From assembly GCA_040005555.1 (NCBI GenBank), contig JBDTYT010000002.1, positions 1-63,298 on the forward strand: a stretch of DNA of 63,298 nt, given 5' to 3'. This DNA is from Actinomycetota bacterium. GTDB lineage: Bacteria > Actinomycetota > UBA4738 > HRBIN12. Each line of letters begins with the position of its first letter. The first letter of the stretch is position 1. The notes below the pieces were generated by a model that was not told where the DNA came from, did not search any database, and saw nothing but the letters and a program-made list of their open reading frames with translations. Positions 1 to 63,298 of this stretch are shown here, in pieces. The position numbers and the translations under genes are program-made.

Positions 1-1070
1 TCGCGATCTTCGACGCGACGTACACGGCGCAGGCGCGCGTCGACGCGGAGCTCACCAACGGCGCCGACGTGGCGGTCACCACCGCCGCGGCGAGCGGCCT
101 GCCGAGCGGCATCGCCGCGACCGTATCGCGACTTCCCGGGGTCGCGGCCGTCCAGACGATGCAGCACCGCTTCGCGTACGTCGGCAACGACCTCCAGGAC
201 CTCTACGGCATCGACCCGGCGACGATCGGGACGGCAACCACGATGTCCGACGCCTTCTTCGCGGGCGGCAACGCGCAGGGCGTGCTCTCGACGATCGCGT
301 CGCACCCGGACGGCGTGCTCGTCTCCGACGAGACCGTGCACGATTTCCAGCTGCATCCGGGCGACCTGCTCCGGTTGCGACTGCAGTCCGCGACCGACCA
401 GCGCTACCACGTGGTCGAGTTCCATTACGTGGGGATCGCCCGCGAGTTCCCGACCGCCCCCCACGACTCGTTCCTGATCGCGAACGCGTCCTACGTCGCG
501 CAGCAGACCGGAAACCCGGCACCGCAGACGCTGCTCGTGCGGACGAGCGGCTCACCGCCCGCGGTCGCGCAGAGCATCCGCACAGCGCTCGGACCGGCTT
601 CGGGCGCCACCGTGCAGGACATCGTGACCCAGCAGAAGATCACGCTCTCGGGTCTCACGGCGATCGACCTCGCGGGCCTCACGCGGCTCGAGCTCGCGTT
701 CGCGCTCGTGATGGCGGCGGCGGCGTCGGGGCTCGTACTCGCCCTCGGCTTGGCGGAGCGCCGCCGAACGTTCGCGATCGCGTCGGCGCTCGGCGCTCGC
801 AAGCGCCAGCTCGCGGCGTTCGTGTGGAGCGAGGCGGCGTATGTCACCATCGGCGGACTGCTGTTCGGCGCCGTCGCCGGGTGGGGGTTGTCGTACGTGA
901 TCGTGAAGATCCTCACCGGCGTTTTCGATCCCCCGCCGGAGCACCTATCGATCCCGTGGGCGTATCTCAGCGTGCTCGCGGTCGCGACGGCCGTGGCCGT
1001 CGGCGCCGCCGGAGCCGGGATGCTGCGGGCCACCCGTCGCCCGGCCGTCGAGATCGTGCGGGATCTCTAG
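1..1070 (+). CDS. ABC transporter permease, FtsX/MacB-like; C-terminal part, 5' end outside the window
   Basis: The reading frame is open to the window edge (AIFDATYTAQARVDAELTNGADVAVT...). The C-terminal hydrophobic FtsX-type segment is present (LAFALVMAAAASGLVLALGLAERRRTFAIASALGARKRQL...VEIVRDL, stop 1068-1070). Confidence 0.7.
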   Translation, partial: AIFDATYTAQARVDAELTNGADVAVTTAAASGLPSGIAATVSRLPGVAAVQTMQHRFAYVGNDLQDLYGIDPATIGTATTMSDAFFAGGNAQGVLSTIASHPDGVLVSDETVHDFQLHPGDLLRLRLQSATDQRYHVVEFHYVGIAREFPTAPHDSFLIANASYVAQQTGNPAPQTLLVRTSGSPPAVAQSIRTALGPASGATVQDIVTQQKITLSGLTAIDLAGLTRLELAFALVMAAAASGLVLALGLAERRRTFAIASALGARKRQLAAFVWSEAAYVTIGGLLFGAVAGWGLSYVIVKILTGVFDPPPEHLSIPWAYLSVLAVATAVAVGAAGAGMLRATRRPAVEIVRDL

Positions 1071-1081
1071 GATCGCCTGCG

Positions 1082-3106
1082 GTGCGGCCAGGGTCGTCGT
1101 CGCTGTGGAGATCGCCGCTCGGGTGCGTCGCGCTCGCCCTCGTAGCGGCGGGGTGTATCGCAGGATCGACGGCGGCGCCCTCAGCCCTCAACGAGCCCTC
1201 GACCCCCCCGACCCCATCGCCGGCCGCGACGACCCTGAGGATCCAGGGCAGCCCGTACTCGCTCCCGGCACCGGTCCAGCGGGAGGTGGCGGTCACGGAC
1301 GGATCGACGGTGTACCTCGCCGGGGGCCTCAACACCTCCGATGCCTCGGTCGGGGGCGTGTTCTCGTTGGACACGCATACCGGCCGCGTCACGAGCCTCG
1401 GCTCGACACCGAGCGTCTTTCACGACGCCGCCGGGGCGATGATCGACGGGAAGCTCGTCATCTTCGGCGGTGGGTCCAGTTCGGGAACGGACACCGTTCA
1501 AGCGTTCGATCCGTCGACGAAGGCAACGTCCGTCATCGGGCACCTGCCCGTGGCGCTGTCGGACCTGTCGGCAGCCGTCGTCGGCGACTCGGTCTACCTC
1601 ATCGGTGGTTTCGACGGGAACGAGCCTCGCGCTGAGATCTACACCACCGCCGACGGTCACACGTTCCACACCGTCGCGAGCCTGCCACAGGGGCTGCGTT
1701 ATCCGGCAGTGACCGCCGTCGGGTCCACCATCGTGATCGCCGGTGGGCAGACCGCTACGGGCCGAAGCGACGAGGTCCTCGCCTTCGACACGACGACCAG
1801 CACGGTTCGGAAGGTGGGCAGCTTGACCGCGCCGGTGAGCGAGGCATCCGGGTTCACGCTCGGCGACACGGCGTATGTCGCGGGCGGTCGCGACGCCGGA
1901 GGTCACGCCGTGGCGACGGTCACGGCGATCGACCCCTCGACCGGGGAGATCAGCCTCGCAGGCCGGCTCCCTCGCCCCGTCGCCGACGCGCCCGCGGTGG
2001 CCGTGGGGGACGGGGCGCTCGTGATCGGCGGCTGGCGGGGCGCGGCCGTGCCCGATGTTCTCTCCGCCTCGCTCGTTCCCGTTCCGGCGACGGCGTCGTC
2101 GATCACGCCGTCGGCCGCGACTCCCGCCGATTCGCCGTCGACGGCCTCGACCCAGGTCCGTCCCTTCGCGGGACTCCTGCTGATCGCCGACCGCGGGAAC
2201 GACCGTCTCCTCGTGATGAACGCGATGCAGCACGTCGTCTGGCGATATCCCTCGCCGAAGCTCCCGGCCCCGCCGTTCCGCTTCTACTACCCCGACGACG
2301 CGTTCTGGGTGCACGGCGGCAACGCGATCCTCGTGAACGAGGAGGAGAACCACACGCTGGCGCTCATCGCCTATCCGAGCGGGGAAACGTTGTGGACGCA
2401 CGGGCAGGCGGGCGTGCCGGGCTCGGGCACCGGGCTCCTGCATCAACCCGACGACGTGTACCCGTACCCGGGGGGCGGCCTCGTCGTCGCCGATGCGCAG
2501 AACTGCCGTCTGCTGTTCTTCGACGCGGCCGGGCACCCGAGCCACCAGATCGGAACGACGGGCGTGTGTGAGCATCATCCGCCCGACACCATCGGCTACC
2601 CGAACGGGGATACGCCGCTCCCAGACGGTCACCTCCTGGTCTCGGAGCTGAACGGCGGCTGGATCGACGAACTGACTCCGACCGGGCGCGTCGTGTGGGC
2701 GCTGCAGCTCCAGGAAGCGACGACGCCATCCGATCCACAGCGACTCGCCGACGGTACCTACCTGGTGGCGAACTACGAGGATCCCGGTGGCGTCGTGCGG
2801 TTCGACAGCAGCGGCACGGTGCTGTGGTGGTACCACCCGGCGAGCGGCACGGGGGCACTCGACCACCCGAGCCTTGCCGTGCCCTTGCCGAACGGGCTCG
2901 TCGCGGTGGTGGATGACTACGACCACCGCGTCGTGATCATCGACCCCGTCACCGACACGATCGTGTGGCAATACGGGACCGGGGTCGCGGGAAGCGGCCG
3001 GGGCCAGCTCTCCTTCCCCGACGGGTTGGACCTGTTGCTGCCGGGCAACGTGATCCCGCTGCACATCGACTTCCCGAGCGCCGCGACGCATCCAGGGCTC
3101 CCATGA
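1082..3106 (+). CDS. Exported lipoprotein with N-terminal Kelch-like and C-terminal NHL/ASST-like beta-propeller repeats
   Basis: Track ORF 824..3106 was trimmed to GTG 1082, just after the upstream stop. Lipobox LVAAGC. Kelch-type repeats: TVYLAGG, KLVIFGG, SVYLIGG, TIVIAGG, TAYVAGG, ALVIGG. NHL-like strands: LLIADRGNDRLLV, VVADAQNCRLLFFD, VVDDYDHRVVIID. Confidence 0.6.
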   Translation: MRPGSSSLWRSPLGCVALALVAAGCIAGSTAAPSALNEPSTPPTPSPAATTLRIQGSPYSLPAPVQREVAVTDGSTVYLAGGLNTSDASVGGVFSLDTHTGRVTSLGSTPSVFHDAAGAMIDGKLVIFGGGSSSGTDTVQAFDPSTKATSVIGHLPVALSDLSAAVVGDSVYLIGGFDGNEPRAEIYTTADGHTFHTVASLPQGLRYPAVTAVGSTIVIAGGQTATGRSDEVLAFDTTTSTVRKVGSLTAPVSEASGFTLGDTAYVAGGRDAGGHAVATVTAIDPSTGEISLAGRLPRPVADAPAVAVGDGALVIGGWRGAAVPDVLSASLVPVPATASSITPSAATPADSPSTASTQVRPFAGLLLIADRGNDRLLVMNAMQHVVWRYPSPKLPAPPFRFYYPDDAFWVHGGNAILVNEEENHTLALIAYPSGETLWTHGQAGVPGSGTGLLHQPDDVYPYPGGGLVVADAQNCRLLFFDAAGHPSHQIGTTGVCEHHPPDTIGYPNGDTPLPDGHLLVSELNGGWIDELTPTGRVVWALQLQEATTPSDPQRLADGTYLVANYEDPGGVVRFDSSGTVLWWYHPASGTGALDHPSLAVPLPNGLVAVVDDYDHRVVIIDPVTDTIVWQYGTGVAGSGRGQLSFPDGLDLLLPGNVIPLHIDFPSAATHPGLP

Positions 3107-4242
3107 GACGACGGGCCGCCGCGCTCCTCGTCGTCGCCCTTCTCACCCTCACTGCCTGCGTACAAGGAAACGCCGGCATCCCGGCTGCGCGCACGCGGGC
3201 CGTCGCCACTGCGAGCCCCGCATCGAGGCGCGGATCCCCAGCACGCGCACGCCCCGACGTGGCGGAGGTGTGGGCCGGCATGGCGACCCGTCGATTGAGC
3301 CCGAGGGTCGCTGATGTTCCCTCGCGCGTGTACGTGCCGAACAACCGCTCGAACACGCTCACGGAGATCGATCCCGCGACCTACCATGTGATCCGCACGA
3401 TCCGGGTGGGCTCGGGTCCGCAGCACGTCACGCCCTCCTGGGACCTGCGCCATCTGTACGTGGGCAACACGTACAGCAACACCCTCACCCAGATCGACCC
3501 GAGATCCGGACGAGTCGTCAGAACGATCTCGGTGCCCGATCCGTACAACCTGTACTTCACGCCGGACGGCTCGCTCGCGGTCGACGTCGCGGAGCGCCTC
3601 CAGCGGCTCTACTTCTTCGATCCGCACACGTGGAAGCCGCGCGGCAGCGTCGCGATCCCCTGGCCCGGCGCCGACCACCTCGATTTCTCCGAAGGTGGCG
3701 GTTACCTCTTGATCAGCACGGAGTTCGCAGGCGTCGTCGTCAAGGTGAATATCCGCAAGCGGCAGATCGTCGGCTCGGTCCACGTCGGCGGGAGCCCCGT
3801 GGACGTGAAACTCTCACCCGACGGCTCGGTCTTCTACGTCGCGAACCAGATCCGCGGCGGCGTATCCGTGATCGACCCGGTTCGCATGCGAGAGGTGCGC
3901 TTCATCCACACGGGCGCGGGGGCCCACGGGTTCTGCATCTCGCGCGACGCCGGCGAGCTCTACGTGAGCAACCGGCTCGCAGGCACGATCTCGGTGCTGA
4001 ACTTCAGGAGCGGGAATCTCGAGCGGACGTGGCACGTCGGGGGCAGCCCCGACATGATGCAGGTCTCGGCCGACGGCCGCGAGCTCTGGGTCTCGAACCG
4101 CTACGACGGGACCGTCTCGGTGGTCGGCACGCGGACCGGGCACGTGATCCGGACGATCCACGTGGGGTCGGGCCCGCACGGCCTGACGCTGTTCCCGCAG
4201 CCCGGACGCTTCAGCATCGGTCACAACGGCGTGTACCGCTGA
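3103..4242 (+). CDS. YVTN/YncE-type beta-propeller repeat lipoprotein
   Basis: ATG 3103 overlaps the upstream TGA (ATGA). Lipobox LTLTAC. Repeated motifs: VYVPNNRSNTLTEID, LYVGNTYSNTLTQID, FYVANQIRGGVSVID, LYVSNRLAGTISVLN, LWVSNRYDGTVSVV. Confidence 0.65.
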   Translation: MRRRAAALLVVALLTLTACVQGNAGIPAARTRAVATASPASRRGSPARARPDVAEVWAGMATRRLSPRVADVPSRVYVPNNRSNTLTEIDPATYHVIRTIRVGSGPQHVTPSWDLRHLYVGNTYSNTLTQIDPRSGRVVRTISVPDPYNLYFTPDGSLAVDVAERLQRLYFFDPHTWKPRGSVAIPWPGADHLDFSEGGGYLLISTEFAGVVVKVNIRKRQIVGSVHVGGSPVDVKLSPDGSVFYVANQIRGGVSVIDPVRMREVRFIHTGAGAHGFCISRDAGELYVSNRLAGTISVLNFRSGNLERTWHVGGSPDMMQVSADGRELWVSNRYDGTVSVVGTRTGHVIRTIHVGSGPHGLTLFPQPGRFSIGHNGVYR

Positions 4243-4295
4243 CGCGCGCAGAGCGCCGCTCTCGGGAACAACCTCGTCGATCGTCTGAGAGACGC

Positions 4296-5723
4296 CTACA
4301 GCGGAACGTGCGACAGGACCATGATCCGCGGCTCGGTCATCTCCTCCATCGCGAAACGCAGGCCCTCCCGGCCGAAGCCTGAGTCCTTCGACCCTCCGTA
4401 CGGCATCTGGTCCGCGCGGAACGCCGATTGGTCGTTGATGATGATCCCGCCGACCTCGAGCTCGCGGTGCGCCTGGAACGCGCGGTTGATGTCGTTCGTG
4501 AAGACCCCTGCCTGCAGCCCGAACTTCGAGTCGTTCACCCGCGCGAGGGCCTCCTCGAAGGTCTGGTACGGGCTGATCGTCACGACCGGTCCGAAGATCT
4601 CCTCGCGGCACACCTTCATCTCGGGCGTCACATCCGACAGCAGCGTGGGCGCGAAGAACGGCCCGTCGGCCGTGCCACCGGTGAGGATCTCGGCGCCTTG
4701 GGAGGCAGCTTCCTTCACCCACGAGTCGATCCGCTCGACCTCCGAGCGCTGGATCACAGGACCGACGTCCACGGTCGGGTCCATCGGATCGCCGACCTTG
4801 AGGCTCTCGACCTCCTTCACCAGGCGCGCGGCGAAGTCCTCGTACACCTCGGACTGCACGAGAACGCGCTGCACGCTGATGCAGCTCTGACCCGCCTGGT
4901 AGTAGCCGCCGAACGCGATCCGCTTCGCGGCGAGGTCCAGGTCGGCGTCCGCGTGCACGATCACACCGGCGTTGCCGCCCAGCTCGAGCGTGACCCGCTT
5001 CTTCGGGTCCAGGCCCTTCAGGTACCAACCGATGTCCGCCGAGCCGGTGAACGAGATCTTGCGGTAGCGATCGTCGCGCGCCATCTGATCGGCAACGCTC
5101 GAGCGCACCGGCAGCACCTGGTACATGCCTTTCGGCAAGTCCGTCTCGGCGAAGAATTCGGCCAGGCGGAGCGAGCCGATCGGCGTGGCGGAGGCGGGCT
5201 TCACCACGATCGGTGCGCCGACCCCGAGCGCGGGTGCGACCTTGTGGGCGACGAGGTTCAGCGGGAAGTTGAACGGCGTGATCCCGAGCACCGGCCCGAT
5301 CGGGAACCGCCGCAGCAGCCCCACCCGCGAGCCGAGCGACGCCTCCGTATCCAGACGCATCATCTCGTCGTCGCCGTGGCGGATCACCTCGGAGGCCCAC
5401 CGGAAGGTCGAGACGGCGCGCGTGGCCTCGACGGTCGCCCACTTGAGCGGCTTGCCCCCCTCACGGGCGATGAGCTCGGCGTTCTCACCGATCGTCTCGC
5501 CGAGCCGCTTCGAGACGTGGTCGAGGGCCTCCGATCGGGCGTGGATCGGCAGGTGCTGTGACTCCTTGAAGGTCTCGGCGGCGGTGGCGGCGGCCTCCTC
5601 GACGTCGGCCTCCGTGGGCACGCCGATCTCGGCGACGACGCTGTCGTCGAAAGGGCTCTTCACCTCGAAGGTCCCCCCGCCGGTTCGCCACTCGCCGTTC
5701 ACCAGGAACGGGCGTACGGCCAT
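4296..5723 (-). CDS. NAD(P)-dependent aldehyde dehydrogenase family protein (possible succinate-semialdehyde dehydrogenase)
   Basis: 475-aa ORF with ALDH catalytic motifs ELGGNAG and GQSCISVQR. The substrate is assigned only from its context next to gabT. Confidence 0.85.
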   Translation of the reverse strand: MAVRPFLVNGEWRTGGGTFEVKSPFDDSVVAEIGVPTEADVEEAAATAAETFKESQHLPIHARSEALDHVSKRLGETIGENAELIAREGGKPLKWATVEATRAVSTFRWASEVIRHGDDEMMRLDTEASLGSRVGLLRRFPIGPVLGITPFNFPLNLVAHKVAPALGVGAPIVVKPASATPIGSLRLAEFFAETDLPKGMYQVLPVRSSVADQMARDDRYRKISFTGSADIGWYLKGLDPKKRVTLELGGNAGVIVHADADLDLAAKRIAFGGYYQAGQSCISVQRVLVQSEVYEDFAARLVKEVESLKVGDPMDPTVDVGPVIQRSEVERIDSWVKEAASQGAEILTGGTADGPFFAPTLLSDVTPEMKVCREEIFGPVVTISPYQTFEEALARVNDSKFGLQAGVFTNDINRAFQAHRELEVGGIIINDQSAFRADQMPYGGSKDSGFGREGLRFAMEEMTEPRIMVLSHVPL

Positions 5724-5771
5724 CCTTCGCTCACTTCCTTCCGTTCACGGGCAGAGAGATCGAGACGCCGA

Positions 5772-7217
5772 CTAGTCGAGCGCCGCCATCACGTGCTTGA
5801 TCTGCGTGTAGTCCTCCAGCGAGTACATCGACATGTCCTTGCCGTACCCGCTCTCCTTGTACCCGCCGTGCGGCATCTCCGCGGTGATCATGAAGTGCGT
5901 ATTGATCCACACCGCGCCGAACTGCAGACGCCGGGCGACCCGCAAGCCGCGGGCGCCGTCCTTCGTCCATACCGACGACGCGAGCCCGTACACGACGTCG
6001 TTCGCCCACGTCACGGCCTCGTCCTCATCGCTGAACCGCTGCACCGAGATGACCGGACCGAAGACCTCCTGCTGGACGATCTCGGACTTCTGGTCGACGT
6101 CGGCGACCACCGTGGGCTTGTAGTAGTAGCCCTTGCCCTTCACGTCGATCGCCTCACCACCGGTGAGGACCTTCCCGTACTCCTGCGCGCGGTCGACGAA
6201 GCCCGCCACGCTGTCACGCTGTCGGGCCGAGACGAGCGGTCCCATCTCGACCGACTCGTCCTCGAGCGAGCCGACCTTGATCGACTCGACGGCCGGGACC
6301 AGCTCGGAGAGCAGCTCGTCGTATACGCCGGAGCCGGCCACGACGCGACAGGACGCCGTGCAGTCCTGGCCGGTGTTCGTGTACCCGGCGAACTTCAGCG
6401 TCTCCACGAGCTTGCCGATGTCGGCGTCGTCGAACACCACGACCGGAGCCTTGCCCCCGAGCTCGAGATGCACCCGCTTCACGGTCTCGGCTCCGGCCGC
6501 CGCGATGAGCTTGCCGGTGGACGTGTCCCCCGTCACCGAGACGAGCCGGACAGCCGGGTGTCGGACCAGTTGGTCGCCGACCACCGAGCCGCGCCCGGTG
6601 ATCACGTTGATGACTCCGGGCGGGAAGATGTCCGCCGACAGCTCAGCCAGACGCAGCGTCGACAGCGGCGTGATCTCGGCCGGCTTGATGATCGAGGTGT
6701 TGCCGGCGGCGAGCGCGGGGCCGAGCTTCCAGATCGCCATCATGAGCGGGTAGTTCCAGGGGCAGATGCCGGCCGTGACCCCGAGGGGCTCGCGCCGGAT
6801 CATGCTCGTGAAGCCCCGCTCGTACTCGCCGCTGGACTTGCCCTCCTGCACCCGGGCCGCGCCGGCGAAGAACCGAAGGTTGTCGGTGATGAACGGGATA
6901 TCTGCGGAGGCGACCGAGATCGGTTTGCCGACGTCGATCGACTCCAGGCGGGCGAGCTCGTCCGCGTCGGCGTCCATCGCGTCGGCGAGCTTCAGCATCA
7001 TCGCCGAGCGCTCCTTCGGCGGTGTGTCGAACCAGATCTCGTCGTAGGCCTTCTGGGCCGCCGCGACCGCGCGGTCGGCGTCGTCCCTCGTCCCGACCTG
7101 AACCTGGGCGACGGCCTCCTCGCTCGCCGGGTTGATGTCGGGTTCCGTCTCACCGGTCGTCGAGTCGATCCACTCGCCGCCGATGAACTGCTGGTAGGTC
7201 TTCACCGCGGTGGCCAA
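5772..7217 (-). CDS. Aldehyde dehydrogenase, gamma-aminobutyraldehyde/betaine-aldehyde dehydrogenase-like
   Basis: 481-aa ORF. Motifs ELGGKAP and GQDCTASCR. The N-terminus (YQQFIGGEWIDSTTGETEPDINPASEE) is typical of aminoaldehyde dehydrogenases. Confidence 0.85.
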   Translation of the reverse strand: MATAVKTYQQFIGGEWIDSTTGETEPDINPASEEAVAQVQVGTRDDADRAVAAAQKAYDEIWFDTPPKERSAMMLKLADAMDADADELARLESIDVGKPISVASADIPFITDNLRFFAGAARVQEGKSSGEYERGFTSMIRREPLGVTAGICPWNYPLMMAIWKLGPALAAGNTSIIKPAEITPLSTLRLAELSADIFPPGVINVITGRGSVVGDQLVRHPAVRLVSVTGDTSTGKLIAAAGAETVKRVHLELGGKAPVVVFDDADIGKLVETLKFAGYTNTGQDCTASCRVVAGSGVYDELLSELVPAVESIKVGSLEDESVEMGPLVSARQRDSVAGFVDRAQEYGKVLTGGEAIDVKGKGYYYKPTVVADVDQKSEIVQQEVFGPVISVQRFSDEDEAVTWANDVVYGLASSVWTKDGARGLRVARRLQFGAVWINTHFMITAEMPHGGYKESGYGKDMSMYSLEDYTQIKHVMAALD

Positions 7218-7298
7218 GCCGACCTCCTTCTGCGTGGACCCGAACCCGGGTCGGGGATGTGAACGCTTCGAGCGCTTCCAGTATGCCCAAAGGAGGGG

Positions 7299-8897
7299 TC
7301 AAGGGGCTACTCGACGTTCCGGCGACCCCCGGGCCCCGTATTCGCCGGACCGTCCGTCCGGCTCAGCTTCCAGGAGCTGCCTCGCGCGCAGCGCCAGCCA
7401 GAACTCCATGCGATCGAAGCTCGAGGACAGGTCACGGCCCGTCAGCTCCTCGACCTTGCGCATCCGGTAGCGCAGCGTGTGACGGTGCACGTAGAGCTCG
7501 GCGGCGGCGGACTCCCATCGCGCGTTGTGCTGGAGGAAGGCGAGAAGCGACGCCTGGAGTTCGCCGCCATGGTCGCGGTCGTAGGTGTCGAGCGGCGCGA
7601 GCAGCGAATCGGCGAAGGCCCGCAGCGCGCCCGGGTCCGCCATCGACAGCAGCAGCCGGTAGGAGCCGAGATCTTCGAACCCCGCCGAGCCCCACCCCTC
7701 CAGCCGGCACACCTGCAGCGCGTAGGAGGCCTCGCGCAGGCTGCGGCCCACCTCGTGGGCGACCGCCGGCGATCCGGCGCCGGCGCGCACCTCGGTCCCG
7801 CCGAGGCGCTCGGCGACGGCCTTCCGCAGCTCGTCGATGTCGAGCCCGTGATCGGCGGGCAGGAGTGCGTGGATCCCGCCCTCGTGCCGCGAGATGAGGT
7901 ACGCCCCCGAGGTTCGCGAGAGGTGATCCTCGGCCGCGTACGCGAGTTCCTCGGACGCCTCGCCTTCGAGCGAGACGACCATGACACGCGCGTCCTTCGC
8001 GAACCCGAACCGGGTCAGCCCCCGGACCGCCTCCGCCGCCGACAGCGAGCCGCTCCCGAGCGTGTCGAAGAGATCGCCCTGCAGCCGGCGCTCGGCGTCG
8101 GCCACGGCGCGCGACTTCGCGAGCTCGATCGCGAACAGGGACAGCGCGTGGCCCGCGACGATCCGATCGATCTGCGTGAGCGCCTCGGCCTTGCCCACCA
8201 CGAGGAACGCCTCGACGCGTCCCTTCGCACCCACGGGTTGGATCCACATGTTGTGGCCCTCGTCGACGAGCGTGAGGCTGAACCCCGTCCCCTCGGGACG
8301 CGAGCGCTGGAGCTCGTCCCAGACGCGCTCCGCCCGTTCCTCGGCGGCAGGCGCCGTGGCCGCGAGCGGGATCCCGTGCAGATCGAGGAGCATCGCCCAC
8401 CCTCCGCTGACCCTCGCGAGCGAGGCCGCGATCCCCTCGACACCGTCGCCGTCCAGGACGGCACGGGTGAGCGCGTGCTCGGCATCGACGGCGCGCTGGA
8501 GGCCTTCGTACTGCTCGGCGAGCAGCCTCGTGAACACGGCCTCGGTGATCGCGATGAACGGGACCGGGTAGGGCACCTCGAACAACGGGAACCTCGCGTG
8601 CTCCGCCGCCGTGACGAGCGCTTTCGGCACGCGCCGGTGCGAGAACCCCGACCCGAATCCCAGGCCCGCCAGCCCGGCGTCCGCGAGCCGGTGTACGTAC
8701 GCCCGCTGCTTCGCTGGCGTCGAACCCACGCCCGCGCCCGTCGTGAGCAACAGCTCGCCGCCTTTCAGCCACGGCGTCGGGTCCTCGAGCTCGCTGCTGT
8801 GCACCCAGCGCACGGGCCGGTCCGCGGCCTCCCCTCCAGCCAGCAACCGGAGCGCGAGCCCCGGGACCGAGAGGATGTCGCGCACGGAAAGGGCCAT
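7299..8897 (-). CDS. PucR family transcriptional regulator
   Basis: Track ORF 7299..9350 was trimmed to ATG 8897 (MALSVRDILSVPGLALRLLAG...). The N-terminal region resembles a purine-catabolism regulator. C-terminal PucR-type HTH: LYVHRHTLRYRMRKVEELTGRDL. Confidence 0.8.
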   Translation of the reverse strand: MALSVRDILSVPGLALRLLAGGEAADRPVRWVHSSELEDPTPWLKGGELLLTTGAGVGSTPAKQRAYVHRLADAGLAGLGFGSGFSHRRVPKALVTAAEHARFPLFEVPYPVPFIAITEAVFTRLLAEQYEGLQRAVDAEHALTRAVLDGDGVEGIAASLARVSGGWAMLLDLHGIPLAATAPAAEERAERVWDELQRSRPEGTGFSLTLVDEGHNMWIQPVGAKGRVEAFLVVGKAEALTQIDRIVAGHALSLFAIELAKSRAVADAERRLQGDLFDTLGSGSLSAAEAVRGLTRFGFAKDARVMVVSLEGEASEELAYAAEDHLSRTSGAYLISRHEGGIHALLPADHGLDIDELRKAVAERLGGTEVRAGAGSPAVAHEVGRSLREASYALQVCRLEGWGSAGFEDLGSYRLLLSMADPGALRAFADSLLAPLDTYDRDHGGELQASLLAFLQHNARWESAAAELYVHRHTLRYRMRKVEELTGRDLSSSFDRMEFWLALRARQLLEAEPDGRSGEYGARGSPERRVAP

Positions 8898-8905
8898 TGA
8901 CCCGA

Positions 8906-8922
8906 TTGTACGGCTCGTACAA
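8906..8922. promoter_or_regulatory. Perfect inverted repeat TTGTAC-N5-GTACAA in the pucR/gabT divergent region (candidate operator)
   Basis: ttgtac (8906-8911), ggctc, gtacaa (8917-8922). An extra GTACAA half-site lies at 8969-8974. The repeat sits between divergent starts at 8897 and 9084. Confidence 0.3.
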
Positions 8923-9083
8923 ATGAAGCCTCCACCGCGGAGCCCGGACGCAGGAGACTGGACGGAAGGTACAAACGCCTTCGCGCGACTTGGTCCGGCG
9001 ACCGCGTGACGGCGCGGTTGCGTGCGCGGACACTCGGGTGCAGCCTGGGGGCAGCGGTCGCCCTCGGCACCGAAGGAGGCAAC

Positions 9084-10418
9084 GTGGACATCCCGCAGGA
9101 GCGCAAGGTCCTCACCGAGATCCCCGGTCCGAAGTCGCGCGAGTGGTTCGAGCGGCGCGCCTCGGCGGTCCCTCAAGGCGTCGCGAACATCCATCCGATC
9201 GTCACCGCGCGCGCGTCGGGCGCGATCATCGAAGACGTCGACGGCAACCGTCTCATCGATCTCGCCACCGGCATCTCGGTCCTGAACGTCGGACACACAG
9301 CGCCCGAGGTCGTCGCCGCCGCGCAGCGACAACTCGAGCTCGACACGCATTCATGCTTCCACGTGACGGCCAACGAGCCGTATATCGAGCTCGCGGAACG
9401 GCTCAACGCGCTCGCGCCGGGCGATGCCGCGAAGAAGACGATGTTCGCGAACTCGGGGGCCGAGGCCGTCGAGAACGCGGTGAAGATCGCTCGCAAGGCG
9501 ACCGGTCGACAGGCCGTCGTGACGTTCGACCACGCGTTCCACGGTCGCACCTTGCTCGCGATGTCGCTCACGGCGAAGGTCATGCCGTACAAGCAGGGCA
9601 TGGGCCCCTTCGCGCCCGAGATCTACCGTCTGCCCTTCGCGTACCCGTACCGCTGGCCGAGCGGCCCCGACGCGTGTGCACGTGAGGCCCTGGCCTACGC
9701 CACCGAGGAGATGCACAAGCACATCGGCGAGGAGAACATCGCCGCGGTGATCGTCGAGCCGATCCAGGGCGAGGGAGGGTTCGTCGTCCCCGCGCCGGGG
9801 TTCCTGAAGGGCCTCGCCGATTTCTGCGGGGCGAACGGCATCGTGTTCATCGCCGATGAGATCCAAAGCGGCATGGGCCGGGCCGGCCGCTGGTTCGCCA
9901 TCGAGGACGAGGGCGTGGTGCCGGACCTCATCACGAGCGCGAAGTCCCTCGGCGGCGGTCTCCCGATCAGCGCCATCACCGGCCGCGCCGAGCTGATGGA
10001 CGCTGTGCACGTCGGCGGTCTCGGCGGCACCTACGGCGGCAACCCAGTCGCCGCCGCCGCCGCGCTCGCCGTCGTGGACCTCATCGAGCGCGAGGGGCTG
10101 CTCGAGCGCTCGCGCGCGCTCGGCGCGAGGATCATGACGGCGTTGCGCGACATGCAGGGCCGGCACCCGGTGATCGGCGATGTCCGCGGCCGCGGCATGA
10201 TGACGGCGATCGAGCTCGTCAAGGACCGCGCCACGAAGGAACCGATCGACGGCCCGACCGGGAACGCGATCGTGAAGCGGTGCCTCGAGAACGGCGTGGT
10301 GATCATCAAGGCGGGCACCTTCGACAACGTGATCCGCCTGCTCCCGCCCCTCACGATCGACGAGGCGCTGCTGGAGGAGGGCCTCGGCGTGCTCGACGAG
10401 GCGCTGGCTGCGGGGTAG
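9084..10418 (+). CDS. gabT: 4-aminobutyrate--2-oxoglutarate aminotransferase (class III PLP aminotransferase)
   Basis: Trimmed to GTG 9084, preceded by GGAGG. Sequence: VDIPQERKVLTEIPGPKSREWFERR..., FANSGAEAVENAVKIAR, ADEIQSGMGRAGRWFA, SAKSLGGGLP (PLP lysine). Confidence 0.9.
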   Translation: MDIPQERKVLTEIPGPKSREWFERRASAVPQGVANIHPIVTARASGAIIEDVDGNRLIDLATGISVLNVGHTAPEVVAAAQRQLELDTHSCFHVTANEPYIELAERLNALAPGDAAKKTMFANSGAEAVENAVKIARKATGRQAVVTFDHAFHGRTLLAMSLTAKVMPYKQGMGPFAPEIYRLPFAYPYRWPSGPDACAREALAYATEEMHKHIGEENIAAVIVEPIQGEGGFVVPAPGFLKGLADFCGANGIVFIADEIQSGMGRAGRWFAIEDEGVVPDLITSAKSLGGGLPISAITGRAELMDAVHVGGLGGTYGGNPVAAAAALAVVDLIEREGLLERSRALGARIMTALRDMQGRHPVIGDVRGRGMMTAIELVKDRATKEPIDGPTGNAIVKRCLENGVVIIKAGTFDNVIRLLPPLTIDEALLEEGLGVLDEALAAG

Positions 10419-10462
10419 ACCCACGCGCCGGGCCGGGGTACCCGGCTTGCTACCTTCCCTTG

Positions 10463-11755
10463 ATGGAGACCCCGCCCCCGCCGCTGCCGACGCGCGGCTC
10501 GCGGGCTCGAGGGGCCGTCCGCAAGGTCGCCGTCGACCTCTCGCCGCTTCGAGCGTCGCGCGACTTCCGCCGGCTGTGGTTCGGGCTCCTCGTCTCCGAG
10601 TTCGGGTACCAGTTCACGGTCGTCGCCACGCTCGTGCAGGTGTTCCGGCTCACGGGATCCGCGGCCGCGGTGGGACTCACCGGGCTCGTCGGCTTCGCCG
10701 GGCTCGTCGTCGGCACGCTCATCGCGAGCGCCTTCGTGGACGCGTACGACCGGCGCAAGACCCTCATCATCGCGCAGGTCGGGTTCATGATGGCCTCGGG
10801 CACGTTGCTGTTCGGGGCGGTGGCCGGACATCCTCCGCTCGGCCTCATCTACGGCGCTGTCGCGCTCACGGCCGGGCTCTCCTCCATCGACTCGCCCACA
10901 CGTTCGGCGATGACACCGAGGTTGGTCGGACTCGAGCTGTTGCCTTCGGCGCTCGCGCTGAACCAGGTCGTGTGGAACGGGACGGCGCTCGCGGGACCGG
11001 CGTTGGCGGGCGTCGTGATCGCCCAGCGGAACGGGCTGCAGTGGGCGTACGCGATCGACCTCATCACGTACGTCGGCATGCTCGTGGCGGCGCTCGGCAT
11101 ACGCCCCGTCCTCCCCGAGGTGGACGAGCACACGAAGACGGGCTGGCGCGCGGTCCGGGAGGGATTCGCGTACCTCAAGGGCCGGCGCGTTCTGCAGTCG
11201 ACGTTCGCGATCGACGTCGTCGCGATGGTGTTCGGCATGCCTCGCGCGCTGTTCCCCATCCTCATCGTCGCCCAGTTCCATCGCGGTCCGGCGGTCCTCG
11301 GGCTCTTGTTCGCCGCGCCTGCGTTCGGCGCGTTCATCGGAGCGCTCACGGGGGGATGGGTGGGACGCGTGCAGCATCAAGGCCGCGCCGTCATTTGTGC
11401 CGTGGTGGTGTGGGGCGCCGGCATCGCGGCCTTCGGGCTCGTCGGCGCGAACCTGTGGCTCGGGCTGTTCCTGCTCGCGGTGGCGGGAGCTGCCGACGTG
11501 ATCTCGGCGGTGTTTCGGTCGACGATCCTGCAGCTCGCGGTGCCGGATTCGCTGCGAGGCCGGCTGTCGGGGATCCACATCCTCGTCGTGACGGGCGGGC
11601 CGCGGCTCGGCGACCTCGAGGCCGGGCTCGTTGCACAGGCGTTCTCGCCGACCGTCTCAGTGGTGTCCGGCGGCGTGTTGTGCATCCTCGGTGCGGGCGC
11701 GCTCGCACTGCTCGTACCGGCGTTCCGCAGGTACCACGCCGGTGGAACGGTCTGA
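10463..11755 (+). CDS. MFS transporter (EntS/enterobactin-exporter-like family)
   Basis: Trimmed to ATG 10463. Sequence: FRRLWFGLLVSEFGYQFTVVATLVQVFRLTGS.... About 12 hydrophobic segments. MFS loop motif DAYDRRKTLI. Confidence 0.8.
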   Translation: METPPPPLPTRGSRARGAVRKVAVDLSPLRASRDFRRLWFGLLVSEFGYQFTVVATLVQVFRLTGSAAAVGLTGLVGFAGLVVGTLIASAFVDAYDRRKTLIIAQVGFMMASGTLLFGAVAGHPPLGLIYGAVALTAGLSSIDSPTRSAMTPRLVGLELLPSALALNQVVWNGTALAGPALAGVVIAQRNGLQWAYAIDLITYVGMLVAALGIRPVLPEVDEHTKTGWRAVREGFAYLKGRRVLQSTFAIDVVAMVFGMPRALFPILIVAQFHRGPAVLGLLFAAPAFGAFIGALTGGWVGRVQHQGRAVICAVVVWGAGIAAFGLVGANLWLGLFLLAVAGAADVISAVFRSTILQLAVPDSLRGRLSGIHILVVTGGPRLGDLEAGLVAQAFSPTVSVVSGGVLCILGAGALALLVPAFRRYHAGGTV

Positions 11756-11769
11756 CCACCCTCCCGTCC

Positions 11770-11790
11770 ACGAGACGACGTCCGTCTCGT
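11770..11790 (+). terminator. Hairpin 15 nt after the MFS stop (8-bp stem, 5-nt loop); possible terminator without a clear U-tract
   Basis: acgagacg (11770-11777), acgtc, cgtctcgt (11783-11790). Confidence 0.3.
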
Positions 11791-11879
11791 CCAGGCAATT
11801 CCCTGATTGGGCGATCGGAATCGTCTTTCAGCCGCATCCCCGCGGTCCGAGCGCGCGAGCACGTCGATGAGCTCCGTCT

Positions 11880-12251
11880 ATGCGGGAGTTTGAATTCGAT
11901 CGCCTGGTCGACGCGTTCCGCGCGAAGTCCCCGGACGAGGGTCTCGACGTCGGCAGCGGGTCCGGTCGAGTCACCCGGCGTGGCGAGCGATGGACGCTCG
12001 CTCGATAGTCCAGGAGACCGACCGGGATGGCGTCTGGGGCCTACGTCGGAGTCACTTATGGAAGGTCGGGCGTCATCGGTGCCCTCGGTGCTCGGGTCCT
12101 TGAGCCGCTCACCGCCGACCAGGAGCGTTTTCTCAGATCACTTGGTCTTGCCCTCGGATACATCCTGCCTAGAGAGGCAGGGTTTGGGCCGCTCTTTGAC
12201 CCAGAAACGTTGTTGCTCGCCTCCAGATTCGAGCCGCCCACCGATGACTGA
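11880..12251 (+). pseudogene. Small ORF interrupted by one in-frame TAG (12006-12008); C-terminal half resembles the end of a GAF-type domain
   Basis: ATG 11880 ... CGA TAG (12006) ... ATG 12027 ... TGA 12251, all in one frame. Translation: MREFEFDRLVDAFRAKSPDEGLDVGSGSGRVTRRGERWTLAR*SRRPTGMASGAYVGVTYGRSGVIGALGARVLEPLTADQERFLRSLGLALGYIL.... There are many more A/T-ending codons than in neighbouring genes. Confidence 0.25.
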
Positions 12252-12400
12252 AGCGATCCGTCGTTTCTGGAAGCCATAAGGCTTGCGGGCCGGCCGACGA
12301 ACACAGCGATGTTCCAACGGCCGGAGACAGCTCGTTGATATTCGATGACTCGGCCGACCAACCGCTTGACCCCGGCGGCGGCTTGACATATGAGCAAGCC

Positions 12401-14092
12401 ATGTCCCGGCCGGTCGGCATCGTCGAGCTCCGGGTGCTCGACGGCCCGAACCTGTTCTTCCCACGGCCCGCGATCAAGCTGACCCTCGCCGCGCCGGCGT
12501 GGCTCGAGATGTCCGAGGAGCGCTTCGCTCGAGCGCTCGAACGCGCGGGCTCGAGCGGACGCGCCGGGCGCCCCTGGTCCGAGCAACGACGCCGCGCGGT
12601 CGGTCGCCTCGGGACGATCATCACGCGGCAGCTCGCCGCCGCGAGCGACGTGCGGCTCGCGGTGCGCGCCCGACCCGGGCCCGAGCCGGACCAGATCGTG
12701 GTCGCGTTCCCGTGGCGCCACCGAGCCGCAGCCGAAGCGCTCGCTCGCCAGGTCCCGCGGACGCTCGAGGCGCTCCTGGACCTGCGACGCTCGCTCGACA
12801 AGCTCGTCCAGGAGGCGGGGGCCAAGCTCGCGAGGGTCAAGCCCGGCGAGGAGCCGAGCGTCCCCGAGCCGTCGATCCCGGTGATCTCGGTCACCGGGAC
12901 CAACGGGAAGACCACGACCGTGCGCCTGCTCGCGCACATCGCGCGCATCGCGGGCCTGCATGTCGCCTACTCCTCGACCGACGGCGTGTACGTCGACGGC
13001 GAGCTCGTCGAGGAAGGCGACTATTCGGGGTTCGGCGGTGCCGCCACGGCGCTCGCGGCCGAGCCCGACATCGCGGTGCTCGAGACCGCTCGCGGTGGGA
13101 TCTTGCTGCGCGGGATCGGCGTGTCGCACAACGACGTCGCGGTCGTCACCAACGTGTCCGAGGACCACCTCGGCCTCCACGGCATCGACACGATCGACCA
13201 GCTGGCCGAGGTGAAAGCCACGGTGACGAAGATCACCCGCCCTGAGGGATGGGACGTGCTGAACGCGGACGACCCGCGCGTGCTGGCGATGCGTCGCGGC
13301 GCGACGGGGCAGGCGTGGCTCTGCTCACTCCAGGCAGGTCATCCGGCGGTGCGCGACGTCGTGGCCGACGGTGGCCGGGGGATGACGGTGCTCGACGGGT
13401 GGATGACGATGCTCGACGGCTCGGATGCGCGTCCGATCGTGCCGCTCGTCGACGTCCCGGTCACCATCGCGGGGATCTCGAGCCACAACGTGTCGAACGC
13501 GATGCAAGCAGCGGCGGCCGCGCTCGGCGCCGGTCTGCCCGAACGGGCGGTCGTGAGGGGTTTGCGGACCTTCGTCTTGGATCCGGAGGGCAACCCGGGA
13601 CGCGCCAACCTGTTCATCATCGACGGTCGCATCGTGATCATCGACTACGCTCACAACGAGGCGGGGATGACTGGCCTCATCGAGCTCTGCCACGGGCTCC
13701 GCCGCGCCGGCCGTGAGGTCTGGCTGGCGATCTGCACGGCCGGCGACCGAACCGACAAGATCCTCCACGATTTCGCGTATCGAGCGGCGCGCGGCGCGGA
13801 CCACATCGCCGTCGCCGAACTGCTGCCGTACCTGCGCGGCCGAGATCGCGCCGACGTCGTCGACCGGCTCGGCGCCGGAGCGCGCGACGGCGGGGCCGAG
13901 GAGATCGACGTGTTCCCCGACGAGCTCGCCGCCCTCAAGCACATGCTTCGGAGCTCGCGTCGGGGCGACGTCGTCGCGGTGACGGCGCTCGCCATGCGGT
14001 TCGAGATCTTCGCGTGGCTCGAGGACGCCGGAGCCGCCCGACCGACGCCCGCCAGGATCCGGGCGATCGTCCGGAGCGTCCGCGGCTCGTAG
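12401..14092 (+). CDS. Cyanophycin-synthetase-like protein with CphA N domain and Mur-ligase (M) domain only; no ATP-grasp domain
   Basis: ATG 12401. The N-terminus VELRVLDGPNLFFPRPAIKLTL parallels CphA1 VQANVFRGPNYWSYEPCIRLLV. About 165 aa in, the Mur-ligase P-loop VTGTNGKTTT follows directly. The rest is colinear with the CphA1 M domain: ETARGGILLRG, VVTNVSEDHLGLHGIDTIDQLAEVK, LNADDP, IIDYAHNEAG, TAGDR. Confidence 0.8.
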   Translation: MSRPVGIVELRVLDGPNLFFPRPAIKLTLAAPAWLEMSEERFARALERAGSSGRAGRPWSEQRRRAVGRLGTIITRQLAAASDVRLAVRARPGPEPDQIVVAFPWRHRAAAEALARQVPRTLEALLDLRRSLDKLVQEAGAKLARVKPGEEPSVPEPSIPVISVTGTNGKTTTVRLLAHIARIAGLHVAYSSTDGVYVDGELVEEGDYSGFGGAATALAAEPDIAVLETARGGILLRGIGVSHNDVAVVTNVSEDHLGLHGIDTIDQLAEVKATVTKITRPEGWDVLNADDPRVLAMRRGATGQAWLCSLQAGHPAVRDVVADGGRGMTVLDGWMTMLDGSDARPIVPLVDVPVTIAGISSHNVSNAMQAAAAALGAGLPERAVVRGLRTFVLDPEGNPGRANLFIIDGRIVIIDYAHNEAGMTGLIELCHGLRRAGREVWLAICTAGDRTDKILHDFAYRAARGADHIAVAELLPYLRGRDRADVVDRLGAGARDGGAEEIDVFPDELAALKHMLRSSRRGDVVAVTALAMRFEIFAWLEDAGAARPTPARIRAIVRSVRGS

Positions 14093-14102
14093 CGACACGC
14101 GC

Positions 14103-14450
14103 TCAGGGACGAAGCCGAGCGTGCTCGACGCAGCGCACGGCCCAGGGGATGGCCTCGAGGCGTTCCTCCCCGATCGGTTCGCCGCCGACGTCGCATACCC
14201 CGTAGGTGCCCTCGTCGAGCTTCTCGAGCGCCCGCTCGACGTCTCGGAGCTTGGCCTGAAGATGCTTGGCCGCATCCACCTGCGTGATCCGTTCGACGGC
14301 TTGCGACGTGCCCTCGCCGACCCGCTTGCCGAACGAGACCGACGCCATCGGGTCGCGCGGCGTCGCGGTGATCTCGCCGATCTCGGCGCGGAGGGTGTCG
14401 CGCTCGGTCTCGAGCACACGCCGGACCTCCTCGAGGTCCACGGTCGTCAC
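14103..14450 (-). CDS. TraR/DksA-family zinc-finger-like protein with a degenerate metal site
   Basis: GTG 14450 overlaps the cphA1 TGA (GTGA). It has a coiled-coil-like N-terminus and a C-terminal YGVCDVGGEPIGEERLEAIPWAVRCVEH. The positions of the canonical CxxC-x17-CxxC read C..G-x17-C..H. Confidence 0.7.
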   Translation of the reverse strand: MTTVDLEEVRRVLETERDTLRAEIGEITATPRDPMASVSFGKRVGEGTSQAVERITQVDAAKHLQAKLRDVERALEKLDEGTYGVCDVGGEPIGEERLEAIPWAVRCVEHARLRP

Positions 14451-17296
14451 AGGACCATGAGGTCGGGATCGCCGCCCACGGCCTCGAGCTTGCGACCGTC
14501 GCCGTCCTCGGACGCCGCCAGCACGTTCGGCGACGCGACCCCTCGTCGCGCCTCGATCTCGCGGTACACCTCGGTGGCGTAGTCGACGCACAGCACGACG
14601 AGGTCGCCGGGGCGCGAGCGATCGAGCGCCTTGCGGGTTGCCTCCATCTCGTCGACGACGACCTCGACGCTGCCGACGCGAGCGCCGGCGGACATGCCCT
14701 CGTACACGCCCTCGAGGATCAGGGCTGCGGTCTCGCCCCTCGTGCGGCCGCGCGGGTTGCGGTCCTCGCGGATGATGAGGTCGTCGAAGTACCGAGCGGC
14801 CACGCGCCCGAGCTCGCGCATGTCATCGTCGCGGCGGTCACCCGCGGTCGCCACCACCGCCAGCCGCAGGTTCGCCGTCCACGACGCCTCGCCGGGCCGC
14901 CCGCCGGCCGGCGCATCGGCGGTCATGCGCTCGACGAAATCGCCCAGCCTCTCGAGCCCGGCGGCGTTGTGCGCGTAGTCGATGATCACCTTCACGCCCT
15001 CCAGGTCGAACAGGTTCAACCGGCCCGGGGCCTGGTAGATCGAGGTGCTGAAGCTCCGGAGTCCCTGGCGGATGTCGTGCAGATGCGCGCCGGCGGCGTG
15101 TGCGGCGGCCGCGGCGGCCATCGCGTTCTGCACCATCATGCGCGCGCGGCCCTCGAACGTCGCCGGCAGGGTGTGCACCCACGCGATCGGCATGGTGCGG
15201 CGGCCTTCCTTGATCACCATCATCTCGCCGAGCGGGCCCTTCTCGAGCACGACGGCCTTCCGACCGCGGCGGATCCACCGCTCCACGAACTCGTGCTTGT
15301 CCTGCATGGTGAACAAGATCACCGAGCCGCTGCACGCTCGGCGCATCTCCAGCACGAGCGGGTCATCGGCGTTCAACACCGCGAAACCGCTGCGGGGCAC
15401 GGCCTCCACGACGACCTGCTTCACCGCCGCGAGCTGCTCGATCGTGTCGATGCCCTTGAGCCCGAGGTGGTCGCCGGTCACGTTCGTCACCACGGCGACG
15501 TCGTTGCGTCCGTAGCCGAGGCCCTCGCGCAAGATCCCGCCACGCGCGACCTCGAACACGGCGAAGTCCACCCGCGGGTTCTGCAGCACCATCTGCGCAG
15601 ACTTCGGTCCGCTCGCGTCGATGCGTTTCACGAGACGGTCGTCGATGTACACGCCGTCCGTGGAGGTCATGCCGACCTCGTTGCCCATGAGCTTGAAGAT
15701 GTGCGAGATCATCCGCACGGTCGTCGTCTTCCCGTTCGAGCCGGTGACGGCGACGATCGGGATGCGCGACGGAGTAGTCGGCGGGAAGAGCCCGTCGATC
15801 ACGTGCTTCGCAACGTACTGCGGCTCGCCCTCGGTGGGATGCGTGTGCATCCGGAAGCCGGGGGCGGCGTTCACCTCGACGATCGCGCCGCCGGTCTCGC
15901 GTACCGGCTGGGTGATGTCGGGCGCGAGGAAGTCGATCCCCGCGACGTCGAGCCCGACCACGCGAGCGGCCTCCTCGGCGATCTCGACGTTCTCCTCGTG
16001 CGCTTCCCACGTGCGATCGATCGAGATGCCGCCCGTCGACATGTTGCCGGTGGCCGCCAGCTTCACGAACTCGCCCTTCGGCACGACATCGTCGAGTCCG
16101 TGGCCCTGCTTCTTCACCAGCTCCTCGGCCGCTTCGTCGATCTTGATCTTCGTGAGGACCTTCTCGTGTCCGATGCCCCGGCGCGGGTCGCGGTTCGTGA
16201 TCTCGACCAGCTGCCGGACCGTGTGCTTCGCGTCGCCCTCGACGCGCGCCGGGACGCGCTCGGCCACCGCGACCATCCGGCCCCCCACGACGAGCACTCG
16301 ATAGTCGTTGCCGGTGACGAAGGACTCCACGACCACGATGCCGCGTCGCGCCTCGAGCACGGCCCGCTTGAACCCGGTGCGGATCGTCCGCTCGGTCTTC
16401 AGGTCCAGACCCACGCCCCGGCCGTGGTTCGCGTCGAGCGGCTTCGTCACCACGGGGAAGCCGATGCGCCTCGCGGCGGTGACGGCCTCGTCCTCGGTGC
16501 GGACCACCTCGCTGCGAGGCACCGGCAGTCCCGCGGCCGCCAGCAGCTGGTTCGTGAGCTTCTTGTCCCCCGCGATGTCGACCGCGAGCGCCGACGTCTT
16601 CGAGGTGATCGTGGCTCGCACGCGCTGTTGATACTTCCCCTGGCCGAGCTGCAGGAGGGACTGCTCGTTCAGGCGCATCCACGGGATGTCCCGGGTCGCA
16701 GCCTCGTCGATGATGGCCTGGGTGGACGGACCGAACGCTCGGCGCTCGGCGAGCCGGATCAACCGTTCGAGCTCGGCAGGGAAGTCGAGGGTCGGGTCCT
16801 TCTTCACGAGGTGGTTCACGAGCCGGACGGCCAGGCGCCCCGCCTCGAGGCCCACCTGCTCCTCCCAGTAGCCGTAGATCACGTTGTACCTGCCCGTCGT
16901 GCCGGCGCCTCGGGTCTTGCCGCGATACACGTGCGCGCCGGACTCGCGCTGGAGCTCGAGCGAAACGTGCTCGGCGATATGACCGGCCCAGGTTCCGTCC
17001 TCGAGGCGCTCGCGGAACCCCCCGCGCTTGCCGAGGGAACACGAGTGCTCGCCGACCCCGGGGAGGAGTTTCAGGAGCCCCGCGTTGAACCCCTTGATCT
17101 GGTTCGACGGCCATTCCTCGAGCGAACCGAGATCGACGAGCAACCGGATGCACGGCTCGTAGGACCAGTAGTTCGGACCGCGGAAGACGTTCGCCTGCAC
17201 GATCGTGAGGTCCGGGCGTGCGGGCGGCTTCTTCGAGGCCGGCTCCCGCTTCGCACGCTCGCGATCGGCGCGCGTCCGGGTCCGGCCGGCGCTCAC
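14447..17296 (-). CDS. cphA: Cyanophycin synthetase CphA1 (N + ATP-grasp + Mur-ligase domains)
   Basis: Trimmed to GTG 17296, which overlaps the cphB TGA and has AGGAGG 7 nt upstream. N domain: FRGPNYWSYEPCIRLLVDLG. ATP-grasp region: DKKLTNQLLAAAGLPVP...VVTKPLDANHGRGV...GIDFL. M domain: VTGSNGKTTT...DYAHNAAG. Confidence 0.92.
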   Translation of the reverse strand: MSAGRTRTRADRERAKREPASKKPPARPDLTIVQANVFRGPNYWSYEPCIRLLVDLGSLEEWPSNQIKGFNAGLLKLLPGVGEHSCSLGKRGGFRERLEDGTWAGHIAEHVSLELQRESGAHVYRGKTRGAGTTGRYNVIYGYWEEQVGLEAGRLAVRLVNHLVKKDPTLDFPAELERLIRLAERRAFGPSTQAIIDEAATRDIPWMRLNEQSLLQLGQGKYQQRVRATITSKTSALAVDIAGDKKLTNQLLAAAGLPVPRSEVVRTEDEAVTAARRIGFPVVTKPLDANHGRGVGLDLKTERTIRTGFKRAVLEARRGIVVVESFVTGNDYRVLVVGGRMVAVAERVPARVEGDAKHTVRQLVEITNRDPRRGIGHEKVLTKIKIDEAAEELVKKQGHGLDDVVPKGEFVKLAATGNMSTGGISIDRTWEAHEENVEIAEEAARVVGLDVAGIDFLAPDITQPVRETGGAIVEVNAAPGFRMHTHPTEGEPQYVAKHVIDGLFPPTTPSRIPIVAVTGSNGKTTTVRMISHIFKLMGNEVGMTSTDGVYIDDRLVKRIDASGPKSAQMVLQNPRVDFAVFEVARGGILREGLGYGRNDVAVVTNVTGDHLGLKGIDTIEQLAAVKQVVVEAVPRSGFAVLNADDPLVLEMRRACSGSVILFTMQDKHEFVERWIRRGRKAVVLEKGPLGEMMVIKEGRRTMPIAWVHTLPATFEGRARMMVQNAMAAAAAAHAAGAHLHDIRQGLRSFSTSIYQAPGRLNLFDLEGVKVIIDYAHNAAGLERLGDFVERMTADAPAGGRPGEASWTANLRLAVVATAGDRRDDDMRELGRVAARYFDDLIIREDRNPRGRTRGETAALILEGVYEGMSAGARVGSVEVVVDEMEATRKALDRSRPGDLVVLCVDYATEVYREIEARRGVASPNVLAASEDGDGRKLEAVGGDPDLMVL

Positions 17297-18165
17297 TCGG
17301 AGGCCTCCTGCTCGAGCGCCCGGCGCCCCCCCGCACCCAAGAGGACGCGCGCGCGGAGGTCGAACCAGTACCCCGCCGGCAAGGAGTGCAGCACGACCCC
17401 GGACACCATCAACGGCCGGTAGCCCTTCCCCTCGTACGCGTTCGTCCGCACGCTGGAGCCGTCGACGATCGTGACGGCGCCGCGGCCGAGCACCTCGAGC
17501 GTCTGGTCCGCGTACACGATCGCGCACGTGTCCTCGTCCAAACCGAGACCGAGCAGGGCGGGCGACTGCGCGATGACGGCCGACAGCCGTCCGATCCGGT
17601 TGCGCTGCTCGAAGTGCTGGTCGACGACGATCCCCTGCAAGATCCCGAGCCCTGCCGAGAGCTGCGCCATGCGGTTCTTCGGCGAGTCGCCCGAGGCCCC
17701 GAAGGCCATCATGTGCGTGGCCATCGCGCTCGCGCCCGCCGAGGTCCCCGCGAGCACCGCGCCACGGTCGTGCGCGAGCAAGATCGCTCGTCCGAGGCGG
17801 GTTCCGGAGACCACGGAGGACAGCCGCAGTTGGTTGCCTCCGGTGAGGAACACGCCCGTCGCGTCGGTGAGCACCGATGCCACGCCGGCGTCGTCCGCCT
17901 CCTCTCGCTCGACGGGCCGCAGCCCGCTCACCCGGCCGATCCCGAGGCCGAGGAACAGGGTCCTGTACACCTCGGTGGCCTCGTCGCCGAGCGAGGAGGC
18001 CGTGGAGACCACCACCACGTGCCCGTCGGCGCCGCCCGCGAAGCTCGCGAAGCGGGCGAGGATGATCTTCGACTTGAACCGGTCCTCGGCGCCGCCGATC
18101 AACATCACCGGGCCCGCACCGGGGAGGCTTCGCTTGTCCGAGAGCTTCGTGGTTCGCCCGACCAT
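17293..18165 (-). CDS. cphB: Cyanophycinase (peptidase S51)
   Basis: 290 aa. Motifs: VMLIGGAED, FLTGGNQLRL, and the nucleophile motif LAGTSAGASAM. Confidence 0.9.
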   Translation of the reverse strand: MVGRTTKLSDKRSLPGAGPVMLIGGAEDRFKSKIILARFASFAGGADGHVVVVSTASSLGDEATEVYRTLFLGLGIGRVSGLRPVEREEADDAGVASVLTDATGVFLTGGNQLRLSSVVSGTRLGRAILLAHDRGAVLAGTSAGASAMATHMMAFGASGDSPKNRMAQLSAGLGILQGIVVDQHFEQRNRIGRLSAVIAQSPALLGLGLDEDTCAIVYADQTLEVLGRGAVTIVDGSSVRTNAYEGKGYRPLMVSGVVLHSLPAGYWFDLRARVLLGAGGRRALEQEASE

Positions 18166-18205
18166 GATGTTCAGTGTAGCCGTCGGTCGTGGCGCTCTTG
18201 GGCCT

Positions 18206-18520
18206 TCAGTGCTGCTCGCGCACGCTGCGTTCGGTGGATCCGGGCGGGCGAAGCACCAGCTGATCGTGCGGCTCCACGACGTCCACCGTGCCCGCCAAGC
18301 CCTGCTCCACGACGAGCTCGAACCCCTCGCCCTGCACGACGGTGTCGTTCGGCTCGCGCTCGTCGGTGAGCGTGAAGGCCACGCCCCCGCCCGCGCGGGC
18401 GAGCCGCACGGTGGCGTCCGGGTTCAAGCGGCGAGCCGCCTCATGCGTGCGCTGCAGGATGTCGCTGGCCCACTCCGTGAACTCGATCGGCATCTTGAGC
18501 AGCCTACCGAACCCGCCCAT
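18206..18520 (-). CDS. Hypothetical protein, HesB/IscA-like fold pattern without cysteines
   Basis: MPIEFTEWASDILQRTHEAARRLNPDATVRLARAGGGVAFTLTDEREPNDTVVQGEGFELVVEQGLAGTVDVV follows the HesB-like strand pattern but has no Cys. The start may be ATG 18493 instead of 18520. Confidence 0.4.
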   Translation of the reverse strand: MGGFGRLLKMPIEFTEWASDILQRTHEAARRLNPDATVRLARAGGGVAFTLTDEREPNDTVVQGEGFELVVEQGLAGTVDVVEPHDQLVLRPPGSTERSVREQH

Positions 18521-18609
18521 CCCGAGAATCGTGACCCCCCACGACAGCTGCGACCCACAGGAGGACGACGGATCCGATCACCAGAAGATCCGCGATCATC
18601 GACATCTCC

Positions 18610-18831
18610 TCACTTCATCTCCACGCTGCGTCTCGCCTCCGCGTTCGGGTCGAGCAGCCGGACGCCGGCCTCCACGAGGCGCGTCCCAACGACCCGCCGC
18701 CACGTACCCGCGGGACGGAACGCCCGGCGATGACGGCGAGCGAGTCGAACCCGGCGGTCCCACCGAGCCTCCTCCTGAAGTCGCGCGATCCTCGCGCCCG
18801 AGATCTCGCCGCCCATCTGAGGGTGCTGCAT
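18610..18831 (-). CDS. Hypothetical small Arg-rich protein (73 aa)
   Basis: ATG 18831 is preceded by GAGGAGG. GC3 is fairly high in this frame. I recognised no domain. Confidence 0.3.
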   Translation of the reverse strand: MQHPQMGGEISGARIARLQEEARWDRRVRLARRHRRAFRPAGTWRRVVGTRLVEAGVRLLDPNAEARRSVEMK

Positions 18832-18952
18832 GTCCGCCTCCTCTTCTCGAGCCCGCCTGTGCCTTTCCCCATCGGTAACTCTCGTGCAACCTAACATCGG
18901 TTAGCTAACCGGTCAAGTGGCAGACACCGGTTCGCAGGGGTACACTCGGACC

Positions 18953-19525
18953 ATGTTCGAGATCCGGACCCACGACACCAGCACGCCGGCCGAGGGCGAC
19001 CTCGAGGTCCTCCAACGTTTCGTGAACCTGCATCAGCACGACCCCGCCACCGGCGACGAGCTCCCGGCCCCTACCGAGATGTACCGGTCCTTCCTCGTGG
19101 AGCGCGGGCTTCTCGACGAGGAAGAACGCTTCGGGGACGCGGACCGTGAGACGTCGTTGGCGCTCTCCGAGGCGATGCACGCCCGGGTGCGAACGAACAC
19201 GGGCGAGCCGATGCCCGCCGAGCACGTCGACCGCATCGACCGGATCGCCCAGGCGGCGGGTTTGCACCCTCACTTCCAACCCGGCGGGCCGGTGCTCGTA
19301 CCCGAGGCGGGCGGCGTGAAGGGCGCCCTCGGACGGCTGGTTGCGATCGCGTTCCACGCCGAGCTCGACGGGCGGTGGGAACACCTCAAGGAGTGCGCCG
19401 ACGAGAACTGCCACGCGGTGTTCTTCGACCGCTCGAAGAACCACTCGGGTCGCTGGTGCTCGATGCAGGCCTGCGGCAACCGCAACAAGGTGCGCGCGTG
19501 GCGCGAGCGCCAGAAGACCTCGTGA
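18953..19525 (+). CDS. CGNR zinc-finger (ABATE domain) protein, putative stress-responsive regulator
   Basis: The C-terminus CADENCHAVFFDRSKNHSGRWCSMQACGNRNKVRAWRER is the CGNR zinc-finger signature. The start could be ATG 18953 or GTG 18917. Confidence 0.8.
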   Translation: MFEIRTHDTSTPAEGDLEVLQRFVNLHQHDPATGDELPAPTEMYRSFLVERGLLDEEERFGDADRETSLALSEAMHARVRTNTGEPMPAEHVDRIDRIAQAAGLHPHFQPGGPVLVPEAGGVKGALGRLVAIAFHAELDGRWEHLKECADENCHAVFFDRSKNHSGRWCSMQACGNRNKVRAWRERQKTS

Positions 19526-20448
19526 CGACCGTCCTCGAGTTCAGCCTGACCGGCGCCGGCGGCGAGCCGGTCGACCTCGTGCGCACGCTCAACTCCCACG
19601 GTTTCGTCGACCTCCCGCCGCTGCACCCGGCCCCGGATCACCGCTCGCTCGAGATCACGATCCCGCTCGGACGCGGGAAGCCGAGGACCGTGCGCATCCA
19701 CGAGGGCCGCCGCGGGCACGGATCCGTCAGCGTTGCCGGGCCGGCGCTCTCCCCCGCCCAAGCAGGGCGCGCCCTCGCCGCGGTTCGCCACGTGCTGCGG
19801 CTCGACGCCGATCTCTCCGCGTTCTACGCGCTGGCTGCCGAGGACCCCGACCTCGCCTGGACCGTCTCGGGGGCCGGACGCATGATCCGCAGCCCGACCG
19901 TGTTCGAGGACGTCGTGAAGACGATCTGCACGACGAACTGCGCGTGGTCGGCGACGGTCCGGATGGTCACAGCGCTCGTCGAACACCTCGGCGAGCGCGC
20001 GCCGACCGCTCCCGCCAGCGGCGCCGAGGGTCGCGCCTTCCCCACCCCCCAGGCGATGGCGGCCGCGCCCGAGGCCTTCTACCGCGACGTCGTGCGAGCG
20101 GGATACCGCGGTGCTTACCTGGTCGCGCTGTCGCGCTCGGTCGCCGAGGGCCGCGTGGATCTCGAGGAGCTCGGCGGCGCCACGCCAGAGGAGCTGTCGG
20201 ACGACGAGCTGGCCGAGCGGCTGCTCCTGCTCCCGGGGGTCGGGCCGTATGCCGCCGCGCACATCATGATGACGATCGGCCGGCATTCCCGGCTCATCCT
20301 GGATTCGTGGACTCGGCCCACGTACGCGGGACTCCTCGGAAAGAAGGGCATCAAGGACGCGGCGATCGAGCGACGCTTCCGACGGTACGGTCGGTTCGCC
20401 GGACTCGCGTTCTGGCTGTTCGTGACCCGTGACTGGGTCCAGGGCTGA
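19522..20448 (+). CDS. HhH-GPD DNA glycosylase, AlkA-like (DNA-3-methyladenine glycosylase II family)
   Basis: GTG 19522 overlaps the CGNR gene TGA (GTGA). Sequence: RSPTVFEDVVKTICTTNCAWSATVRM...LLLLPGVGPYAAAHIMM (helix-hairpin-helix GPD region) ...ILDSW. Confidence 0.8.
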   Translation: MTTVLEFSLTGAGGEPVDLVRTLNSHGFVDLPPLHPAPDHRSLEITIPLGRGKPRTVRIHEGRRGHGSVSVAGPALSPAQAGRALAAVRHVLRLDADLSAFYALAAEDPDLAWTVSGAGRMIRSPTVFEDVVKTICTTNCAWSATVRMVTALVEHLGERAPTAPASGAEGRAFPTPQAMAAAPEAFYRDVVRAGYRGAYLVALSRSVAEGRVDLEELGGATPEELSDDELAERLLLLPGVGPYAAAHIMMTIGRHSRLILDSWTRPTYAGLLGKKGIKDAAIERRFRRYGRFAGLAFWLFVTRDWVQG

Positions 20449-20547
20449 AGCCCGGGAAGGGTTGTCCCGCAGCGACCGCCGCGCCATACTGCCCCAGGCC
20501 TCTCGGGGCTTCGAACGGACCGGTCCGACCCATGCGGAGGAAACGAT

Positions 20548-21801
20548 GTGCGTCCCCTTATGGCCATCGCACTCCCTCGTCGCGCTCGACGTCTGTGGGC
20601 TCTCTGGCGGGCCGAGCAACGCACGCTCCGCCAGGGCTTCGTCGCGCTCGCCCTGTCGACGGCCGCGTCGTTCGTCGCAGGGCTGACGCTCAGCCGCATC
20701 ACAGGCACGCTGAACGAGCTGCCCGGTCTGCTCGTGCTCATCCCCGCCGCCGTCGGCATGCGCGGCACGATCTTCGGAGCGATCGGGGCGCGACTCGGAA
20801 CGGCAACGCACGCCGGTATGTTCGAGGCGAACCTCAAGCGCGGCGGTGTGCTCGCTCAAAACGTCGAGGTCGCCGTGGTGACGACCTTCTTGTCTTCGCT
20901 GTGGCTCGCCGTGCTCGCGAAGCTCGCGGCCGCCGCGTTCGGCGAGACCTCGATCTCGGTGTGGGACCTCGTGACGATCTCGGTCGTCGGCGGGGCGCTC
21001 GGATCGGTCTTCATCCTGCTCGTCACGGTCGGCCTGTCTGTGCTCTCCTACCGGCGCGGCTACGACCTCGATGCCGTGTCGACACCCATGGTGACGGCGC
21101 TCGGCGACATGGCCACCCTGCCCACGCTGTTCCTCGCGACGTTCCTCGTGCGCAACCACGCGGTGAACGTGGTGGCGTCGACCCTGTGCCTCGCGGCGTG
21201 CGGAGCGGCGCTCGTGCGCGTGGCGGTCACCGACGTGAGGGCGGTGCGGCGCATCGCGCTCGAGATGACGGCCGTCATCGTGCTGACCCCGCTGCTCGAC
21301 ATCGCCGCCGGCTCGATCTTGCAGGCGAAGGAGCCGGGCCTCGCGATGTTGCCGGGTCTGTACATCTTGATCCCCCCGTTCGTGTCGCAGGCCGGGGCGC
21401 TCGGCGGCATCTTGGCCTCGCGCCTGTCGTCCAAGCTCCAGCTCGGTGTCATCACGGCGAGGGGCCGACCAGAGGCCCCGGCGCTCATCGATGCCTCGCT
21501 CGTGGTGGCGTTCGGACTCGTGATCTTCGCGGTGATCGGGGTGGCCGCGGTGGGGCTGTCGGATCTGTTCGACCGAGCTCATCCGGCCGCTTCGGTGATG
21601 ATCGGCGGCACGATGCTCGCCGGGATCATGCTCCTGCCGATCGTGCTGGCCGTGGGCTATTACGTGGCGGTCGTGACCTCGCGGTTCGGCCTCGACCCCG
21701 ACAACCACAGCGTGCCCATCATCACGAGCGTGATGGACCTGGCGGGCGTTGCCGCCCTTCTGCTCGCTATGTCAGTCTTGGGAGTAGCCATCCATGGATG
21801 A
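20548..21801 (+). CDS. MgtE-like divalent-cation transporter membrane protein (duplicated MgtE TM module, COG1824-like)
   Basis: GTG 20548 lies 7 nt after GGAGG. Two homologous halves: LPGLLVLIPAAVGMRGTIFGAIGARLGT and LPGLYILIPPFVSQAGALGGILASRLSS. There is no cytosolic MgtE N or CBS domain. Confidence 0.75.
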   Translation: MRPLMAIALPRRARRLWALWRAEQRTLRQGFVALALSTAASFVAGLTLSRITGTLNELPGLLVLIPAAVGMRGTIFGAIGARLGTATHAGMFEANLKRGGVLAQNVEVAVVTTFLSSLWLAVLAKLAAAAFGETSISVWDLVTISVVGGALGSVFILLVTVGLSVLSYRRGYDLDAVSTPMVTALGDMATLPTLFLATFLVRNHAVNVVASTLCLAACGAALVRVAVTDVRAVRRIALEMTAVIVLTPLLDIAAGSILQAKEPGLAMLPGLYILIPPFVSQAGALGGILASRLSSKLQLGVITARGRPEAPALIDASLVVAFGLVIFAVIGVAAVGLSDLFDRAHPAASVMIGGTMLAGIMLLPIVLAVGYYVAVVTSRFGLDPDNHSVPIITSVMDLAGVAALLLAMSVLGVAIHG

Positions 21802-22990
21802 ACAACCGAAGAACGTCAAGGATCTGCTCGTCGAGGCCAAGGACGCCTCGGAGCTCATGGTCGACCTCGCGTACGCGGCCGTCTTCTTCAACGAGGAGAA
21901 GCTCGCGCGCGAGGTCGAGCGGCTGGAGGAGCGCATGAACGAGCACCTCCGGCGGCTGCGGATCATGGCGATGCTGGCGGCCCGCAGCCCCGAGGACGCC
22001 GAGGGCATGGCCGGCGTCCTGTGGATCGCGAGCGCCATCGAGAAGATCGGCGACGCCGCCTCCGACATCGCGCGGGTCGTGGCGGCTCGCCTCGGCATCC
22101 CGGACGGGTTGCGTCGCGAGCTGCGCCACGCGGACGAGATGACCGCCCGGGTGAAGATCCGACCCGAGGCTCCGGCGATCGGAAGGAACCTTCGAGATCT
22201 CTCGCTGCCCACCGAGACCGGCATGTGGGTGATGGCGATCCGCAGCGGCATCGATTGGGAGTTCGATCCCGGCCCGGAGGACGTCCTGTCCGAGGGAGAC
22301 GTCCTGCTCGTTCGCGGGCCCGGCGAGGGGGTACGGCTCCTGCGCGAGTTGGCCGGGGCTCCCCCCATGCCCGAGGTCGAGGACGACGACGTCCCGCCGC
22401 TGTCCGAGTTCGACCGGGCCCTCGACATCCTCGTCGAGATGAAGGACCTCGCCGAGGCGGCAGTCGGCCTCGCGTACTCCTCGCTGCTGTTCAACAACCG
22501 CGCGCTTGCCGCCGAGGTGGGCTCGCTCGAGGCGCGGAGCGACATCCTGCACGACGAGCTGGAATCGTGGGTGCTCCGCGCGGCACCTGAGGCGCGCGAC
22601 CCCGACGAGCTCCGGGGCTTGATCCGCCTCGCGAGCGCCAGCGAGACGATCTGCGACGCCGCACGCGACATGACCTGGTACGTCGAGCACGGCGAGCCTC
22701 TGCACCCCGTCGTGCAGATGGCGCTCGAGGAGACGGAGGAGACGAGCGCGGAGACCGTGATCGAGGCGCGCTCGCCCGCGGACGGGCGGAGCCTGCGCGA
22801 GCTCCGCGTCGAGACCGAGACCGGGATGTTCGTGCTGGCGGTGCAACGCGGAGCCCGATGGATCTACCGGCCTCGAGCCGGGTTCGTGCTCCAGGCCGAC
22901 GACCGGGTCATCGCCGTCGGCCCCGAGAGTGGCGTGGAGGAGCTCGAAGCGCTGTGCCGCGTCGTCGCTCCGGCCGTCGGCCCTGTCTGA
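21794..22990 (+). CDS. PhoU-like + TrkA-C (RCK_C) domain regulatory protein (COG0490-like), twice repeated
   Basis: Overlaps the upstream stop by 8 nt. PhoU-like helices: LMVDLAYAAVFFNEEKLAREV...IEKIGDAASDIARVV, and a second copy ILVEMKDLAEAAVGLAYSSLLFNN...SETICDAARDM. Each is followed by a TrkA-C-like segment: GRNLRDLSLPTETGMWVMAI and GRSLRELRVETETGMFVLAV. Confidence 0.75.
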   Translation: MDEQPKNVKDLLVEAKDASELMVDLAYAAVFFNEEKLAREVERLEERMNEHLRRLRIMAMLAARSPEDAEGMAGVLWIASAIEKIGDAASDIARVVAARLGIPDGLRRELRHADEMTARVKIRPEAPAIGRNLRDLSLPTETGMWVMAIRSGIDWEFDPGPEDVLSEGDVLLVRGPGEGVRLLRELAGAPPMPEVEDDDVPPLSEFDRALDILVEMKDLAEAAVGLAYSSLLFNNRALAAEVGSLEARSDILHDELESWVLRAAPEARDPDELRGLIRLASASETICDAARDMTWYVEHGEPLHPVVQMALEETEETSAETVIEARSPADGRSLRELRVETETGMFVLAVQRGARWIYRPRAGFVLQADDRVIAVGPESGVEELEALCRVVAPAVGPV

Positions 22991-23003
22991 CGCGATCGCT
23001 ACC

Positions 23004-23792
23004 TCAGGGGCGGCAGTTCCTCGATCCTGAGTCGCGCACCTTCCCGCTCGTGTCCACGAACGACCACGAGTAGGAGGACCTGCGAAGTGTGAGCTCGAGG
23101 ACGCCGTACGTGGCGATGCCGACGACCGCACCCTGGGCGGGCTTCCCGAGCGAGCCGCCACCCGTTCCGACCGTGAAGCGGACGAGTCCGTGGGCACGGG
23201 GCCATCGCTCGTACGCGTGACGGTGGCCAGCGAGCGCGAGGTCCCCACCCGCCGCCTTCATCAGCTGCCTCGGCCACGACTGCATCGTCCGGTGGTAGAT
23301 CGCCACCTCGCACCGGTGCGTGTCGGCGGCCAGGTCCGCCTGCATCCACGACTTCTCTGCAGCGCAGTCGATGTGCTTGCACTCGCCGTTCAACGCGACG
23401 ACGTGCCAGCTTCCGATGTTGAAGCTGTAGTACCCCTTCGCTGGGTCTTTCGCCGCCCTGCCGAAATAGGCGTAGTACCCCGCCGCGTCCCGCGTCTCGT
23501 ACTCGTGGTTACCGGGGACCGGATACGTGATCGACTTGAAGGCACCCCAGCTCGCGTCGTAGTACCTCCGGAAATCCGCGAGCGACCCCTTCGGGTACTG
23601 CTCGTCCCCGAGCGCGAAGACGGCCGTCGGTTTGAACGTGGCTACGAGATGCGCGGTTTGCTGCTGGGGCGTCGCGAACGACGGTCGTGCGATGTCACCG
23701 GCCGCGGCGACGGTCACCGAGTGGGCTGCCGCTGGGTGGGCCACCGGGAGCAGCGCGGCGAGCAGGACGACCACGATCGAGGCTCGGCGCAT
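23004..23792 (-). CDS. Secreted metallophosphoesterase (calcineurin-like)
   Basis: ATG 23792 has a GGAAGG RBS. Signal peptide MRRASIVVVLLAALLPVAHPAAA. Motifs: AAGDIA, LGDEQY, GNHEY, AGHRHAYER. Confidence 0.8.
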   Translation of the reverse strand: MRRASIVVVLLAALLPVAHPAAAHSVTVAAAGDIARPSFATPQQQTAHLVATFKPTAVFALGDEQYPKGSLADFRRYYDASWGAFKSITYPVPGNHEYETRDAAGYYAYFGRAAKDPAKGYYSFNIGSWHVVALNGECKHIDCAAEKSWMQADLAADTHRCEVAIYHRTMQSWPRQLMKAAGGDLALAGHRHAYERWPRAHGLVRFTVGTGGGSLGKPAQGAVVGIATYGVLELTLRRSSYSWSFVDTSGKVRDSGSRNCRP

Positions 23793-23841
23793 CGGACCTT
23801 CCTTCCACCCTGGCGCGCGGGCCAAACGCCCGTCGAGCCGC

Positions 23842-24765
23842 TTACGTGACCCGTACCTGAGAGAAGCGGAGGTTCTCCTGCGTCAGGACGATCTCCTCCA
23901 CCTCGGTCGCACCGTGCGAGGCGAGGTACGCGAGCATCCGCTCCACGAGCCATTCCGGCGCCGAGGCGCCCGACGTGAGCCCCACGACCTCCGCGTCGGC
24001 GATCCAGCTGGGATCCACCTCGGATTCGTCGTCGACGAGGAAAGCGGGGGTGCCCTGCTCGCGTGCCACCTCGGCCAGGCGGTTCGAGTTCGAGGAGTTG
24101 TCCGACCCGATCACCAACACCACATCCGAGCGCCGCGCGAGGTCCTTCACGGCATCCTGCCTGTTCTGGGTCGCGTAGCAGATGTCCTCGCGAGGAGGGC
24201 CCTGCATCTGGGGGAAGCGTTCGCGCAGGATCTCGATGATCTCGTTCGTCTCGTCCACCGAGAGCGTCGTCTGCGTCAGGTACGACAGGTCGGCGGGGTC
24301 GGCGATCTCGACGGACCGCGCCTCCTGCGGGCTCTGCACCAAGATCGTTCGCTCGGGCGCCTGACCGGTCGTGCCGACGACCTCCTCGTGACCCGCGTGC
24401 CCGATGAGCACGATGGTCCTGCCCTCGCGCGCGAACCGCCGAGCCTCCAAGTGCACCTTCGTGACGAGCGGGCACGTGGCATCGAGCACCGTGAGGCGCC
24501 GTTCGGCGGCGTTCGCGTAGACCTCGGGGGCAACGCCGTGCGCCGACAAGACGACGACCGCGCCCTCGGGCACCTCGGCCTCGGCCTCGACGAACACCGC
24601 CCCCTTGGCCTCGAGGTCTTTGACGACGTGCAGGTTGTGGACGATCTGCTTGCGCACGTACACCGGAGCACCGTGCGTGAGCAGAGCCTGCTCGACCGCC
24701 TCGACGGCACGCTCGACGCCGGCGCAGTATCCGCGAGGAGCGGCGAGAAGGACCTTGCTCGGCAC
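23842..24765 (-). CDS. ispH: 4-hydroxy-3-methylbut-2-enyl diphosphate reductase
   Basis: LLAAPRGYCAGVERAV...VRKQIVHNLHVV...SAHGV...DATCPLVTKVH...IGHAGHEEV...YATQNRQ...IGSDNSSNSNRL. Confidence 0.95.
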   Translation of the reverse strand: MPSKVLLAAPRGYCAGVERAVEAVEQALLTHGAPVYVRKQIVHNLHVVKDLEAKGAVFVEAEAEVPEGAVVVLSAHGVAPEVYANAAERRLTVLDATCPLVTKVHLEARRFAREGRTIVLIGHAGHEEVVGTTGQAPERTILVQSPQEARSVEIADPADLSYLTQTTLSVDETNEIIEILRERFPQMQGPPREDICYATQNRQDAVKDLARRSDVVLVIGSDNSSNSNRLAEVAREQGTPAFLVDDESEVDPSWIADAEVVGLTSGASAPEWLVERMLAYLASHGATEVEEIVLTQENLRFSQVRVT

Positions 24766-25099
24766 GACTCCATCGTACCCGCGGCGCTCGGGATGCTCGG
24801 GGCTGACCCTCAGTCACGCCGGTGTCAGACCTCCTTGGTACGGTGCATGCCGGTTCATCCGGACACTCCGTCCGATCCTCCCCCGCAGCGATGCGACTTC
24901 CCTGCCGTCCAGGTGTGGATGTCGCGCGCGCACGAGGGAGCAGGGGCGGAGCGCTCGGACGGGCCGAGGTTGACCGACGACGACACCGAGGAGGTGATGG
25001 ACACACCCACGACCAACCGCGGGATGACCGGGCAGACGGATCGCCCGGTCGCGCGGATCGGCCGCCAGCCGAGTCCACCGCGGAGGGTGAAACCCCGAC

Positions 25100-25555
25100 A
25101 TGGATCGACTCACTCATACGCGCCGCCGTGTGCTCTCGGTGGCGCTCATGATCTTCACGCTCCTAGGAGCGTCCCCGCTCCTTTCGCCAACGCCGGCGTC
25201 CGGGGCCGAGCACACCCGAGATAAGCCCGTCCTGTCCACCCGCGTCTGCGACTACGACTGGCAGAGCGGCCGGCATCAAGTGAAGCTGCTCATCCGGTGC
25301 GCGGCCAAGCGATGGCACGTGTCCGGCGGACCCGACAAGGCCCTTCAGGTCGCGCGCTGCGAGTCCCGCTACCACCCGCGCGCCTACAACCCCGCCGGGT
25401 ACGCGGGGGTCTATCAGCAGTCCAAGCGCTACTGGCCGGACCGAGCCGATCACTACGGCTTCCCCGACAGGTCCGCCTTCAACGGGCGGGCCAACATCAT
25501 CGTGTCGATCCGCATGGTGCACGCCAACGGGTGGGTCGGGTGGGGGTGCGCGTAG
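25100..25555 (+). CDS. Secreted lysozyme-like transglycosylase domain protein (SLT/Rpf-like)
   Basis: Signal peptide VLSVALMIFTLLGASPLLSPTPASGA. Core: ARCESRYHPRAYNPAGYAGVYQQSKRYW...ANGWVGWGCA (catalytic-Glu CES motif and terminal W..C). Confidence 0.65.
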   Translation: MDRLTHTRRRVLSVALMIFTLLGASPLLSPTPASGAEHTRDKPVLSTRVCDYDWQSGRHQVKLLIRCAAKRWHVSGGPDKALQVARCESRYHPRAYNPAGYAGVYQQSKRYWPDRADHYGFPDRSAFNGRANIIVSIRMVHANGWVGWGCA

Positions 25556-25561
25556 CTCCGT

Positions 25562-25891
25562 CTAACGGACCGGACCTCCCGGGCGAGGCAGTCCCTTCAG
25601 GACGTCTCGGATGTCCTCGAGCGAGGTCGCGACCGCGGTCGCACCGGGAAGGTCCCGATCCACCACGATCCGAAGCACGGGGTAGGCCCGGCGGGCCTCG
25701 GCGACGAAGCGTTCGAAGTCTCCGAACGCTACGACGATGTGCGGCCGCTCTTCGTTCAGCTGGGCGAGCGCTTCCGTCGCGGTCGTCGCCCCGGGCGCCA
25801 GCTCCCAGTCCGCGCTCACGCTGGCGCGCTTCAAGGCGGCGAGCGCCTCGGGGTCGGTCGCGACGCACAGGACCTTGAGCGCGCGGCACAT
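25562..25891 (-). CDS. Single-domain response-regulator-receiver-like protein (acidic pocket not clearly canonical)
   Basis: ATG 25891 lies 2 nt after the corA stop. KVLCVATDPEALAALKRA...PHIVVAFGDFERFV...LRIVVDRD has an alternating beta/alpha pattern like a CheY fold. Confidence 0.45.
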   Translation of the reverse strand: MCRALKVLCVATDPEALAALKRASVSADWELAPGATTATEALAQLNEERPHIVVAFGDFERFVAEARRAYPVLRIVVDRDLPGATAVATSLEDIRDVLKGLPRPGGPVR

Positions 25892-25893
25892 CG

Positions 25894-26865
25894 CTACAGC
25901 CACTCCCGCTTCTTGAACGCGCGGTACAGCAGTCCCGCAGCCACCAGCATCAGGCCGATCGCGAGCGGGTAGCCGATCTGCCACCGGAGCTCGGGCATGT
26001 TGCGGAAATTCATCCCGTAGATCCCGGCGATGAGCGTCGGGACCAAGATGATGCCGGCCCACGCCGAGAGTTGTTTCATGACGACGTTCAGGCGGTTCGA
26101 CACCTGCGCGAGCTGTGACTCGAGCGCCGAGGTGAGCAGGTCTCGGATGTTGTCGATGAACTCGATTGCCCGGATCACGTGGTCCTGCACATCGCGGAAA
26201 TACGGCACCAACTCGGACGTTACGAGACCCGGGTACTCCTGCATGAGGTCGATGACCTCGCGCATCGGGATCGCGAGGCGGCGGAACTTCACCACCTTGC
26301 GCTTCAGCTTGAAGATGTCCTCCTGCACGTCGGGGTCACCGGCCTCGGAGAACACGCGATCCTCGAGGTCGTCGGACAGGTCCTCGAGGCGCTCGACGGC
26401 ATCGAGGTAGCCGTCGACGATCTCGTCGGTGAGCAGGTACAGCAGGAACCCGATGCCCTCCCCCATCAGCTTCTGGTCCCGGCCGAGGCGCTGGACCGCG
26501 GTCTCGAACTCGAACAGCGGATCGCGCCGGATCGTGATCAGGTAGAAGCCCTTGCCCGCGAACAGATGGATCTCGCTGTCCACCAGCTCGTCCTGGTCGT
26601 CGATCGAGAGACCGTGCGCCGTGAGGAACAGGTAATCGGGATAGAACTCGACCTTCGAGCGTTGTCCCCACCGCTTGCTGTCTTCAATCGACAGCTCGTG
26701 CAGGCCGAACTCGGACTGGAGCTCGTCCAGTTCCGCGTCGGTCGGGTCGATGACGTCGATCCAGACCCGATGGTCACCGGCCTCGCGAGCGCGCCCGATC
26801 GCGAGTCGGTCGTACGGCATCTCCTTCTGGAGGGAACCATCCTGGTACACACGGCACGTGATCAC
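25894..26865 (-). CDS. corA: Magnesium/cobalt transporter CorA
   Basis: Trimmed to GTG 26865. Sequence: VWIDVIDPTDAELDELQSEFGLHELSIED.... C-terminal signature: GIYGMNFRNMPEL plus two TM helices. Confidence 0.9.
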   Translation of the reverse strand: MITCRVYQDGSLQKEMPYDRLAIGRAREAGDHRVWIDVIDPTDAELDELQSEFGLHELSIEDSKRWGQRSKVEFYPDYLFLTAHGLSIDDQDELVDSEIHLFAGKGFYLITIRRDPLFEFETAVQRLGRDQKLMGEGIGFLLYLLTDEIVDGYLDAVERLEDLSDDLEDRVFSEAGDPDVQEDIFKLKRKVVKFRRLAIPMREVIDLMQEYPGLVTSELVPYFRDVQDHVIRAIEFIDNIRDLLTSALESQLAQVSNRLNVVMKQLSAWAGIILVPTLIAGIYGMNFRNMPELRWQIGYPLAIGLMLVAAGLLYRAFKKREWL

Positions 26866-26914
26866 GGCGCGGCGAGCGTACCGCAGCGACCCGCCACCGG
26901 TAGACTCCCGCGCC

Positions 26915-27685
26915 GTGGCCGAGCTCGAGCCGCTCCTTCGGTACTGGCGTGCGCAGGACGACCTGTTCGAGCGCGTCGACCTCACGCCCTGGGGAGCCGT
27001 CGTCTCGGACGCCCGGTTCGCCAACGTGCACGAGGGCAACTACGCGCGGGTCGAAGCGCGCCGGCAGGTCTCGCTCGCCGACGTGGAGTCCTTCTTGCTG
27101 CCCGCGCTGGAACGGGTTCGATGCCGGCGCGTTCACGTCCTTCTGTTCCACCCGGAGGACACCACCGAGCTCCTTACCGAGGCCAGCACGCGTGGAGAAC
27201 GCGTCGCATGGGACCTCGTGATGTGCTCCTTCGGTGAGGCCGCGGAGTCGGACGGATCGACCGAGGAGATCCGCACGTTCGACGACGCCTTCTGGAGGAT
27301 CTACGACGCGTCGGGCGCGCTCTTCGATGTCGAGGACCAGAACGTGCTCGCCGACTACCAAGCCATCGAGCGCGGCGTCATGATCCCGGCCGGGCGACGT
27401 TGGTTCGCGGTGCTCGACAGTGGACGCCCGGTTGCCTTGTCCTCCGTCGTGGTGCTGGAGGACATCGGGTTCGTGGATCACGTCGTGACGTTTCCGGGGG
27501 CTCGCCGGCGCGGGTACGCGACCGCGCTCGCGCGTCGCGCGCTCGCCGAGGCGCACACCGCCGGTGCGGAACGCACGTACCTGCTCGCGGAGCCGGACGG
27601 CGTCGCCGCGAAGATCTACGAGCGGATCGGGTTCCGGCCGGTGACGCAGATCGCCAGCTGGATCGGCACGATCGACGCACGGTGA
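26915..27685 (+). CDS. GNAT family N-acetyltransferase
   Basis: GTG 26915 is the only start candidate after the divergent corA start. The C-terminal acetyl-CoA motif region is VVTFPGARRRGYATALARRALAEAHTAGAERTYLLAEPDGVAAKIYERIGF. Confidence 0.7.
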   Translation: MAELEPLLRYWRAQDDLFERVDLTPWGAVVSDARFANVHEGNYARVEARRQVSLADVESFLLPALERVRCRRVHVLLFHPEDTTELLTEASTRGERVAWDLVMCSFGEAAESDGSTEEIRTFDDAFWRIYDASGALFDVEDQNVLADYQAIERGVMIPAGRRWFAVLDSGRPVALSSVVVLEDIGFVDHVVTFPGARRRGYATALARRALAEAHTAGAERTYLLAEPDGVAAKIYERIGFRPVTQIASWIGTIDAR

Positions 27686-27723
27686 GCCGACCCGGCGTCG
27701 ATCGAGCGGCCGACTCGAGTCCC

Positions 27724-28590
27724 TTAACCGACGTCGGGTGGGGGCAGGTACCTCGCCCGGGCGACGCGACCGTCCTCGCGCTCGAGCACCCAGACCGAGC
27801 CCTTCTTCCAGTCGCGCTCGCCGGCGATGGCCGCCCCCCGGTCGACCAGGTGCATCACGACCGCGGGGATCACGTCGCCGTGACTGCAGAGAACGGCAGG
27901 GGCGGACGCCAGCTGGTCGAGCAGCACGAGCACATCGCTCGTCGCCGCCCCCTCCGCGAGGGCATCGGACGTGTCCACCGGAAGCCCCCGATCCAGGGCC
28001 AGCGGCCGCACGGTTTGCACGCATCGGACGTACGGGCTCGAGATCACCCGGACGACGTCCAGGCCACGGAACACCTTCACGAGCGCCTCGGCCTGCCGTC
28101 GCCCCTTCTTCGTGAGCGGGCGCAGCTCGTCGCGTTCCTTCCATCGCTCGCGGTCGCCGGCCTTCGCATGCCGAACGAGATACGCGGGCGCATCACCCGG
28201 TGGGACCGACGAGCGCAAGAGCCCTCGGTCGTGTTCGTACGTGAGGATCTCCATCGCCTCGGAGGGCGGGAGCCATCGCGCCTCGTCGACCTCGTCACCG
28301 GCCGAGAACGACCCGGCCAGCGCCGTCATCGTCCAGTACCGCACGACCTTATGTCGGCCCTCGTGATCCGCATACTCGATCGTTCCGAGGTCGGTCTCGA
28401 TCCGGCAACGCATACCGAGCTCTTCCTCCACCTCGCGGAGCGCCGTCTGCTCGTCCGTTTCACCCGCTTGCACCTTGCCCTTGGGGAACGACCAGTCGTC
28501 GTACCGGGGTCGATGAACGACGGCGACCTCGGGCGAACCTGCGGAACCGGTGCGCCAGACGATCCCGCCGGCCGCCCGGACGTCCGTCAT
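27724..28590 (-). CDS. NUDIX hydrolase fused to a histidine-phosphatase (SixA/PGAM-like) domain, MutT1-like
   Basis: ATG 28590 overlaps the upstream TGA (ATGA). Nudix box: GKVQAGETDEQTALREVEEELG. Second half: LVRHAKAG...LTKKGRRQAE...SSPYVRCVQT...CSHGD. Confidence 0.85.
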   Translation of the reverse strand: MTDVRAAGGIVWRTGSAGSPEVAVVHRPRYDDWSFPKGKVQAGETDEQTALREVEEELGMRCRIETDLGTIEYADHEGRHKVVRYWTMTALAGSFSAGDEVDEARWLPPSEAMEILTYEHDRGLLRSSVPPGDAPAYLVRHAKAGDRERWKERDELRPLTKKGRRQAEALVKVFRGLDVVRVISSPYVRCVQTVRPLALDRGLPVDTSDALAEGAATSDVLVLLDQLASAPAVLCSHGDVIPAVVMHLVDRGAAIAGERDWKKGSVWVLEREDGRVARARYLPPPDVG

Positions 28591-30068
28591 CGCCAGAACC
28601 GGAGCCGTTTGCGCGCCAACCTCTTCCACGCTTTCGGCCATGCCGCGAGCGCGGCGGCTTGCTCCCGGCGCTCCTGCTCCACGAGCATCCCCGCCACGAA
28701 CGCCGAACGCGCGCCCGCTCGAGCGGCGATCTCTCGCAGCCAGCTCTGGGCGACGACCGCGTCCTGGTGCTCGCCGAGGAGATCCTGCAGCTCGGTCGCC
28801 GCTCGCACGAAGGCAGCCGCCGACCGCTCGAACGCGGGGGCAAGCGCCTCGGCCGCGTACCGCGCGCGCTTGGTACGGATCCGCACCGTGTGGACCGCAG
28901 TATCGCTCGGGTCCTCTTCGAGCGCGGCGACGGCCGCACGCAGATGTCCCCAAGGCCGATCCATGGACCCGCTCAGAGCGGTCGCGGCCGAGACGTCTCC
29001 GTCGCCGACAAGGACGGGAACGTTCCCGGCCTGCACCAACCGGTCGAGCAGCGACAGATAGCGCGCTTCGCGCATCGAGCCCAGGAGCCGGTCCCGCGCC
29101 GTTTCCCTCTGGTCCTCGAGCCGCCGGAGCACGACGTAACCCTGAGCAGCATCAGCGGCTGGGAGCTCCTCAAGGCGCGTCCGGAGCCGGGTGAGCAGCA
29201 CGTCGGTATCGCGCACCGCTCCCAGCTCTCCGCCCAGCCAGCTGAGCTCGCTCCGAAGCGTGGCGCACCATTCCGGGTCCGCGACGGACCGGAAGGTACG
29301 CAGATCGGAACGCAGCCGCCGCGCCGCCACACGCATCGCGTGGACGTCCTCGGGATCCTCGCCCAGACGCACGCCGGCGTCGTGCTGGAGGAGACGGACG
29401 ACCGAGCCCGCGAGGCTCGCGCGAATCACCTCGGCCACCGTCGGATGCGCTCCGAGGGCGGCGACGACGACCTCGGGTGGAGCGTCGGCGCGAGCCCCGA
29501 GCGCGTGTAGGTACTTCGGGACGTTCGCCACCGGCCCCGCACCCGCGTCGCGCAGTCGAGCTACCAGCGTGTCGACGACGGCGCCGGAAAGCCCATCGGT
29601 GAGCTCGAGCTCCACTTCACGGAACCGCGCGGCGACGCGTCGCCCCTCCATGACGGAAACCTCGTCATCGACCAGTTCGCCGACAGGTTCGCCCGCCTCC
29701 GCACGCAGTGGTGTCCGTCGGCGCAGCGTGTGGAGGCGAACGACGGCCTCGAGCTCGCCCCCGCGCGCGTAGGCGGCGACCAGGTCAACCGCTTCGGGTG
29801 GAACCTTCTTCGCATCTCCGGAGAAGGTCCGCTCCTCACGCAAGAGGAACGCTCCATCGTGAGCGGGCGGGAGTTTCAGCGTCCATCCGTCGCCCGCTCG
29901 ATGGCGCAAGCTGCATCGCCAGCGAGCCAACCGGAGATCGCGGGTATCGACGTAGACGGTCGCGTAGCGACGCTCCTCGATCGGTCCGGAGCCGATGCCT
30001 TCGAACGCGATGTCCGGCAGCTGGAAGCCGGCCGGCACCGCGAACTTCATCTCACGCTCGGTGCTCAC
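28587..30068 (-). CDS. CYTH + CHAD domain protein
   Basis: GTG 30068 overlaps the ppk TGA. An alternative start is ATG 30050. The CYTH start is EREMKFAV. The long helical Arg/His-rich C-terminal half (VHAMRVAARRLRSDLRTF...VHTVRIRTKRARYAAE) is typical of CHAD. Confidence 0.85.
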   Translation of the reverse strand: MSTEREMKFAVPAGFQLPDIAFEGIGSGPIEERRYATVYVDTRDLRLARWRCSLRHRAGDGWTLKLPPAHDGAFLLREERTFSGDAKKVPPEAVDLVAAYARGGELEAVVRLHTLRRRTPLRAEAGEPVGELVDDEVSVMEGRRVAARFREVELELTDGLSGAVVDTLVARLRDAGAGPVANVPKYLHALGARADAPPEVVVAALGAHPTVAEVIRASLAGSVVRLLQHDAGVRLGEDPEDVHAMRVAARRLRSDLRTFRSVADPEWCATLRSELSWLGGELGAVRDTDVLLTRLRTRLEELPAADAAQGYVVLRRLEDQRETARDRLLGSMREARYLSLLDRLVQAGNVPVLVGDGDVSAATALSGSMDRPWGHLRAAVAALEEDPSDTAVHTVRIRTKRARYAAEALAPAFERSAAAFVRAATELQDLLGEHQDAVVAQSWLREIAARAGARSAFVAGMLVEQERREQAAALAAWPKAWKRLARKRLRFWR

Positions 30069-32128
30069 CGCCGTCCCGAGCGCGCGCGCTCGATGGCGAG
30101 CTCTTGCAGACGCGCTTGGGCGTTCACCTCTCTGCGGGTCACCACCTTGCGCCAGGAGCCATCGGAAGCGAGGCGCCAGGCGGCGGTATCGTCCGCAAGC
30201 TCGACCTTGAGGATGCCGTCGATCCTGCGCTTCAAACCCGTGTCGGTCACGGGGACGACCGCTTCCACCCGACGATCGAGGTTCCGCGGCATGAGGTCGG
30301 CCGAGCCGATGTAATGCCGGTAGTTGTGTCGCCGTCCGAAACGGAACACCCTCGAATGCTCGAGGTAGCGACCCACGATGGAACGCACCTTGATCCCGTC
30401 CGAGAGCCCCTGGATGCCCGGCCGCAAGCAGCAGATCCCCCGCACGATGAGGTCGATCGAGGCCCCCGCCTGCGACGCCTCGTACAACGCGTCGATCATG
30501 TCGGCGTCGGCGAGCGAATTCATCTTCATGACGATCCGCCCGTCCGACTTCGCCTCGCGCCCGATCAGCTTGAGGAGCTTGGGCCTCAGGTAATGCGGCG
30601 CGACCAGCAGCTTGCGGTATTCCCGCTGGCGGCTGTATCCGGTGAGGAGGTTGAACAGGTCGGTGGCATCGGCTCCGATGTCCGCGTCCGCGGTGAGGAG
30701 ACCGAGATCCTCGTACGTCTTCGCGGTCACCGGGTTGTAGTTGCCGGTTCCCACGTGCGTGTACAGCCGGATGCCGTCGGTCTCGCGACGTACGATGAGT
30801 GACATCTTCGCGTGCGTCTTCAACCCGACGACGCCGTAGACCACGTGGACCCCGGCTTCCTCGAGGCCTCGGGCGTACGTGATGTTCGCTTCCTCGTCGA
30901 AGCGCGCCTTCAGCTCGACGAGGACGACCACCTGCTTACCGGACTCGGCCGCCCGGACGAGCGATCGGATGATCGGGCTCTCCTGCGAGGACGTTCGGTA
31001 CAGGGTCTGCTTGATCGCCAGGACATCGGGGTCCTTCGCGGCCTGCTCGACGAACGCCTCGACGGAGGTCGCGAACGAGTCGTACGGATGGTGAACCAGG
31101 ATGTCGCCGGTACGGATGACCCTGAACAGCTCGGGTGCGCCGGTGCCGTCCGCGAGGCGAGGCTGCGTGACGGGCACCCACGGTTCCTGTTTCAGGTCGG
31201 GCCGGTCGAGCTCGTAGAGCTCCGACAGCGCGCTGAGGTCGAGCAGCCCGTTCGAGACGAAGATATCGGAGGGTCCGAGCTCGAGTTCGCGAACCAGCAG
31301 ATCGCGGGCTTCCTCGCTCATGGTTCCATCGACTTCGAGACGCACCGGGAGCGCGGCCCGTCGTCGCCTCCAGATCACGCTTTCGATCGCCGCCAGCAGA
31401 TCCTCCGCTTCGTCCTCCTCGACCTCCACATCGGCGTCTCGGGTCACTCGGAACGCGTGGTGCGACACGATCTCCATGCCGGGGAAGAGCTGGTCGAGGT
31501 GAACGGCGATCACGTCCTCGAGCGGCAGGTAGCGCTCGCCATCGGGCAACGGAACGAACCTGCTGAGCAACGTCGGTACCTTGACTCGCGCGAACCGCCG
31601 CACGCCGGTCATCGGATCGAGCACGATCACCGCGAGGTTGAGCGACAGGCTGGAGATGAAGGGGAACGGATGGGCGGGGTCGACCGACAACGGAGTGAGG
31701 ACCGGGAAGATCTCCTCGCGGAACATCGCTTCCAGGCCGGGGAGATCGTCCTCGGACAGTTCCTCCTGCGAGAGGATCCGGATGCCCGACTTGTCGAGGG
31801 CGGGCAGGAGCCCTTCGAGCGCGAGGTCGGCCCGGGCGGACAGCGCGCGGCTCCGCTCACCGATCGCCCGCAGCTGCTCGATGGGCGTCATACCGTCCGC
31901 CGTCGCCGCGCTCACCCCAGCCTCCACCTGCTCGCGGAGTCCGGATACACGGATCTGGAAGAACTCATCGAGGTTGCGGGCATAGATAGCGAGGAACTTC
32001 GCCCGCTCGAGGAGGGGCAGCGTCTCCTGTTCCGCGAGGGCGAGGACCCGGGCATTGAACTCGAGCCACGACAGCTCGCGGTTGAGGTACCGGCTGTCGG
32101 TGAGCTCGAGATGCGAAGGGGAAGTCAT
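30065..32128 (-). CDS. ppk: Polyphosphate kinase 1
   Basis: Trimmed to ATG 32128. Sequence: YLNRELSWLEFNARVLALAEQETLPLLERAKFLAIYARNLDEFFQIRV.... Two PLD-like HKD regions: GLKTHAKMSLIVR and YLEHSRVF. Confidence 0.95.
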   Translation of the reverse strand: MTSPSHLELTDSRYLNRELSWLEFNARVLALAEQETLPLLERAKFLAIYARNLDEFFQIRVSGLREQVEAGVSAATADGMTPIEQLRAIGERSRALSARADLALEGLLPALDKSGIRILSQEELSEDDLPGLEAMFREEIFPVLTPLSVDPAHPFPFISSLSLNLAVIVLDPMTGVRRFARVKVPTLLSRFVPLPDGERYLPLEDVIAVHLDQLFPGMEIVSHHAFRVTRDADVEVEEDEAEDLLAAIESVIWRRRRAALPVRLEVDGTMSEEARDLLVRELELGPSDIFVSNGLLDLSALSELYELDRPDLKQEPWVPVTQPRLADGTGAPELFRVIRTGDILVHHPYDSFATSVEAFVEQAAKDPDVLAIKQTLYRTSSQESPIIRSLVRAAESGKQVVVLVELKARFDEEANITYARGLEEAGVHVVYGVVGLKTHAKMSLIVRRETDGIRLYTHVGTGNYNPVTAKTYEDLGLLTADADIGADATDLFNLLTGYSRQREYRKLLVAPHYLRPKLLKLIGREAKSDGRIVMKMNSLADADMIDALYEASQAGASIDLIVRGICCLRPGIQGLSDGIKVRSIVGRYLEHSRVFRFGRRHNYRHYIGSADLMPRNLDRRVEAVVPVTDTGLKRRIDGILKVELADDTAAWRLASDGSWRKVVTRREVNAQARLQELAIERARSGRR

Positions 32129-32279
32129 CGTCTCCGAGGCTGTCGGGGCGGGCGGAGGACCGGTATCGGATGCTACGAGTGGCAGCGCCACGGGGCAAGT
32201 CCCGCCTTCGGGGGCAGCAGGCACGGCTGCGGGGCGTCATGTGGTACCAATGGCGGTGCGCCCCGACCCCGGAGAGACC

Positions 32280-32903
32280 ATGAAGCTGAAGATCTCGCAG
32301 CGCTCGGAGGAATTCTTCGAGCTCTTCGTGGAGTCCGCGAAGAACCTGCGGGCCGCCACCGAGCTGTTGAAGGACCTGATCGACGACTACACCGACGTGG
32401 ACCTGAAGGTGAAGCGGATCCAAGACCGCGAGCATGAGGGCGACGAGGTGACCCACGCCATCATCCGGCGGTTGAACACCTCATTCGTCACACCCATCGA
32501 CCGCGAGGACATCTACCAGCTCGCGACCGCCCTGGACGACGTGATGGACGGCGTCGAGGCCGTATCCGACCTGTTCCTCCTCCACCACATCGAGGCGCCG
32601 TTGCCCCAGATGAAAGCGCAGGTCGACGTCCTGCTCCGCGCCACACAACAGACCGAACTCGCTCTCGGCCTGTTGCAGAAGATGGACCGCGAGCGACTCG
32701 AGCCGTACTGGATCGAGATCAACACGCTTGAGAACGAAGGCGACCAGCTGTACCGACATGCCGTCGCCGAGCTCTTCTCCGGCGAGCACAAGGCGATGGA
32801 CGTGCTGCGATGGAAAGAGGTCATCGAGAACCTCGAAGAGGCACTCGACGGGACCGAGAACGTCGCGAACATCATCGAATCGATCGTCTTGAAGCACGCG
32901 TGA
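32280..32903 (+). CDS. DUF47 family protein (PhoU-like, phosphate-transport-associated), paralog 1
   Basis: ATG 32280 follows GGAGAG. Sequence: FFELFVESAKNLRAATELLKDL...EHEGDEVTHAIIRRLNTSFVTPIDREDIYQLATALDDVMD. Confidence 0.85.
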   Translation: MKLKISQRSEEFFELFVESAKNLRAATELLKDLIDDYTDVDLKVKRIQDREHEGDEVTHAIIRRLNTSFVTPIDREDIYQLATALDDVMDGVEAVSDLFLLHHIEAPLPQMKAQVDVLLRATQQTELALGLLQKMDRERLEPYWIEINTLENEGDQLYRHAVAELFSGEHKAMDVLRWKEVIENLEEALDGTENVANIIESIVLKHA

Positions 32904-32911
32904 CCCTCGGC

Positions 32912-33124
32912 TCAGCGCTCCTGCGTCTGGCCGCGTTCGGCCGCCTTGCGAGCCTTGGCGTCCTTGGCCCCGCTGAGCTCCTCGATGGCAAGGGTGATGG
33001 ACCAAAAGAGCGCGAGCCCGGCCATGAAGACGTTCAGAACGCGGAACTCGGAGGGCGTGACGGGGAGGAGGATGAGCGCGATCCCCGCGAGGAACGCGAA
33101 GAAGAACGGCCGACGACCGATCAT
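32912..33124 (-). CDS. Small membrane protein (70 aa) coupled to the PiT gene
   Basis: ATG 33124 shares one nucleotide with the pit TGA (TGATG). MIGRRPFFFAFLAGIALILLPVTPSEFRVLNVFMAGLALFWSITLAI contains two hydrophobic helices and is followed by a charged tail. Confidence 0.45.
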   Translation of the reverse strand: MIGRRPFFFAFLAGIALILLPVTPSEFRVLNVFMAGLALFWSITLAIEELSGAKDAKARKAAERGQTQER

Positions 33125-34116
33125 CACGAGAGGCCCCGCAGCGGGAGGTAACAGAGCCACGCGACGATGAAGGCGCCGGGGATCGTCAACACCCAGGCCC
33201 ATACGACCCGGCCCGCGACACCCCACCGAACCGCGGCCAGGCGCTGGGTCGTGCCGACACCCACGATCGCGCCGGTGATCGTGTGGGTGGTGGACACGGG
33301 GATCCCGGCGTGGGCGGTGAAGAAGAGGGTTCCCGCGGCCGCCAGCTCGGCGCTCATGCCGCCGACGGGGTTCAGCTTCGTGATCTTCGAGCCCATGGTG
33401 TGAACGATCCGCCAGCCACCGAGCAGCGTGCCGAGGCCGATCGCCGTGTGCGCCGACAGCACGACCCAGAGTGGAACGCTCGCCGTCTGGCCCACCACGT
33501 CGTTCGCGATGAGGAGCGCGAGGATCACGCCCATCGTCTTCTGGGCGTCGTTGGCCCCGTGACCGAGACTGAACGCGGCCGCCGAGACGAGCTGCATCTT
33601 GCGGAAGCCGCGGTTCAGCTTGTTCACCTTCTCGTAGCGATGGAACATCCAGAAGACGGCGACCTGGATCGTGAAGGCCAGCAGCAGGCCGAGGATCGGC
33701 GACAGCACGATGAACACGGCGATCTTCTGAAGACCGGCGGAGACCAACGCCTTCCAGCCGGCCGACGCGACCGCGGCGCCGGCCATCCCCCCGACGAGCG
33801 CGTGCGAGGACGAGGTCGGCAACCCGAGATACCACGTGATGATGTCCCAGACGATGGCTCCGATGAGGCCGGCGAAGATCACGCCGTTCGTGAGCAGGTC
33901 CTGGACGACCACGTCTTTGGCGATCGTGCTGGCGACGGCGGTCCCGAAGATGAGGAACGCCGCGAAGTTGAAGAACGCGGCCCAGGCGACCGCCAGCCGA
34001 GGACTGAGGACGCGGGTCGACACCACCGTGGCGATCGAATTCGCGGCGTCGTGGAACCCGTTGAAGAAGTCGAAGGCGAGGGCGACCGCGATGATGGCGA
34101 CGACCGTGATGTTCAT
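33124..34116 (-). CDS. pit: Inorganic phosphate transporter, PiT family
   Basis: FDFFNGFHDAANSIATVVSTR near the N-terminus and the repeated signature GHGANDAQKTMG. The protein is polytopic. Confidence 0.93.
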   Translation of the reverse strand: MNITVVAIIAVALAFDFFNGFHDAANSIATVVSTRVLSPRLAVAWAAFFNFAAFLIFGTAVASTIAKDVVVQDLLTNGVIFAGLIGAIVWDIITWYLGLPTSSSHALVGGMAGAAVASAGWKALVSAGLQKIAVFIVLSPILGLLLAFTIQVAVFWMFHRYEKVNKLNRGFRKMQLVSAAAFSLGHGANDAQKTMGVILALLIANDVVGQTASVPLWVVLSAHTAIGLGTLLGGWRIVHTMGSKITKLNPVGGMSAELAAAGTLFFTAHAGIPVSTTHTITGAIVGVGTTQRLAAVRWGVAGRVVWAWVLTIPGAFIVAWLCYLPLRGLS

Positions 34117-34122
34117 GCGGCT

Positions 34123-34740
34123 TCAGGCGTACTTCAGCACGACCGACTCGATGGTGTTGGCGATGTCCTCGCAGCGGTCGATGGCGGACTCCATCTCCGC
34201 GAGGATGTCCTTCCACTTCAAGACTTCCATCGCTCGGTAGTCGCCTGAGTACAGTTCGGCGATCGCTTTGCGGTACACGTGATCTCCATCGCGCTCGAAT
34301 CGGATGATGTCCGCCCACGCCCGGTCGCCCGACCTGGGAGCACGAAGGGTGCGGATCTCTCGAGCGACCGCGGTGGTCGCGCCCACGAGCACCTCGGCCT
34401 GCTGGCGAAGCTGCGGGACGGGCTCAGAGATCCGATGGAGCACGAGCAGATCGGACACTGCCTCGATGGCGTCGAGGACGTCGTCGAGCGACGAGGCGAG
34501 GTGGTGGATATCGTGCCGGTCCACCGGCGTGACGAACGTGATGTTCAACATGGCCATGATCTGGTGGGTGAGATCGTCGCCGTCGTGCTCGAGCTGCCGG
34601 ATCCGCTCGCTTCGTTCCCGCGCCCCCCCGATATCCACCACCAGTTCAAGGAGCTCTCGAGCGCCGGCCGCGACGTTGTCCGCGGCCTGCTCCAGCAGGT
34701 CGAAGAACGCCCGCTGTCGCGGGATCACCTGGAACGGCAC
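34123..34740 (-). CDS. DUF47 family protein (PhoU-like), paralog 2, immediately upstream of pit
   Basis: FFDLLEQAADNVAAGARELLEL...EHDGDDLTHQIMAMLNITFVTPVDRHDIHHLASSLDDVLD. Its stop lies 6 nt before the pit start. Confidence 0.85.
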   Translation of the reverse strand: MPFQVIPRQRAFFDLLEQAADNVAAGARELLELVVDIGGARERSERIRQLEHDGDDLTHQIMAMLNITFVTPVDRHDIHHLASSLDDVLDAIEAVSDLLVLHRISEPVPQLRQQAEVLVGATTAVAREIRTLRAPRSGDRAWADIIRFERDGDHVYRKAIAELYSGDYRAMEVLKWKDILAEMESAIDRCEDIANTIESVVLKYA

Positions 34741-34835
34741 GGACCCGGTCCTTCGAGCATCGCGCGGACCCTACCCGCGAGCGCGACCGTCGTCCACCCC
34801 AGCCCGTGGGGTCGTACCCAGGCCGCGCGGGTCGG

Positions 34836-35540
34836 TCAGCCCTCAGCGACGAACTTGTACCCCAACCCTCTGACGGTCACGAGGTGCACGGGGCGATGCG
34901 GGTCCTTCTCGATCTTGCGCCGGAGTCGCTTCACGTGCACGTCCAGGGTCTTCGTGTCGCCGAAATAATCCGCGCCCCACACGGTATCGATGAGATAGTC
35001 CCGCGTGAGCAGGCGGCCCGCACGACGCACGAGCGACTCCAGCAACTCGAACTCTCTGGGCGGGAACGGCGTGAGATGCCCGCGGACCGCAACCTCGTGG
35101 CGCGCGACATCGATCCGGACCGGACCGACCGCGAGGATCTCTTCGCGCAGCTCGGGCTGCGGCGCCGCTCGGGCCCGGCGCAGGTTCGCCCCCACGCGTG
35201 AGACGAGTTCGCGCACGGAGAACGGCTTCGTCACATAGTCGTCGGCTCCGAGCTCGAGGCCCGTCACCTTGTCGGCTTCGGAGTCCTTCGCGGTCACCAT
35301 GATGATCGGCACGTCCGAACTCGCTCGGATCGCGCGGCACACGTCGAGCCCAGAGAGCTCCGGGAGCATCAGGTCCAAGATGACGAGCGTTGGACCCTCC
35401 GCGGCGAAGCGTTCGAGCGCACGGCGCCCGTCGGCGGCCACGGTAACGGCGTAACCTTCGCGCTCCAGGTTGTAGCGCACGGTTTCCGCGAGCGGGGCCT
35501 CATCCTCGACGACGAGGATCAGATCGCGCTCAGCTGGCAT
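34836..35540 (-). CDS. OmpR-family response regulator, PhoP/RegX3-like
   Basis: ATG 35540 overlaps the phoU 3' end by 11 nt. Receiver: LILVVEDE...LVILDLMLPELSG...MVTAKD...ELGADDYVTKPF. Winged helix: LTPFPPREFELLESLV...VHVKRLRRKIE...TVRGLGYKF. Confidence 0.9.
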   Translation of the reverse strand: MPAERDLILVVEDEAPLAETVRYNLEREGYAVTVAADGRRALERFAAEGPTLVILDLMLPELSGLDVCRAIRASSDVPIIMVTAKDSEADKVTGLELGADDYVTKPFSVRELVSRVGANLRRARAAPQPELREEILAVGPVRIDVARHEVAVRGHLTPFPPREFELLESLVRRAGRLLTRDYLIDTVWGADYFGDTKTLDVHVKRLRRKIEKDPHRPVHLVTVRGLGYKFVAEG

Positions 35541-36224
35541 CGGCGGGATTCCGGAACGGGTGTGAGGCATCGCTGAACTCGCGGAACTCGCCGGTGAGCA
35601 GGAACCCTACCTGCTCGCCGATGTCGACCGCGTGATCCCCCACGCGTTCAAGCTGCCGGGCGACGAGGAGCATCCGTAGACCCCAGTTGAGTGCTGCTTC
35701 GTCGCCGGCGAGCGCGGCGACCTCCTGGTACATCCCTAAGTTCAGCCGGTCGACCGGGTCGTCCATCTCGGGCAGGCGGAGGCACAGATCGAGGTCGCGC
35801 CGGCCGAAGGCCTCCATCGCCGTCCGCACCATCGGCCGCACGATGTCGCCCATCTCCCGCAGGTGCGTGAGGATCGTCTGCGTGCTCGGCAGATCAGAGA
35901 CCGAGTGCGCGATCTTCGCGATGTTCACGGCCATGTCTGCGATCCGCTCGAGGTGCAGGTTCGTGTGCAAGATCACGGAGAGCAGCCGCAGGTCCGAGGC
36001 CACGGGAGTCTGGAGCGCGAGCACCTGCAGGGTGCGCTCCTCCACCGACAGGTAGCGAGCGTCGACCTCGTCGTCGCCGTCGACAACCTCCTTCGACAAG
36101 AGGTCGTCGTGTGCGATGAGTGCGTCCATCGAGCGGCCGACCGCAACCTCGGCCAGCTCTCCCATCGCGAGCACGTCGAGCTCGAGCTGCTCGAGCTCCT
36201 CGTGGAACCGGCGGCGCGTCGCGC

Positions 36225-36228
<4 letters not shown>
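35530..36228 (-). CDS. phoU: Phosphate signalling complex protein PhoU
   Basis: Two PhoU repeats: DDEVDARY...[29 protein letters not shown] and [17 protein letters not shown]. The ATG overlaps the pstB TGA. Confidence 0.93.
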
Positions 36229-36976
<748 letters not shown>

Positions 36977-36980
<4 letters not shown>

Positions 36981-37852
36981 GCGATCCTCTTCTGCTGGCG
37001 GCTCGACAGCGCCCGCGCCCCGATCGACAGCACGAGCACGGTGACCAACAGCATAAGGGCTCCCCCCCAGGCGAACGAGTGGAGGGCCTCGACAGGCGTG
37101 CGGGCGTACGCGTAGACACGGAGCGGCACGGCGTCCGTGGGCTGCAGCGGGTTCGTGTTGATGAAGTCGTTTCCGAGCGCGGTGAGCAGGATCGGCGCGG
37201 TCTCGCCGAGGCCTCGAGCGACCGCAAGCATCACCGCAGTCACGATCCCGGCGCCGGCCGTCGGGACGACGACCCGGACGATCACCTTCCACCTCGGCAC
37301 GCCGAGCGCGAGCGCGGCCTCGCGCAACTCCTGCGGGACCAGGCGGAGCACCTCCTCGGTGGCCCGGGCGATGACCGGCCACATCAACACAGTGAGCGAG
37401 AGCGCCCCGGCAAGCGCCGAGAACCGCTTCATCGCGATCACGACCACGGCCCAGATGAAAGCGCCGGCTACGATCGAGGGAGTCGAGAGCAAGACCTCGG
37501 CGACCAGCCGGACGGCCCCCGCGAACCGTCCGCGGCCGTACTCGGCAAGGTAAACCGCGGTGGAGATACCGAGCGGGATGGAGAACAGCGCCGCCAGTCC
37601 CACGATGAGCCCCGAGCCGATGAACGCTTGCGCGATGCCACCCGCCTGGGGGTCCAAGGGTCCGGCCGGCACCTTCGTGAAGAAGCTCACCGAGAGCGCG
37701 CGGTAGCCGCGGCTCACCACGTAGAACGTGATGAACGCGAGGGGGATCATCGCCATGATCGCACACGCCCACAGGAAGACCGTGAACGCTCGGTCCTTGA
37801 CACGCCGGCGGCCGGCAACCCGGAAAACCGGACGAGATGTCTCGGCGATCAC
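36977..37852 (-). CDS. pstA: Phosphate ABC transporter permease PstA
   Basis: GTG 37852 overlaps the pstC TGA. EAA-type loop: [23 protein letters not shown]. Confidence 0.93.
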
Positions 37853-38871
37853 AGGGCCACCACCGACGTGGCGGGTCGTTCGACCGTTCGGCCAGCGAGC
37901 AGGCGCTCGGTCCGTCGAACCAGCAGGCGCGAGGCGACCGCGAGCACGAAGGCGAGCATGACGAGGACGACCGCGAGCGCGAGAAGCGCCGAGCGGTGCA
38001 GCCCAACGCTCGTCGCCTCGCGGAAGCTGCTCGCGATCCACGACGGGATCGTCGCGCCCGCCTCGAACACGGACGTGCCGATCTTCGGCACGTTGCCGAC
38101 GACCATCGAGACCGCGATCGTCTCGCCGAGCGCCCGGCCGAGCCCGAGCATCGTCGCGCCGACGATCCCGCTCCTCGCGTACGGGAGCACCGCCATCCGG
38201 ATCGCCTCGTAGCGCGTCGCGCCGACGGCGAGCGCCGCTTCGCGGAGGTCTCGGGGGACGACCGCGACCACCTCCCGGGACACGGCCGTCACGATCGGCA
38301 GGATCATCACGGCCAAGATCACGCCCGCCGTGAACAGGTCGGGCCCGTTCACGTTGCCGCGGAACACGGCCCCGAGGACGGGCACCTTGCCGAGCGTGGC
38401 TTGCAGGGCGGGCTCGATCGTGCGGTCGAACAGCGGCTTCAGCACGAACAAGCCCCACAGGCCGTACACGACACTGGGGATCGCGGCGAGCAGGTCGACG
38501 AAGGACGCGAGCGGGTTGCGGATCCACCCACGGACCTCGTTCAGGAGCAGCGCGAGACCGACTGCGATCGGACCCGCGAGCACTACCGCGATCGCGGACG
38601 TGACGAGCGTCCCGAAGATGAACGGCAATGCGCCGAAGGACTCGCGCCCGCCGACGGGATTCCAGTCGGTGCCGACGAAGAACCCCGGCCCGAAGGCGCG
38701 GAACACCCGCCACCCGCCGGCCGACAAGACGACGAGCAGTCCAGCGAGCAGCACGATGAGGCCGAGCGCGATCGCGCCGGTCCACCCCGCGAACAGGCGG
38801 TCACCGAGGCGGGAGCGCCCCTGCAGCGGCGCTCCCGTCGTGCGGCCGGGCGGATCCTCCGTCGAGGCCAC
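37849..38871 (-). CDS. pstC: Phosphate ABC transporter permease PstC
   Basis: [27 protein letters not shown]...[23 protein letters not shown]. Confidence 0.93.
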
Positions 38872-38878
38872 AGCCCCG

Positions 38879-40003
38879 CTAGCCGGCGACCGCCGGCGAC
38901 GGCTGGATCGTCGCGCCCCGGTATTGGATCTGGGTCAGGGCGTCGAGTGCCTTCGTGCGGATGTCCTCGGGCAACGGCGCGTAGTTCAGCTGCGACGCGA
39001 TCGCCTGTCCGTCGTTCAACGCCCAGTACGTGAAGTCGACGATCGTCTGGCCTTTGTCCTGGTCCGGCTGGTCCGCGTAGATCAGCAGGTAGGTTGTGCT
39101 CGCGATCGGGTACGCCCCCGGCGCCGACGAGTTCAGGATGTTCGTGTCGGGGCCGATCGGGAACGAGAGGATCGCGCCGGCGGCACTGATCGAGTCGAGC
39201 GAAGGCGCGACGTATGCGCCGTCCTCTCGAGCGATCGACGAGATGCCAAGGTGGCTCGTCACCGCGAAGTCGTAGGACAGGTAGCCGACCGCGCCCTCCG
39301 TCTGCGCGATACCGGCCGCGACGCCGTCGTTGCCGTCGCCCCCCGTACCGGTCGGCCACTGAACCGCCTTGTCGGCACCCACCTTCGACTGCCAGTCAGA
39401 ACTCTGGGACGCGAGCCACGAGGTGAAGACGAAGGTCGTGCCGGACTCGTCAGAGCGGTGAACGACCGCGATGGGACCGTCGGGCAGCGTCACACCGGGG
39501 TTCTGCGCGGCGATCGCCGGGTCGTGCCAGTTCGTGATGTCGCCGAGGAAGATGCCGGCCGCCGTGGCGCCGTCGAGCTTGAGTCCGGTTTTCAGGCCCG
39601 AGACGTTGTAGGCGATGACCACGCCGCCGAGGACGGTCGGGACCTCGACCGCCGCGCCGGGGAGCGCTGCCGTCTCATCGTCCTGGAGCGGGGCGTCAGA
39701 GGCGCCGAAGTCCACCGTCTGGGCCGTGAACTGTTCGATCCCGCCGCCGGAGCCGATCGCCTGATAGTTGATCTGGGCCCCCGATTCCACGCCTTGGAAA
39801 TCGTGGAACCACTGCTCGTAGATCGGGTCGGGGAACGTCGCTCCGGCGCCGGTGAGCGCCACCCCCTGGAACCCGCTCGAGGAGCCACCGCCACCACCGT
39901 TGCCACCGTTGCCACCGTTGCCGCTGTTGCTCGAGCACGCCGTTCCGACGACCGTGAGCGCGGCGACCGCGGCCACGAACGCCAACGCCTTGCCGTGTCG
40001 CAT
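38879..40003 (-). CDS. pstS: Phosphate-binding lipoprotein PstS
   Basis: ATG 40003 follows GGAGGG. Lipobox VVGTAC. Asn/Gly/Ser linker, then GAGATFPDPIYEQW...GSGGGI...ASD. Confidence 0.92.
   Translation of the reverse strand: MRHGKALAFVAAVAALTVVGTACSSNSGNGGNGGNGGGGGSSSGFQGVALTGAGATFPDPIYEQWFHDFQGVESGAQINYQAIGSGGGIEQFTAQTVDFGASDAPLQDDETAALPGAAVEVPTVLGGVVIAYNVSGLKTGLKLDGATAAGIFLGDITNWHDPAIAAQNPGVTLPDGPIAVVHRSDESGTTFVFTSWLASQSSDWQSKVGADKAVQWPTGTGGDGNDGVAAGIAQTEGAVGYLSYDFAVTSHLGISSIAREDGAYVAPSLDSISAAGAILSFPIGPDTNILNSSAPGAYPIASTTYLLIYADQPDQDKGQTIVDFTYWALNDGQAIASQLNYAPLPEDIRTKALDALTQIQYRGATIQPSPAVAG
39894..39929. repeat. Tandem 9-bp repeat (ccaccgttg x3 perfect + 1 degenerate) encoding the (N-G-G)n linker of PstS
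   Basis: 39894-39902, 39903-39911 and 39912-39920 are identical. 39921-39929 is degenerate. Confidence 0.8.
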
Positions 40004-40067
40004 GGTCCCTCCTGAGGTCCGTCTCATCGCCTCGAGGCTAGGAGGGGACGGTGGCGACACCCTGGCG

Positions 40068-40089
40068 CGAACGTGAACGGCAGGTGAAC
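40068..40089 (-). promoter_or_regulatory. PHO-box-like direct repeat (two 11-nt units, GTTCACCTGCC GTTCACGTTCG on the pstS strand)
   Basis: GTGAAC occurs at 40073-40078 and 40084-40089 on the + strand, exactly 11 nt apart. The repeat lies about 65-85 nt upstream of the pstS ATG and about 20-40 nt upstream of the divergent kinase start. Confidence 0.5.
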
Positions 40090-40108
40090 GGTTCCGGCAG
40101 TCCTACAC

Positions 40109-41839
40109 TTGCGCCGACATGGGGTCGAGTCCGTGAGACGCCCGTACACGCTCTCCGGCCGTCTGTTCCTGTGGCAGCTGTCGGTGGTCGTGGCCGTGCT
40201 CGCGGTCGTCGGGCTCGCACTCGATCGCACGCTTGAACGCCAGGCCCTGGACGACATTACGGCCTCGCTCGTGCGGCAGGCAGCCACCGTGCAGCAAGCG
40301 CTCCCGGCCGACGACGCGGATCTTCAAGCCGAGGTGCTCGCGCTCGGACGCGCGAGCGATGTCCGGATCACGGTGATCCGGACCGATGGTGTCGTGCTCG
40401 CGGACTCCGAACACGACCCGACCACGATGGAGAACCACCTCGACCGACCAGAGGTACAGCAGGCGCTCGCGGGCCCGGTGGGGACGAGCTCCCGGATCTC
40501 GGCAACCCTCGGAGTTCCGTTCCGATACGTCGCGCTTCCGCCGGTCGGCGACCGGATCGTCCGCGTCGCCTTCCCGCTCACGCGCGTCACGCAGCGGCGC
40601 GACACCGTCCGCACGACCGTGCTGCTCGGACTCCTGGCCGCGGCGATCCTGGCTTCCCTGGGGGCCCTGCTCGTCGGGCGAGCCGTCACGCGGCCGCTGC
40701 GGCGTGCGACGGAGTCGATGGCACGGCTCGGCGAGGGCGACCTCTCCGTCCGCGTCGACCCAGCCGGCCCTCGCGAGTTCGCGGTGCTCGCCGAGACCCT
40801 CAACCTCATGGCCGAGCGCCTGGAGGCGCAGGTCGCCGCGTCCGACGAAGAGCGCCGCAGCCGCGACCTCATCCTGTCGTCGATGGAGGAGGGTGTCTTG
40901 CTCGGCGCGCCGAACGGCACGGTGCGGTTCGTGAACCCAGCGATGGAGCGGCACCTCGGAACCTCGCCGGCGACGCTCTCGATGCTTGCGCCGGTGGGCC
41001 TGCGTGAGGTCGTGCGGAGAGCTTCTGAGGCGCGCTCTCCGATGGCGGTCGACGTCGAGGTGGGCGCGTCCTCGCGATCCTTGCGAGGCGCCGCGGTGCC
41101 GGTCGACGACGACGGCTCCGTGCTGTTGGTCCTGCACGACGTGACCGAGGCCAAGCGCCTCGACGCGGTGAGGCGGGACTTCGTCGCGAACGCCTCGCAC
41201 GAGTTGAAAACGCCCGCCGCAGCGATCCAAGCGACCGCGGAGACGCTCCGCACAGCCGCGGTCGAGGATCCAGGCGTCGTGCCTCGGTTCGCGGAACAGC
41301 TCGAGCGGGAAGCCGCTCGGCTCTCGAGGATCGTCTCCGATCTGCTCGATCTGTCGCGCCTCGAGTCCGGGAGCGAGACGGAGGGAACGGTCCGGCTGGA
41401 CGATCTTCTCGGTGAAGAGCGTGAACGCCTCGAAGCGGCGGCGCGCGAGGGCAACGTCGCCCTCCGGTTCGAGGTCATCCCTGTTCCGCCGGTCCGCGGC
41501 TCCGCTCGTGACCTCTCCCTCCTGGTGCGGAACCTGGTCGACAACGCCATCCGGTATACCAAGGCCGGAGGGCGCATCGACGTGGAGCTGGGCACGGCCG
41601 ACGCGGACGTGCGGCTCCTCGTCACGGACACGGGGCTGGGCATCCCCTCGCGCGATCTCCCCCGGATCTTCGAGCGCTTCTATCGGGTCGATCGTGCGCG
41701 CTCGCGTGAGACGGGTGGCACGGGCCTTGGGCTGTCGATCGTGAAGCACGTCGTCGAGAACCACGGCGGGACGGTGAGCGTGCGGAGCGAACTCGGCCGC
41801 GGCACGACGTTCGAGGTGCGGCTGCCCGCCGCGGTCTGA
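40109..41839 (+). CDS. Sensor histidine kinase, PhoR/SenX3-like
   Basis: TTG start at 40109. It has two TM segments and a HAMP-like region. H-box: FVANASHELKTPAAAI. N/G boxes: LVDNAIRYT, DTGLGIP, GGTGLGLSIV. Confidence 0.88.
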   Translation: MRRHGVESVRRPYTLSGRLFLWQLSVVVAVLAVVGLALDRTLERQALDDITASLVRQAATVQQALPADDADLQAEVLALGRASDVRITVIRTDGVVLADSEHDPTTMENHLDRPEVQQALAGPVGTSSRISATLGVPFRYVALPPVGDRIVRVAFPLTRVTQRRDTVRTTVLLGLLAAAILASLGALLVGRAVTRPLRRATESMARLGEGDLSVRVDPAGPREFAVLAETLNLMAERLEAQVAASDEERRSRDLILSSMEEGVLLGAPNGTVRFVNPAMERHLGTSPATLSMLAPVGLREVVRRASEARSPMAVDVEVGASSRSLRGAAVPVDDDGSVLLVLHDVTEAKRLDAVRRDFVANASHELKTPAAAIQATAETLRTAAVEDPGVVPRFAEQLEREAARLSRIVSDLLDLSRLESGSETEGTVRLDDLLGEERERLEAAAREGNVALRFEVIPVPPVRGSARDLSLLVRNLVDNAIRYTKAGGRIDVELGTADADVRLLVTDTGLGIPSRDLPRIFERFYRVDRARSRETGGTGLGLSIVKHVVENHGGTVSVRSELGRGTTFEVRLPAAV

Positions 41840-41866
41840 GGTCTTCGCGTGCCCGGGTAAGCTGCC

Positions 41867-42523
41867 GTGATGACGCTCCTCCTGTTGGTGCGGCACGGAC
41901 ACACCGACGTGGCGGGCAAGCGCCTGACCGGTTGGACCCCCGGCGTTCACTTGAACGAACGCGGACGCGAGGCGGCTGAGGCGCTCGTCGGACGGCTCGA
42001 CGAGGTGCCGATCGATGCGATCTACTCGAGCCCGCTCGAACGGTGCCGGGAGACCGCCGCTCCGCTCGCGCGCGCCCGAGGATTGAGTGTGCGCATCCGC
42101 CGGGGGCTGATCGAGACGGGGTACGGCGACTGGACGGGGCGAACGATCTCGCAGCTGCGGCGGACGAAGCTCTGGCGCACCGTCGAGCGCACCCCTTCGG
42201 CTGTTCGGTTCCCCGGCGGCGAGAGCCTGCTCGAGGTCCAAGCCCGGGCCGTCGAAGAGGTGCGCCGGATCGCGGCCGACCATCCCACTGGCACCGTGGT
42301 CGTGGTCTCCCACGCCGACCCGATCCGGCTCCTCATCGCGCACGTCGGCGGAGCGCACGTCGACCACCTGCATCGCTTGGTCGTGGACACCGCGTCGGTG
42401 ACGGCGGTGTCTTTGGACCATGAGACACCGCGTCTGCTGAAGGTGAACGACACCGGCGGTCTGACGGGCCTCGCGGGACGCGGCCCGCGGCATCGGCCGC
42501 CCACGGTGAAGATGCGAGGATAG
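41867..42523 (+). CDS. Histidine phosphatase family protein (MSMEG_4193-type putative phosphomutase)
   Basis: LLLVRHGHTD...SSPLERCRETA...VVVSHADPIR. The start could be GTG 41867 or ATG 41870. Confidence 0.8.
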   Translation: MMTLLLLVRHGHTDVAGKRLTGWTPGVHLNERGREAAEALVGRLDEVPIDAIYSSPLERCRETAAPLARARGLSVRIRRGLIETGYGDWTGRTISQLRRTKLWRTVERTPSAVRFPGGESLLEVQARAVEEVRRIAADHPTGTVVVVSHADPIRLLIAHVGGAHVDHLHRLVVDTASVTAVSLDHETPRLLKVNDTGGLTGLAGRGPRHRPPTVKMRG

Positions 42524-42528
42524 ACGCA

Positions 42529-43119
42529 GTGGAATTCCCTCCGGTCGACAAGATCACCGCGGGCGCCGTCGGCGAGCCGGGCGAGCGCACGTTCTACCTC
42601 CAGGCGCGGACCGGCATCGAGCTCCTCACCCTGCTCGTCGAGAAACAGCAGGTGGAGCTGCTCTCGACCTCGATCCTCGAGATCTTGGCGACGGTCGGCA
42701 AGGAGACTGGCGAGGGCCCAGGCGAGACCCAGCTCGAGCTCGAGGAGCCGCTCGAGCCGATGTGGCGCGTCGGGCGCCTGTCGATCGGCTATCAGGAGGA
42801 TCGAGACCTCATGCTCCTCGAAGCCGAGGAGCTCGTCCCCGAGGACGAGGAGGAAGAGGCGGACGAGGAGGACCAAGAGGAGGAGCACGTCCTGGACGTG
42901 CCCCCAGACCTCGGTCAGCTGGATCCGGCGCTCGAGGAGCCCGAGCGCGAGCGGCTCCGGTTGTGGGCGACCCGCGAGCAGATGCTGGCGCTCTCCCGCC
43001 ACGGCGCCGAGATCGCGGCCCGGGGGCGCCCGCGGTGCCAGTTCTGCGGCAACCCGATGGACCCCGAGGGTCACCAGTGCCCGGCGATGAACGGCCACCG
43101 CGGGCCATCGCGCACGTGA
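42529..43119 (+). CDS. DUF3090 family protein
   Basis: ITAGAVGEPGERTFYLQAR..., an acidic insert, and a C-terminal zinc-ribbon-like CQFCGNPMDPEGHQCPAMNGH. Confidence 0.8.
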   Translation: MEFPPVDKITAGAVGEPGERTFYLQARTGIELLTLLVEKQQVELLSTSILEILATVGKETGEGPGETQLELEEPLEPMWRVGRLSIGYQEDRDLMLLEAEELVPEDEEEEADEEDQEEEHVLDVPPDLGQLDPALEEPERERLRLWATREQMLALSRHGAEIAARGRPRCQFCGNPMDPEGHQCPAMNGHRGPSRT

Positions 43120-43832
43120 CCTCGGCCGACGAGGAGGCGCTTCGGCTCCTCGAGCGCGGTGAGCTGGAGCTGCTCGGCTTGCTCCCGCGATCGTCGAACT
43201 ACACGTTCCTCGCGAAGGCCACGGACGGGGCCGCCGAGGTGCTCGCCGTCTACAAGCCTCGGCGGGGCGAGGCGCCGTTGTGGGATTTCCCGCCGGGGAC
43301 GCTCTGCCAGCGTGAGGTCGCGGCGTTCGTCGTGGCGGACGCGCTCGGGTGGCCGACGGTTCCTCCCACGGTGCTGCGCGACGGCCCCGAGGGGCCGGGC
43401 TCGGTCCAGCGGTTCGTGGAGTTCGACCCGCGGCAGCACTTCTTCACGATGCAGGACGAGCGCCCCGACGACTTCCGCCGCGTGGCGCTGTTCGACGCCG
43501 TCGTGAACAACGCCGACCGCAAGTCCGGCCACTGCTTGCTGTCGACCGAGGGCCTGCCGTTCTGCATCGACCACGGCGTCTGCTTCCACGAGGAGCCGAA
43601 GCTGCGCACCGTGATCTGGGACTTCGCCGGCGAGGCGGTCCCGCCCGACCTGCTCGAGGACCTGCGCCGATTCGAGGAGCGGCTGTCCGGGCCGGCCCTG
43701 CGAGGTGCACTCGGCGACCTCCTCACGCAGCTCGAGATCGCCGCGATGCAGGCGCGGCTCGCCGAAGTGATCGCCGCCGGGCGCTTCCCCGAGCCCGGCG
43801 GTGACCGTCCGTACCCGTGGCCCCCCGTGTGA
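43116..43832 (+). CDS. SCO1664 family protein (PI3/4-kinase-like fold)
   Basis: GTG 43116 overlaps the upstream TGA. Sequence: SSNYTFLAKATDG...VYKPRRGEAPLWDFP...DAVVNNADRKSGHCL...IDHGVCF. Confidence 0.75.
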   Translation: MTSADEEALRLLERGELELLGLLPRSSNYTFLAKATDGAAEVLAVYKPRRGEAPLWDFPPGTLCQREVAAFVVADALGWPTVPPTVLRDGPEGPGSVQRFVEFDPRQHFFTMQDERPDDFRRVALFDAVVNNADRKSGHCLLSTEGLPFCIDHGVCFHEEPKLRTVIWDFAGEAVPPDLLEDLRRFEERLSGPALRGALGDLLTQLEIAAMQARLAEVIAAGRFPEPGGDRPYPWPPV

Positions 43833-43876
43833 ACGGCATCTCACGTTCCCGGGCCGCCGATCGTTCTTCCGTGCAG

Positions 43877-44350
43877 ATGGGTCTGCCACCGTTCTCACGC
43901 TTCATGGAGGAGCACCGCGTGCCGGTCTACCGATTCCTGCTCGCCGCCGTCGGACCCTCCGCGGCCGACGACTGCTTCCAGGACACGTTCATCTCGGCGC
44001 TGCGAGCCTACCCGAAGCTGCGGGACGAGCGGAACCTTCGGGGCTGGGTGATCACGATCGCCACGCGCAAGGCGCTCGATCACTGGCGGGCGGAGCGGCG
44101 CCGGCCGATCCCCGTCGAGCGCCTGCCGGAGCAGCCCGTCCTCGAGCACCTCGACGGCGACCCCGAGCTCTGGCGGGCGGTCGGTGCCCTGCCGCCGATG
44201 CAGCGCGCGGCGGTCATCCATCGGTACGTGCTGGATCTTCCCTACGCGGACGTCGCGTCGGCGCTCGACTGCACCGAGGAAGCCGCGCGCGCGAACGCCT
44301 ACGAGGGCCGGAGGAAGCTTCGCGCCCTCACCAGCTTGGAGGAGCGATGA
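43877..44350 (+). CDS. ECF-type sigma-70 family RNA polymerase sigma factor
   Basis: Region 2: VYRFLLAAVGPSAADDCFQDTFISALRAYP...GWVITIATRKALDHWR. Region 4: LPPMQRAAVIHRYVLDLPYADVASALDCTEEAARANAYEGRRKL. The start is uncertain: 43817, 43829 and 43877 are all in frame. Confidence 0.8.
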   Translation: MGLPPFSRFMEEHRVPVYRFLLAAVGPSAADDCFQDTFISALRAYPKLRDERNLRGWVITIATRKALDHWRAERRRPIPVERLPEQPVLEHLDGDPELWRAVGALPPMQRAAVIHRYVLDLPYADVASALDCTEEAARANAYEGRRKLRALTSLEER

Positions 44351-44952
44351 AGGAGTTGCGGAAGCTTCGGACCGGCGATGTCGAGGACGCATCCCGCCGG
44401 GCGGCCGAGCTCGTCGGCGTGCGTGCCGCTCGCGCGGGGCTCGTCGACGTCGCGTACGCCACGGTGGACACGCCGGTCGGCGCCTTGATCCTCGCCACCA
44501 CGCGGACCGGCCTCGTCCGTCTGGCGTTTCCCGAGGAGGGGCTCGACCACGTGCTGGAGGACCTCGCCGCATCACTCTCGCCCCGCGTCCTCGAGAACCC
44601 GCGGATGACCGACCCCGTGCGGCGTGAGCTCGACGCCTACTTCGAGGGCCGGCGCCGCACCTTCCGGGCGGCCATCGATTGGTCGCTCGCCTCCGGCCGG
44701 TTCTCGCGGCGGGTGCTCGAGGAGACCGCGCGGATCCCGTTCGGCTCCGTCTCGACCTACGGGGACGTCGCTGGTCGCGCGGGGAGCCCTCGAGCCGCGC
44801 GAGCAGCGGGGAACGCGCTCCACGACAACCCGGTGCCGATCGTGGTTCCCTGCCACCGGGTCGTTCCCTCCTCCGGCGGGATCGGCAAATACGGGGGGAA
44901 CGAGTGGCGCAAGGCCTACCTCCTCCGCCTGGAGGGCGCGCTCGCCGGCTGA
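44347..44952 (+). CDS. ogt: Methylated-DNA--protein-cysteine methyltransferase (Ogt/MGMT) with about 35-aa N-terminal extension
   Basis: The ATG overlaps the sigma gene TGA (ATGA). Sequence: IPFGSVSTYGDVA...AAGNALHDNPVPIVVPCHRVV (PCHR active site). Confidence 0.88.
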   Translation: MKELRKLRTGDVEDASRRAAELVGVRAARAGLVDVAYATVDTPVGALILATTRTGLVRLAFPEEGLDHVLEDLAASLSPRVLENPRMTDPVRRELDAYFEGRRRTFRAAIDWSLASGRFSRRVLEETARIPFGSVSTYGDVAGRAGSPRAARAAGNALHDNPVPIVVPCHRVVPSSGGIGKYGGNEWRKAYLLRLEGALAG

Positions 44953-45007
44953 GGGGGAAGCCGTCCGGCTGGTCCGAGAACCGGCCCGAGGCCGGATAAT
45001 CCTGGCC

Positions 45008-45838
45008 ATGACCACCCTGTTCGAGCGGGCCGCGGCGCGCCTGCGCGAGCGTCGGGTCGATGGAGGGTTCGGCCCTTCCCCGGGCCTGGCTCCGGAGCCC
45101 GAACCGACGGCGATCGCCGCCATCGCCCTCGACGACAGGGATGCCATGGCATGGCTCTCCGACCATCAACGCGCCGACGGAGGGTTCGAGATCCTCGCGG
45201 GACCCGCGGTGACGAACGACGCGGCCACCGCGACGGCCGCGGTGGCGCTCGGGCCGGGGGCGGCGCGTGAGCGGGCACTCGACCACGTCATCAAGTATCG
45301 CGCGCGACTGACCCCGACGAACCCGGAGGCGCCGCACGATCCCGACACCCGAGGGTGGGGCTGGACGGCGGATACGTTCGGATGGGTGGAACCCACATCG
45401 CGAGCGGTGCTCGCGTTGCAGCTGCTGCGCCCGTCGGCCGCGGCCGAGATCCGCGACGGCCTGTCGGTCCTGGCCGATCGCGAGTGCCCGGGCGGCGGAT
45501 GGAACTACGGCAACTCGATCGTGTACGAGACGCCGCTCCCGCCGTACGCACAGACGACCGCCTGGGCGCTGATCGGTCTGCAGGGGGCGCTCGCCGAACC
45601 GTACGGGCGAGGGATGACGACGCTCGCGAGGCTCTGGTCGGCCGAGCGCGGGGGACTCAGCTTGGCGATGACGCTCGCCGCGTTCCGGCTCGGCGGACGC
45701 CCCGAGGTGCCCGACGTGGAGCGGGCGCTGTCCGATGAGCTCCGGCGGACGGATCTGCTCGGCGACGTGGTGGCGCTCGCGTGGACGGCGATCGCCGCCG
45801 GGCCCGGCCTCGAGCGCCTGCGGAGCGTCGCGACGTGA
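45008..45838 (+). CDS. Prenyltransferase/squalene-oxidase-repeat (alpha/alpha-toroid) protein, no signal peptide
   Basis: Repeats: VDGGFGPSPG, RADGGFEILAG, TRGWGWTADTFGWVEPTSRAVLAL, CPGGGWNYGN...YAQTTAWALIGL. Confidence 0.65.
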   Translation: MTTLFERAAARLRERRVDGGFGPSPGLAPEPEPTAIAAIALDDRDAMAWLSDHQRADGGFEILAGPAVTNDAATATAAVALGPGAARERALDHVIKYRARLTPTNPEAPHDPDTRGWGWTADTFGWVEPTSRAVLALQLLRPSAAAEIRDGLSVLADRECPGGGWNYGNSIVYETPLPPYAQTTAWALIGLQGALAEPYGRGMTTLARLWSAERGGLSLAMTLAAFRLGGRPEVPDVERALSDELRRTDLLGDVVALAWTAIAAGPGLERLRSVAT

Positions 45839-46899
45839 GCGAGCCGATCGACCGACGCACCTTCCTCACGCGAGCCGCGGCGGTGGGCGCCGGGGCGACC
45901 GCTCTCGGACTCGGCGCCGGGACCCTGATCCCGCGTCTGGCCGAGCGTCTGCGACATCCGTGGGACGCGGACGCGTTCCCTCCGCCCGGCTCGCCGCGCG
46001 TCGCCGTCCTGCGGGCGAGCTCGTACGACGGCGACCTGGAAGGCGTGGTCCTGGACGGGCTCCGGGCGGTCGGCATCGAGGTGGATGGAGCCTCGGTCCT
46101 GCTGAAGCCCAACCTCGTCGAATACGACCCGGGAACCGTGGTCAACACCGACCCCCGGCTCGTGGCGGCGAGCGTGCTCGCGATGCGCCGCCTGGGCGCC
46201 GCGTCGGTCACGGTGGCCGAGAGCCCCGGCCATCGGCGCGACACACAGTTCGTCGTGACGAGCTCCGGACTGCTCGACGCGCTCACGGCGGTGGAAGCGC
46301 CGTTCGTCGACCTCAACACCTCGCCCCTCGCGCGCGTAGCGCTCGACACGTCGTTCACCGACCTCGGCGAGCTGTGGCTGCCGCGGCCGGTCGTCGAAGC
46401 CGACGTGGTCGTCTCGATGCCGAAGATGAAGACCCACCACTGGGCGGGCGCAACGCTCTCGCTCAAGAACTGCTTCGGATGTGTGCCCGGGCGAGTCTAC
46501 GGCTGGCCGAAGAACGTCCTGCATTGGGCGGGCCTCGAGCAATCGATCGTGGACGTGGCCGCCGCCGTCCGACCGGATGTTCAGATCGTGGACGGGATCG
46601 TCGGGATGCAGGGCAACGGTCCGATCCAGGGCACGCCGATCTCCGCAGGTGTCCTCGTCTTCGGCACGGATCCCGTGGCGACGGACGCGACGGCGGCGCG
46701 GCTCATGGATCTGGACCCCGGTCGCATCTGGTACCTGTCGCAGGCCGCTCGGTTCCTCGGGCAGGGCGACCTCGAGCTGATCCGGCAGGTGGGCGAAGAC
46801 CCCGAGCGCGACGCGGTGGACTTCGCGGTGCTGCCGCCGTTCGAGGGGCTCAAGGTGGGCTCGGACTCGGGAGGGAGCGTGGATGCCGGGCAGGCGTGA
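45835..46899 (+). CDS. DUF362 domain protein with twin-arginine (TAT) signal
   Basis: GTG 45835 overlaps the upstream TGA. TAT signal: IDRRTFLTRAAAVGAGATALGLGAG. DUF362 core: VLLKPNLVEY...MPKMKTHHWAGATLSLKNCFGCVPG...IVDGIVGMQGNGPIQG. Confidence 0.75.
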   Translation: MSEPIDRRTFLTRAAAVGAGATALGLGAGTLIPRLAERLRHPWDADAFPPPGSPRVAVLRASSYDGDLEGVVLDGLRAVGIEVDGASVLLKPNLVEYDPGTVVNTDPRLVAASVLAMRRLGAASVTVAESPGHRRDTQFVVTSSGLLDALTAVEAPFVDLNTSPLARVALDTSFTDLGELWLPRPVVEADVVVSMPKMKTHHWAGATLSLKNCFGCVPGRVYGWPKNVLHWAGLEQSIVDVAAAVRPDVQIVDGIVGMQGNGPIQGTPISAGVLVFGTDPVATDATAARLMDLDPGRIWYLSQAARFLGQGDLELIRQVGEDPERDAVDFAVLPPFEGLKVGSDSGGSVDAGQA

Positions 46900-47317
46900 G
46901 CGCGCGGCGTTGGTCGTGGCCGCAGCGCTCGCGCTGGCGGCGTGCGGGGGGGACGGCGGCCCGGATCAGGTGACCACGCCCCCCGCCTTCCCCTCGGGCT
47001 CGCTCGGGGTGGTGACGTCCGATGCCGCGGTCGCGACCGTCCAAGGGCTGTGCGACGTCCGGGACGCTCCCGATGCGCCCGCGGCGAACGCGACCTTCTA
47101 CGATCGCACCCACCAGGAGCTGCACGTCATCGCCGCCGCCACCGAAGAACAAGATCGGGCCAAGGCGGCCTCGCTGCTGGAGGCCATGCAGCGGGTGGAG
47201 GCGGAGCTCGAACGGCCCCTCCTACCTGCGGGGTTCTCGGCGGATGTGGAGAGCCTCGTGGGAGCCACCCGAGAGGCCCTCGCGTCGATCGGGCTCGATG
47301 CCCCGGGGTGTACCTGA
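46883..47317 (+). CDS. Hypothetical lipoprotein
   Basis: Lipobox LALAAC. GC3 is high. It overlaps the DUF362 gene by 17 nt. I recognised no domain. Confidence 0.55.
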   Translation: MPGRRERAALVVAAALALAACGGDGGPDQVTTPPAFPSGSLGVVTSDAAVATVQGLCDVRDAPDAPAANATFYDRTHQELHVIAAATEEQDRAKAASLLEAMQRVEAELERPLLPAGFSADVESLVGATREALASIGLDAPGCT

Positions 47318-47343
47318 CGCAACCGGCTCCGACACGCCAAGAT

Positions 47344-48312
47344 GTGGCCGTGCGCTCTCGTTCCCGATCATGGGCCTTCGTCGTCCTCGCCCTGGTGGCG
47401 ACCGCCTGCACTTCAGGTGGATCGCCGGACGCCACCACGCCCCCGCCCTCGCAACAGGCCTCGGCGGAGATGGCCTCCACCGACCTCTACGTGGGCGCGC
47501 CCCAGCGGGTGGGCGTCGGAGTGTTCTTCGCGAACAACGATCTGCTGAGCTTCGGCACCGCGCACTTCGCGTTCGCCTTCACCGGCACGGCAGCGGCGCC
47601 GACCAAGCCGAAACCCGGGCCGGTGGCCACCGCCACCTACGTGCCAACCCCGGGAACGTCCGCCGGCACGGGCCAAGGCCCGGCCGTCACGTCGCCGTCG
47701 CAGGCGCGCGGGGTCTACATTGCCGAGAACGTCATCTTCGACCGAGCCGGGTTCTGGACCGTGACCATCACCGCCGACGTCGAGGGGCGGGGGCCGCTCT
47801 CGACCGTGGCGACGTTCCCCGTCGCAGAGCAGCCCGCATTGCCGGCACCCGGCCAGCCGGCGTTACCGACGAAGAACCTCACGATCTACTCGAAAGGGGT
47901 GCCGAAGGCCGCGATCGACTCTCAGTACGCGAACGACGGCGTAATCCCGGATCCCGAGCTGCACCAGACCACGATCGCGCAGGCGCTCAAACGACACGAG
48001 CCCGCGCTCGTCGTCTTCTCGACCCCGGTGTACTGCGTCAGCCGCTTCTGCGGGCCCGTGACCGACGTCATCGATGCTCTGTCGAAACGGTACAGCGACC
48101 GAGCGGTCTTCATCCACATCGAGATCTGGCGCGATTTCCAGCAACAGGTCATCAACCAGGCCGCCGCCGACTGGCTGTACCGGAACGGCGACCTCACCGA
48201 GCCGTGGGTGTACCTCATCGGCGCCGACGGCAGGATCCTCGACCGATGGTCATCGTTGTGGCCGCGCGACGAGGTGGCGGCCGAGCTCGAGCAGCTCCCG
48301 CCGCTGAAATAG
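47344..48312 (+). CDS. Lipoprotein with Ig-like N-terminal part and thioredoxin-fold-like C-terminal part (CxxxxC)
   Basis: GTG 47344. Lipobox LVATAC. Sequences: ...GFWTVTITADVEG... and ALVVFSTPVYCVSRFCGPV...VFIHIEIW...PWVYLIGADGRI. The fold assignment is by eye only. Confidence 0.55.
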   Translation: MAVRSRSRSWAFVVLALVATACTSGGSPDATTPPPSQQASAEMASTDLYVGAPQRVGVGVFFANNDLLSFGTAHFAFAFTGTAAAPTKPKPGPVATATYVPTPGTSAGTGQGPAVTSPSQARGVYIAENVIFDRAGFWTVTITADVEGRGPLSTVATFPVAEQPALPAPGQPALPTKNLTIYSKGVPKAAIDSQYANDGVIPDPELHQTTIAQALKRHEPALVVFSTPVYCVSRFCGPVTDVIDALSKRYSDRAVFIHIEIWRDFQQQVINQAAADWLYRNGDLTEPWVYLIGADGRILDRWSSLWPRDEVAAELEQLPPLK

Positions 48313-48344
48313 CGCTTCCGCCGTTCGACGTCCCACCCCGTACC

Positions 48345-49256
48345 ATGGGCGGCATGCAGGAAGATCGTGCGTCGCAACCCGCGCCGACCGTCGAGTATTG
48401 CTACCGGCATCCCACCGTCGCGACGGGCGTCCACTGCACCCGCTGCGAGCGTCCCATCTGCCCCGACTGCATGATCCCGGCTCCCGTCGGCTTCCAGTGC
48501 CCCGAGTGCGTCGCCGAGGCCCGGCGCGAGTTCCGCAAGGGCCCCGGGAACGCAGTGCGGCGCGGCAACGTCACCGGAGCACGCGTTCTGCTCGTCGCTC
48601 TGCTCGCGGGCTTCGTGGTCGAGATCGCGGTGGGCGGCCCCGACGCCATCTTCAACGGCCCGAGCCCGCAGAAGCTCGTCGATCTCGGCGCGCTCGTGCC
48701 GGTGCTCGTTGCGGGTTTGAATCAGTTCTGGCGGTTGTTCACGGCCACCTTCCTGCACGCCGGGATCCTGCACATCGGATTCAACGCGTACGCGCTCTAC
48801 CTGTTCGGCACGATCGTCGAGCGCGACTACGGGACCGCGAAGTTCCTCGCGATCTACTTCATCTCGGGATTCCTAGCGAGCGCGGCATCGTACGCGTTCG
48901 GACCCGCGCTCGCCGTCGCTGTGGGTGCCTCGGGCGCGATCTTCGGGGTCTTCGGCGCGTTCATCGCGTGGAACTACCGGCGCCGACACCTAGCGATGGC
49001 GGCCCAGAACCTGCGGTGGGCGATGACGATGATCGCCTTGAACGCGTTGCTCGCCTTCGGCTTCCCGACGATCGACTGGCGGGCGCACGTGGGCGGGCTC
49101 GTCGCGGGCGTCGCGGGCGGCTACGTCGCCGAGGGCTGGGGCGCCCGGGCCACTCGAGGTCTGATCGCCGTGGTCGGCTTCGCGGCGTTGATCGTCCTCG
49201 GCGCGATCATCGTGCTGTGGCGGACCGAGCAGCTGCGAACCTCGCTCGGCCTGTGA
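48345..49256 (+). CDS. Rhomboid family intramembrane serine protease with N-terminal double zinc-ribbon
   Basis: CYRHPTVATGVHCTRCERPICPDCMIPAPVGFQCPEC. Rhomboid motifs: WRLFTATFLHAGILHIGFN, GASGAIFG (Ser), AHVGG (His). Confidence 0.88.
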   Translation: MGGMQEDRASQPAPTVEYCYRHPTVATGVHCTRCERPICPDCMIPAPVGFQCPECVAEARREFRKGPGNAVRRGNVTGARVLLVALLAGFVVEIAVGGPDAIFNGPSPQKLVDLGALVPVLVAGLNQFWRLFTATFLHAGILHIGFNAYALYLFGTIVERDYGTAKFLAIYFISGFLASAASYAFGPALAVAVGASGAIFGVFGAFIAWNYRRRHLAMAAQNLRWAMTMIALNALLAFGFPTIDWRAHVGGLVAGVAGGYVAEGWGARATRGLIAVVGFAALIVLGAIIVLWRTEQLRTSLGL

Positions 49257-49323
49257 GCGCCGTCAGGCGTGTGAGCCGCTGAGCGAAGCGAAGCGCGCCA
49301 ACCTAGCGCGCGTTCCGAGCGCC

Positions 49324-49776
49324 TCAGCCGGGTTGGAACGCCGGGAGCCCGTCACCGGGCTCCGAGATGTCCACCGGATCCGCGGCCGTGAGCTCGGCCA
49401 GGTGGTGGGAGACGCGGTTGAAGGCGTCCCGGTCCCACGCCCCCACCGACTCGAGCACCGTGGCACCTGCTCCCACGAGGAACAACGTCGGGACCGACAC
49501 GATGCCGTAGGCGTCGGAGGACGCATACGGCGGCTGGTCCGGCACCGACCGCAGGCCGAGCCCGTACGTTTGCGCGAACCGCTCGAGCGCCTCGGGTGGG
49601 TCCTGACCGATGCCGATCACACGGCCCGGGTAGGCGCCCTCGAAGGTGCCCACCTTCGGCGCAGCCATCTGGCACGTGGGACACGTCACCTTGTAGAAGA
49701 AGAGGCCGACCGGACCGTCACCGAACCGCACGCCGGGAACCTCCGGGGCGATCGCGCCGACCTGCAGCGGGCTCAT
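49324..49776 (-). CDS. Thioredoxin-fold redoxin (TlpA/peroxiredoxin-like), CPTC active site
   Basis: VGAIAPEV...GLFFYKVTCPTCQMAAP...YGIVSVPTLFLV. Confidence 0.75.
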   Translation of the reverse strand: MSPLQVGAIAPEVPGVRFGDGPVGLFFYKVTCPTCQMAAPKVGTFEGAYPGRVIGIGQDPPEALERFAQTYGLGLRSVPDQPPYASSDAYGIVSVPTLFLVGAGATVLESVGAWDRDAFNRVSHHLAELTAADPVDISEPGDGLPAFQPG

Positions 49777-49807
49777 CGGACAAGCGTACGACGACCGCCG
49801 CCCGGCG

Positions 49808-51379
49808 CTAGGACCTCGCCTTCCCGATGCCGTAGAAACCGCCGGCCCGCGTCCCGATCCAGATCATGCCGTGCCAGACCGAAGGGGTGGACTCGATGCA
49901 GCCCCCGATCGGCAGCGCCCAGAGCTCCGGCGGCTCGCGGTGGGGATTCCCCGAGATGTCGTACGCGTGGAGTGTTCCGGCACAGTCGCCCTCGAGCAGT
50001 ACGCCGTCGACCGGCACGGGCGAGGACCAGGTCGGCCCGGGCAGATGGATCCGCCACCACATCGTTCCCGAGCGCCGGTCAACGCCGAGCAGGTCGCCGG
50101 AGTTCGTGGCGATGTACACCATCGTGCCGGAGAGCGCCGGCGTGGCCCACACGCCGCCCAGGCCGTCGCCCCCCTTCTCCGGGATCGGGACACCCCACAC
50201 CAACGGGTCGGTGGGCTCGGACGGGTCGAGCTTCATGAGCTGGCCCACCTGGGCCGAGCGGGCGTCGAAGCGCTGGAGCTCGCTGCCGACGTAGAGATAT
50301 CCCTCCTGGTCGATCACCACCGACGCGTCGGTGTCGTCGCCGGTCCAGAAACGGAACACTCGTCTCGCCCGCGTCCCGCCGTCCAAGATGTCGGAGATGT
50401 CCCACCCCTGCACCAAGCCTCCCGAGTTCGCGAAGTACGCAACGCCGTCTCGGAACGCGACCGAGTCCTCGATCGAGACGTCACCGTCGGGGAGGTCGGC
50501 CATCAGCCGGTCGTCGAACCCGGGCGTCGTGAACACGATCTTCGGATCCACCGTGACCTTGCCGTTCGCGTTGTAGCCACGGTGGAGGCGGATCACGTAG
50601 AACCATGAGTTCTCGCCGCCCTCCAGCAGGTAGTCACCGATCACGAGCGGCGCACCGTCCCAGTCGTTGTTCCACACGGGGCTCGGCACGCTCGTGTCGG
50701 CGTTCACCGACCACAGCACCGTCGGCGCCGCGCGATCGAGCGCAATCACCCGCAGGAGGTTGTCGCGAGACCCTCCGTAGTACAGGGGATATCCGTCGGG
50801 ATCCGAGGTCGCCGAGCCCTTCGCCAGGTCGCCCGTCACGAGGTCCGGTCGTACCGGCTCCCCCGTCATACCGTCGAGGAAGTGGTAGTGCCCGTCGTAG
50901 GCGCCGATCCGGATCTCGATCGACCGGTCCCGGCCGACGATGACGTTGGGCTGACCGGTCCATCCGGTCCCGCACCAAAGCTTCGTCTCAGGTCCCACCG
51001 AGGACGAGCTGCACATACCGCCCGAGAGGGGATAGCGCCACAGGATCTTCGGGTTCCTCGGCACCGGTCCCTCGCCGTAGTAGCTGCGCGAAGCGTTGCC
51101 CCGAAACGTCGTGATGCCCGCGAACGTCGCGTTGATCGGTCGGGGCGTCGGCGCCGCGGACGGGCTCGGGGTGACCGACGGTGAAGCCGAGGGCGACGCG
51201 CTCGACGAGACCCGGGGCGAAGGATGAGCGGTCGGGCTCGGCTCCGCGCGGACGCCGCGTTCGGCGTTCCACCGCCACAGGACGGCGCCGGCTGCGACGA
51301 GCGAGATCGCCACGACCACCACGCCGAACGGGACGCGCGAACGGGATGCGTGCCGGGCGCCGCGCTGCGGCTTGGCCAT
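49808..51379 (-). CDS. Membrane-anchored PQQ-like (BamB-type) beta-propeller repeat protein
   Basis: N-terminal TM FGVVVVAISLVAAGAVLW, then a Ser/Pro linker. W/G-rich propeller blades: ILWRYPL, TVLWSVN, PLVWGVP, MWWRIHL, ELWALPI. Confidence 0.7.
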   Translation of the reverse strand: MAKPQRGARHASRSRVPFGVVVVAISLVAAGAVLWRWNAERGVRAEPSPTAHPSPRVSSSASPSASPSVTPSPSAAPTPRPINATFAGITTFRGNASRSYYGEGPVPRNPKILWRYPLSGGMCSSSSVGPETKLWCGTGWTGQPNVIVGRDRSIEIRIGAYDGHYHFLDGMTGEPVRPDLVTGDLAKGSATSDPDGYPLYYGGSRDNLLRVIALDRAAPTVLWSVNADTSVPSPVWNNDWDGAPLVIGDYLLEGGENSWFYVIRLHRGYNANGKVTVDPKIVFTTPGFDDRLMADLPDGDVSIEDSVAFRDGVAYFANSGGLVQGWDISDILDGGTRARRVFRFWTGDDTDASVVIDQEGYLYVGSELQRFDARSAQVGQLMKLDPSEPTDPLVWGVPIPEKGGDGLGGVWATPALSGTMVYIATNSGDLLGVDRRSGTMWWRIHLPGPTWSSPVPVDGVLLEGDCAGTLHAYDISGNPHREPPELWALPIGGCIESTPSVWHGMIWIGTRAGGFYGIGKARS

Positions 51380-51428
51380 CGCGAGGATGCTAGCGCAGGG
51401 TCCCGTGCAGGAGCGGGACTCGATCGGA

Positions 51429-52250
51429 CTAGATCGGACCCTTCGAGCCCGGGTACGAGCCGAGCACCTTCAACATCGAGGTGTGCAAACGGACCTCCTC
51501 GAACGCGGCCAGCACGTCGGGGTCATCGGCCGCGCGTTCGACGTCGACGTAGAAGACGTACTCGAAGGGGGCGCCGCGTCGAGGCCGGGACTCGAGCTTC
51601 ACCATGTTGATGTCGCGCGCCGCGAACGGCTGGAGCGACGCGAGCAGCGACCCGGGCGTGTCGGCGACCGCCATGACGAGCGACGTCTTGTTCGCGGGTC
51701 CCATGTCCGCGTCCTTCGTCCCCACGACCGCGAACTTCGTGAAGTTGTCCGGGTAGGTCTGGATCCGCTCCGCGAGCACCGCGAGACCCAACCGCCCGGC
51801 CGCCTCGACGCTGGCGATGGCGGCCTCGTCGGTCCGAGCGGCCTCCGCCACCAGCCGAGCCGCCCCGGCGGTGTCGTGCACCGGCATCGGCTCGATATGG
51901 TGCACGGCCAGGAAGTCCTCGCTCTGCGCCAGCGCCTGCCAGTGCGAGTACGCGCGCTTGATGCCCTCCAGCCGGGCTCCGGGCGGCGCGAGGAGCGCGT
52001 GGTCGACCCGCAGGACGACCTCGCCGACGATCCGTACGAGGTTGCTGTCGCCGAGCAGCTCGTACGTCTCGTTCACCGACCCGGCCTGGGAGTTCTCGAC
52101 CGGTACGACCCCGAAATCGGCCTCGGCGCTCGTGATCCGCGAGAACACCAAGCGGACGGTGTCGCACGGCATCGGCTCGGCGCCGGGGAACGCCGCGCGC
52201 ACGGCGGACTCGCTGAACGCGCCCGGCTCTCCCTGATAGGCGACCTGCAT
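51429..52250 (-). CDS. pheA: Prephenate dehydratase
   Basis: VAYQGEPGAFSE...GVVPVENSQAGSV...TKFAV... and an ACT domain with ESRP and FYVD motifs. Confidence 0.92.
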   Translation of the reverse strand: MQVAYQGEPGAFSESAVRAAFPGAEPMPCDTVRLVFSRITSAEADFGVVPVENSQAGSVNETYELLGDSNLVRIVGEVVLRVDHALLAPPGARLEGIKRAYSHWQALAQSEDFLAVHHIEPMPVHDTAGAARLVAEAARTDEAAIASVEAAGRLGLAVLAERIQTYPDNFTKFAVVGTKDADMGPANKTSLVMAVADTPGSLLASLQPFAARDINMVKLESRPRRGAPFEYVFYVDVERAADDPDVLAAFEEVRLHTSMLKVLGSYPGSKGPI

Positions 52251-52272
52251 GACCGGGAAGGGTAACAGGGCC

Positions 52273-53211
52273 CTATTTCGCGAAGAACTGCTGGTAGATC
52301 TTGATGGCGCCTGGACCGAGAACGATCACGAACAGCGCCGGGAGCACCAGGAAGATCATCGGGAACAACAGCTTCACCGGGATCCGCTGGGCGAGCTCCT
52401 CGGCGCGCTGGCGGCGCTTCTGACGGAGCTCCTTGGATTGCGCCCGCAGCACGTTCGCGATGCTCACACCGAATAGATCGGCCTGGATCATCGACAGCGT
52501 GAAGCTCTGGAGCTCGGGAACGTTCGTGCGGTCGCCGAGATGCCGGAAGGCCTCGGCTCGGCTCACACCGATCTGGACCTCCTGGAGCAGCCGTCCGATC
52601 TCCTCGGCCAGCGGTCCCGGGACGTTCTTCGTGACCTGGGAGAGCGCGGCGTCGAACCCGAGACCGGCCTCGACGCTGATCGTCAACAGGTCCATGACAT
52701 CCGGGAGCTGCTTCTGGATCGCCCGCTGACGCTTCGTGGCCATCGCCGCGACCTGCGCGCCGGGGACCACGTAGCCGATGAGCGTGAAGAGCACGACGAA
52801 CAGCACCTTCAGCAACGGGGCGATGGGCAGGAGCGCGGCGAGCAGGATGCCCCCGACCAGCCCGACGACACCGCCCACGATCTTCAAGGCCACGACGCGC
52901 TCGGGGTCCCAACCGACCGGGCTCCCGGCGAGGACCAGCTTCTCGTTGATGCGGGCGCTGAGATCGAACGGCGTCAGCCGCACGAGACCCTTGCCGACGC
53001 GCTTGGCCGTCGGCAGCACGATCCGGTCCAAGGCCGATCCCGAGAGCTCCTCCTCGCGGAGGTCGACGGAGTCGGTGACCTGGCCGAGCGAGGTCTCCAA
53101 GAGCGTGACGGTTCGATTCCGCTCGCGCATGAACATGTCGAGCAAGACGCCGACCATGAAGATGGCCAGGAACGCCCCGACGAGCGTGAGTGCGAGCCAC
53201 AGGCTAGACAT
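52273..53211 (-). CDS. tadC: Tad pilus platform protein TadC (T2SS F family)
   Basis: QLPDVMDLLTISVEAGLGFDAALSQV... with C-terminal TM helices. Confidence 0.85.
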   Translation of the reverse strand: MSSLWLALTLVGAFLAIFMVGVLLDMFMRERNRTVTLLETSLGQVTDSVDLREEELSGSALDRIVLPTAKRVGKGLVRLTPFDLSARINEKLVLAGSPVGWDPERVVALKIVGGVVGLVGGILLAALLPIAPLLKVLFVVLFTLIGYVVPGAQVAAMATKRQRAIQKQLPDVMDLLTISVEAGLGFDAALSQVTKNVPGPLAEEIGRLLQEVQIGVSRAEAFRHLGDRTNVPELQSFTLSMIQADLFGVSIANVLRAQSKELRQKRRQRAEELAQRIPVKLLFPMIFLVLPALFVIVLGPGAIKIYQQFFAK

Positions 53212-54199
53212 CGATCTTCACCATCCTCGACATCACGAAGATGCCCGCTCCCATCATGCTGCCCGCCGCGACCAGCAAGATGATGCCGGTCGTCGTGGTG
53301 AACAGCGGCGTGATGTACTCCGGATTCACGATCGCGAGGTAGAGCAAGATCAGGAACGGCAGCGCCGACAAGATGGCGACCGACAGCCGGCCCTCGGCCG
53401 AGAGCACCTGCACCTGACGGCGGATGTACCCCCGCTCGCGGACGGTGTTGGCGACGATGTCCAGGACCTCGGCCAGGTTCCCGCCGACGTTGCGCTGCAC
53501 GTTGATGGCGATGACCGCCCACTTCAGGTCGTCGCTGCCGACCCGCACCGCCATCGCCGTGAGCGCGTCGTCGATCGGCCGGCCCAGACGGATCTCGGCC
53601 ACGACGCGCTGGAACTCGCTCGCCGAGGGCTCGCCGATCTCCTTCGACACCGTGTCGAGCGCCTGCAGGAAGCTGTACCCGGCGCGCAGGGAGCTGGCGA
53701 GGATCGACAGCGTGTCCGCGAGCTGATCGAGCAAGGCCTGCTGGCGCTTCCGGTGGTTGCGCAGCATCCAGACATACGGGATGAGCGCGGCGATCCCGGC
53801 CACCAACAAGACGAAGACGATGTTTTGGAGCAGCAGGGCCCCGAAGACGGCGCCGAGCAACGCGCACACGACGATGAGCGCGACGAACTCGCCGGCGAGG
53901 ACCGGCATACCGGCCTGCTCGAGCCGCTCGTCGAGACCAGCGTTGAAGCCCGTCGCCTCGGCGAACCGGGTACCGGCGTCGACGAAGCTGCCGGGCAGCC
54001 ACTGGCTCTGAACGGCTTCGCTCGCCGGCGTCCCCTCGCCCCGCCCGCCGATGCGGGTCGCGAGCTCCCGCTCACGCCTGCCCCTCGCCCGAGCGCCGAG
54101 GAGCATCGTCGCCACCAGATAGACCGCGCTGAACGCAACGGCGAGGATCAGGAACCGGCCTGCCGCCCCGCCCCAGAAAGATCCCACGACGGCCCTCAC
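53204..54199 (-). CDS. tadB: Tad pilus platform protein TadB (T2SS F family)
   Basis: GTG 54199 overlaps the tadA TGA. Sequence: QLADTLSILASSLRAGYSFLQALDTVSKEI.... Confidence 0.85.
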   Translation of the reverse strand: MRAVVGSFWGGAAGRFLILAVAFSAVYLVATMLLGARARGRRERELATRIGGRGEGTPASEAVQSQWLPGSFVDAGTRFAEATGFNAGLDERLEQAGMPVLAGEFVALIVVCALLGAVFGALLLQNIVFVLLVAGIAALIPYVWMLRNHRKRQQALLDQLADTLSILASSLRAGYSFLQALDTVSKEIGEPSASEFQRVVAEIRLGRPIDDALTAMAVRVGSDDLKWAVIAINVQRNVGGNLAEVLDIVANTVRERGYIRRQVQVLSAEGRLSVAILSALPFLILLYLAIVNPEYITPLFTTTTGIILLVAAGSMMGAGIFVMSRMVKIDV

Positions 54200-55518
54200 G
54201 CGGCTCGACCCCCTGGGACGGGCGCGAAGACTTCCGGCGATACCGAGATCCCACGCTCCTGCAGGCGGTCGAGGAACCGCGGCCGAAGACCGGTGGCTTT
54301 CAGATTGCCGAGGAACCGGCCTTCCTCGTCCACACCGGCGCTGTAGTCGAACAAGAACAGGTCCTGGAGGGTGATCACGTCGCCCTCCATGCCGATGACC
54401 TCGGTCACGTGGGTGATCCGGCGGCTGCCGTCCTTCATGCGGGATTGATGGACGATCAGGTTCAATGCCGACGACACCTGCTCGCGGATCGTCCGAACGC
54501 CGAGGTCCATCCCCGCCATGAGCGTCATCGTCTCCAGCCGCGAGAGAGAGTCTCGCGGTGAGTTGGAGTGCACGGTCGAGATCGACCCGTCGTGACCGGT
54601 GTTCATGGCCTGCATCATGTCGAGCGCCTCGCCGCCGCGGACCTCGCCGACGACGATGCGATCGGGCCGCATGCGCAAGGCGTTGCGGACCAGGTCGCGG
54701 ATCGTGACCTCGCCCTTGCCCTCGATGTTCGGCGGGCGGTACTCCAGGCGCACGACGTGCGGCTGCTGGAGCCGGAGCTCGGCGGCGTCCTCGATCGTGA
54801 TGATCCGCTCGTCGTCGGGCAGGAACGACGACAGCACGTTCAGCGTCGTCGTCTTCCCCGCACCCGTCCCTCCGGACACGAGCATGTTCAGGCGCCCACG
54901 GACGCACGCGTCGAGCAGGTCGACGACCTGGCGGGTGAGCGTTCCGAACGAGATGAGGTCGTCGGCCTGGTACGGGTCGGCCGAGAACTTGCGGATGGTG
55001 AGCGCCGGTCCGTCGATCGACAGCGGAGGGATGACGGCGTTCACACGCGAACCGTCGGGCAGACGCGCGTCGACGTACGGAGAGGACTCGTCGATACGGC
55101 GGCCCACCTTGCCGACGATCTTGTCGATCGTTCGGCGCAGCTGCGAGTCGTCGTGGAACTTCGAGCCCGTCCAGTACAGCTTGCCGGCGCGCTCCACGTA
55201 CACCGAGTCCCAGCCGTTCACCATGATCTCGGTGACGTCGGGGTCGCGCACGAACGGCTCGAGCGGCCCGAGACCGAGCACGCTGTCGCCGATCTGCCGC
55301 ACGATGAGCAGCTTCTCCTGTGCGGACAGGCCCGGCTCCTCCTCGTCCAGCAGCTCACGCAGGCGCTGGTGGACGAGGCCCTCGAGCTCGGTGTCCGAGA
55401 GCGTCGCATCGTACAAACGTGGTCCGAGCACCTCGACGAGGCGCTCTTGGACCCGGATCCGGATCTCGGCGATCCGGTCCCGCTGCTGTGCCTTGGCGAG
55501 TCGGTCTGCGAGTGACAT
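54196..55518 (-). CDS. tadA: CpaF/TadA family secretion ATPase
   Basis: Walker [11 protein letters not shown], Asp box [12 protein letters not shown], Walker B/His box [22 protein letters not shown]. Confidence 0.95.
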
Positions 55519-55528
55519 CGATTGCCTC

Positions 55529-56752
55529 CTATGGACGACGCCGGAACAGGCCGCGGCGCTTGGATGCGGGGGAAGGTGCCTGCGCGGCGACGGCGCCTTC
55601 TGCCGTATTCGATTTCCCGGTGAAGCGCAGCGCCAAGGTCCTGATGCTGGCGGACACCTCGGAGTTCGGATCTTCCAGGTACACCGGCCGGCCCTTGTTG
55701 AGCGACATCGGGACCAACCGGCTGGACGGGATCATCGTGTCGACCTGGATCTTCATCACGCGCTCGACATCGCCCGAATCCAGACCGACCTTGCTGTCGG
55801 CTCGGTTCAAGACGATGCGGAAGCGATCGCGGGGGAGCCCGATCGTGAGCAGCGTTTCGAGCGCCTTCGACAGGTGCTTCACGCCGACGACGTCGAGACC
55901 CGTCACCAGACAGATCGCGTCCGAGAGATCGAAGCACGCGAGCGCGAGATCCGTGTAGTCGGCCGACGCGTCGACGACCACGTACGCGAAGTTGTTCCGC
56001 AGCGTCCGCAGGTACTTGCCCACGGCCTCCCCGGCGGGGGGCTGCATGGCCGGGTCGGGGACCGCACCGAACCCCCAGAGGTGGTCGCCGAACTTCGAGG
56101 CGTTCGCGAACACGGTCTCGCGGTCGGCGCCCTCGCCGAGAGCGATGAGATCCATCACCTGTTTCTGCGGCTCGGTTCCGAAGTACGAGAACACGTCGCC
56201 CATGTCGACGTCGAGATCGACCACCGCCGTCTCCTCGCCCGACAGCTCCGAGATCGCCGTGGCGAGGTTGGTGGTCAGGAAGGTCTTGCCCGTGCCTCCC
56301 TTGGAGGAGAACACGGAGATGACCATGCCCCGGCTCGACGGCTTCTCGGCCATCGCCCCGCGGAGCGACCGCAGGTTGTCCGCCCACGTGATCGCGCGCT
56401 CGACGGCGTCGCGCAGCTCCTCGCTCCCTTGGGTGAGGTCGACGACGTCGCGGATGCCGGCGCGCATCGCGGCGGGGAGCAGCCCGTTCCACGATTTATC
56501 GCGCACCATCACGATCGCCGTCATCGGCGCGGCCCGCCCGACGAACTCGGCCAGGCCGAGTGCGTCGGGCTCCTTGATCTCCGGCGACAGGACGAGCACG
56601 TCGATCGGATCGTCGCTCTCGACGAGCACCTCTTCAGCGGCGGTCACCGATTGCACCCAGCCGACGTCGTCAGGCTCCACCTCCAGCGCCCGGGCCAACG
56701 TGGCCCGGAACGTCTGAGGCGTTCCGACGGCGAGGACCTGCTGTGCCGTCAC
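55529..56752 (-). CDS. TadZ/CpaE-like protein (receiver-like N domain + MinD/ParA-type ATPase)
   Basis: GTG 56752 overlaps the cpaB TGA. Deviant Walker A: [17 protein letters not shown]. Confidence 0.8.
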
Positions 56753-57546
56753 TTGCCCTTCTTCGCTCCTGCGACGATGCCCTGCACCGTCAGCGGCGGC
56801 AGATCGACGCCCTTGCCGTCCGGCGGCAGCAGCGATAGCCAGACCGTGCCCTGCTCGAGCGCGAAGACGAACTTCTGAGCGTCCTCCGGCTTGAGGCCTA
56901 ACGCGACCGTGATGCTCCCGGTCGTGTCGGCGCTCACGCTGCCGGACACGCCGCCCGCCTGCTGCGGCACGGCAACACGAAGGACCTGTACCTGCGGCAC
57001 GAGCACCACGGTCGCCGAGGTGGTCTGCTGTTGCTGCTGCCCGGTGATCGAGCTCGTCTGCTGCTGCGCCTTCTTCTGCTTCACCGGCACGTTGTCGAAG
57101 GTGGCGTAGATGGTGACGAAGTCGCCGCCCGACATCGCACCTGCCACGGCCCGTGGGCCGTCGAGCGCCACGACGATGGCCTCGAGGCCGTCGGGGATGC
57201 CGAGCACGCCGCCCGTCACCTTGCCGCCCTCGACGCGCGAGAGCGGGATCTGCTCCCCGGCGAGGATCGGAACGCTGTTGCGACGGTTACGTAGGTCGGA
57301 GACCTGCTGGATCGCACCCTTGACGAGGTCGCCGGTGGGCACGTTCTTCAGCTCGAACTGTCCCTCGTTGATCAACTGGTTCAGATCGCTGTTCGCTGCG
57401 ATGTCGACCTTGGACACCACGACCCCGGTGAGCGCCCCACCGCTGGTGGCGTCCTCCTTCACCGAGCGCGTGTACAGGAACAGCCCGACGACCGCGAGCG
57501 TCGCCAGGATCACCGCAAGTACTACGACCAGCCCTCGTGACCTCAT
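56749..57546 (-). CDS. cpaB: Flp pilus assembly protein CpaB (SAF domain)
   Basis: N-terminal [25 protein letters not shown]-like region: [14 protein letters not shown]...[12 protein letters not shown]. Gln/Thr-rich insert: [20 protein letters not shown]. Confidence 0.85.
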
Positions 57547-57607
57547 CTGTTACCCCCCTTAAAGCCGAGTCGTCCGTTGATGAACATGTCTTGTGGCTCG
57601 ATCCGTC

Positions 57608-58609
57608 CTATCTGACCAATCGCACCGCCCGGAGGCCGAAATCCGCTCCCGTCCCTGGGATCCCTTCGCCGGTCGTCGGGCCATTCCACTGCGCGTGGAT
57701 GATCACCGTGCTTCCGGACTTCTCCACCCCACCGATCGGGACGAACAGCTGGATGAACCCGATCACGTCCGCGGTGTCGAGCTGGCAACCCGCATCGGCA
57801 CCGCTACAACCTTGCCCGGTGGAGTTCGGAACGTCGATCACCGGGAAGGTCAACGTCTTGCCCTCGATCGTCTCCCACACGGCATCGGACAGGCCGTTAT
57901 CGAGACAGTCGTACGTTGCCGTCGGGTAGTTGAGCGGCAACAGATCCTTCCACCCGAAGCTCTCGATGAGTGCCTTCAGCGTCGCCGCATCGACATGGCA
58001 GGGCGCTGCGCTCGGGTCGTTCCAGTGCGAGAGATCGAGCACGCCCCAGCGGGGCTCCTGCAGCAGGTCCTTCGGGTAGGAGAGGTCGCAGTCGACGTGC
58101 TGACCCGGCGGCGGGATCGTCTGCGGGATGCTGCAGCCCACCAGCGTCGCGTTGTTGACGGTGATCGGGACCGGCTTCGCGAAGCCCACGGGTCCCCACT
58201 GCGCCGTGGCGGTCGTCTGCACGGGTCCCGAGTCGAGGCCGAAGATCTGGGCGAAGAAGTAATCGACCGTCACCGTGGAGTTCACCGTCAACAGCTTGGG
58301 CGCCACCCCGACCGGGGTCCGACAGTCCTCGAGCCCCTGGATCGACTGCAGCGTTGCGTCGCCGTCGTTCTGCGAGATGAGGGACGTCGCGGCTGCCGAG
58401 GCCACCCCGGGCGTCTTGGCCTCGTTCCCCAGCGCGCACTGCTGGGCGGCGGCGAGCACCGCGGCGTCGGAGGCGTTCACCATGTCACGCCGGATCGCGA
58501 CCACGCGCCCGAGATCGAACACCAAGACCAGCATGCCCACCAGCGCCAGCAAGAGCAGGGCGATGATCATCAGGACGGCGCCTCGCTCCTCGTCTCGGAG
58601 GCGGTGCAT
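57608..58609 (-). CDS. TadG-like (Tad_N/pilus-assembly) protein with large Cys-rich extracellular domain
   Basis: ATG 58609. RDEERGAVLMIIALLLLALVGMLVLVFDLGRVVAIRRDMVNASDAAVLAAA is typical of the TadG N-terminus. The remainder contains at least 9 Cys. Confidence 0.65.
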   Translation of the reverse strand: MHRLRDEERGAVLMIIALLLLALVGMLVLVFDLGRVVAIRRDMVNASDAAVLAAAQQCALGNEAKTPGVASAAATSLISQNDGDATLQSIQGLEDCRTPVGVAPKLLTVNSTVTVDYFFAQIFGLDSGPVQTTATAQWGPVGFAKPVPITVNNATLVGCSIPQTIPPPGQHVDCDLSYPKDLLQEPRWGVLDLSHWNDPSAAPCHVDAATLKALIESFGWKDLLPLNYPTATYDCLDNGLSDAVWETIEGKTLTFPVIDVPNSTGQGCSGADAGCQLDTADVIGFIQLFVPIGGVEKSGSTVIIHAQWNGPTTGEGIPGTGADFGLRAVRLVR

Positions 58610-58617
58610 CGCCGGGC

Positions 58618-59037
58618 TCACTCGCACCGGAACACCCCCGCGACGGTTGCGTCGATCGTCACGTTGTTCCAGAAGGGGATGTCGACCGTGAGCGGCTGGA
58701 CCCACGAGACCTTGACGTCTTGGCCGCGCGTGAGTGCGGTACAGCCCGTCGGCGCCGGGGCGCCGTTGATCGTCACGCTAGCGTTCGTGGCGGGCGTGTA
58801 CGCGCCCGCGGAGGAGTTGATGCTTCCCTGGATGTCGCAGGTGCTGAAGCCGGCGGCCTTGACCGCCGCGCAGCGCGCGCCTTCGCGCGCCGCACCCTGG
58901 AAGACCTGCAGCTGGCTCCACACGCGACCGAACTCCAGCGTCCCGACCAGGATCAGCAGGAGCACGGGCATGATGAGGGCGAACTCGACGGCAACAGCCC
59001 CTCGCTGATGCCGCAGGTGCCGCCTCGTCTTCGTCAT
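58618..59037 (-). CDS. TadE family pseudopilin-like protein
   Basis: RGAVAVEFALIMPVLLLILVGTLEFGR (TadE-like N-terminus). Confidence 0.8.
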   Translation of the reverse strand: MTKTRRHLRHQRGAVAVEFALIMPVLLLILVGTLEFGRVWSQLQVFQGAAREGARCAAVKAAGFSTCDIQGSINSSAGAYTPATNASVTINGAPAPTGCTALTRGQDVKVSWVQPLTVDIPFWNNVTIDATVAGVFRCE

Positions 59038-59084
59038 CTCGATCGATTCCCTCCACGTGCCCGGATGGCGCGATTCGTCAGCCC

Positions 59085-59127
59085 CTCACTCCCCTCCCGG
59101 TGGGAGTGAGCGGCCGACGAGGCCGCT
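59085..59127 (-). terminator. Two adjacent hairpins between flp and tadE (possible attenuator or transcript-stabilising structure)
   Basis: ctcactccc (59085-59093) pairs with gggagtgag (59102-59110). agcggcc (59109-59115) pairs with ggccgct (59121-59127). There is no obvious U-tract. Confidence 0.35.
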
Positions 59128-59152
59128 CTCACATCTACTTGTCCGAGCCGAA

Positions 59153-59362
59153 CTAGGAACCAGCCCCGCTCAGCGAGTCCTTGCCTCGAGTGAACACGCC
59201 GGAAATGGCGACACCGAGGGCCGTCGCCGCAGCGACGATCGCGATCGCGATGAGCACCAGCAGCAGGCCGTACTCCGTCGCTACAGCTCCGTCCTCGTTC
59301 GTGATCTTGTCGCGAGCGCCCCAAAGGAGGGTCTTCGCCTTCACGTACAGGTGGAGAAGCAT
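59153..59362 (-). CDS. flp: Flp family type IVb pilin
   Basis: Strong RBS GGGAGGTG. The leader ends ...NEDG, then AVATEYGLLLVLIAIAIVAAATALG (Flp motif with E-Y). Confidence 0.85.
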   Translation of the reverse strand: MLLHLYVKAKTLLWGARDKITNEDGAVATEYGLLLVLIAIAIVAAATALGVAISGVFTRGKDSLSGAGS

Positions 59363-59534
59363 CCATTCACCTCCCTTCGCTCACGTCGGCGCCGCACAGA
59401 ACCGGTGCCGTACGTGAACTACCGTACGGAGTCGACGACCCGCTTGGTATTCCGATTTCCACGGCGTCTGGATACGTCGTTCTACGTATGCCGTGCCTGG
59501 TCGTTCGCTTCCCCAGCGACTTTAGGATTACCCG

Positions 59535-60998
59535 GTGGGAGGGCCAAAGCAAGCACAACCGAGCACGACCTTGCCGCCGGGAACGGCGTTCGGAGGGTTG
59601 GCACTTTCCCAGGTCTGGGTTTGGGTCGCCATCCTGATCCCGACGGGAGTGCTGGCCGCCTTCCCGCTCGTGAGCGTGGACCTCGCGTACGTAGTGCGCG
59701 CGGGGGAATCGATGCTGCGCACAGGCAGCGTGCTGCGCACCGACCGGCTCCTGGTGTGGACGATCGGCGGACCCTGGCTCAACCAGCAATGGGGAGCCGA
59801 GCTGATCGTCGCCGCTGCGTACCGCGTGGGCGGGTGGCTGGGGCTCGCGGTGCTCCGGGGCGCCCTCCAGGCGGGCGTCGTCGGCTTGGTCTTCCTCGGC
59901 TGTCGCGCGGCCGGAGCCGATCGGCGGCGAGCGGCGCTCCTGACCCTGGGTTCGGCTCTCGTGATCTCCACCGGGCTCCAGCTGCGGGCCGAATCGCTGG
60001 GGATCGTGTGCTTCTCGGCGACCGTGTGGCTCCTGCAGACCCGAGCCCATCGGCCCGGTCGAGCCTGGTGGACGGTCGCCGTGGTTGCGCTCTGGGCCAA
60101 CGTCCACGGGAGTTTCGTCCTCGGACCGCTCCTCATCGCCCTCGCGTGTCTGGAGGACGCGACGTCGCGCAGGGGCAGCGCACGCTCGACGCCGGCCCTT
60201 GGGGTCGCGGCCACGCTCGCCACCGTGGCCACCCCGTTCGGGTTCGGCGTCTGGACCTACGTGCGCGATGTCGCCACCGATCCCCTCATCAGCGGGTTCG
60301 TGCAGGAGTGGCAGCGACCGACGCTCGGAACCCTCACGGGCGTCCTGTTCTTCTGCTCGGTCGCGGTCGTCGTCGTGTTCCTGGTTGTGAACCGCGGGAA
60401 GGTGCCCTGGCAGACGTGGGTCCGGCTGGCGGTGTTTCTCCTCATCGGGCTTACCTCCCTGCGCTCGACGGTGTGGTGGGGGGTGGTCGTGCCGGTCGAG
60501 ATCGCCCGTTTGCTGCACGGAACCGAGCGCGACCGACCGGACCCCGTGTCCCGGCTGAACACCGCGGTCGTGGCCGTGGTTGCGCTCGTCGCCGCCGCCG
60601 GCTTCGTACGCTGGCTGCCGTACACCGGGCCCGATGAGCCGGGGCGGCTCCTCACGCACGCTCCGGCGGGCGTCACGGCAGCGGCGGCGAACCTGCTCGC
60701 GCCGGGTGAGCCGTTCTTCAACGCGCAGGAGTGGGGCTCGTGGTTCGAGCTCGCGCTCCCGGCGAACCCCGTCACCACCGATTCCCGGTTCGAGCTGATC
60801 CCGGTCGAGCGCTGGGACCAGTACCTCTCGATCTCGGCGGGCCGAACCGGCTGGCAGGGGGTGCTCGATGACTGGGGCGTGCGGGTGGCGGTCGTGAGTC
60901 GTGAGCAACAAGCGCCCTTGATCCCTCAGATGCGCGCGGATCCCGGCTGGCGCCTGGTGTACGAAGACCCCGAGGGACTCGTGTTCGCGAGGAGCTGA
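59535..60998 (+). CDS. Polytopic membrane protein, GT-C-like architecture (multi-TM N part + soluble C-terminal domain); function unknown
   Basis: About 10 hydrophobic segments are followed by FFNAQEWGSWFELALP...WDQYLSISAG...VAVVSREQ...WRLVYEDPEGLVFAR. The start (GTG 59535) is uncertain. Confidence 0.55.
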   Translation: MGGPKQAQPSTTLPPGTAFGGLALSQVWVWVAILIPTGVLAAFPLVSVDLAYVVRAGESMLRTGSVLRTDRLLVWTIGGPWLNQQWGAELIVAAAYRVGGWLGLAVLRGALQAGVVGLVFLGCRAAGADRRRAALLTLGSALVISTGLQLRAESLGIVCFSATVWLLQTRAHRPGRAWWTVAVVALWANVHGSFVLGPLLIALACLEDATSRRGSARSTPALGVAATLATVATPFGFGVWTYVRDVATDPLISGFVQEWQRPTLGTLTGVLFFCSVAVVVVFLVVNRGKVPWQTWVRLAVFLLIGLTSLRSTVWWGVVVPVEIARLLHGTERDRPDPVSRLNTAVVAVVALVAAAGFVRWLPYTGPDEPGRLLTHAPAGVTAAAANLLAPGEPFFNAQEWGSWFELALPANPVTTDSRFELIPVERWDQYLSISAGRTGWQGVLDDWGVRVAVVSREQQAPLIPQMRADPGWRLVYEDPEGLVFARS

Positions 60999-62152
60999 GC
61001 GCTGGGCTCCGTCGGCCCTCGGCGGACGTAGGTCACGAGGATCGCCAGAAGCACCGCGGCGCGCAACGTCACGGCGATCGCGAGCGGCCAAGCGGAGATG
61101 CTCGTTCCCCTGTACTGGTGACCGATCCACGAGAACTCGGTGAGGAACACCGCGGCGTCCGCGATCTCGAAGAGCGCGAAGAGCCGGAAATCCGGCATCA
61201 CGAGGACGAAGAACGGCAACAGCCAGAGCGCGTACTGGGGTGAGTACACCTTGCTCGTAAGCAGGAAGAGCACCACCATCGGGAAGGCGAGGGTCCACGC
61301 GGGCGGCGGCACGGGGCGCCGGAACGTCGCCCGTGCCACGACGAGGACGCCGACCAGGAACGCGATGAGCGACACCACGTTGATCAAGCCGATCGAGAGA
61401 CAGCCGGTGTGCCCGACGAGCGCACACGTCACGTACCACAGCGTCCCCGGCGTGGGGGCTCGAGCCGAGCTGAAGCGGAAGAAGAAGCTCCAGCGGTCCG
61501 GGGCGAGCACGGCGAAGGGGACGTCGACGACGAGCCAGGTGACGACCGCCGCGAGCGCGAGGCGCGCGGCACCCCTCCGGTCGCCCGTCCGCACCCGATC
61601 CAGGCAGAGCGGGACGAGCACCAGCACGGGGTAGACCTTGGCTGCGACGGCCAGACCGAGCAGCGAACCCGCCGTCCCGTCCCGCCGACGGAAGTACGCG
61701 GCCAGTCCAGCCGTCGTGAGCGCCACCGCGAGCAGGTCCCAGTTCAGGAAGGCGTAGAGGGCGAGGCTCGGGGCGAGGGCGAACAACGGCGCTCGCCACC
61801 CAGCCATCCTGAACAGCAGCCACGCCGCCGCGAGACCGAGCAACGCGAGCCCGACCGCGTTGATGAGGAAGAACTCCCCCTCGCCGCGGGCGGGGAGCGA
61901 TGCCAGCCACATGAACATCGCGGTCACGACCGGGTACTCGTTCCGGGCTTCCAGGTACGGCATCTTGCGGTCGGCCAGACCCTCGGCGCGGTAGAGCGGC
62001 ACGATGTCCGTATAGCAGGAGTCGCGTTGCACGCGCTGGTCGAAGTCGGTGCGCACGCACAGCGACGTGTGCGCGAACCCGAGGAAGAGGGTGACGAGCG
62101 TGGCGACCAGGACGAGCGCGAGCCCCGCCCTCGGCAGGCGCTCGGCGCTCAC
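60926..62152 (-). CDS. Glycosyltransferase family 87 / DUF2029-like integral membrane protein
   Basis: GTG 62152. Sequence: CYTDIVPLYRAEGL...PYLEARNEYPVVTAMFMW...AVAAKVYPVLVLVP. The protein is polytopic. Confidence 0.7.
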   Translation of the reverse strand: MSAERLPRAGLALVLVATLVTLFLGFAHTSLCVRTDFDQRVQRDSCYTDIVPLYRAEGLADRKMPYLEARNEYPVVTAMFMWLASLPARGEGEFFLINAVGLALLGLAAAWLLFRMAGWRAPLFALAPSLALYAFLNWDLLAVALTTAGLAAYFRRRDGTAGSLLGLAVAAKVYPVLVLVPLCLDRVRTGDRRGAARLALAAVVTWLVVDVPFAVLAPDRWSFFFRFSSARAPTPGTLWYVTCALVGHTGCLSIGLINVVSLIAFLVGVLVVARATFRRPVPPPAWTLAFPMVVLFLLTSKVYSPQYALWLLPFFVLVMPDFRLFALFEIADAAVFLTEFSWIGHQYRGTSISAWPLAIAVTLRAAVLLAILVTYVRRGPTEPSAQLLANTSPSGSSYTRRQPGSARI

Positions 62153-62161
62153 GGTCCGGAG

Positions 62162-62875
62162 CTACTCCGGCGAGCCGACGGAGACGAGGCCGGAGATGGC
62201 CGCGGCCCGAAGCGCGCCCACGCGTGTGCCCACGCCGAGCTTGCCGTAGATCCGCCCGAGGTGCGTCGTCACGGTGCGCTCGCGTAGGCCGAGGCGGTCG
62301 GCGATCTGCCGCGCCGTCAGGCCCTCGGCGGCGACCGTCAACACCTCCACCTCACGGGACGTGAGCTTGGCCTCGACCTGACGCCGAATGTCGATCCCGG
62401 CCGCGATGGGGCGCACCCACTCGGTCGGAGGCCCGGCGAGCACCATCTCGCCGTCCGCGGCGGCGTGGAGCGCCAGCAGGAACTCGAGTGGGTCGACGTT
62501 CTTGTCGACGAACCCGTCTGCGCCCATGAACAGCGCGCGCGAGATCGCCATCGGATCGGCTCGGGCGCCGCAGCCCAAGATCGCGAGCGCGGGGAAGCGC
62601 TCGCGGACGGTTCGGATCAGCCAGAAGGCATCGTGCTCGCCGTCGAGCCCGAGACCGATGAGCGCAACCACGCGGCTGCGCCGGATGCGGTTGATGGCCA
62701 AGAGGGCCTCGTCGGCCGTCCCGGCCTCGGCCAGCACCTCCATGTCCGGACGGTCCTCGATGAGCATCCCGAGGCCGGCGCGCACGACCGGCAACGGGTC
62801 CACGAGCACGATCCCGAGGCGCCGCTTCGGCGTCCGGTGGATGCTCGAGCGCTCGGATCCCGGTCTGACAGCCAT
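62162..62875 (-). CDS. LuxR/NarL-family response regulator with atypical receiver (phospho-acceptor Asp position reads Gly)
   Basis: ATG 62875. Receiver-like region: IVLVDPLPVVRAGL...VVALIGLGLDGE...GFVDKN. LuxR HTH: LTSREVEVLTVAAEGLTARQIADRLGLRERTVTTHLGRIYGKLGV. Confidence 0.85.
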   Translation of the reverse strand: MAVRPGSERSSIHRTPKRRLGIVLVDPLPVVRAGLGMLIEDRPDMEVLAEAGTADEALLAINRIRRSRVVALIGLGLDGEHDAFWLIRTVRERFPALAILGCGARADPMAISRALFMGADGFVDKNVDPLEFLLALHAAADGEMVLAGPPTEWVRPIAAGIDIRRQVEAKLTSREVEVLTVAAEGLTARQIADRLGLRERTVTTHLGRIYGKLGVGTRVGALRAAAISGLVSVGSPE

Positions 62876-62933
62876 CTCTATGCCCCTTACCGTATGGAAC
62901 GAACGGGGCGCCACGGGGGAAGCGCCGTCCGTG

Positions 62934-63060
62934 CCTGCCCCCTCAATATCGGACGCCCCGGGTCCTGCCTGTACCCTCGATATCGGAGACGTCAGGGCCC
63001 GCCTGTAGCAGCGATTTCGGGGATGCCGGGGCCTCCCGTAGCCTCGGTTTCGGCCGCTCG
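62934..63060. repeat. Four imperfect tandem repeats, period 33-34 bp, in the gap between two LuxR-family genes
   Basis: The core (A/G)(A/G)T(A/T)TCGG occurs at 62945, 62979, 63013 and 63046. The flanks CCTG(T/C)..., ...GGG also recur. Example units: cctgtaccctcgatatcggagacgtcagggcccg and cctgtagcagcgatttcggggatgccggggcctc. Confidence 0.7.
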
Positions 63061-63082
63061 TAAATCCCCTGAGCCTGAGGCC

Positions 63083-63298
63083 TCAGCCGATCTGGATGAG
63101 GCCCAGGGAAACCGCTCGCGAGATCGCCTGGACGCGGTTGCGGACGCCGAGCTTGCGATAGAGCCTGGCGACGTGCGCTTCGACGGTCCGCGGCGACAGC
63201 CCCAAGCGCGTCGCGACCTGCTTCACGGTGAGTCCTTCGCTCACGAACTCCAAGATCTCGAGCTCGCGCGAGGTGATCTTCGCTTCCGCGGCCGAGGA
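63083..63298 (-). CDS. LuxR-family HTH protein, C-terminal part (5' end outside the window)
   Basis: Reverse translation to the window edge gives SSAAEAKITSRELEILEFVSEGLTVKQVATRLGLSPRTVEAHVARLYRKLGVRNRVQAISRAVSLGLIQIG*. Confidence 0.8.
   Translation of the reverse strand, partial: SSAAEAKITSRELEILEFVSEGLTVKQVATRLGLSPRTVEAHVARLYRKLGVRNRVQAISRAVSLGLIQIG

Follow-up and report, generated by a model that had tools for sequence, protein, structure and literature searches.

The window analysed here is a 63,298-nucleotide stretch of an Actinomycetota contig (JBDTYT010000002.1). On its forward strand lies a gene for a 563-residue protein, referred to below as the N+M protein, which faces a cyanophycin operon tail-to-tail. 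The genes and features of the locus are as follows.

10280–11755, + strand: MFS_3-type transporter gene, upstream of the N+M gene and on the same strand (Pfam MFS_3/MFS_1 in loci L001–L003).
12401–14092, + strand: gene for the N+M protein, 563 residues; CphA-type N domain followed by a Mur-type ligase, ATP-grasp absent.
12413–12847, + strand: N domain, residues 5–149; non-catalytic, homologous to the N domains of CphA1 and CphA2.
12890–13522, + strand: Mcore, the ATP-binding middle domain of Mur ligases, residues 164–374 (Pfam PF08245, Mur_ligase_M, 74.3 bits).
12893–12916, + strand: P-loop TGTNGKTT, residues 165–172, without variation in either the family or CphA1; K170 corresponds to TeCphA1 K499.
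13163–13168, + strand: D255-H256, equivalent by alignment to SuCphA1 D585/H586 and invariant in the family.
13622–13984, + strand: Mlid, the Mur ligase C-terminal domain, residues 408–528 (Pfam PF02875, Mur_ligase_C, 40.6 bits).
14103–14591, − strand: DksA/TraR-type zinc-finger gene (Pfam PF01258), with which the convergent cphB-cphA1 operon ends.
14447–17527, − strand: cphA1, full-length N+G+M cyanophycin synthetase; open reading frame of 1026 residues (TIGR02068, 1164 bits against a cutoff of 850).
17293–18165, − strand: cphB, cyanophycinase (TIGR02069, 238.9 bits against a cutoff of 126.6; Pfam Peptidase_S51).

The open reading frame of the N+M protein spans 12335–14092 (+), and the ATG at 12401, which gives the 563 residues, is backed by 24 aligned homologues in an alignment of 25 family members, which agree in length and start. 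The gene and the cph operon converge and are not co-transcribed; the stop codon of the dksA-like frame at 14103 leaves the 10-nt gap that the initial annotation had given. Comparison with the gene calls of locus L003 suggests that the dksA-like gene, which is found in many related loci, probably starts near 14450 and overlaps the cphA1 stop. The neighbouring CphA1 matches Cyanophycin_syn, ATP-grasp families and Mur_ligase_M/C in Pfam and has the Cx19HxxEH motif in its N domain. Since its TIGR02068 match begins at residue 109, the true start of cphA1 is probably downstream of 17527. Upstream of the N+M gene, a 645-nt spacer without any Pfam, Rfam or repeat match separates it from the MFS_3 gene, and no promoter-like site was found within 11700–14700. 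The corresponding gaps in related loci are mostly below ∼150 nt, with a minority of 320–500 nt.

In CphA1 the N domain anchors, the ATP-grasp (G) domain extends the Asp backbone and the M domain adds Arg to the Asp side chain. Cyanophycin synthesis is thought to require this one enzyme, and the only reduced form known to us, CphA2, keeps the G domain. The N+M protein has a complete Mur-type ligase at residues ∼155–528. Both of its Pfam scores exceed the gathering cutoffs (24 for Mur_ligase_M, 28.4 for Mur_ligase_C), which places it in the Mur ligase superfamily, and no further Pfam family was matched. The NCBIfam model for cyanophycin synthetase, TIGR02068, aligned over model positions 477–847 only (E 3e-106), and the score of 356.3 bits lies below the curated cutoff of 850 that marks CphA1 equivalogs. 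BLASTP against the neighbouring CphA1 gave 41% identity over 416 columns (E 2e-67) with colinear M domains, and every motif that the initial annotation had quoted for the two proteins reappeared in this alignment. Identity to the solved cyanobacterial CphA1s is ∼32–34%, the M domain aligning to SuCphA1 residues 484–853. The best Foldseek matches of the N+M protein were CphA1 structures (E ∼1e-25), with MurE next (∼1e-16).

The residues that matter for catalysis in CphA1 are retained. K170/T171 of the P-loop, T193, E228, D255/H256, K272, R401 and H418 show no variation within the family, so that the P-loop Lys, the Mg ligands, the D-H pair and the Mlid Arg and His that characterize a CphA1 M domain are all present. 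The roles of these residues in CphA1 have been described (PMC9427784, PMC9262961), including that of TeCphA1 K499 (PMC9427784), and mutation of SuCphA1 D585/H586 to Ala renders the M domain inactive (PMC9262961). In the Mlid, the motifs are H418 (DYAHN), GDR(T)D at 448–452 and YLRGR at 477–481. Of the residues whose conservation across diverse CphA1 M domains reaches 90% or more, nearly all are also found in the N+M family (among them K170, E228, D255/H256, K272, N288/D290/D291, N366, R401, H418, G448-D449-R450, R479/R481 and E508), and the M-domain comparison revealed no position that is conserved in both groups and yet different between them. The N+M proteins differ from CphA1 at a few substrate-facing positions: SuCphA1 R566 becomes L, E607 becomes K/R, DRRD becomes DRTD, and an additional Tyr precedes RGR.

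The N domain was harder to recognize. BLASTP against the neighbouring CphA1 gave 9 of 21 identical residues, which is not significant alone (E 0.095); residues 1–187 did not match PF18921 (Cyanophycin_syn) even at E ≤ 10, and the only Pfam or NCBIfam match to these 187 residues was DUF2126 at E 0.072. Because none of these searches gave anything significant, the assignment needed profile–profile and structure comparison. With a profile of 30 N+M family sequences against one of 14 CphA1 N domains, hhalign aligned residues 5–149 to CphA1 N-domain residues 7–166 with a probability of 98.1% (E 1.3e-13, 145 columns). An AlphaFold (AF2) model of residues 1–157 alone (pLDDT 89.6, pTM 0.86) was then compared with the PDB: the 15 best Foldseek matches were all CphA1 or CphA2, with TM scores of 0.50–0.65 over ∼150 columns, after which scores fell to ∼0.25. 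The resemblance to the CphA1 N domain, first seen by eye, is thus real, although BLASTP alone would not have established it. Its best-conserved part is the GPNLYFPRP hairpin. As the N-terminal hairpin loop of CphA1 touches the M domain (PMC9262961), the N+M arrangement is plausible as a self-contained unit.

Primer-independent CphA1s carry in their N domain a primer-making metallopeptidase motif, Cx19HxxEH (PMC9262961), which is lost in the N+M protein: the profile alignment places the Cys opposite a gap, and R69, T72 and I73 stand where CphA1 has H79, E82 and H83. This loss does not by itself exclude membership of CphA1, because ∼17–20% of true CphA1s also lack the motif. The mean net charge of the N domain is +7.6 in the N+M clade against −2.4 in the linked CphA1s. 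We considered whether a basic N domain might indicate binding to bare poly-Asp, and dropped the idea: in distant representatives of the family the charge ranges from −20 to +7, so that basicity is not family-wide. Across the wider superfamily of N-like+M proteins it varies from about −20 to +15.

The P-loop at residue 165 comes directly after the N domain. No Pfam ATP-grasp family matched the N+M protein, including its N-terminal region, where a bona fide ATP-grasp domain was sought, and in the identical search the neighbouring CphA1 matched six ATP-grasp models. Lacking the G domain, the N+M protein cannot extend an Asp backbone. The architecture claimed in the initial annotation for the 563-residue product of 12401–14092, N and Mur-ligase domains with no G domain between them and with intact ATP-binding and ligase motifs, is therefore confirmed.

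These results bear on whether the protein is an enzyme at all. A non-enzymatic accessory that keeps the ligase fold, whether cyanophycin-binding, granule-associated or CphA1-interacting, would be in keeping with its synteny with cphA1, with the polymer-tethering function of the CphA1 N domain (PMC9262961) and with CphA2, which shows that a CphA-family M domain can turn purely structural (PMC10273328). However, the M domain is of full length, unlike the truncated one of CphA2, and the residues for ATP, Mg and catalysis are invariant, down to the D-H pair whose mutation inactivates the SuCphA1 M domain. We consider this explanation very unlikely.

Full-length relatives of the N+M protein are encoded in 257 species-representative genomes (GTDB), and the family evolves under purifying selection (dN/dS 0.12–0.32). 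In the M-domain tree, an analysis that the initial annotation had proposed, the N+M family clusters apart from CphA1; the tree is crude, unbootstrapped and in effect unrooted, and neither the window nor the 90 related loci contain a Mur ligase outgroup. The gene adjoins cphA1 and is 41% identical to its M domain, as might be expected of a recent cphA1 duplicate that has lost G and is decaying, or of an assembly or ORF-calling artefact. An identity of 41% is, however, far too low for a recent copy, and the conserved length and start, the spread over 257 genomes, the selection and the separate cluster in the tree all speak against either origin, which we regard as extremely improbable. The opinion that this is not a decayed copy was thus sustained. 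The N+M protein is a new architectural variant within the CphA family, intact and widely conserved.

The tail-to-tail arrangement with cphA1-cphB was found in 57 of 68 informative loci, partial matches counted, and a cphA1 with a G domain lies within 10 kb downstream in 38 of the 50 loci that have at least 9 kb of flank. The linkage is kept in the most distant clade members (Dormibacterota and Chloroflexi bins at 59–63% identity), where the MFS and aminotransferase genes upstream are gone, and also in the cultured Nocardioides sp. MAHUQ-72, whose protein (WP_379180620.1) is 49% identical. Within the N+M clade the tail-to-tail arrangement predominates and is ancestral. In a derived subclade of 10 loci, and in L056 elsewhere in the tree, no cphA1 was found within 10 kb, and the gene remains under purifying selection in that subclade (dN/dS 0.13–0.32). 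The linkage to cphA1 described in the initial annotation thus stands for the large majority of loci and for Nocardioides, and fails for one subclade and L056. Beyond the clade, the N-like+M superfamily comprises 1,418 cluster representatives at E ≤ 1e-30, and its more distant groups have no cph genes nearby: these are the DUF4938 proteins, a group adjoining Rce1-like genes, and L088 in an unrelated context.

Other neighbours recur as well. An MFS_3 gene lies close upstream on the N+M strand in 46 of 64 loci (those whose upstream sequence reaches 3 kb or more), and in closer relatives a gabT-like aminotransferase, aldehyde dehydrogenases and a PucR regulator are found farther upstream. The same-strand MFS_3 and gabT-like genes could point to a small-molecule function. 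It is conceivable that the protein is an active Mur-type ligase with a non-cyanophycin substrate, a small amino-acid conjugate or another polycarboxylate moved by the MFS_3 transporter, with the cph genes nearby as part of a nitrogen and amino-acid metabolism island. The persistence of the gene under selection in the subclade without cphA1, the unrelated contexts of the wider paralogue groups and the spread of N-domain charge, which suggests different acceptors, would all accord with this. The MFS and aminotransferase linkage, however, is confined to the closer clade, whereas the cphA1-cphB linkage is clade-wide; among Mur ligases, the M domain is nearest to CphA1, and it keeps nearly all CphA1-conserved residues, and in the Foldseek comparison the N domain occurs elsewhere only in CphA1 and CphA2. 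On balance a substrate outside cyanophycin metabolism is unlikely. Because the subclade has no cphA1 within 10 kb and the distant paralogues lack cph neighbours, a cyanophycin-independent function nevertheless keeps some probability.

Taken together, we estimate a probability of about one half that the N+M protein is an active stand-alone ATP-dependent amide ligase of cyanophycin metabolism, which acts alongside a complete CphA1 and is an evolutionary sibling of the N+M module of that enzyme. Given its sequence and context, it is probably a third participant in this metabolism, one that has so far gone undescribed. By analogy with CphA1 M domains and Mur ligases, an Asp-containing acceptor would be bound by the N domain, itself non-catalytic, and by the cleft of Mcore. 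The acceptor is most likely Asp-based and derived from cyanophycin, the best candidate being a chain or fragment with un-arginylated Asp. ATP bound at the P-loop would phosphorylate the free carboxylate to give an acyl-phosphate. The Mlid-bound amino acid would attack this through its alpha-amino group, forming an isopeptide bond and releasing ADP and phosphate. On the same analogy, we infer that Arg is the most probable amino acid added. Any other amino acid finds little support, because almost every CphA1-conserved M-domain residue is also present in the N+M protein.

As for a physiological purpose, such a ligase may arginylate Asp left bare by CphA1, make short beta-Asp-Arg primers or re-use degradation products. 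The decorating and repairing roles that the initial annotation proposed are candidates of the same kind. Compensation for a defective CphA1 was also considered and rejected, the linked CphA1s being complete in nearly all cases: four M-domain motifs were present in 55 of 55, two strict patterns in 54/55 and 52/55, and the N-domain Cx19HxxEH in 49 of 49. With these enzymes complete, there is no obvious gap for an N+M enzyme to fill. A stronger version of the ligase reading, in which the N+M proteins form a distinct old enzyme class, a stand-alone side-chain ligase doing what CphA1 cannot (starting primers out of free Asp plus Arg, filling in bare Asp inside the chain with Arg, or attaching a second kind of amino acid so that a modified polymer results), seems quite unlikely to us.

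A full-text literature search found no description of the N+M protein, and for DUF4938 returned only an unrelated secretion screen. Its name in databases is ‘Mur ligase family protein’, and at JGI ‘cyanophycin synthetase’; together with the N domain that domain databases miss, the latter label can inflate metagenome counts of cyanophycin producers. Cyanophycin, a nitrogen-storage polymer, yields polyaspartate and dipeptides, and the tailoring of its side chains is a stated goal. If the ligase reading is correct, this pathway of biotechnological interest would gain a new enzyme in Actinomycetota and neighbouring phyla, and a natural, separable arginine-adding module would be available for studies of mechanism and for engineering. 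The cultured Nocardioides carrier makes the question directly testable.

Among known systems, the DUF4938 Mur ligase family proteins (PF16292) resemble the N+M protein in size and arrangement: at ∼570 residues they have an N-terminal region of ∼180 residues followed by Mur_ligase_M and Mur_ligase_C. They share with the N+M protein the first N-terminal hairpin motif, GPNLY..P (hhalign E 8e-11, 30 columns), whereas the rest of their N-terminal region does not align with the N+M N domain. PF16292, whose match would cover the N-terminal ∼270 residues, did not match the N+M protein, and matched the related ∼570-residue protein P0179 at 102 bits. In the crude tree the DUF4938 proteins form an M-domain cluster separate from N+M, and the one long context examined for this group contained no cph genes. 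The named members seen, from Chloroflexi and Herpetosiphonaceae MAGs, are uncharacterised, and they too are labelled ‘cyanophycin synthetase’ by JGI.

With Mur ligases in general (MurE, pseudomurein ligases, FolC), the N+M protein shares a common logic of an acceptor-binding N-terminal domain, a P-loop ATPase and a C-terminal amino-acid-binding domain. The N-terminal domain of the N+M protein is of the CphA type and not the one that binds UDP-MurNAc. The NCBIfam equivalogs for MurC/D/E/F, FolC and pseudomurein ligases all scored far below cutoff (TIGR01085, murE, 92.9 bits against 257.3; TIGR01143, 55 against 288.6; TIGR01499, 46.2 against 162.65).

CphA1 (TIGR02068; PDB 7LG5, 7LGQ, 7TXV, 7WAE) has a homologous N-domain fold, and both proteins have a complete MurE-like M domain with common ATP, Mg and catalytic residues, that of the local CphA1 being the one 41% identical. 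CphA1 has the G domain and, in its primer-independent type, the Cx19HxxEH metallopeptidase site; the N+M protein has neither. The N+M architecture bears on how the three-domain enzyme was assembled in evolution: as part of the stronger, quite unlikely reading, it might represent an ancestral Mur-ligase-like scaffold into which ATP-grasp was later inserted to give CphA1. The separate clusters of N+M and CphA1 M domains in the crude, in effect unrooted tree and the breadth of the N-like+M superfamily are compatible with this idea. CphA2 (PDB 7TA5, 8FXH), like the N+M protein, is a reduced form of the CphA architecture with a non-catalytic N domain, and the N-domain model resembles its structures with TM scores of 0.50–0.56. 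The losses are reciprocal, as the initial annotation had proposed: CphA2 consists of N, G and a truncated, inactive M domain (PMC10273328), whereas the N+M protein is without G and keeps a full-length M domain with its catalytic residues.

The gene at 12401–14092 lies in a high-GC window (G+C ~70%) whose nearest relatives are from uncultured soil Actinomycetota. Because 24 homologues, 69–93% identical, start at the same aligned position, the ATG at 12401 is the real start. The genes discussed are listed below.

Features of the window around the N+M gene
5772–7217, minus strand, aldehyde dehydrogenase
~7299–9350, minus strand, PucR-family regulator
9006–10418, plus strand, class-III aminotransferase
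10280–11755, plus strand, MFS_3 transporter
11756–12400, 645-nt spacer from the transporter stop to the N+M start
12335–14092, plus strand, N+M open reading frame; 563 aa from ATG 12401
14103–14591, minus strand, DksA/TraR-type C4 zinc-finger gene, last gene of the cphB-cphA1 operon
14447–17527, minus strand, cphA1; listed ORF 1026 aa

Pfam matched the N+M protein to Mur_ligase_M (residues 164–374) and Mur_ligase_C (408–528) and to no other model. The NCBIfam cyanophycin synthetase model TIGR02068 aligned at E 3e-106 over model positions 477–847 only, with a score of 356 bits that is below the cutoff of 850, and the protein fell far under every cutoff of the MurC/D/E/F and FolC NCBIfam models. 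The convergent CphA1, bona fide by TIGR02068 (1164 bits), is colinear with it by BLASTP over 416 columns (41% identity, E 2e-67), and every motif quoted in the initial annotation for M-domain colinearity falls inside this alignment. Six ATP-grasp models matched the neighbouring CphA1 in the Pfam search and none matched the N+M protein, in keeping with the proposed architecture of N and M domains without a G domain.

The N-terminal ~150 residues had been likened by eye to the CphA1 N domain. BLASTP alone does not carry this likeness (9/21 identities, E 0.095), and the Cyanophycin_syn N-terminal domain model PF18921 gave no match to the region even at E ≤ 10. Since sequence searches alone left the region unassigned, two profiles were built, one from 30 family N-terminal regions, distant representatives included, and one from 14 CphA1 N domains, and were compared by hhalign. 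They aligned over residues 5–149 (145 columns) with a probability of 98.1% and E 1.3e-13. Independent support comes from structure prediction: a confident AlphaFold model of residues 1–157 (pLDDT 89.6, pTM 0.86) had as its best 15 PDB matches CphA1 or CphA2 chains only (TM 0.50–0.65, ~150 columns), beyond which matches were at the noise level of TM ~0.25. The N-terminal region is thus a CphA-type N domain and no cryptic ATP-grasp. In ~80% of CphA1s, a Cx19HxxEH metallopeptidase motif provides primer-making (PMC9262961). This motif is kept in the neighbouring CphA1 (C...HIAEH) and is missing from the N+M protein, where the profile alignment places a gap at the Cys position and R69/T72/I73 at H79/E82/H83 of the published SuCphA1. 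With the motif gone, the N domain is of the non-catalytic kind.

The full-length structure model (pLDDT 77.6, residues 261–302 poorly modelled) matched CphA1 best (E ~1e-25) and MurE second (~1e-16). All CphA1 M-domain residues of published function (PMC9427784, PMC9262961) are present and are invariant across the family.

M-domain residues of the N+M protein and their equivalents in the published TeCphA1 and SuCphA1
K170, T171: TeCphA1 K499, T500; P-loop
T193, E228: TeCphA1 T522, E558; Mg ligands
D255/H256: SuCphA1 D585/H586; mutation inactivates the M domain
R401, H418: TeCphA1 R731, H748; contacts of the Mur ligase C-terminal domain to ATP

With the catalytic residues invariant, a purely structural role for the protein is very improbable. 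Three groups were compared column by column in an alignment: family members both close and distant (18), a second N+M clade (11 members) and a diverse set of CphA1 M domains (17). Nearly all positions at least 90% conserved in the CphA1 M domains are common to the N+M proteins, and no position was conserved within both groups yet different between them. The N+M protein differs from CphA1 at SuCphA1 R566 (GGILR), which is Leu with Arg one position later, at E607, which touches the N-domain-bound polymer (PMC9262961) and is Lys or Arg in N+M proteins, in reading GDRTD for GDRRD, and in a conserved extra Tyr ahead of the common RGR motif. These differences are hints about the binding groove and no evidence of a different substrate. 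The RGR region we take to be the counterpart of the MurE DNPR motif.

Relatives in the protein database number in the thousands, the best 120 all being ~552–592 aa and 70–93% identical; they carry the name 'Mur ligase family protein' at NCBI and 'cyanophycin synthetase' at JGI. When each species, represented by a single genome, was scanned with two clade-specific peptide patterns, 257 genomes encoded a relative, which is a minimum for the wider family. Searched exhaustively with a profile, 1.84 billion cluster representatives yielded 1,418 proteins at E ≤ 1e-30, including many of 520–600 aa that match end to end, CphA1s that match over M only, and a further ~570-aa set that also matches over M only. 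N+M proteins cluster apart from CphA1 in a neighbour-joining M-domain tree that is crude, having neither outgroup nor support values, and dN/dS of orthologue pairs is 0.12–0.32. Given this breadth, separate clustering and selection, the gene is not a duplicate recently cut down from the neighbouring cphA1, and it is not decaying; the initial annotation had likewise seen no decay, and a pseudogene or artefact is excluded.

Gene context was scored in 83 loci by tblastn with the proteins of the window as queries. A cphA1 (G-domain match) lay within 10 kb downstream in 38 of the 50 loci having at least 9 kb downstream, always convergent, and was accompanied by cphB in all but one of the 38. With partial cphA1 matches at contig ends included, linkage rises to 57 of 68 informative loci. 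When the N+M protein tree is labelled by context, linkage emerges as the ancestral state. In the most distant members (59–63% identical, among them bins labelled Dormibacterota and Chloroflexi), cphA1 is the direct tail-to-tail neighbour and the upstream MFS and aminotransferase genes are missing. Cultured Nocardioides sp. MAHUQ-72 has the identical tail-to-tail layout with cphA1-cphB, and its N+M protein (WP_379180620.1) shows 49% full-length identity. Adjacency has been lost mainly in one derived subclade of ten loci (L001, L007, L008, L010, L018, L019, L023, L024, L033 and L037), where the MFS–ligase pair is kept, dN/dS is 0.13–0.32, and no cphA1 or cphB was found within 10 kb downstream. 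The suggested linkage holds for most informative loci, Nocardioides included, and not for this subclade. In L001, a 524-aa protein without a Pfam match and an ABC transporter take the place of cphA1/cphB.

The linked CphA1 enzymes are complete by their motifs: P-loop, E.ARGG, PGR.N and GDRR occur in 55/55, and two stricter M-domain patterns in 54/55 and 52/55. Cx19HxxEH, the CphA1 primer-independence trait, is present in the neighbouring CphA1 and in 49/49 linked N domains (loci L002–L086). The listed cphA1 ORF is ~60–100 aa longer at its N-terminus than homologues, so that translation probably starts farther downstream. The DksA/TraR-type gene, which suggests a possible regulatory tie between cyanophycin and the stringent response, is also found in L002, L003 and many GTDB loci, and overlaps the cphA1 stop in L003; in the more distant clade, which is without it, cphA1 directly abuts the N+M gene. 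A Ser/Thr protein kinase gene (L003 10607–12532) separates the N+M gene from the dksA-like/cphA1 operon in L003, and none is there in the window.

In closer relatives, an MFS_3 transporter gene on the same strand closely precedes the N+M gene (46/64 loci), with gaps mostly below ~150 nt and a minority of 320–500 nt; a gabT-like aminotransferase, aldehyde dehydrogenases and a PucR-type regulator lie farther upstream. The GABA-type catabolic cluster at 5772–11755 of the window is syntenic in these relatives and, with cphBA, looks like an island for nitrogen storage and arginine/GABA catabolism. The spacer at 11756–12400 corresponds to 13 nt in L003, the closest relative (protein 91% identical). 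Its GC is 0.63 against ~0.70 in the surroundings, and it gave no Pfam match in its ORFs, no Rfam match and no copy in the rest of the window or the 90 loci. The spacer is perhaps an insertion that has decayed, and it would here split the N+M gene from the operon upstream of it.

More distant paralogues (L087–L090) are proteins of ~550–570 aa with an N-terminal GPNL-hairpin region and a CphA-like M domain; they form separate groups, often labelled 'cyanophycin synthetase' by JGI, with no cph genes nearby. Some ~570-aa relatives match Pfam DUF4938 (PF16292), a model spanning the N-terminal region and the start of the ligase, and have only the first hairpin (GPNLY..P) in common with the N+M family (hhalign E 8e-11, 30 columns). 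The named members encountered in this group are Chloroflexi and Herpetosiphonaceae MAGs, and the one long context looked at (L087) had no cph genes. Two other paralogues (L089, L090) directly follow an Rce1-like CPBP protease gene, and that of L088 has an unrelated context. This makes the N-like+M layout a broader scaffold, tied to cphA1 only in the clade of the window's gene. Such unlinked paralogues, like the derived subclade, favour the main rival reading, in which the enzyme would ligate some other substrate connected with the MFS and gabT genes; however, cph linkage reaches much more broadly across the phylogeny, and we consider this reading rather unlikely.

We favour, with a probability of about 0.5, an ATP-dependent ligase acting on a cyanophycin-derived Asp-based acceptor. 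The protein would take hold of this acceptor, form an acyl-phosphate and join on an amino acid, of which Arg is the most probable. The data establish its architecture, homology, retained catalytic residues, selection and synteny, and it is from these that substrates and purpose are inferred. As its partner CphA1 is itself intact, the protein must have an additive role, which could be priming, the filling of Asp residues left bare, salvage or modification. In CphA1, a hydrophobic loop of the N-terminus packs against the M domain (PMC9262961), making N+M a plausible autonomous unit. We found no description of this architecture in the full-text literature, including work on CphA1, on CphA2 and on the bioinformatics of cyanophycin genes, which is no proof of absence, and none of the curated Pfam/NCBIfam models covers the protein as a family. 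It is a new architecture within the known CphA/Mur-ligase family, not a categorically new system, and as a unit it has a three-part logic equivalent to that of a Mur ligase.
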